Shown one piece after another: positions 1-21,851 of a stretch of DNA of 21,851 bases (position 1 is its first letter; every line of letters begins with the position of its first letter). A program made the translations under genes and the position numbers. The DNA lies in contig CAZWSR010000012.1 of assembly GCA_964636545.1 (NCBI GenBank), positions 1 to 21,851 on the forward strand, written 5' to 3'. This stretch comes from Candidatus Undinarchaeota archaeon (lineage in GTDB: Archaea; Undinarchaeota; Undinarchaeia; Undinarchaeales; UBA543). The notes under the pieces were generated by a model that worked only from the letters and a program-made list of their open reading frames with translations, had not been told where the DNA came from and ran no database searches.

Positions 1-1
1 T

Positions 2-175
2 TTGCTGATAAGTGTTGGACTGCTTGTGGGAATTGTAAGTATATTAAGTAATCACATAATCAAACAAGAAACTAGGAAAACACACCAGAAAATAGAAGAA
101 AAACTAGAAGAAACTGATAAAAAACTAAATAGAAAATTAGAAGAGTTTAAATACAAAAAAGGACATAAAAAATAA
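2..175 (+). CDS. 3' end of a membrane protein (TM helix plus charged coiled-coil tail), truncated by the window edge
   Basis: Frame 2 is open from the edge: LLISVGLLVGIVSILSNHIIKQETRKTHQKIEEKLEETDKKLNRKLEEFKYKKGHKK*, with TAA at 173-175 and the next ATG at 177. Not in the ORF track. Confidence 0.65.
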   Translation: MLISVGLLVGIVSILSNHIIKQETRKTHQKIEEKLEETDKKLNRKLEEFKYKKGHKK

Positions 176-176
176 C

Positions 177-593
177 ATGAATCAGAAAATCGTATTGATA
201 TCGGGCATTGTCTTGTTATCACTTATTGTAGTACTGTCTTTTGTAATTACTGTTGAGACAGCTCCAACAGGAGATTTAGTTGTAAGATCGCCTGGACGAT
301 TCTTAGGTTGGAAGTTACCAACATATCCAGAAGGATTTAAAATGCCAGAATGTGAAGAATCTGATGAAGGTAGAGATTACTACAAGAAAGGTGCTTTAGC
401 AGCAAAGGATAGTGGTGTTAAGTATGATTCATGCGCAGAAGGCGGAAAGTATGTATCGGAATATTATTGTAGAGATACTGGAAAAATAGGAGTTATACTA
501 CACAGATGCAAATATGGTTGTGATAATGGAGCATGCAAAACAGCAGGCCTTGACCTAATTACACCACCTAGCGGACCTGGATTAGCGAATTAA
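177..593 (+). CDS. Secreted or membrane-anchored Cys-rich protein
   Basis: N-terminal hydrophobic segment, then a CEESDEGRDYYKKG..DSC..EYYC..CKYGCDNGAC module of the kind common in DPANN surface proteins. Confidence 0.75.
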   Translation: MNQKIVLISGIVLLSLIVVLSFVITVETAPTGDLVVRSPGRFLGWKLPTYPEGFKMPECEESDEGRDYYKKGALAAKDSGVKYDSCAEGGKYVSEYYCRDTGKIGVILHRCKYGCDNGACKTAGLDLITPPSGPGLAN

Positions 594-641
594 ACATATA
601 TTCTGAATGACAATAAATAATAAAAAGGAGTGTGAACAAGT

Positions 642-757
642 AAAAAGTCGCTGTGAGTGGGAGGCATCAAAGTCCGCAAGGGCTTAGGTGGAACATACCT
701 CAAAAAGGTATGGGAGCTGTTGTAAAAAACAGGTTTTTGGCTTACAGCACTTTTTTT
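642..757 (+). ncRNA. Putative structured small RNA (long closing stem plus three hairpins), family unknown
   Basis: Stems 642-648/749-755, 650-658/740-748 and 660-665/733-738. Hairpins 670-685 (GCAA tetraloop), 694-712 and 717-732. G-U pairs favour the + strand. AT-rich TATA-like tract at about 614-625 and a T7 run at 751-757. Confidence 0.6.
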
Positions 758-763
758 ATATAA

Positions 764-1900
764 TTACAAAATCAGCTTGCGTGCTTCTTCAATATCGCCT
801 TCAGAAAGTTTTGTTAAGAGAGTTTCAATTGAATTAATATCAGAATATTCTAGATCTTCTAGGTGCTTTTTCAAGAGTTCGAGGCCCATTTCATCAACAG
901 ACATTTGTTTTTGTCGCAAACGCTCAACAATCTCGCGTCTTTCAAGAACCTCTGTGTTCCCGAGATGTGACTTGTCAATTCGTAGAATTAAGCTCTCTTG
1001 TGATTGTCGCTCAATATCACTAACAGAGATATCTGCTGAAGAAAACCCTTTTTCCAATGTACCTTCAAGTACAATCTTTACAATAGGTTTTCGTGCTTCA
1101 GTGGAAATTTTTGAAACTTCAAACCTCACCTTATCAATAACTTCCTGAGATTTTGCATTTTCAAAAGAAATTGCGCGATAGTGGAATTTGCGAGGTGTTT
1201 CAAGAGTTACAAAATTCAAATTTTGATTTTCATAAATATAGAATCCTTTTGGTTTTTCAGCTTCAATTTTTCGCATTTGCGTAAGAACAGTTGATCCAGG
1301 AATAATGAACTTACCTTTACCATATTCTTTTTCCTCATTCCAATGCATATGACCACTTACAATAAGATCAAAATTTTGTGGCATATCAGTAAGTTTTAGA
1401 ATTGATTGGCCATGACCAGTGTAAAGAAACGGTTCTACTGACTGGTGTAGCATCATAACATTCAACGCACCTTCAACTGGTTCTGGATTGAATTTTTCAA
1501 GCACAATTCTTGAATAATCTTCAGGAACACCACTCATTCCATGAACTGCAAGTTTCTGACCATTAATATCAAGAATAATTTTATCACAATGTAAATGCTT
1601 TAGCAAACCAGCTTTTTCAAGTAATTGAACAGAGTTAGTTAGGCCTTTTCCACGGCGCTCATGAGTACCGTGGATAGCGATTATTGGAATATTTGTTTTT
1701 CTGAAAATGCTAATTGCGCGTCCAAGAACATCCTGACTAGGAATTCTAGAATCAAAAATATCTCCAGCAATAAGAATAGCATCAACATTCAGCTCAGCAG
1801 CTTTCTGAAGTGCTTCTTCTGCTTGAATAAATGAATCTTCCCTTCGCTCAGTATTATAAGCGTACCCTAGGTGAAAATCAGACATCACTGCTAGTTTCAT
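764..1900 (-). CDS. mre11: DNA double-strand break repair nuclease Mre11 (SbcD-like metallophosphoesterase)
   Basis: Motifs SDFHLG, AGDIFD, HGTHE, MLHQ and SGHMH, then PGS, followed by a capping domain. Confidence 0.9.
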   Translation of the reverse strand: MKLAVMSDFHLGYAYNTERREDSFIQAEEALQKAAELNVDAILIAGDIFDSRIPSQDVLGRAISIFRKTNIPIIAIHGTHERRGKGLTNSVQLLEKAGLLKHLHCDKIILDINGQKLAVHGMSGVPEDYSRIVLEKFNPEPVEGALNVMMLHQSVEPFLYTGHGQSILKLTDMPQNFDLIVSGHMHWNEEKEYGKGKFIIPGSTVLTQMRKIEAEKPKGFYIYENQNLNFVTLETPRKFHYRAISFENAKSQEVIDKVRFEVSKISTEARKPIVKIVLEGTLEKGFSSADISVSDIERQSQESLILRIDKSHLGNTEVLERREIVERLRQKQMSVDEMGLELLKKHLEDLEYSDINSIETLLTKLSEGDIEEARKLIL

Positions 1901-1954
1901 TACTACCCTCGACTAATACTTCAAAGAACTACTTAATAATATTTGTCTAAGAGC

Positions 1955-2743
1955 TTACTCTTCTTTCTTCTCTTCTTTAGCTGGCTCTTCTTTCTTCTCG
2001 CCACCTTCAGCAGGAGCAGCTCCAGCAGCACCGCCACCTTCAGCAGCCATTCCAGCAGGTACAACCAATTTGTTAATAAGTGCAGTAGCAATTCCAGCTT
2101 CTTTAAGAGCAGCTTTCTTCTCAGAGTCTTCCTTGCCATCCATTTTAGCAAGTATCTCATCAGCTTTAGCTTGCTGTTCTGCGCGTGCTTTCTCAAGTTC
2201 TGCAGCCATTTTCTTTCTTTCTTCTGCAAGTTTTGCCTCTTCTTCAGCTGACAATTCAGTTTTACCTGAATCTATTTTAGCATCAAATTTACCTTCGTCA
2301 ATATCAACTAGAGATTCTGGAGCTGGCTTACCTTCAACTAAAATACCCATTGATTGGCAAGATCCAACAACTGTTTTAACAGCAGCTTTTCTGCTTCCAG
2401 TCATTAAAGACTCCTCTTTCATCATAGCGATTTTAATTGCTTGTTCAATAAGCATGTCGGCAACTTTCTCTTCTTTTGGGTTTGCAGCGCCTTTTTCAAT
2501 TTTAAGTTCTTGTTTAATAAGTGCAGAAACTGGTGGTGTACCAACTTCTACTTCAAAAGCTTTAGTTTTAGGATCGACTTTGACAGTTACAGGAACTTTC
2601 ATTCCAACAAATGCTTTGGTTTTTGCATTAATTTCCTCAATGACCTTGTTTATTGGCACGCCTAGAGGACCCAGTGCTGGGCCTAGAGGAGGTCCGGCTG
2701 TTGCCTTTCCACCTTCAACCAAAGATTTTATCTGTTCTGTCAT
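1955..2743 (-). CDS. rpl11: 50S ribosomal protein uL11 with a long C-terminal extension
   Basis: GGKATAGPPLGPALGPLG, VPVTV, GTPPVSALIK and GSCQSMGI motifs; located downstream of secE-spt5. Confidence 0.95.
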   Translation of the reverse strand: MTEQIKSLVEGGKATAGPPLGPALGPLGVPINKVIEEINAKTKAFVGMKVPVTVKVDPKTKAFEVEVGTPPVSALIKQELKIEKGAANPKEEKVADMLIEQAIKIAMMKEESLMTGSRKAAVKTVVGSCQSMGILVEGKPAPESLVDIDEGKFDAKIDSGKTELSAEEEAKLAEERKKMAAELEKARAEQQAKADEILAKMDGKEDSEKKAALKEAGIATALINKLVVPAGMAAEGGGAAGAAPAEGGEKKEEPAKEEKKEE

Positions 2744-2791
2744 TTGAGTATGAGCAAAATATGTTTGCTATTGTCTATTTAAGCTTTATGT

Positions 2792-3595
2792 TTAGAGTGC
2801 AAATGGATCTTCGGTTTCTGGCTCGTTCTCTTCAGCTTCTTTTGCAGCTTTTGCTTTTTTGTCATCAAGGTCTTTTTCTAGAACACGAACTGATTCAGCA
2901 GGAACAGTAATTGGAATTGGAACTGTTGCCTCAAGCAATTCAATTGTGATCTCATTCTTTGTATTGTCAACACGAGTGATTTTTGCTTTTTCACCCTTGA
3001 ATGGACCTGCAGAAACCTCAACAATGTAATCAACAGCAAGTGTTGTAACTGCTGGTTTTGGAGCTAAAAAGTGACTTATTTCATCAAGACCAGTTTTTCC
3101 AGAAACTAATCCACGAGCATGAGTAACGCCCCTGTATGCTTTGTCAATGTCCTTTCTACTGCCTTCAACAAGCAAGTAGCCTTTCAATCCAGGCACAACT
3201 ATTGCAGAAATGTCATATCCATCGCGCATAATGCGGTCATAGAGCTTGGAAGCTACGTTTTTTTCCTTATTAGCAGTTGTTCGGATAGCATAAATTCCTC
3301 TGTCGTCTTCAGGTTCTTCGGTTTCTTCCTCTTCTTCTGGTTCTTTTGGCTCAGGGGTTTGAGGTTTGGGGTTGGAGGTTTGGGGTTCTTCCTCTTTAGT
3401 TTCTTCAGTTTTTTCACCTACTACCTTCTGCCCACTACCAACTACCTTTTCTTCCTCATACTCCTTTGCTTCCTCTTCTGGAATATCTGGCTCGTCTTTG
3501 AACAAAGCCGATTCTTCCTCAGGTTTGGTTTTAGCTTCGCTAGTTACAGTCTCTTCTTCCCTGTTATTTTCCTTACTATCTTCAGTTGAATTCAT
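2792..3595 (-). CDS. spt5: Transcription elongation factor Spt5 (NGN plus KOW) with an ~100-aa acidic N-terminal extension
   Basis: NGN (IYAIRTTANKE..LKGYLLVE) and KOW (VEVSAGPFKGEKAKI) domains. Start moved to ATG 3595, which is preceded by an AGGTG Shine-Dalgarno sequence. Confidence 0.92.
   Translation of the reverse strand: MNSTEDSKENNREEETVTSEAKTKPEEESALFKDEPDIPEEEAKEYEEEKVVGSGQKVVGEKTEETKEEEPQTSNPKPQTPEPKEPEEEEETEEPEDDRGIYAIRTTANKEKNVASKLYDRIMRDGYDISAIVVPGLKGYLLVEGSRKDIDKAYRGVTHARGLVSGKTGLDEISHFLAPKPAVTTLAVDYIVEVSAGPFKGEKAKITRVDNTKNEITIELLEATVPIPITVPAESVRVLEKDLDDKKAKAAKEAEENEPETEDPFAL
3354..3387. repeat. Tandem heptamer array (GRGGTTT) inside the spt5 coding sequence
   Basis: GGGGTTT GAGGTTT GGGGTTG GAGGTTT GGGGTT, encoding PQTSNPKPQTP on the minus strand. 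Confidence 0.8.
3416..3447. repeat. Tandem heptamer array (NGGYAGW) inside the spt5 coding sequence
   Basis: Minus strand reads AGGTAGT TGGTAGT GGGCAGA AGGTAGT AGGT, encoding KVVGSGQKVVG; 27/32 identical to 7801-7832. Confidence 0.8.
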
Positions 3596-3606
3596 AAGAA
3601 ACACCT

Positions 3607-3777
3607 TTAAACGCCAGTAATCATACGTGACGCCATGTGTATTAAGAAGCCAATGAGCCCTATAAGAATAATTCCGATGCCCGTCACTTTAAGGATGGCG
3701 CGAAACTCCATCCCAGTAGGCTTCTTTGCAATTCGCAATATCCTAGCATAGGATTGCAATTTTTCCTTTATTTTCAT
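3607..3777 (-). CDS. secE: Protein translocase subunit SecE/Sec61-gamma
   Basis: Manual translation MKIKEKLQSYARILRIAKKPTGMEFRAILKVTGIGIILIGLIGFLIHMASRMITGV (56 aa), in the canonical ftsZ-secE-spt5 order. Not in the ORF track. Confidence 0.95.
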   Translation of the reverse strand: MKIKEKLQSYARILRIAKKPTGMEFRAILKVTGIGIILIGLIGFLIHMASRMITGV

Positions 3778-3795
3778 TAGGATTTGTTTGTTTTA

Positions 3796-4887
3796 TTAAC
3801 CGACAAAGTCAATCCCGTACTCGCTCTCCATTTTGTTCCTGTAAACCTTCTTTTCTTCTGTGTCGTCAGGTCCAAGGATTTGCTTCTGCGGTTTCAAGCC
3901 AGTAACCACTAGCATGACACGCATTATGTTCTGAAGCTCAGGATCAATTCGAGCACCCCAGATTATCTTTGCATTTGGATCAAGTTTGTCAGATACTGCT
4001 TCCATCACAATGCGAGCGTCCTGCAATGTCATGTCAGGTCCGCCAACAACATTTATTAAAGCGCCTTTTGCGCCAGTGATGTCAACATCAAGTAATGGGT
4101 TTGTGAGTGCTTTTTCAACTGCTTCTCGTGCCTTGTCATCGCTATCTGATTCACCAAGACCGATCATTGCAGTTCCGCCATCACGCATAACAGCGCGAAT
4201 ATCAGCGAAATCTAAGTTCACAAGACCTTCTTTTGTAACAAGTTCTGTTATGCCTTTGACAGCATTCACAAGAATCTCGTCAGCAACCTTGAAAGCAGCA
4301 TTAAGTGGAAGCTCAGGAACAATTTCCAAAAGCTTGTCATTAGGTATTACAATGACAGTGTCAGTGTGTTCCCTAAGAGCTGCAAGTCCAGCCTGAGAAT
4401 TTTCCCAGCGGACAGCACCTTCAATGCTGAATGGAAGTGTTACAATACCAATTGTAAGAGCTTTGCCCTTTTTGGCAAGTTCTGCAACAACTGGAATGGA
4501 CCCAGTACCAGTACCACCACCAAGACCACAAGTTACAAAGACAAGGTCAGAACCGGCGACAGCGTCCTTAAGTTCTTTCTCGTCCTCCTTTGCAGCATCA
4601 GCGCCGACTCTTGGATCAGAACCTGCACCAAGACCCCCAGTAGTTTCTTTGCCTATGAGAATCTTTTGTGTAGCGTTTGTGTATAACAAGTCCTGTGCAT
4701 CAGTATTAACGGCAACACAATCTGCGCCATCGATTCCAATGTCCATTAGCCTGTTAATGGTGTTGTTTCCAGCACCACCGCTACCAACGACCTTAATGGA
4801 AGTCCTCTTTGCTCGTACCACGTCCTCCAAGCCAGAGCTTGCAGGCATTGCATATGTTGTATCTTTTATTGTTTCTTGACTGACCAT
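3796..4887 (-). CDS. ftsZ: Cell division protein FtsZ (FtsZ1-type by gene context)
   Basis: GGAGNN, GLGGGTGTG and NLDFAD motifs. Confidence 0.97.
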   Translation of the reverse strand: MVSQETIKDTTYAMPASSGLEDVVRAKRTSIKVVGSGGAGNNTINRLMDIGIDGADCVAVNTDAQDLLYTNATQKILIGKETTGGLGAGSDPRVGADAAKEDEKELKDAVAGSDLVFVTCGLGGGTGTGSIPVVAELAKKGKALTIGIVTLPFSIEGAVRWENSQAGLAALREHTDTVIVIPNDKLLEIVPELPLNAAFKVADEILVNAVKGITELVTKEGLVNLDFADIRAVMRDGGTAMIGLGESDSDDKAREAVEKALTNPLLDVDITGAKGALINVVGGPDMTLQDARIVMEAVSDKLDPNAKIIWGARIDPELQNIMRVMLVVTGLKPQKQILGPDDTEEKKVYRNKMESEYGIDFVG

Positions 4888-4910
4888 TTTTCCCTACCTC
4901 AATTATATGA

Positions 4911-5642
4911 TTATGATTTTTTATCAGCCGCAGCTGCTTGTTTAACAGGTTTTGGCTTTTCAAATATGTCAATGAATTTGACAGTTTCTATCCCCCCAAT
5001 ATATTTGATTATATCCCTCGCTACTATGTCTTCTGTCAAATTTATATATCTTCTGGTTTGCGGATTTTTTGGACTTGTTATTTCCACATTATTTCCAGTT
5101 AACTTAACAATAATTTCAGTTGTGTCAACTTTTGACAGATGGAACCTGAATAATGATTTTATTTGATCTTCTTGTTTTTCAATTTTATCGTGAATTTCAA
5201 CTTCGTATTCCAGATCTTTGCCAGCAAGTGGATGATTGAAATCAACTTTTATTCGTCCACCACTAACGCTTTGTACAAACCCATACTGACCATCAAAATT
5301 AACTGGCATACCAGGCATTGGTTTTACATCGCGCTTTTTGAATTCACTTCGTGGAATAAGTTTTAAAAGAGTAGCGTCGCGGTTTCCGAAACCGTCAACA
5401 GGTGAAATATCGAATTTTTTTGTGTCTCCAACCTTTAATTCAGAAAGGTGTTTGTCAAGTCCTGGGATAACGTGCTGTGCACCAACAATAATGGTGACTG
5501 GGCCGTATTTTGCATTATCAGACATCATGCCTTCTTTTTTTGCAACATCCTCTCTAGTAAGATCAAAAATCTTGCCAGTTGCCTTGACTTTTCCCACATA
5601 ATCAATTGTGATGAAGTCGCCTTCTTTAATTGAATCTGCCAT
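4911..5642 (-). CDS. slyD: FKBP-type peptidyl-prolyl isomerase, long archaeal SlyD-like form
   Basis: GDFITIDYVG, VIPGLD and VDFNHPLAGKDLEYEV motifs, plus an archaeal C-terminal domain. Confidence 0.9.
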   Translation of the reverse strand: MADSIKEGDFITIDYVGKVKATGKIFDLTREDVAKKEGMMSDNAKYGPVTIIVGAQHVIPGLDKHLSELKVGDTKKFDISPVDGFGNRDATLLKLIPRSEFKKRDVKPMPGMPVNFDGQYGFVQSVSGGRIKVDFNHPLAGKDLEYEVEIHDKIEKQEDQIKSLFRFHLSKVDTTEIIVKLTGNNVEITSPKNPQTRRYINLTEDIVARDIIKYIGGIETVKFIDIFEKPKPVKQAAAADKKS

Positions 5643-5765
5643 ATTTCCCCTCTAAATTTCTCCCTCGAGTTCCCAAGTTGGAACATTTAAGCTCTTAGAA
5701 GTGACTTATTCAAGAAGGAAGTTCCTTTTAAAGTTTTTCCTTAACCTTTGGTTCAAGTGGAACCA

Positions 5766-6908
5766 TCAAACTTTCAAAAAACCAGCAACAGGCGCCGTAA
5801 TATACGCATCAGCTGACTCTGGAAATGCCTTATAATTCTCTAAATTCACAAACACATTATCGCCTTCCTTGAAATTTTTCTTTAAAACCTCAGTTTTTGG
5901 TTTTAGTACACGAACTGTAATTCCTCGCCCTAAACTTATTCGCATTTTAACAAATGGCCCAAGGAAAAGTAAGCTGAGAATTTTTCCAGTTGTTATTTCA
6001 TCTTTGCCTTTCATTTTAGAAAGTGCTTTTTCAACTTCAACATCTTCTGGACGAACAAGCACTTTTACAGTTTCACCACTTTTGAAAGTGTATTTTGTTT
6101 TTGGCATATCCAAAAGCAGATATCCTAATTTAACTTTGTTTTTCTCAGCAACCCCATTTAACACATTCACTGTTCCAATAAATTGTGCAACAAAAGCAGA
6201 TTGTGGATCTTCATAAATTTCCTGAGGGGTGCCAAGATGCTCGATTTTCCCATTATTCATTACAGCAACTCTGTCTCCAAGCTCAAATGCTTCTTCTTGG
6301 TCGTGAGTAACAAGTATAGTGGTTATCCCAAGCTTTTTCTGGATTTCCTTAACATCCTGACGCATCCGACTTCTTGTGCTTGCATCCAATGCACCAAATG
6401 CTTCATCAAGAAGAAGAACTGATGGCTTCAAAACAAGAGCACGCGCCATTGCAATGCGCTGTTTTTGCCCACCAGACAGATTATTTGGATCGCGAGTTAT
6501 CATATCAGAAAGCCCCATTAAATCCAACATTTCCAAAACACGTTTATTGCGCTCAGCTTTTTTGACTTTTCTAATTTTTAATCCAAATTCAACATTCTCG
6601 CGAACATTCAGGTGAGTGAAAAGAGTGTAATGCTGAAACAAGAAACCAATATCACGATTTTGTGGAGGAATTCCAGACATGTTTTCGTCATCAAAAAGAA
6701 TGTCACCAGAGGTCTGCTTCTCAAGTCCCCCAATCATCCTAAGCAATGTGGTTTTTCCGCAACCACTTGGCCCAAGAATAACTAAGAATTCTCCTTTTTT
6801 CACATCTAAACTAATATCATTGACAACTGTTTTGTCACCATAACTTTTAGAAATTCCATTAACAGATATGCTGCACGCGTCAACTTTTTCAACAGGATTA
6901 GAAGCCAT
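5766..6908 (-). CDS. ABC transporter ATP-binding subunit (CysA/ModC/PotA-like) with a C-terminal TOBE-like region
   Basis: Walker A GPSGCGKT, LSGGQ, LLLDE and VTHDQEEA; overlaps the permease stop codon. Confidence 0.9.
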   Translation of the reverse strand: MASNPVEKVDACSISVNGISKSYGDKTVVNDISLDVKKGEFLVILGPSGCGKTTLLRMIGGLEKQTSGDILFDDENMSGIPPQNRDIGFLFQHYTLFTHLNVRENVEFGLKIRKVKKAERNKRVLEMLDLMGLSDMITRDPNNLSGGQKQRIAMARALVLKPSVLLLDEAFGALDASTRSRMRQDVKEIQKKLGITTILVTHDQEEAFELGDRVAVMNNGKIEHLGTPQEIYEDPQSAFVAQFIGTVNVLNGVAEKNKVKLGYLLLDMPKTKYTFKSGETVKVLVRPEDVEVEKALSKMKGKDEITTGKILSLLFLGPFVKMRISLGRGITVRVLKPKTEVLKKNFKEGDNVFVNLENYKAFPESADAYITAPVAGFLKV

Positions 6909-7746
6909 TTTTCTTTTTCCTACCTCCTGTAATAAATTTCAAACCATAAAGCATTGCAAATGATGCTAGAGCAAGCATTATTGCCATTGCACTTGCACCA
7001 GTATAATCAAGCTCTTGAATTCGTTGATAGATAAATAATGGAGCAGTTTGGGTGGACATTGCCAGATTTCCAGAAATCATTAATGTTGCACCAAATTCTC
7101 CAAGAGAACGGGCGAAAGTGAGTATTGAACCAGAGACAATTCCACCTTTTATTGCTGGAAGAGTGATATGCCTGAAAACCTGGAATCGTGATGCTCCAAG
7201 TGTTTTTGCAGCTTCTTCATGAACTTTTTCAACACCTTCAAGAACACCACTGACAGCACGAATTACAAATGGAAAAGTTACAAAAACGTGGGCAAGTAAA
7301 ATTCCAGGAAATGCATTAAGAACAGTTATGCCATGTTTTGTAAGATATCTGCCAAAAAGACCAATTGGTCCATAAAGCAAAAGCAAAGTAAAACCAGTAA
7401 CAGCAGTTGGAACAGCAATTGGAAGATCAACAATTGCATTTAGAATATTTTTTCCTGGAAAATCATAACGAACTAGCGCATATGCAGCAAGAGTTCCAAT
7501 AACAACATTGCAGAGAGCAGTGCTGATTGCTAGAATAATACTGAATTTTAATGCAAACAACGCACTTGGTGAAGTGACTGCCCGGAAAAACGAGGAAACT
7601 CCTTCTGAAAAAGAATAGTAAAACATGGAGCTCAGAGGCATTAAAATCAAAATCAAGAAAAAGAAAGTAACAATTCCAATAATAGCATAGCGTGCCATTG
7701 ACTCAGTAGTCTCATAACTTATTAACGGCTTCTTAGTCCCACCCAT
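6898..7746 (-). CDS. Sulfate/molybdate-family ABC permease (CysT-like)
   Basis: LVRYDFPGK, DLPIAVPTAVTG, EAA loop (EEAAKTLGAS) and FARSLGEFGA. Confidence 0.85.
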   Translation of the reverse strand: MGGTKKPLISYETTESMARYAIIGIVTFFFLILILMPLSSMFYYSFSEGVSSFFRAVTSPSALFALKFSIILAISTALCNVVIGTLAAYALVRYDFPGKNILNAIVDLPIAVPTAVTGFTLLLLYGPIGLFGRYLTKHGITVLNAFPGILLAHVFVTFPFVIRAVSGVLEGVEKVHEEAAKTLGASRFQVFRHITLPAIKGGIVSGSILTFARSLGEFGATLMISGNLAMSTQTAPLFIYQRIQELDYTGASAMAIMLALASFAMLYGLKFITGGRKKKNGF

Positions 7747-7800
7747 AAAGCAAATCTAAAAGTTACACTACTTAAAGGTTTGTTTTTGAGAAATTTGTTC

Positions 7801-7861
7801 GGGTAGTGGGTAGTAGGCAGAGGGCAGTAGGTCAGTACCTAGTGCCTACTACCTAGTGCCC
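7801..7861. repeat. Palindromic heptamer-array element (family RGGYAGW)
   Basis: GGGTAGT GGGTAGT AGGCAGA GGGCAGT AGGT-cagt-ACCT AGTGCCT ACTACCT AGTGCCC, immediately after the Yip1 gene stop. Confidence 0.85.
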
Positions 7862-7867
7862 TAATTA

Positions 7868-8554
7868 CTAAAGTACACTAAGTCGCAGATATGTTCCAAT
7901 AATTGTGGTGAAGAGTAACGGTATTGTGGTTATGAATGCGCGCTTTTTGTCAAGACCATAATTTGTCTGAGTTGTCCAAGCACACAATATCCAAGTCCAA
8001 TACCCAGTTACAAGACTGAATAATGGAAGAATATTGAGGAACGCAGGAACAAAACAAAATCCAGTTGCTTTTGCCATTTTGTGCAAACGAACTTTATTAA
8101 ATGGATCTTGACCAGACATTACAGAACCAATAACATGCAATACACCAGTCCAGAAAAGCCATAATGCAATTAACCACACAGGCATTGCAAAAACCATTAT
8201 GAATAATTTAACTGTTGACAAGAAACTGATTAGAACTGAAGAAGTTATTAGAATACTCCACAATGAGCCACCAATTGCAGTTAAGATTCCAGCAATTATA
8301 ACAACTGCAGTTGGAACAAATAAATCACGTGGATTAACGCCTTCATCAATTACTCTTTTTATAGTTGCTTTTGGAAAAAGGAACATGCCGCGAACATGTT
8401 TTGAGAAGTGCGCACCATAACTAAAATCATTCTTTTTCCATTTAGAAATCGGATATTCAGAAAGATGACCCTTGATAGCATATTCTTTTGATTTTACTCG
8501 CTCATCAGCTTCGTGAATTGGAATGTAATCATGCTGATTTTTCTTGCTAGGCAT
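7868..8554 (-). CDS. Yip1-domain membrane protein
   Basis: PKATIKR followed by several TM helices, LHVIGSVMSG, TGFCFVP and YGLDKKRA. Start moved to ATG 8554 (MPSKK), with a TATA-like box at about 8578-8585. Confidence 0.75.
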   Translation of the reverse strand: MPSKKNQHDYIPIHEADERVKSKEYAIKGHLSEYPISKWKKNDFSYGAHFSKHVRGMFLFPKATIKRVIDEGVNPRDLFVPTAVVIIAGILTAIGGSLWSILITSSVLISFLSTVKLFIMVFAMPVWLIALWLFWTGVLHVIGSVMSGQDPFNKVRLHKMAKATGFCFVPAFLNILPLFSLVTGYWTWILCAWTTQTNYGLDKKRAFITTIPLLFTTIIGTYLRLSVL

Positions 8555-8697
8555 AGGGAATAGGTGTGCTTTTTTGTATTTATATGTAATGTTTTGGCGA
8601 GATAGAGATAGTGTTCTCCAGTTCAAATATGGACAGCCCCACCCTTTACTAACAACTAACAGAAACTTTTTATAAGTATGAAGCCAGTATATGATAA

Positions 8698-8907
8698 ATG
8701 GCCAAACCATTTGAGATAAGCAATGCATTTAAGGGAGTCTTATACAATTTGAGCCAGCTTTTGGAAGATAATTTTGACAAGAATCTGAAGACACTCGAAG
8801 CAAAGCTGGAGAAGACAAAGAATGTTAATCATGTTGCAGATAATTTCGCGAGGAGAGTGGCTAAAGATCTTTTTGGTGAAGATGATAAGATGCTTTACGC
8901 AGACTAG
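8698..8907 (+). CDS. 69-aa helical ORF, in frame with the next ORF and probably the N-terminal part of an interrupted gene
   Basis: TTTTATAA box at about 8668-8675; ends in TAG at 8905-8907, and the same frame continues ETLLNA-MTRG. Confidence 0.5.
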   Translation: MAKPFEISNAFKGVLYNLSQLLEDNFDKNLKTLEAKLEKTKNVNHVADNFARRVAKDLFGEDDKMLYAD

Positions 8908-8925
8908 GAGACCCTGCTCAACGCC

Positions 8926-10107
8926 ATGACGCGAGGCGAGGCAATGGAGTACGACCTGCGAAAATTGTACAAAAAATTGATTCACAGAAAACTCGAGTAT
9001 GATCCGCTCACAGGAAAGAATAACCTAGCAGAGATTTCTGACAAAATCGTTGAGAAAATCAATAAGTGGTACGAGAAAGTTTACGAAAAGTATGTTAATA
9101 ACGAGAAGCCGTGGCCAACCAATTCTGTAGGAATGAAAACAGAAATACTTGCACTGACCAGAGAAAAATTTGGAAAGAATTTTAAACGATTCAATGCAAC
9201 AGTGCTGTACTTCACAATAATCGTGCTCTTGTCAAGCATAGCAATAAGGATAATGAAGGAAAGTGAGGGCAAGATTAAAGAGATTAGGGAGAAAGTGACA
9301 AAAATATACGAGGAGAACAATACAGCTTTCAAGCAATACGAGGAATTACAGAAAGAAGGGCTGGTCGGGAACATCCTGTTCAGAGGAGTACAGGCAAGTG
9401 TGGAAGACATATTAAAAGCGCTTAAGGATGGAGTTTTTCATACTAAAGGACGCGGGTCTTGGACCACTGACCTACTGATTGCTGAACGTTTTGCATTGTA
9501 TGAAAACCAGGAGATGATTATTAATGATAAACGAGATGCGAATTCTAAAGTGGTGACGTTTGAACAGATAAGGAAACTGGCTGAAAAGAATAAGAAATTA
9601 GAATTTGGCAGTAGCGTGTCAATCGTGGCAGAGAAAGAAGAGATAGAAAAAATGATAGAGTATGTGACCAAACCGGAAATTGCCACATTCAAATTCTGGA
9701 CTATCCCTATAATAATAAGTTACAATATTTTTGAACAAGTAGACTGTGATCGTGATTACCTGCTCTACATAGGAGAGCACAGGTACTGGGAGGATAATAA
9801 TAAAGAGAAGCATATAAGTCCTGAGAAAGAATCAGTGTTCTTTCCTAATCGGAACAAGCTGAAACTGGACGACGCATCCATAGACCTTTACATATGCAAT
9901 CAGACGTACACATTGAAAAATCCTGCTGATTATAATCCAAATCAAAAATACTTAGTATTTTGCAACAGATGCGGAGAGGTAGGAGATATTAGAAAAGGCA
10001 AGTGCGAGGAATGCGGTGCAAAATTGATAAAGAAAAAGAGGAAGAAAAAACAACCAAACCCTATGGAGAGATTTGACAAAACAAGGAGAAAAGGAAGAAA
10101 GAAGTAG
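8926..10107 (+). CDS. Putative ADP-ribosyltransferase-fold protein (R-S-E type) with a C-terminal Zn ribbon
   Basis: ILFRG (R at 9382), GSWTTD (S at 9457) and EKESVF (9823-9831) in canonical order, then CNRC..CEEC and a basic tail. Confidence 0.6.
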   Translation: MTRGEAMEYDLRKLYKKLIHRKLEYDPLTGKNNLAEISDKIVEKINKWYEKVYEKYVNNEKPWPTNSVGMKTEILALTREKFGKNFKRFNATVLYFTIIVLLSSIAIRIMKESEGKIKEIREKVTKIYEENNTAFKQYEELQKEGLVGNILFRGVQASVEDILKALKDGVFHTKGRGSWTTDLLIAERFALYENQEMIINDKRDANSKVVTFEQIRKLAEKNKKLEFGSSVSIVAEKEEIEKMIEYVTKPEIATFKFWTIPIIISYNIFEQVDCDRDYLLYIGEHRYWEDNNKEKHISPEKESVFFPNRNKLKLDDASIDLYICNQTYTLKNPADYNPNQKYLVFCNRCGEVGDIRKGKCEECGAKLIKKKRKKKQPNPMERFDKTRRKGRKK

Positions 10108-10148
10108 GACCACTACGTTTTTAAATAAGAACAATAAACACAATTCTA

Positions 10149-11585
10149 ATGGCAAAAGAGAAAATTATTGGAATGACAGTGAAAAAGTCAGAGAACTTTC
10201 CTGACTGGTACACTGAAGTAATACAAAAAGCAGAACTTGCTGACTATGCAGCTATTGCAGGATGTATTGTATTCCGACCATATTCTTATGAGATTTGGGA
10301 GTTTGTTCAAGATTATATTAACAAAGACATTAAGAAAAGAGGGCACAAGAACGCTTATTTCCCATTATTTATTCCAGAATCATTTTTCAAAAAAGAATCA
10401 GACCATGTTGAAGGTTTTGCACCTGAAGTTGCATGGATTGAACAAAAAGAAGGAGATGCTGAGCGATATGCACTTCGTCCAACTTCTGAAGCAATTATAA
10501 TGGACTCCTATTCAAAATGGGTTAAGTCGCACAGAGATCTTCCAATTCTTCTAAACCAATGGTGCAATGTTGTTCGCTGGGAAACACAAGTTACAAAACC
10601 ATTTTTACGGACTCGAGAGTTCTTGTGGCAAGAAGGGCATACTGCTCACAAAAACCAGAAAGAAGCTGAAGATGAAGTCAGAGTTTCACTTGAAATGTAT
10701 AAGAAATTAGTTGAAGAAAATATGGCTATTCCAGTACTTGCTGGCAAAAAATCAGAAGCTGAGAAATTCGCAGGTGCAGATTACACAGTATGTTTAGAAT
10801 CAATGATGCCTGACGGAAAAGCGCTTCAAATGTGTACTTCCCATTACCTTGGACAAAATTTTGCAAAGGCCTTTGATATTAAGTTCCTTGATGAAAATGA
10901 TAAGCATGCACACGCTCACACAACTTCCTGGGGAATGAGCACAAGAACAATTGGCGCAATAATTATGGCACATGGCGATGACAAAGGATTGATAATGCCA
11001 CCTAGAATGGCCCCAATCCAAGCAGTTGTTGTTCCAATTTTATTTGATAATACAAAAAAGAATGTTTTGAAAACAGCTGGAGAAATCAGTAAGAAACTTT
11101 CTGAAACAATACGTATTCATTTTGATGATCGTGAAAATTACAGCCCTGGATGGAAATACAACCACTGGGAATTAAAAGGAGTTCCTGTTAGAATTGAAAT
11201 TGGTCCAAAAGATATTGAAAAGAAACAAGTTGTGCTTGTACGCAGAGACAATGGAGAAAAAACTTTTGTAAAAATTTCAGAACTTGAAAAGAAACTTCCA
11301 GTGCTTCTTGAAACAATCCAAAAAGCAATGTATGCAAAGGCCTTGAAATTCTTGAAATCAAGTATTAGTGAAGCAAAAACATTCAAAGAATTCTCAGAAA
11401 TTATTGAAAAGAAACGTGGTTTTATTAAAGCAAATTGGTGTGGTGAAAAGAGCTGTGAAGAACAAATAAAAGATAAAACAACTGCAACTGTTCGTTTAAT
11501 TGATGGAAAAGGAAAACCAAGTGGAAAGTGCGTGAACTGTGGGAAAAAGGCCACTGCTGTTGCTTATTTTGCTAAGAGTTATTAG
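10149..11585 (+). CDS. proS: Proline--tRNA ligase, archaeal/eukaryotic type
   Basis: LRPTSE, RWE..PFLRTREFLWQEGHT, HGDDKGL, a C-terminal Zn domain and a terminal AKSY. Confidence 0.97.
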   Translation: MAKEKIIGMTVKKSENFPDWYTEVIQKAELADYAAIAGCIVFRPYSYEIWEFVQDYINKDIKKRGHKNAYFPLFIPESFFKKESDHVEGFAPEVAWIEQKEGDAERYALRPTSEAIIMDSYSKWVKSHRDLPILLNQWCNVVRWETQVTKPFLRTREFLWQEGHTAHKNQKEAEDEVRVSLEMYKKLVEENMAIPVLAGKKSEAEKFAGADYTVCLESMMPDGKALQMCTSHYLGQNFAKAFDIKFLDENDKHAHAHTTSWGMSTRTIGAIIMAHGDDKGLIMPPRMAPIQAVVVPILFDNTKKNVLKTAGEISKKLSETIRIHFDDRENYSPGWKYNHWELKGVPVRIEIGPKDIEKKQVVLVRRDNGEKTFVKISELEKKLPVLLETIQKAMYAKALKFLKSSISEAKTFKEFSEIIEKKRGFIKANWCGEKSCEEQIKDKTTATVRLIDGKGKPSGKCVNCGKKATAVAYFAKSY

Positions 11586-11593
11586 AAAAAGGA

Positions 11594-11613
11594 TGGGGCT
11601 TTTTAAGGCCCCA
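11594..11613. terminator. Hairpin between convergent proS and the acidic micro-ORF
   Basis: TGGGGCTT-ttt-AAGGCCCCA imperfect stem, followed by a T-run on the minus strand. Confidence 0.55.
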
Positions 11614-11621
11614 AAAGAGTT

Positions 11622-11735
11622 TTAGTAGTCGTCGTCGCTGTCATCAACGTCGGTTTCATCCTTTTTATCAGGTTCACTGAAATCGTCGGTGTTTTCGTTT
11701 TCAAAGTTGTCGTTATCGTCGTCTTCATACCACAT
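11622..11735 (-). CDS. 37-aa highly acidic microprotein
   Basis: MWYEDDDNDNFENENTDDFSEPDKKDETDVDDSDDDY, with an AGGGGT SD-like sequence and a TATA-like box at about 11781-11787. Confidence 0.6.
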   Translation of the reverse strand: MWYEDDDNDNFENENTDDFSEPDKKDETDVDDSDDDY

Positions 11736-11815
11736 AAGAGTGTACCCCCTATATTGTTGCTGGCATATGAGGAAAAGTAGTTTATATGTTTTTCGACTTT
11801 TGCAAAAATAAGAAA

Positions 11816-12017
11816 TGGACCCACAGGGATTTGAACCCTGGGCCTCCACCTGCTTCGATTTACTCAAATGAGTAGATACCCGTAATCCAATTGTGGGATT
11901 CGCGAAGCGAACTCCCACGTGGAGGTATCGGAACCGGGGCAAAGGCGAAAACTTCACCAAGGCCTTGCAGGTTCTGATTTGCGAAGGTGGCGATCTACCA
12001 AGCTGAGCTACGAGCCC
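11816..12017 (-). tRNA. tRNA-Ala(CGC) with a 128-nt intron at 37/38 (exons 12017-11980 and 11851-11816)
   Basis: Acceptor GGGCTCG/TGGGTCC-A with G3:U70, anticodon arm CCACC-TTCGCA^A-GGTGG, T arm CAGGG-TTCAAAT-CCCTG. One D-stem mismatch; CCA not encoded. Confidence 0.93.
11852..11979 (-). other. Archaeal bulge-helix-bulge tRNA intron, 128 nt, highly structured
   Basis: Central helix TTCG/CGAA with 3-nt bulges CA^A and GC^A, and three internal arms. Confidence 0.88.
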
Positions 12018-12051
12018 ATAATTAGAACAAAACAATATCAAATATAAATAA

Positions 12052-12204
12052 CTACCTTTTCTTGCGGAAATACCAGAAAGATAAAAATCCAAGGAGACTA
12101 ATACCAGCAACAAGGAAAACAATTGCAAGATTGTTAATCATTTTTCCAAAAAGCAGATTAGCTGAAACTTGAATACCTTGCATGGTTACTGCTGGATCTG
12201 CCAT
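12052..12204 (-). CDS. 50-aa single-TM membrane protein
   Basis: MADPAVTMQGIQ..LAIVFLVAGISLLGFLSFWYFRKKR; a TTTAAATA box at about 12228-12235 favours ATG 12204. Confidence 0.6.
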   Translation of the reverse strand: MADPAVTMQGIQVSANLLFGKMINNLAIVFLVAGISLLGFLSFWYFRKKR

Positions 12205-12269
12205 AATGAATAGGGTGTATGTCTTGTTATTTAAAAGTTGAGGTGGATTGATAATCAACTTTAATAAAA

Positions 12270-12337
12270 AGAATTTGGAGTTTAGAATTTAGAGTTTGGA
12301 GTAAACTCTAAAATCCAAATTCCAAACTCTAAACTCC
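12270..12337. repeat. Palindromic heptamer-array element (family RGARTTT)
   Basis: AGAATTT GGAGTTT AGAATTT AGAGTTT GGAGT AAACTCT AAAATCC AAATTCC AAACTCT AAACTCC, just after the stop at 12346. Confidence 0.85.
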
Positions 12338-12345
12338 GAACCAAT

Positions 12346-12546
12346 TTAACCAACTGGCCATACAATTGAACCTGCATACAAAACAACAAATAAAACTCCA
12401 AATAACACAAGATACCCAAAAATAAACTTGAAATATTTAATTATCACAATTCCAAACACAACAACAATGAAACACGCCAATAAGATTATAGTATATGTAA
12501 TAAAACTAGGAAATGCCATTAAGGCAATTATCCATCCAATAACCAT
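12346..12546 (-). CDS. Small hydrophobic membrane protein (~66 aa)
   Basis: Two to three TM segments; a GGGGTG SD upstream of ATG 12546. Confidence 0.55.
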   Translation of the reverse strand: MVIGWIIALMAFPSFITYTIILLACFIVVVFGIVIIKYFKFIFGYLVLFGVLFVVLYAGSIVWPVG

Positions 12547-12745
12547 TAGCAACACCCCTGATTGCAATTATAAAATTGAGGCACAAATATGTTATTTGCG
12601 TTTTTGAAATATGTCCTGACCGTCTTTACCACTTCGCACACCAATAAAAGAAGTGAGTAATGTAGTATATATATCTTACAATACATGAAATGAATTGGTT
12701 TTGGTTTCCATAATGCTTTTAAAACAAAATTAATGACAAGAACTT

Positions 12746-14623
12746 ATGAAAAAGATAATTGCAATAACTGTTTTGATTTTTCTGCTCAGCATTACTGCTG
12801 TTTATGCAGAAACTCGCACTGCGACAATAGATCTACCAGCTGTGCGCTCTGACGGAACCGGCGTCCTGTCTTCAATGGAAGTTGAGATTGTTCCAGGAAA
12901 AGGACGGGTACTTTTGACAATAAGTCCATTTACTGGAATAGAAACACAGAACTCAGAAATTACTGCTGTTGATACGGCAAAAAAATACACAGACTTTGAC
13001 TTTTCAACACATGATGTTATATTCACAATAAATGCTGGAAAATCAACAGTAGTTGATGGACCATCTGCTGGAGCTGCAATGACAGTTGCGGTAATAGCTG
13101 CTGCTGAAGGAAAAGAAATACGAGAAGATGGCGGAATTACTGGGACAATAAGTACTGATGGAAAAGTTGGAAAAGTTGGAGGAATTCTTGAAAAAGGGAA
13201 GGCGGCTGCAGAAGGTGGAGACAAAATCTTTGTGATTCCAAAAGGCGATTCAATACAGCCAACAATTGTTGAAAAAGAAGAAGAACCTGCGCCTGGCTGG
13301 ATAATAAAACGAATAACAACAGAATATGTTGATATTTCAAAAACACTAAAAAATGAGCACGGAATCGAAGTTATAGAAGTTGAAACAATACAAGATGCAA
13401 TTGACATACTTTTGAATGGTGAGGACACTATTAAAGAAAAAGAGGAAAAAGAACCAGAAAAATTAACAGACATTGAAAAACAAATAACAACTGAATTAAC
13501 AGACCCAATGAAAGTGCTTGCAGAATGGGAAATGGATGAAGCAGAAATTATACGTGAAGAAGCAAAAGAGAATCTTGGAAATCCAAAACTGGACCCATTA
13601 AAAAATTCAATGCTACAAGATATTTTTTCAGATCTTGATAGAGAAATTTCAAAATCAAAACAGGCTTTTGACAAGGGTTATCTTTATGGAGCAGCAAATT
13701 ATGGATTTAGAGCAGGAATAACTGCACGATACATTAGAGATATTGCAGAATTTTATGTTCTTGATGAAAAAGAACAAATGGCATTTCTTGGGGACAGGAT
13801 AACAGAAACCACAGAAATGGTAAACAGAATTAAGAAACTTGTTGAAGATAACCAGCACTTAGCTGCTGATTCTGGTGCATATGAATGGGGTTTGTCAGCG
13901 CAACAGCGAATAATTCAGGCAGAAGAACAGCTAGCAGATAGAAAAGAATCAAGTGAAGAAATCTTATACTCATTATCAACGGTTCAGAGCTGGGCACAGA
14001 TTTCTGAGAACTTCCTTGTAATTGCACAAGAATTAAAAACCGGAAATATTCTTGACCTTTTTGAATATGAAAACAAGAGCAACACTGCAATTGCACGAGC
14101 AGAAGCAGAACAGGGTTTGCTTGATGAAGATCATTCATATGGAGCAGGTTGGTACATTGATGTTGCAAAAAAAGAGCAGGAAGCAGAGTGGTTTGCAGCA
14201 TCATATATGGATGCCAGTGTTGCATCTATGCGCCTTGAAACTTTGAAAGAAATTGATACGCGTGGCTGGAGTGATTTGGTTTCATATATTGAAAACGAGT
14301 TGGAGGAAGTTAATGCTACAAACTCAGCTTGGGGCACACTGTACCGAGATTATGGAGAACTTACTTTACATTATGCAAAAACTGAACTTGATGTTGAAAA
14401 ATTAAAAGAAGCATTGATTTATGCAAGACAAGCAAAACTTTACAGTGAATTAACTGCAGAATATTCAGAATTAGAAGAAGCTAAATTTGGAATATATACT
14501 GGACTGATTAACAAAAGCATTCCAATTATTGTTGGAATTGGTTTTGGTATAGTTATTATTCTGACTTTTATGAGCAAAAGCATTCACAAAAGTTTTGATA
14601 GAAAAAACAAGAAGAAAAAGTGA
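12746..14623 (+). CDS. Secreted, C-terminally anchored S16 (Lon-like) serine protease lacking an AAA+ domain
   Basis: Signal peptide, DGPSAGAAMT catalytic Ser, TGTI..G.VGKVGGILEK (Lys), a helical region, and a C-terminal TM helix with a basic tail. Confidence 0.88.
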   Translation: MKKIIAITVLIFLLSITAVYAETRTATIDLPAVRSDGTGVLSSMEVEIVPGKGRVLLTISPFTGIETQNSEITAVDTAKKYTDFDFSTHDVIFTINAGKSTVVDGPSAGAAMTVAVIAAAEGKEIREDGGITGTISTDGKVGKVGGILEKGKAAAEGGDKIFVIPKGDSIQPTIVEKEEEPAPGWIIKRITTEYVDISKTLKNEHGIEVIEVETIQDAIDILLNGEDTIKEKEEKEPEKLTDIEKQITTELTDPMKVLAEWEMDEAEIIREEAKENLGNPKLDPLKNSMLQDIFSDLDREISKSKQAFDKGYLYGAANYGFRAGITARYIRDIAEFYVLDEKEQMAFLGDRITETTEMVNRIKKLVEDNQHLAADSGAYEWGLSAQQRIIQAEEQLADRKESSEEILYSLSTVQSWAQISENFLVIAQELKTGNILDLFEYENKSNTAIARAEAEQGLLDEDHSYGAGWYIDVAKKEQEAEWFAASYMDASVASMRLETLKEIDTRGWSDLVSYIENELEEVNATNSAWGTLYRDYGELTLHYAKTELDVEKLKEALIYARQAKLYSELTAEYSELEEAKFGIYTGLINKSIPIIVGIGFGIVIILTFMSKSIHKSFDRKNKKKK

Positions 14624-14649
14624 GAGCGCTTGTCCACTAAGCGCCCTCA
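14621..14649. terminator. Hairpin terminator between the convergent protease gene and metK
   Basis: TGAGAGCGCTT-gtccact-AAGCGCCCTCA; on the minus strand the mismatch becomes G-U and a T-run follows. Confidence 0.65.
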
Positions 14650-14658
14650 AAAAAGAGC

Positions 14659-15840
14659 TTAAAGTCCTGCGTCTTGCTTCAGAACTTCTGCTTTGTCAGT
14701 TTTTTCCCAAGTAAAATCAGGGTCCTCGCGACCAAAGTGGCCGTAAGTTGCTGTTTTTCGGAAAATTGGTCTCCTTAGATCAAGCTGTTCCAATATGTCC
14801 TTTGGTTTCAATGGAAAGTGCTTTCTAACAAGCTCAACTAATTTCTCATCTGGAACTTTACCAGTGCCAAATGTGTTAACCATCACAGAAACAGGTTCTG
14901 CAACACCGATTGCATATGCCAACTGAATTTCACATTTCTCAGCTAATTCAGCAGCTACAATGTTCTTAGCAATGTGCCGTGATGCATAACTTGCTGACCT
15001 GTCAACTTTTGTTGGATCTTTTCCAGAGAAACAGCCACCGCCGTGGGAGCCAGTTCCGCCATAAGTATCAACAATAATCTTTCGACCAGTTAATCCAGAA
15101 TCTCCAGGAGGTCCGCCAATAACGAATCTGCCTGTTGGATTCACAAGGAATGTTGTGTTTTCATCAATCCATTCACCACAGATTGGTTTGATAACTTTTT
15201 CAATTATCTCATTTTTTGCATCCTGTGAAACGTGGTTGGTTGCAGAATCAATTACTGATTCATCGTGTTGAGTTGAGATAAGAATTGTGTCTGCTCTTTT
15301 TGGTTTTCCATCTTCATACTCAATTGTTACCTGAGACTTCCCATCAGTTCGAATCCAAGGAATTTCCTTACTTTTTCGAACATCTGAAAGTTTTTTAGTA
15401 AGTCTGTGTGCAAGATCAATTGGAAGAGGCATTAGAGTTGGAGTTTCATTACAAGCATACCCAAACATGAGTCCCTGATCCCCAGCACCTTGTTCTTGCT
15501 GTTCGCCCTTTTCTTCATCAACACCCTGAGAAATATCAGGACTTTGAGCATGCAATGCAACAACTACTGCGCACTGGTCAGCGTCAAAACCGATTGCAGG
15601 ATCATCGTATCCAGCTTCACGGATAACGTCTCTTGCAACGCCCTGAACATCAATGTAGCCTTTTGTTGTTACTTCGCCAGCTACAACAATTAATCCAGTT
15701 GTTGTAAGTGTTTCTACAGCAACCCTTGATTGGGGGTCCTGTTTGTAGAGAGCATCAAGCACTCCGTCTGAAATCTGGTCGCAGAGTTTGTCAGGATGAC
15801 CTTCTGTGACAGATTCTGATGTAAATAAGTGTTTAACCAT
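14659..15840 (-). CDS. metK: S-adenosylmethionine synthetase, bacterial/eukaryotic type
   Basis: [46 protein letters not shown] and YGHFGR; AGGTGA SD. Confidence 0.97.
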
Positions 15841-15876
15841 TTTTAATTCACCTTAGAAAAACGAAGGGAAAAAGAG

Positions 15877-15927
15877 TATATATAGGTTCTTGGCAGGAAT
15901 ATTCCAATAGGAATAAAGATTTATATA
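15877..15927. promoter_or_regulatory. Divergent promoters: metK TATA (15877-15884), operator TATTCC-AATA-GGAATA (15900-15915), regulator TATA (15920-15927)
   Basis: Perfect 6-4-6 inverted repeat between two oppositely oriented TATA boxes, with an extra GGAATA half-site at 15896-15901. Confidence 0.75.
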
Positions 15928-15949
15928 GGTTATGAATGTTATATTAACT

Positions 15950-16486
15950 ATGTTGCTAGAATCCATTGGAAAACGCAGAAGAATGCTTGGATTAACTCAA
16001 GCAGAGCTTGCGAGAAAAGCTGATGTATCACAGAGCATGATAGCGAAAATAGAAGCTGGAACACTTAGCCCAAGCTATGACAAAGCACAAGCAATTTTTG
16101 AATCACTTGAAGAACTGGAAAAAGAAAAATCATTAAAGGCGCGGGATATTGTTCATAAAACTATAGTTGTTGTAAATGCAAGTGATCAGATTGATACTGC
16201 AATTAAATTAATGAAACAGAAAGGGCTGTCGCAATTGCCTGTTTTTAATAGAAAACATCTTGTTGGACTTGTTTCTGAGAAAAATATTGTAGAAAATCTT
16301 GGAACAGATAATCTCGGTACTCAAAAAATTTCAACAATAATGGAAGAAGCTCCCCCAACAATTTCTGAAGATACTCCAATTAAATTGGTTTCTGAATTAT
16401 TGAAATATAATTTACTAGTTGTTGTTTACAAAAAAGCAGAATTGGTTGGTGTTATTACTAAAGCGGATTTGTTGAAAACAATATGA
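15950..16486 (+). CDS. Transcriptional regulator: XRE-type HTH plus a tandem CBS pair (COG3620-like)
   Basis: RRMLGLTQAELARKADVSQSMIAKIEAG HTH, then two CBS repeats (SQLPV..LVGLVS; LVGVITKADLL). TATA position favours a leaderless ATG at 15950 over 15932. Confidence 0.9.
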   Translation: MLLESIGKRRRMLGLTQAELARKADVSQSMIAKIEAGTLSPSYDKAQAIFESLEELEKEKSLKARDIVHKTIVVVNASDQIDTAIKLMKQKGLSQLPVFNRKHLVGLVSEKNIVENLGTDNLGTQKISTIMEEAPPTISEDTPIKLVSELLKYNLLVVVYKKAELVGVITKADLLKTI

Positions 16487-16519
16487 AACCTTAAATATTA
16501 GAAAGAATAGAGAGATAGT

Positions 16520-16789
16520 ATGAGCAAGATTGAAGAACTTAATGAAAAAACATATGTGTTTGAGCTACGTGAGGGAATGGATGGAGCAAGTGCATATGAC
16601 CTAGCAGAGGACTTGCGAAAATTTCTTAAGAAAGAGCGAAACTGGATTGTAAAAGATATTCACATTACCGGACATCAGACCTATGGAACCATGTATTTTC
16701 TTTGCTCAAAAGAAATTAAAGGACATAAAGCAGATATGTTAGTTGAAAAAGTTAATGGAAAAGTAGGAACGCATATTGTAATGAAATAA
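16520..16789 (+). CDS. Hypothetical protein, 89 aa
   Basis: Protein-like ORF filling the gap, with its own TATA-like box at about 16491-16498; no family recognised. Confidence 0.65.
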   Translation: MSKIEELNEKTYVFELREGMDGASAYDLAEDLRKFLKKERNWIVKDIHITGHQTYGTMYFLCSKEIKGHKADMLVEKVNGKVGTHIVMK

Positions 16790-16790
16790 G

Positions 16791-17423
16791 TTATTCATTT
16801 ACTTCAAGTTTCTCTAAAATTTCAGCCAGTACATTTTTCATTCCAACAGCACCATCAATATCAATTAAAATTCCAGCCTTTTTATAATAATTAATAATAA
16901 GCTGTGCATTTTTATGATAAAGACTCAAACGTTTTGCAATTCCAGCTTGATCGTCATCTTTCCTCATAACTAAAGCACCACCACACTTACACTTACCTTT
17001 AACTTTGGGTGGTTTGAAGTCTAAATTGTAAACTTTCTTACATACAGAACAGGTTCGTCTTGCAGATAATCTGTTAATAACGTCTTCATCAGGAACCCTG
17101 AGATTAATTACTGCATCTAGTAGAATGATTGAATCCAAAACTTCGCATTGATGAACATTTCGTGGATAGCCGTCTAGTATGAAACCATTTTTGCAATCGG
17201 ATTCAACTAACCTGTCTTTAATTAATGCATCAGTAAGTTCATCAGAAGCCAGATTACCTGCATCAATAATCTTCTTTACTTTCATGCCCAAGATAGTTTT
17301 GCGTTCCATATTGTCTCTGAAAATATCGCCAGTAGAAATATGAAGTATGCTAAGCTTTTTTGCAAGCTTTTGCGCTTGCGTTCCTTTTCCTGAACCTGGT
17401 GCACCAAGTATTACAAGTTTCAT
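16791..17423 (-). CDS. adk: Adenylate kinase, bacterial-type with a Zn-binding LID
   Basis: GAPGSGKGT, HISTGDIFR, GFILDGYPR, CSVC..CKC and RKDD. Confidence 0.93.
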   Translation of the reverse strand: MKLVILGAPGSGKGTQAQKLAKKLSILHISTGDIFRDNMERKTILGMKVKKIIDAGNLASDELTDALIKDRLVESDCKNGFILDGYPRNVHQCEVLDSIILLDAVINLRVPDEDVINRLSARRTCSVCKKVYNLDFKPPKVKGKCKCGGALVMRKDDDQAGIAKRLSLYHKNAQLIINYYKKAGILIDIDGAVGMKNVLAEILEKLEVNE

Positions 17424-17476
17424 AGTTATTATTAGAAAAACGTGTTATTTAATATTAACTATGATAAAAAAAGATA

Positions 17477-17553
17477 TGGTGGGCCCAATGGAATTTGAAT
17501 CCATGACCTTTCGATTATCAGTCGAACGCACCACCAAGCTATGCTATGGGCCC
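17477..17553 (-). tRNA. tRNA-Ile(GAU), CCA encoded, no intron
   Basis: GGGCCCA TA GCAT AGCTTGGTG GTGC G TTCGA CTGATAA TCGAA AGGTC ATGGA TTCAAAT TCCAT TGGGCCC ACCA. Confidence 0.96.
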
Positions 17554-17653
17554 AATTGCTAGTTTGTAGTAAATTCACATAATAAAAAGGTTTTGGTGAT
17601 TAGAAAGAACCTTTAATTAATTATTTAAATACCCCAAAACTACCTTTTTACTC

Positions 17654-18478
17654 ATGGTGAAACAACTTAGAATCGGAATTACTTCAAAAGTGTATAGGCC
17701 AGACATTATTAAGGCAGCAAAGGAAACAGCAGCTTACCTTGATGGAAAGTGTAAACTTTACATGAAAAAGGAGCTTGCTAGTAAAACCGGCTTCAAGGGA
17801 CCTTCTATTAATTTCAAAACCACTAAATTAGACATCATTATGCCAATTGGTGGAGACGGAACTTTACTTCATACAGTTGACCAAATCAAAGGACGCAAAA
17901 TTGGAGTGCTTGGAATAAAGCGCGGAAGCAAAGGATTTCTAACTGAAGTAGATCATGACATGGAAAAAAAGCTAGATGCTGTTCTGAGGGGGGATTATTT
18001 TATTGATGAACATTTGAAACTAAATGTTTATTTGAATGATAAGAATTTAGGAGATGTATTGAACGATGTTGTACTGAGCACTGCTCTACTTGGCAAAATT
18101 CAGAAATTTGATATTGAAGTTCATGGCGATGCAATGGACACTGTTTCAGCAGATGGAATTATTCTTTCAACTCCAACTGGCTCTACTGCTTATGCTTTAA
18201 GTGCTGGCGGACCTGTACTTGACCCAACACTTGATGCTTATGAAATCACACCAATCAGCCCGTTCCGGCTGAATTCAAGATCAATAGTTATACCAGCAAA
18301 TGCAGTTACAAAAGTCAAAATTGTTGGCAGACATAACGGAATCGCCACCCTAGATGGTTTTTACAGGTATAAAATAAAGAAAACAGATACTCTAAAAATC
18401 ACTCGCTCAAAAAATAAAGCATACTTTATTAAATTCAACAAAAACTATTTAAGAAAAGTTAGGAAAGCACTATCGTGA
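17654..18478 (+). CDS. nadK: NAD(+) kinase
   Basis: GGDGT, LND and DGIILSTPTGSTAYALSAGGP motifs. Confidence 0.94.
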   Translation: MVKQLRIGITSKVYRPDIIKAAKETAAYLDGKCKLYMKKELASKTGFKGPSINFKTTKLDIIMPIGGDGTLLHTVDQIKGRKIGVLGIKRGSKGFLTEVDHDMEKKLDAVLRGDYFIDEHLKLNVYLNDKNLGDVLNDVVLSTALLGKIQKFDIEVHGDAMDTVSADGIILSTPTGSTAYALSAGGPVLDPTLDAYEITPISPFRLNSRSIVIPANAVTKVKIVGRHNGIATLDGFYRYKIKKTDTLKITRSKNKAYFIKFNKNYLRKVRKALS

Positions 18479-19305
18479 TTTTGAAAAGGCACAAGGACTC
18501 TCATAAAGGATTAAATGGCACTATTTTAGTTGTTGCAGGCTCAAAAATTTATACAGGAGCTCCTGTTTTTTCAGCATTAGGTGCAATGAGGGCTGGCGCT
18601 GACCTTGCTATTTTAACTACACCAAAAAGAGCAGCAGATATTGCAGCAACTAATCCAGATTTAATCACAGTGCCGCTGGATGGCGATTTTCTTAAACCAG
18701 TTCATGTAAAAAAGATTCAAAATTACTTTGATAAAGCAGATGTAATGGTTCTTGGACCTGGATTGGGTGAGGACAAACTTACAAAAAAAGCAATTTTGGA
18801 ACTTATTACACAATTCAATAAACCAATTGTAATTGATGCTGATGCACTGAAAGCTTTAAAAAATAAAACAAGTGTTTTGAAAGGAAAAGACATAATTTTG
18901 ACTCCACACAGAAAAGAATTTGAAAAATTAAGTGGATTGACTGCTACTGAAAAATCTGTTCACAAATTTGCAGATGCGAAAAAATGTGTTGTTCTTATGA
19001 AAGCTCCAACGGACATTATTTCAGATGGAGAGCAAGTTAAATTAAATAAAACTGGAAATCCTGGAATGACTGTTGGCGGAACAGGAGATGTTCTTGCAGG
19101 AGTTGTTGCTGGGCTAGCTACTCAAAATATTGGATTGTGTGAAGCAGCTGCTTTTGGTGCTAAAATAGTTGGTACTGCTGGCGATTTAGCTTATGCTGAA
19201 AAAGGATATGGATTGCTTGCAAGTGATGTTTTAGAAAAAGTGCCAGTTGCAATGAAAGGAGCTATAGCGGGTAAAGTACCTTATATTCGCCGCCGCAGAA
19301 TTTGA
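18475..19305 (+). CDS. nnrD: ADP/ATP-dependent NAD(P)H-hydrate dehydratase (stand-alone NnrD)
   Basis: HKG..G.ILVVAGS..YTGAP, GPGLG, DADAL, TPH..EF and GGTGDVLAG; GTG start overlaps the nadK stop. Confidence 0.9.
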   Translation: MILKRHKDSHKGLNGTILVVAGSKIYTGAPVFSALGAMRAGADLAILTTPKRAADIAATNPDLITVPLDGDFLKPVHVKKIQNYFDKADVMVLGPGLGEDKLTKKAILELITQFNKPIVIDADALKALKNKTSVLKGKDIILTPHRKEFEKLSGLTATEKSVHKFADAKKCVVLMKAPTDIISDGEQVKLNKTGNPGMTVGGTGDVLAGVVAGLATQNIGLCEAAAFGAKIVGTAGDLAYAEKGYGLLASDVLEKVPVAMKGAIAGKVPYIRRRRI

Positions 19306-21532
19306 TTATCAAGTCGCAAACTTCTTTCAGAACTTTATCAACTTTTGCTTGAGGAATATTTTTATTTCCTTGAACACAAACAACACAACCTTGTGTATCG
19401 CGCTCAATCTTGACTTTTTCATGCTCTTTTGTAAGCCATCTTGTTATAACAGAATCTGATTCATCAGCAAGAACCTGCTCACCCTTGTGGATTTTCGAAG
19501 GCCTACCTGAACCAATTGGCACAAATTTTTCAGAACCGTCTGTAACTTTTAATAATATATTTCCGTCAATTGCTCGAACATCATAAGCACCCATAATCAT
19601 TCCGTGCCTGAATGCAACCATATTATAAATGTCAGTAACTGTGTTAATATTAGGGAGCTGTTTTGCGTTTTCAACAAACTTGACCAGATTTTCGCAGGAC
19701 AAACCTTCAGTTCCTTTGTCAATTTTGTCAAGCAAATATCGATAGGACTCAACTGTTTCCATAACTTTGGCGCGGTCAAAATTTTTGAGAGCTGATTTTT
19801 TCAAGCGCTCAAGTTCTCCAGAACGGCGCTGAACCTTGATTCCTTTAACTTCAGCTAGAGCAATTGAAACATCATTGGATTCAATTTGTTTTTCAATTGC
19901 AGGATCAACAATAACTTTCTTGTCAGTGTATTCTGGCTCCTTGATTTCAATTTCAACTTTCTGGATAAGTGGTGTTGGCTTATTAATTTTCAAACCAGGA
20001 GTAAGGAATTTGGCTGCTGTGCTCCATTTTGTTTTTTCAACTTCGCCTTTTTGACCAAGCTGTTCCCAAATTGCTTGAGCAGTTGATGGAATAAAAGGAG
20101 AAGCAAGCACTGCAATTGTCTTGACAATATTTGTTGTAACATATAATGAAGTTGGGCTTTTGGTTTTCCATGGTTCTTTTTCATTCAAGTACTGATTTCC
20201 AAGGCGAGCAAGCTCCATTACTGACTTAAGTGCTTCAATTGAATTAAATTCTGAAAGTAGTTTTCCAACTTTTGCAGGTGCTTTTTCAATTGCTTCCAAG
20301 ACTTTATGATCAATTGCATCATATTTTCCTGGTTTTGGAACTTTTCCATCAAAGAACTTATTAATGAAAGTGAGAACTCTGTGAACGAAATTTCCAAGAA
20401 CATCAGAAAGCTCATTGTTAATTCGTGCTTCAAAATCTTTCCAAACAAAATCCATATCTGAATTCAGTGGAGTGTTGATTGTGAGGTAATATCGCATATA
20501 ATCGCCAGGATATTTTTTAACAAAATCATTTACCCAAACAACCCAGTTTCTAGAGGTACTCATTTTACGACCTTCAAGTGAAAGATATTCGCCAGCTTGG
20601 ATTGTGTGCGGGAATTTGTATTTGCCATGGGCTTTCAGCATTGCTGGCCAGAATAATGCATGATGATAAATTATGTCTTTTCCAATAAAATGAACAATTT
20701 TGCCGTTTTTCCAGTAATCAAGACCTTTTTCCTTGTTCCAATCCTCTGTTGCGCTAATATAACCAATTGGCGCATCCCACCAAACATAAATCACTTTGTT
20801 TTTTGCATCAGTTAATGGAACTGGAACACCCCAGTCCATGTCTCTGGTTATGCACCAATCTTTCAGGTTCTCAGTCCACGAGGATGCGTAATTTCTAACA
20901 TTGTCAGGAAGATCAGATTGTAGAAGATAATCTTCAAGGAAATCCTTGAATGAAGTTAATTTAAAGAACCAGTGCTTTGTTGTTTTTTTCTTTGGTGTGC
21001 TTCTGCAAACCAAGCAGAATGGATTTAGAAGTTCGCTAAGTGCTTGTCCGCATTGTTCGCAATGATCTCCTCGCGCACCATCAGAACCGCACTCAGGACA
21101 AGTTCCTTCAACATAGCGGTCTGGCAAAAATCTTTTGCAGGTGTCGCAGTAATATTGCTCAACATCTTTTGTGTAAACATAATCATTATCGTTTGCTGCT
21201 GTGAAAAATTCTTGAGCGTTTTTTATATTAGTCTTGTTACTGGTTCTTGAGAAAACATCAAACTTTATATTAAGTGAGTCAAAGTCTTTCTTGATAAGAT
21301 CATGATATCGTTTTGCGATTTTAACTGGTGTTGTTTTTTCCTTGTCAGCGCGAACAGTTATTGGAGTACCGTGTTCGTCAGTAGCGCAAATAAAAGCAAC
21401 ATCGGCCCCAGTCATTCTCAAATATCTTGCATAAATATCGCCTGGAAGATATGTACTTCGAATATGACCTATGTGCATTGCTCCATTTGCATAAGGTAAT
21501 GCGCAAGTTACAAGGAATTTGTTGTCAGTCAT
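19262..21532 (-). CDS. metG: Methionine--tRNA ligase with a C-terminal B3/B4-like domain
   Basis: ALPYANG, HIGH, Zn knuckles, YVWWDAPIGY and KMSTS. The last ~220 aa contain LPNINTVTDIYN..GAYD..IDG..GSEKFVPIG. Confidence 0.95.
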   Translation of the reverse strand: MTDNKFLVTCALPYANGAMHIGHIRSTYLPGDIYARYLRMTGADVAFICATDEHGTPITVRADKEKTTPVKIAKRYHDLIKKDFDSLNIKFDVFSRTSNKTNIKNAQEFFTAANDNDYVYTKDVEQYYCDTCKRFLPDRYVEGTCPECGSDGARGDHCEQCGQALSELLNPFCLVCRSTPKKKTTKHWFFKLTSFKDFLEDYLLQSDLPDNVRNYASSWTENLKDWCITRDMDWGVPVPLTDAKNKVIYVWWDAPIGYISATEDWNKEKGLDYWKNGKIVHFIGKDIIYHHALFWPAMLKAHGKYKFPHTIQAGEYLSLEGRKMSTSRNWVVWVNDFVKKYPGDYMRYYLTINTPLNSDMDFVWKDFEARINNELSDVLGNFVHRVLTFINKFFDGKVPKPGKYDAIDHKVLEAIEKAPAKVGKLLSEFNSIEALKSVMELARLGNQYLNEKEPWKTKSPTSLYVTTNIVKTIAVLASPFIPSTAQAIWEQLGQKGEVEKTKWSTAAKFLTPGLKINKPTPLIQKVEIEIKEPEYTDKKVIVDPAIEKQIESNDVSIALAEVKGIKVQRRSGELERLKKSALKNFDRAKVMETVESYRYLLDKIDKGTEGLSCENLVKFVENAKQLPNINTVTDIYNMVAFRHGMIMGAYDVRAIDGNILLKVTDGSEKFVPIGSGRPSKIHKGEQVLADESDSVITRWLTKEHEKVKIERDTQGCVVCVQGNKNIPQAKVDKVLKEVCDLIIKFCGGEYKVLYPL

Positions 21533-21578
21533 GGCTGAATATAATATAATTAGTTGTTATAAATGTTTTTGATAAGCT

Positions 21579-21594
21579 TATTCTTAATAGAATA
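21579..21594. promoter_or_regulatory. Second copy of the putative operator (TATTCT-TAAT-AGAATA), upstream of the metG TATA box (21556-21563)
   Basis: Perfect 6-4-6 inverted repeat with the same 15-bp gap to TATA as at metK. Confidence 0.7.
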
Positions 21595-21662
21595 TAGTAT
21601 AATTAAGTGAATTTCCTAGGTATTGAAAACCCTTAAATACTTACATATGTACATAAAAGAAC

Positions 21663-21851
21663 ATGTCTAGAGATAATAATAGGAAAGCTGAGATAAACAT
21701 ATTAGGGATTTTCAAAGTTATTCTTATCATAGTGGCGCTTGGTGGCGCTATTGTACTTTTTGGCTACTATTTCCTTGATTGGGACATTGCTGGATTTTTT
21801 GATGGTTTCGGTGGCGGAGGTAGCAGTGGTGGTGGATCAGCGAGTGTAGCT
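21663..21851 (+). CDS. 5' end of a protein with a class III (prepilin-like) signal peptide, truncated by the window edge
   Basis: MSRDNNRKA-EINILGIFKVILIIVALGGAIVLFGYYFL..GGGGSSGGGS, open to the window end. Confidence 0.65.
   Translation, partial: MSRDNNRKAEINILGIFKVILIIVALGGAIVLFGYYFLDWDIAGFFDGFGGGGSSGGGSASVA

Follow-up and report, generated by a model that had tools for sequence, protein, structure and literature searches.

The window analysed here, that is the whole stretch of 21,851 nucleotides, comes from a reduced, 840-kb genome of the Undinarchaeota (DPANN) and carries the same kind of short palindrome twice, once between metK and a divergent regulator gene and once upstream of metG. 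This raises the question of whether the palindrome is the operator of the neighbouring regulator, which genes such an operator would govern and by which mechanism. The best explanation is that TATTCY-N4-RGAATA probably serves as operator for the 178-aa regulator encoded next to it, through which a methionine/SAM regulon would be subject to position-dependent control.

Two palindromes and their promoters

The features concerned are listed below, the TATA and BRE assignments being putative and read from the sequence itself.

14659 to 15840, minus strand: metK, methionine adenosyltransferase of the bacterial/eukaryotic type, 393 aa, start ATG at 15840 (Pfam PF00438/PF02772/PF02773)
15877 to 15884, minus strand: TATA-like box of the metK promoter, TATATATA (sequence; fixed offset after the operator)
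15885 to 15899, minus strand: 15-nt spacer from operator 1 to the metK TATA, its TATA-proximal part BRE-like (sequence)
15900 to 15915, no strand assigned: operator 1, TATTCCAATAGGAATA, of the form TATTCY-N4-RGAATA, common to the divergent metK and regulator promoters (sequence, orthologous spacers)
15920 to 15927, plus strand: TATA-like box of the regulator's own promoter, TTTATATA (sequence; conserved in genomes G001, G002 and G003)
15950 to 16486, plus strand: regulator, 178 aa, XRE-type HTH (about residues 1–55) and CBS pair (about 62–178) (Pfam, orthologue alignment)
19262 to 21532, minus strand: metG, methionyl-tRNA synthetase with a C-terminal B3_4 domain, 756 aa, start ATG at 21532 (Pfam PF09334, PF03483)
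21556 to 21563, minus strand: TATA-like box of the metG promoter, TTTATAAC (sequence, fixed offset after the operator; conserved in G001)
21564 to 21578, minus strand: 15-nt spacer from operator 2 to the metG TATA, with a BRE-like end (sequence)
21579 to 21594, no strand assigned: operator 2, TATTCTTAATAGAATA, upstream of metG, genus-limited (sequence)

Both operators are 6-N4-6 palindromes that differ from each other by a symmetric C/G to T/A change, and the BRE-like part of the metK spacer is purine-rich, with C-A at spacer positions 8–9 counted from the operator. The positions of the palindromes, their symmetric difference and the 15-bp and 4-bp spacings of the original prediction are all correct in the sequence; alignment of orthologues places the regulator start at the conserved ATG 15950 instead of 15932. 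The TATA-like box of the regulator lies 4 nt beyond operator 1 and 22 nt ahead of this ATG, and the transcript is presumably leaderless.

The identity of the two enzymes is well supported: metK reaches 574 bits against NCBIfam TIGR01034 (cut-off 309), an archaeal-type metK being rejected because the Pfam families found are those of the bacterial/eukaryotic type, and metG, which encodes a class I MetRS, reaches 654 bits against NF001100 (cut-off 587). Divergent from metG, a membrane-protein gene starts at 21663. TBP and TFB genes are encoded in the window genome (G000). A scan of the whole window at Rfam gathering thresholds returned two tRNAs and no SAM riboswitch.

At up to one mismatch, 0.31 operator matches are expected in the window, and two are reached by 3 of 100 shuffles. 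The genome holds four exact sites, compared with a mean of 0.69 for 120 composition-matched palindromes, of which two, the real one included, reach four. Taken within the window genome, this is only suggestive, chance being only modestly excluded there. It is the comparison with other genomes that decides the status of the operator.

Conservation of the operator with the regulator

In the nine genomes that possess the metK–regulator gene pair, the operator lies between the two genes without exception (seven exact copies, two with one mismatch), and it is kept in spacers that differ in sequence and in length (126–740 nt). At one of these loci (L007), an insert of ~600 bp parts metK from the regulator, and the operator remains beside metK. 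It was also found no more than 150 bp ahead of the regulator at further loci in several phyla, exactly at 47/80 and with at most one mismatch at 68/80, these loci being mostly from Bathyarchaeia, not mutually independent, and anchored on approximate start codons (with an offset of 6 nt observed in Bathyarchaeia). Exact sites amount to 47 per 12,080 positions upstream of the regulator versus 13 per 464,661 elsewhere, and 11 of these 13 precede metK, metY, aMetK, metA or ThiS-PALP. In whole genomes, the exact operator occurs 0–3 times per genome versus 0–2 times for a reversed control pattern; in two Bathyarchaeia chromosomes (2.7 and 2.9 Mb), four of six exact sites are at metK, metY or the regulator.

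As an alternative, the palindrome could be the site of another factor or a promoter element of general use, with the HTH-CBS gene merely a frequent neighbour. Such an explanation is highly improbable given three observations. First, of the 23 loci without a neighbouring Met gene, 17 keep the operator beside the regulator, which indicates a cognate, autoregulated pair. Second, in a lineage where the regulator orthologue is absent (G006, G009 and G012, best E ~5e-6), the operator is gone from the region upstream of metK (best 3–4 mismatches) and likewise from that upstream of metG. Third, a generic element is at odds with the handful of copies per genome.

Regulator and operator were found together in Undinarchaeota, Bathyarchaeia, Woese-, Nanohalo-, Micr- and Aenigmatarchaeota and Methanosarcinales, and the operator is conserved across the genus, the order and other phyla while its flanks diverge. 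The predicted association of the palindrome with the HTH-CBS regulator and metK, as well as its conservation in orthologous promoters of relatives, is borne out by these data: the operator is present in orthologous promoters, co-occurs with the regulator and is rare elsewhere.

Target genes and fixed promoter geometry

At 57 of the 80 regulator loci, the gene divergent from the regulator belongs to Met/SAM metabolism, in agreement with the link of the motif to such genes, and it is of varied nature: bacterial MetK (17), archaeal MetK (6), HcyBio (6), Cys_Met_Meta_PP (27, with a MetX-like gene beyond in 21) or a MetX-like gene alone (1). Unlinked metK, metY, metA and ThiS-PALP promoters carry the operator as well. 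The regulon, limited in the original prediction to two methionine-consuming enzymes, is far wider, since metY-metX, metA, HcyBio-CBS and ThiS-PALP are also concerned. It is likely that the regulator–operator family as a whole constitutes a methionine/SAM regulon comprising SAM synthetase of either type, MetY-MetX, MetA, HcyBio-CBS, the ThiS/PLP-enzyme pair and the regulator, and there is a similarly good case that in the window genome it has shrunk to metK, the regulator and a genus-specific metG. An orphan gene on contig C23 may belong to it too.

The 15 bp between operator and TATA box, noted at first for two sites, are a general rule, since all 53 distinct target promoters consist of the operator, 15 nt ending BRE-like and a TATA-like block. 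Offsets 18–22 past the operator are all A/T in 53/53; within the spacer, offset 8 is C and offset 9 is A in 44/53 each, while A occupies offset 12 in 45/53 and offset 13 in 50/53. At targets, the operator thus precedes the BRE-like element by 7 nt and TATA by 15 nt, and it abuts or overlaps the BRE/TATA of the regulator's own gene, as foreseen for its core promoter. Sites were chosen by pattern match, which makes the position matrix partly circular.

This dual placement suggests a mechanism. The regulator would bind as a dimer in which each HTH reads one half-site, the centres of the two half-sites lying 10 bp from each other. At its own promoter, the bound dimer would block TFB/TBP and cause autorepression, with which the operator at the core promoter is compatible; at target promoters, it would contact the TFB/TBP complex in a position-specific manner and stimulate it. 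An adenosyl ligand on the CBS pair, most plausibly SAM, would alter DNA binding, and the Met/SAM genes would thereby be tuned to SAM supply.

The good TATA and BRE-like elements of the targets do not call for an activator. The same regulator and operator could instead work like MetJ, the SAM-bound protein occupying the palindrome and, by oligomerisation through its CBS modules, also a weak half-site shortly past TATA, clamping the core promoter and silencing both divergent genes. Many targets outside Undinarchaeota have an extra RGAATA-like half-site 2–3 nt after TATA, at a distance of 32 bp or about three helical turns to the distal half-site of the operator, namely at promoters of bacterial-type metK of Bathyarchaeia, HcyBio, archaeal-type metK, metA and ThiS. 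It occurs at the C23 site of the window genome as well, and this arrangement would suit a dimer of dimers. Target promoters also look canonical, and end-product co-repression is common in biosynthetic regulons, as with MetJ. Silencing is nevertheless doubtful: metK and metG of Undinarchaeota have promoters without the downstream half-site, no target shows an overlap of its BRE/TATA with the main operator, the exact spacing of this operator resembles a position-specific contact more than occlusion, and archaeal sites upstream of BRE usually activate (e.g. Ptr2, TrmBL1, SurR and TFB-RF1). Activation of targets combined with autorepression is the preferred reading. In its full form, a one-component SAM sensor that activates its targets by base-pair-exact contact with TFB/TBP, represses itself and would be the first archaeal Met/SAM transcription factor, it is a tentative proposal, with the odds somewhat against it.

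Co-control of metK and metG was part of the original prediction. The metK site holds in all nine genomes, and the metG site does not extend beyond the window genome and G001 (two of the 12 regions upstream of metG). In the third genome of the genus, G002, the site is missing and a hairpin-like repeat stands in its place, and nine further regions upstream of metG in the order lack it as well. Because of this restriction, metG is seen as a lineage-specific addition and not as a core target. One may then ask whether the site works at all; it could have arisen by chance, be a copy in decay, or act on the membrane-protein gene that diverges from metG. Besides its narrow distribution, in favour of such a view are the locations of additional exact sites, none of which is at metG among those inspected in two of the five other genomes scanned, and the contigs of a diverged relative that remain unaligned across 21515–21625. 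However, the half-sites are identical in the two genomes, close as these are, despite changes at three of the four central bases and in most of the flanks, and the BRE-like end of the spacer is kept in G001 while the rest has changed. The exact 15-nt distance to TATA and the BRE-like C-A are oriented toward metG, and the site lies ~38 bp upstream of the TATA of the divergent gene, outside target geometry. A non-working metG site is hence unlikely.

The CBS pair and comparison with known systems

Pfam identifies HTH_3 (PF01381, 46.5 bits, cut-off 23, residues 14–59 of a 184-aa frame) and CBS (PF00571, 70.8 bits) in two stretches, i.e. a Bateman module. The AlphaFold2 model has a mean pLDDT of 93, with four helices at residues 5–60. 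Across 57 sequences, S94, L96, P97, G106, G167, K171 and D173 are invariant, and Q95, V98, E110 and T170 are kept in at least 90%. The ribose-binding signature G-h-h-T-x-x-D is present in CBS2 (G167, T170, D173), and CBS1 has G106 and E110 without a conserved Asp. According to PMC4276868, human CBS uses this motif to bind the ribose of SAM.

A ligand other than SAM (SAH, MTA, or adenine nucleotides as a measure of energy charge, as reported for CcpN) has to be weighed. Sequence and fold searches match the CBS pair equally well to AMP/ADP-, SAM- and MTA-binding pairs (TM-scores on the target of 0.74–0.82 with solved pairs), the closest folds including AMP/ADP-bound AcuB and MJ1225; no sequence feature singles out SAM, and ATP is consumed by MetK and MetRS alike. 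On the other hand, a regulon of only homocysteine, methionine and SAM genes suggests a pathway-specific signal, and the few exact sites per genome fall well short of the many promoters that a general energy sensor should control, which renders this alternative rather improbable. SAM is retained as the most plausible ligand.

CBS pairs as SAM sensors in sulfur amino-acid metabolism are exemplified by human cystathionine beta-synthase and MJ0100 of the HcyBio family, the latter described as SAM- and MTA-regulated in PMC13381585 (see also PMC4276868). Both share the CBS2 motif with the regulator, but they are allosteric enzyme modules and not DNA-binding proteins, and identity between the regulator and the HcyBio CBS pair is only 22%. 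HcyBio-CBS genes are themselves found within the regulon.

Among transcription factors, CcpN (YqzB) of Bacillus subtilis represses gluconeogenic genes and is modulated by ATP/ADP. It is likewise a one-component protein with an N-terminal HTH fused to a CBS pair, which senses an adenosyl ligand as is proposed for the regulator, but it is bacterial, governs carbon metabolism and uses another operator, whereas the regulator here is associated with archaeal BRE/TATA promoters and Met/SAM genes. Its equivalog model (NF053704) was rejected for the regulator (23.4 bits, cut-off 260, CBS part only). The site directly upstream of BRE and its position-dependent role are shared with Ptr2, TFB-RF1 and upstream-bound TrmBL1/SurR, which are from other families (Lrp, TrmB, others); neither a CBS sensor nor a Met/SAM regulon is known for any of them, and compared with them a base-pair-exact 15-nt spacing across phyla is unusually strict. 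HhpR of Pyrococcus yayanosii, described in PMC11705074 as a transcriptional activator with four CBS domains, is also an archaeal factor built on CBS domains, but it lacks an HTH and acts in the pressure response and not in Met/SAM control; the HhpR model (NF053603) was rejected on score (26.4 bits, cut-off 520) and architecture.

Control of methionine genes is best known from two bacterial systems, MetJ of Enterobacteria, a ribbon-helix-helix protein with SAM as co-repressor and tandem 8-bp met boxes, and the SAM (S-box) riboswitches of Firmicutes, which are RNA elements. A MetJ-type co-repressor was rejected, since the Pfam scan gives only CBS and HTH families and the operator is a single 6-N4-6 palindrome. 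Neither the operator nor the regulon was found described in the literature searched, and an archaeal methionine regulon has apparently gone undescribed so far. If the proposal is true, the regulator family is conserved from DPANN to Bathyarchaeia and Methanosarcinales, follows the SAM synthetase of whichever evolutionary type a genome has and, in a single genus of Undinarchaeota, has brought the methionyl-tRNA synthetase gene under its control. Among archaea, it would then be the protein that corresponds to MetJ and the S-box riboswitch (for a comparison of methionine regulons, see PMC4239095). The likeness lies in a single SAM-linked signal acting on methionine biosynthesis genes and metK and, as for MetJ, in control of the regulator itself; the difference lies in the means, with a regulator devoid of a MetJ domain and a window devoid of a riboswitch.

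The candidate operator at metK and its regulator gene

The elements of the window on which the analysis turns are the following.

11816–12017, minus strand: Rfam tRNA match
14659–15840, minus strand: metK
15877–15884, minus strand: TATA-like box of metK
15900–15915: operator 1, between metK and the regulator gene
15920–15927, plus strand: TATA-like box of the regulator gene
15950–16486, plus strand: HTH-CBS regulator gene
16520–16789, plus strand: ORF of 89 aa
19262–21532, minus strand: metG (methionyl-tRNA synthetase, MetRS)
21556–21563, minus strand: TATA-like box of metG
21579–21594: operator 2, upstream of metG

The genome (G000; 840 kb in 39 contigs, 37% G+C, ~83% complete), of which the window forms contig C12, encodes TBP and TFB, and an intron-bearing tRNA is present in the window, so that archaeal BRE/TATA promoters are to be expected. 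Both palindromes lie where the original prediction had placed them, and the 15-nt spacers to the two TATA-like boxes and the 4-nt gap between operator 1 and the regulator's TATA are likewise correct. The predicted gene identities stand with two corrections: metK is of the bacterial/eukaryotic type (PF00438/02772/02773; TIGR01034) and not of the archaeal type, and the conserved start of the regulator, determined by comparison of orthologues, is the ATG at 15950, giving a protein of 178 aa. The TATA therefore stands ~22 nt upstream of the ATG, a distance that suggests a leaderless transcript. The 89-aa ORF, 33 nt downstream of the regulator gene, belongs to no known family; it is kept (46% identity) only beside the regulator of G001, a genome of the same genus, and in none of the more distant loci, and was rejected as part of a conserved system. 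The Rfam tRNA match (202 nt, 33.5 bits; not reported by ARAGORN) probably represents a tRNA gene interrupted by a long intron.

Taken alone, G000 gives a frequency of the operator above chance that is only suggestive. For the window, chance predicts 0.31 matches with at most one mismatch, and two were reached in 3 of 100 shuffles. The whole genome holds four exact matches, and among 120 control palindromes of the same composition with permuted half-sites, the real one included, the mean is 0.69 and two (again counting the real one) reach four. One of the four matches (C5:30122) lies inside a 280-aa ORF, lacks promoter geometry and was treated as a chance occurrence. The genome-wide scan with TATA geometry that had been proposed retained, at zero mismatches, only metK, metG and position 1810 of contig C23. 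Five related genomes carry one to three exact sites each, against none for the reversed control pattern; these eight sites comprise four in metK–regulator spacers, one at metG of G001, two inside long ORFs and one at locus L038. Two Bathyarchaeia chromosomes (2.7 and 2.9 Mb) hold no more than three exact sites apiece, namely at an unlinked metK in both genomes, at metY, at the regulator gene, within a gene and between convergent ORFs.

Conservation was followed through 61 related genomes, among which full-length regulator orthologues were found. A bacterial-type metK divergently adjoins the regulator in nine of them (G000, G001, G002, G003, G004, G005, G008, G037 and G060), and the palindrome is kept in all nine spacers, seven times exactly and twice with one mismatch, while the remaining spacer sequence varies, as does its length (126 to 740 nt). 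Even in G004, where an insert of ~600 bp parts metK from the regulator, the palindrome is still beside metK. The footprint anticipated at metK and the regulator is borne out. In G006, G009 and G012, neither a regulator orthologue (best E ~5e-6) nor the operator at metK (best match with 3–4 mismatches) or at metG was found, and metK sits behind a tRNA gene. The metK of G007 has an exact site in the usual geometry, on a contig that ends 244 nt upstream, so that its missing regulator match is uninformative. Short, repeat-rich, hairpin-forming inserts occur in the metK–regulator spacer of G001 (L005) and upstream of metG in G010 (L050) and G002 (L044); such inserts in Undinarchaeota intergenic regions resemble miniature mobile elements.

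Predicted regulon content across the family

When 185,579 species genomes were scanned with 12 aligned orthologues, 326 relatives came up, and the best 80 were analysed; these are mostly from Bathyarchaeia, the others from Woese-, Nanohalo-, Micr-, Aenigmat- and Nanoarchaeota and Methanosarcinales. An exact site lies no more than 150 bp upstream of the regulator in 47 of the 80 loci, and a site with at most one mismatch in 68. Exact sites number 47 per 12,080 positions in this upstream stretch against 13 per 464,661 in the remaining sequence of the loci. Nine of these 13 precede metK, metY or an archaeal-type metK; metA (PF04204) and a ThiS + PLP-enzyme pair are each preceded by one more. Most divergent neighbours are methionine or SAM genes (see table). 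Where none is present, the site still stands before the regulator in 17 of 23 loci, and it therefore belongs with the regulator gene.

Table. Divergent upstream neighbour of the regulator gene in the best 80 of 326 relatives
Neighbour; loci; remark
Cys/Met PLP enzyme (PF01053); 27; MetX-like hydrolase beyond it in 21 of 27
Bacterial-type MetK; 17
Archaeal-type MetK (PF01941); 6
HcyBio (PF01837); 6; CBS pair present in both loci scanned
MetX-like alone; 1
None of these Met/SAM types; 23

Among distant HTH-CBS relatives (L012–L033, 31–41% identity), an exact or one-mismatch site occurs only in L014, L015, L017 and L024, the last being the metK–regulator locus of G037 and one of the nine; L022 has a site with two mismatches. 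The operator therefore belongs to a subfamily and not to every HTH-CBS protein. Two regulator genes (L059 and L131) lie on contigs of MAGs labelled Candidatus Acidoferrum sp. and Gammaproteobacteria bacterium, L059 also having the operator and divergent metK arrangement; both contigs are probably archaeal and mis-binned.

The proposal that metG is a co-target alongside metK holds in part. The metG site of G000 and G001 shows the complete target geometry, oriented toward metG; the half-sites are identical, three of the four central bases differ, and the BRE-like end and TATA are kept amid diverged flanks. In G002, of the same genus, the operator is absent and a hairpin-like repeat stands in its place; nine further metG upstream regions from the order lack it too, so that it occurs in two of the 12 regions examined (G004, with a weak partial match, is outside this count). 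Of the additional exact sites, those examined come from two of the five other scanned genomes, and none is at metG. Among close metG relatives in metagenomes, every upstream region that the scan met was identical to that of G001 or G002, and contigs of a diverged relative, from four DNA runs, fail to align across 21515–21625. The metG operator is quite probably real, as a recent recruitment at the level of the genus. The MetRS itself carries a C-terminal B3_4 domain (residues 599–747, PF03483, 61 bits), whose fold is that of the editing domain in the PheRS beta subunit. MetRS open frames span 758–778 aa in the genus of G000 and in genus g5, and 536–553 aa in G003, G005, G007, G008 and G010; the B3_4 fusion is therefore lineage-specific.

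A possible third target in G000 is found on C23, a contig of 5 kb, where an exact operator (C23:1810, in region C23:1778–1825, locus L002) shows the complete 15-nt/TATA arrangement together with a downstream half-site. The gene behind it is an orphan ORF of 79 aa, after which come an HD_4-domain gene and an ORF of 117 aa; the 79-aa product matches no Pfam or NCBIfam family and has no relative in five related genomes. A 23S-rRNA-IVP/Avd-like protein is encoded on the same contig, which may be a mobile one. The operator could serve as a marker in annotating Met/SAM genes of uncultured archaea, this orphan gene being one example.

Promoter geometry and proposed direction of control

Written on the target's coding strand, 54 target promoters (53 distinct) all show the operator, a 15-nt spacer and an A/T block; the rows are related, with metY of Bathyarchaeia as the dominant group (23 rows), and their count is not a statistical test. 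Counted from the operator, A/T occupies offsets 18–22 in 53/53 promoters and offset 17 in 96%; within the spacer, C is found at offset 8 and A at offset 9 in 44/53 each, and A at offsets 12 (45/53) and 13 (50/53). This layout can be read as operator, 7 nt, BRE-like element and TATA. The half-sites vary, one variant being an AATTC form at HcyBio promoters. The separation of 'exactly 15 bp' first noticed at two genes is a family-wide rule, which covers both metK types, metY, HcyBio, metA, ThiS-PALP and the two metG promoters. On the regulator side, 4 nt part the site from the TATA in G000; in Bathyarchaeia, as in the distant orthologues L014, L015 and L017, the site overlaps either the TATA position or the region of the start.

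In Bathyarchaeia metY promoters (L080–L129), a second conserved palindrome, ATAAC-N3-GTTAT, encloses the TATA position and keeps a constant distance to the operator. A pair of operators, 80 bp from each other and both with this element, is found at L111:4300–4480; they face outward, with an Lrp/AsnC-like gene and a Zn-ribbon gene on the two sides. The element may be the site of a second factor or a lineage-specific core promoter.

The conserved operator is linked to the regulator gene, marks a Met/SAM regulon and holds a fixed position relative to TATA. In the mechanism proposed, the regulator would bind the putative operator as a dimer, repress its own gene by overlapping the BRE/TATA and control its targets by position-specific contact with TFB/TBP, an adenosyl ligand modulating its action. 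Alternatively, it might repress its targets, as is suggested by their canonical-looking core promoters and by the RGAATA-like half-site that many non-Undinarchaeota targets have 2–3 nt downstream of the TATA, 32 bp from the operator's distal half-site. However, the site stays upstream of the BRE at an exact spacing and never lies over the core promoter; repression of the targets is thus rather unlikely, and activation is favoured. The constant geometry makes communication between an upstream factor and TFB/TBP directly testable in archaea.

Proposed ligand and relation to known systems

An AlphaFold2 model of the regulator (mean pLDDT 93) has a four-helix HTH region (residues 5–60) and a canonical CBS pair. 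No solved structure matches its whole architecture; by sequence and fold searches, the CBS part fits solved AMP/ADP-, SAM- and MTA-binding pairs to the same degree, and comparison with the HcyBio CBS pair gives only a generic likeness. Conserved in 57 sequences are S94-Q95-L96-P97-V98, G106 and E110 of CBS1 and G167, T170, K171 and D173 of CBS2, the latter set fitting the G-h-h-T-x-x-D motif. The CBS2 set marks an adenosyl-ligand site whose ligand the motif does not single out. The invariant Ser-Gln before L-P-V may align with the Asp-Gln of the F-D-Q motif of human CBS, a correspondence to which no weight was given. In human CBS (PMC4276868), F-D-Q is a SAM-contact motif, and the Asp and Thr of G-h-h-T-x-x-D bind the ribose and carboxyl of SAM. 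We infer SAM as the ligand from the regulon content and from the CBS pair of MJ0100, which belongs to the HcyBio family, itself a target, and is described in PMC13381585 as regulated by SAM/MTA. A homodimer prediction for the regulator with SAM scored 0.14 against a mark of 0.42 and was given no weight. The CBS pair may be a natural module for sensing SAM.

In the source databases the protein has no more specific name than 'predicted transcriptional regulator' or 'CBS domain-containing protein'. Full-text searches of the literature outside subscription journals, covering main texts, gave no description of the regulator, of the operator or of any archaeal methionine regulon. AmzR belongs to an unrelated family according to its preprint. 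The predicted regulon spans both routes to homocysteine, the classical one (MetY/MetX, MetA) and the archaeal one (HcyBio). Archaea are not known to have SAM riboswitches and lack MetJ, and no known control of archaeal methionine/SAM synthesis was found in the literature searched. CcpN likewise combines an HTH with a CBS pair, but the regulator fails the CcpN model, and also that of HhpR, by a wide margin. In its predicted working it resembles MetJ and the S-box riboswitch while belonging to neither family, and with its defined 16-bp site the regulator–operator pair offers a concrete and widely conserved candidate for such control in Archaea.
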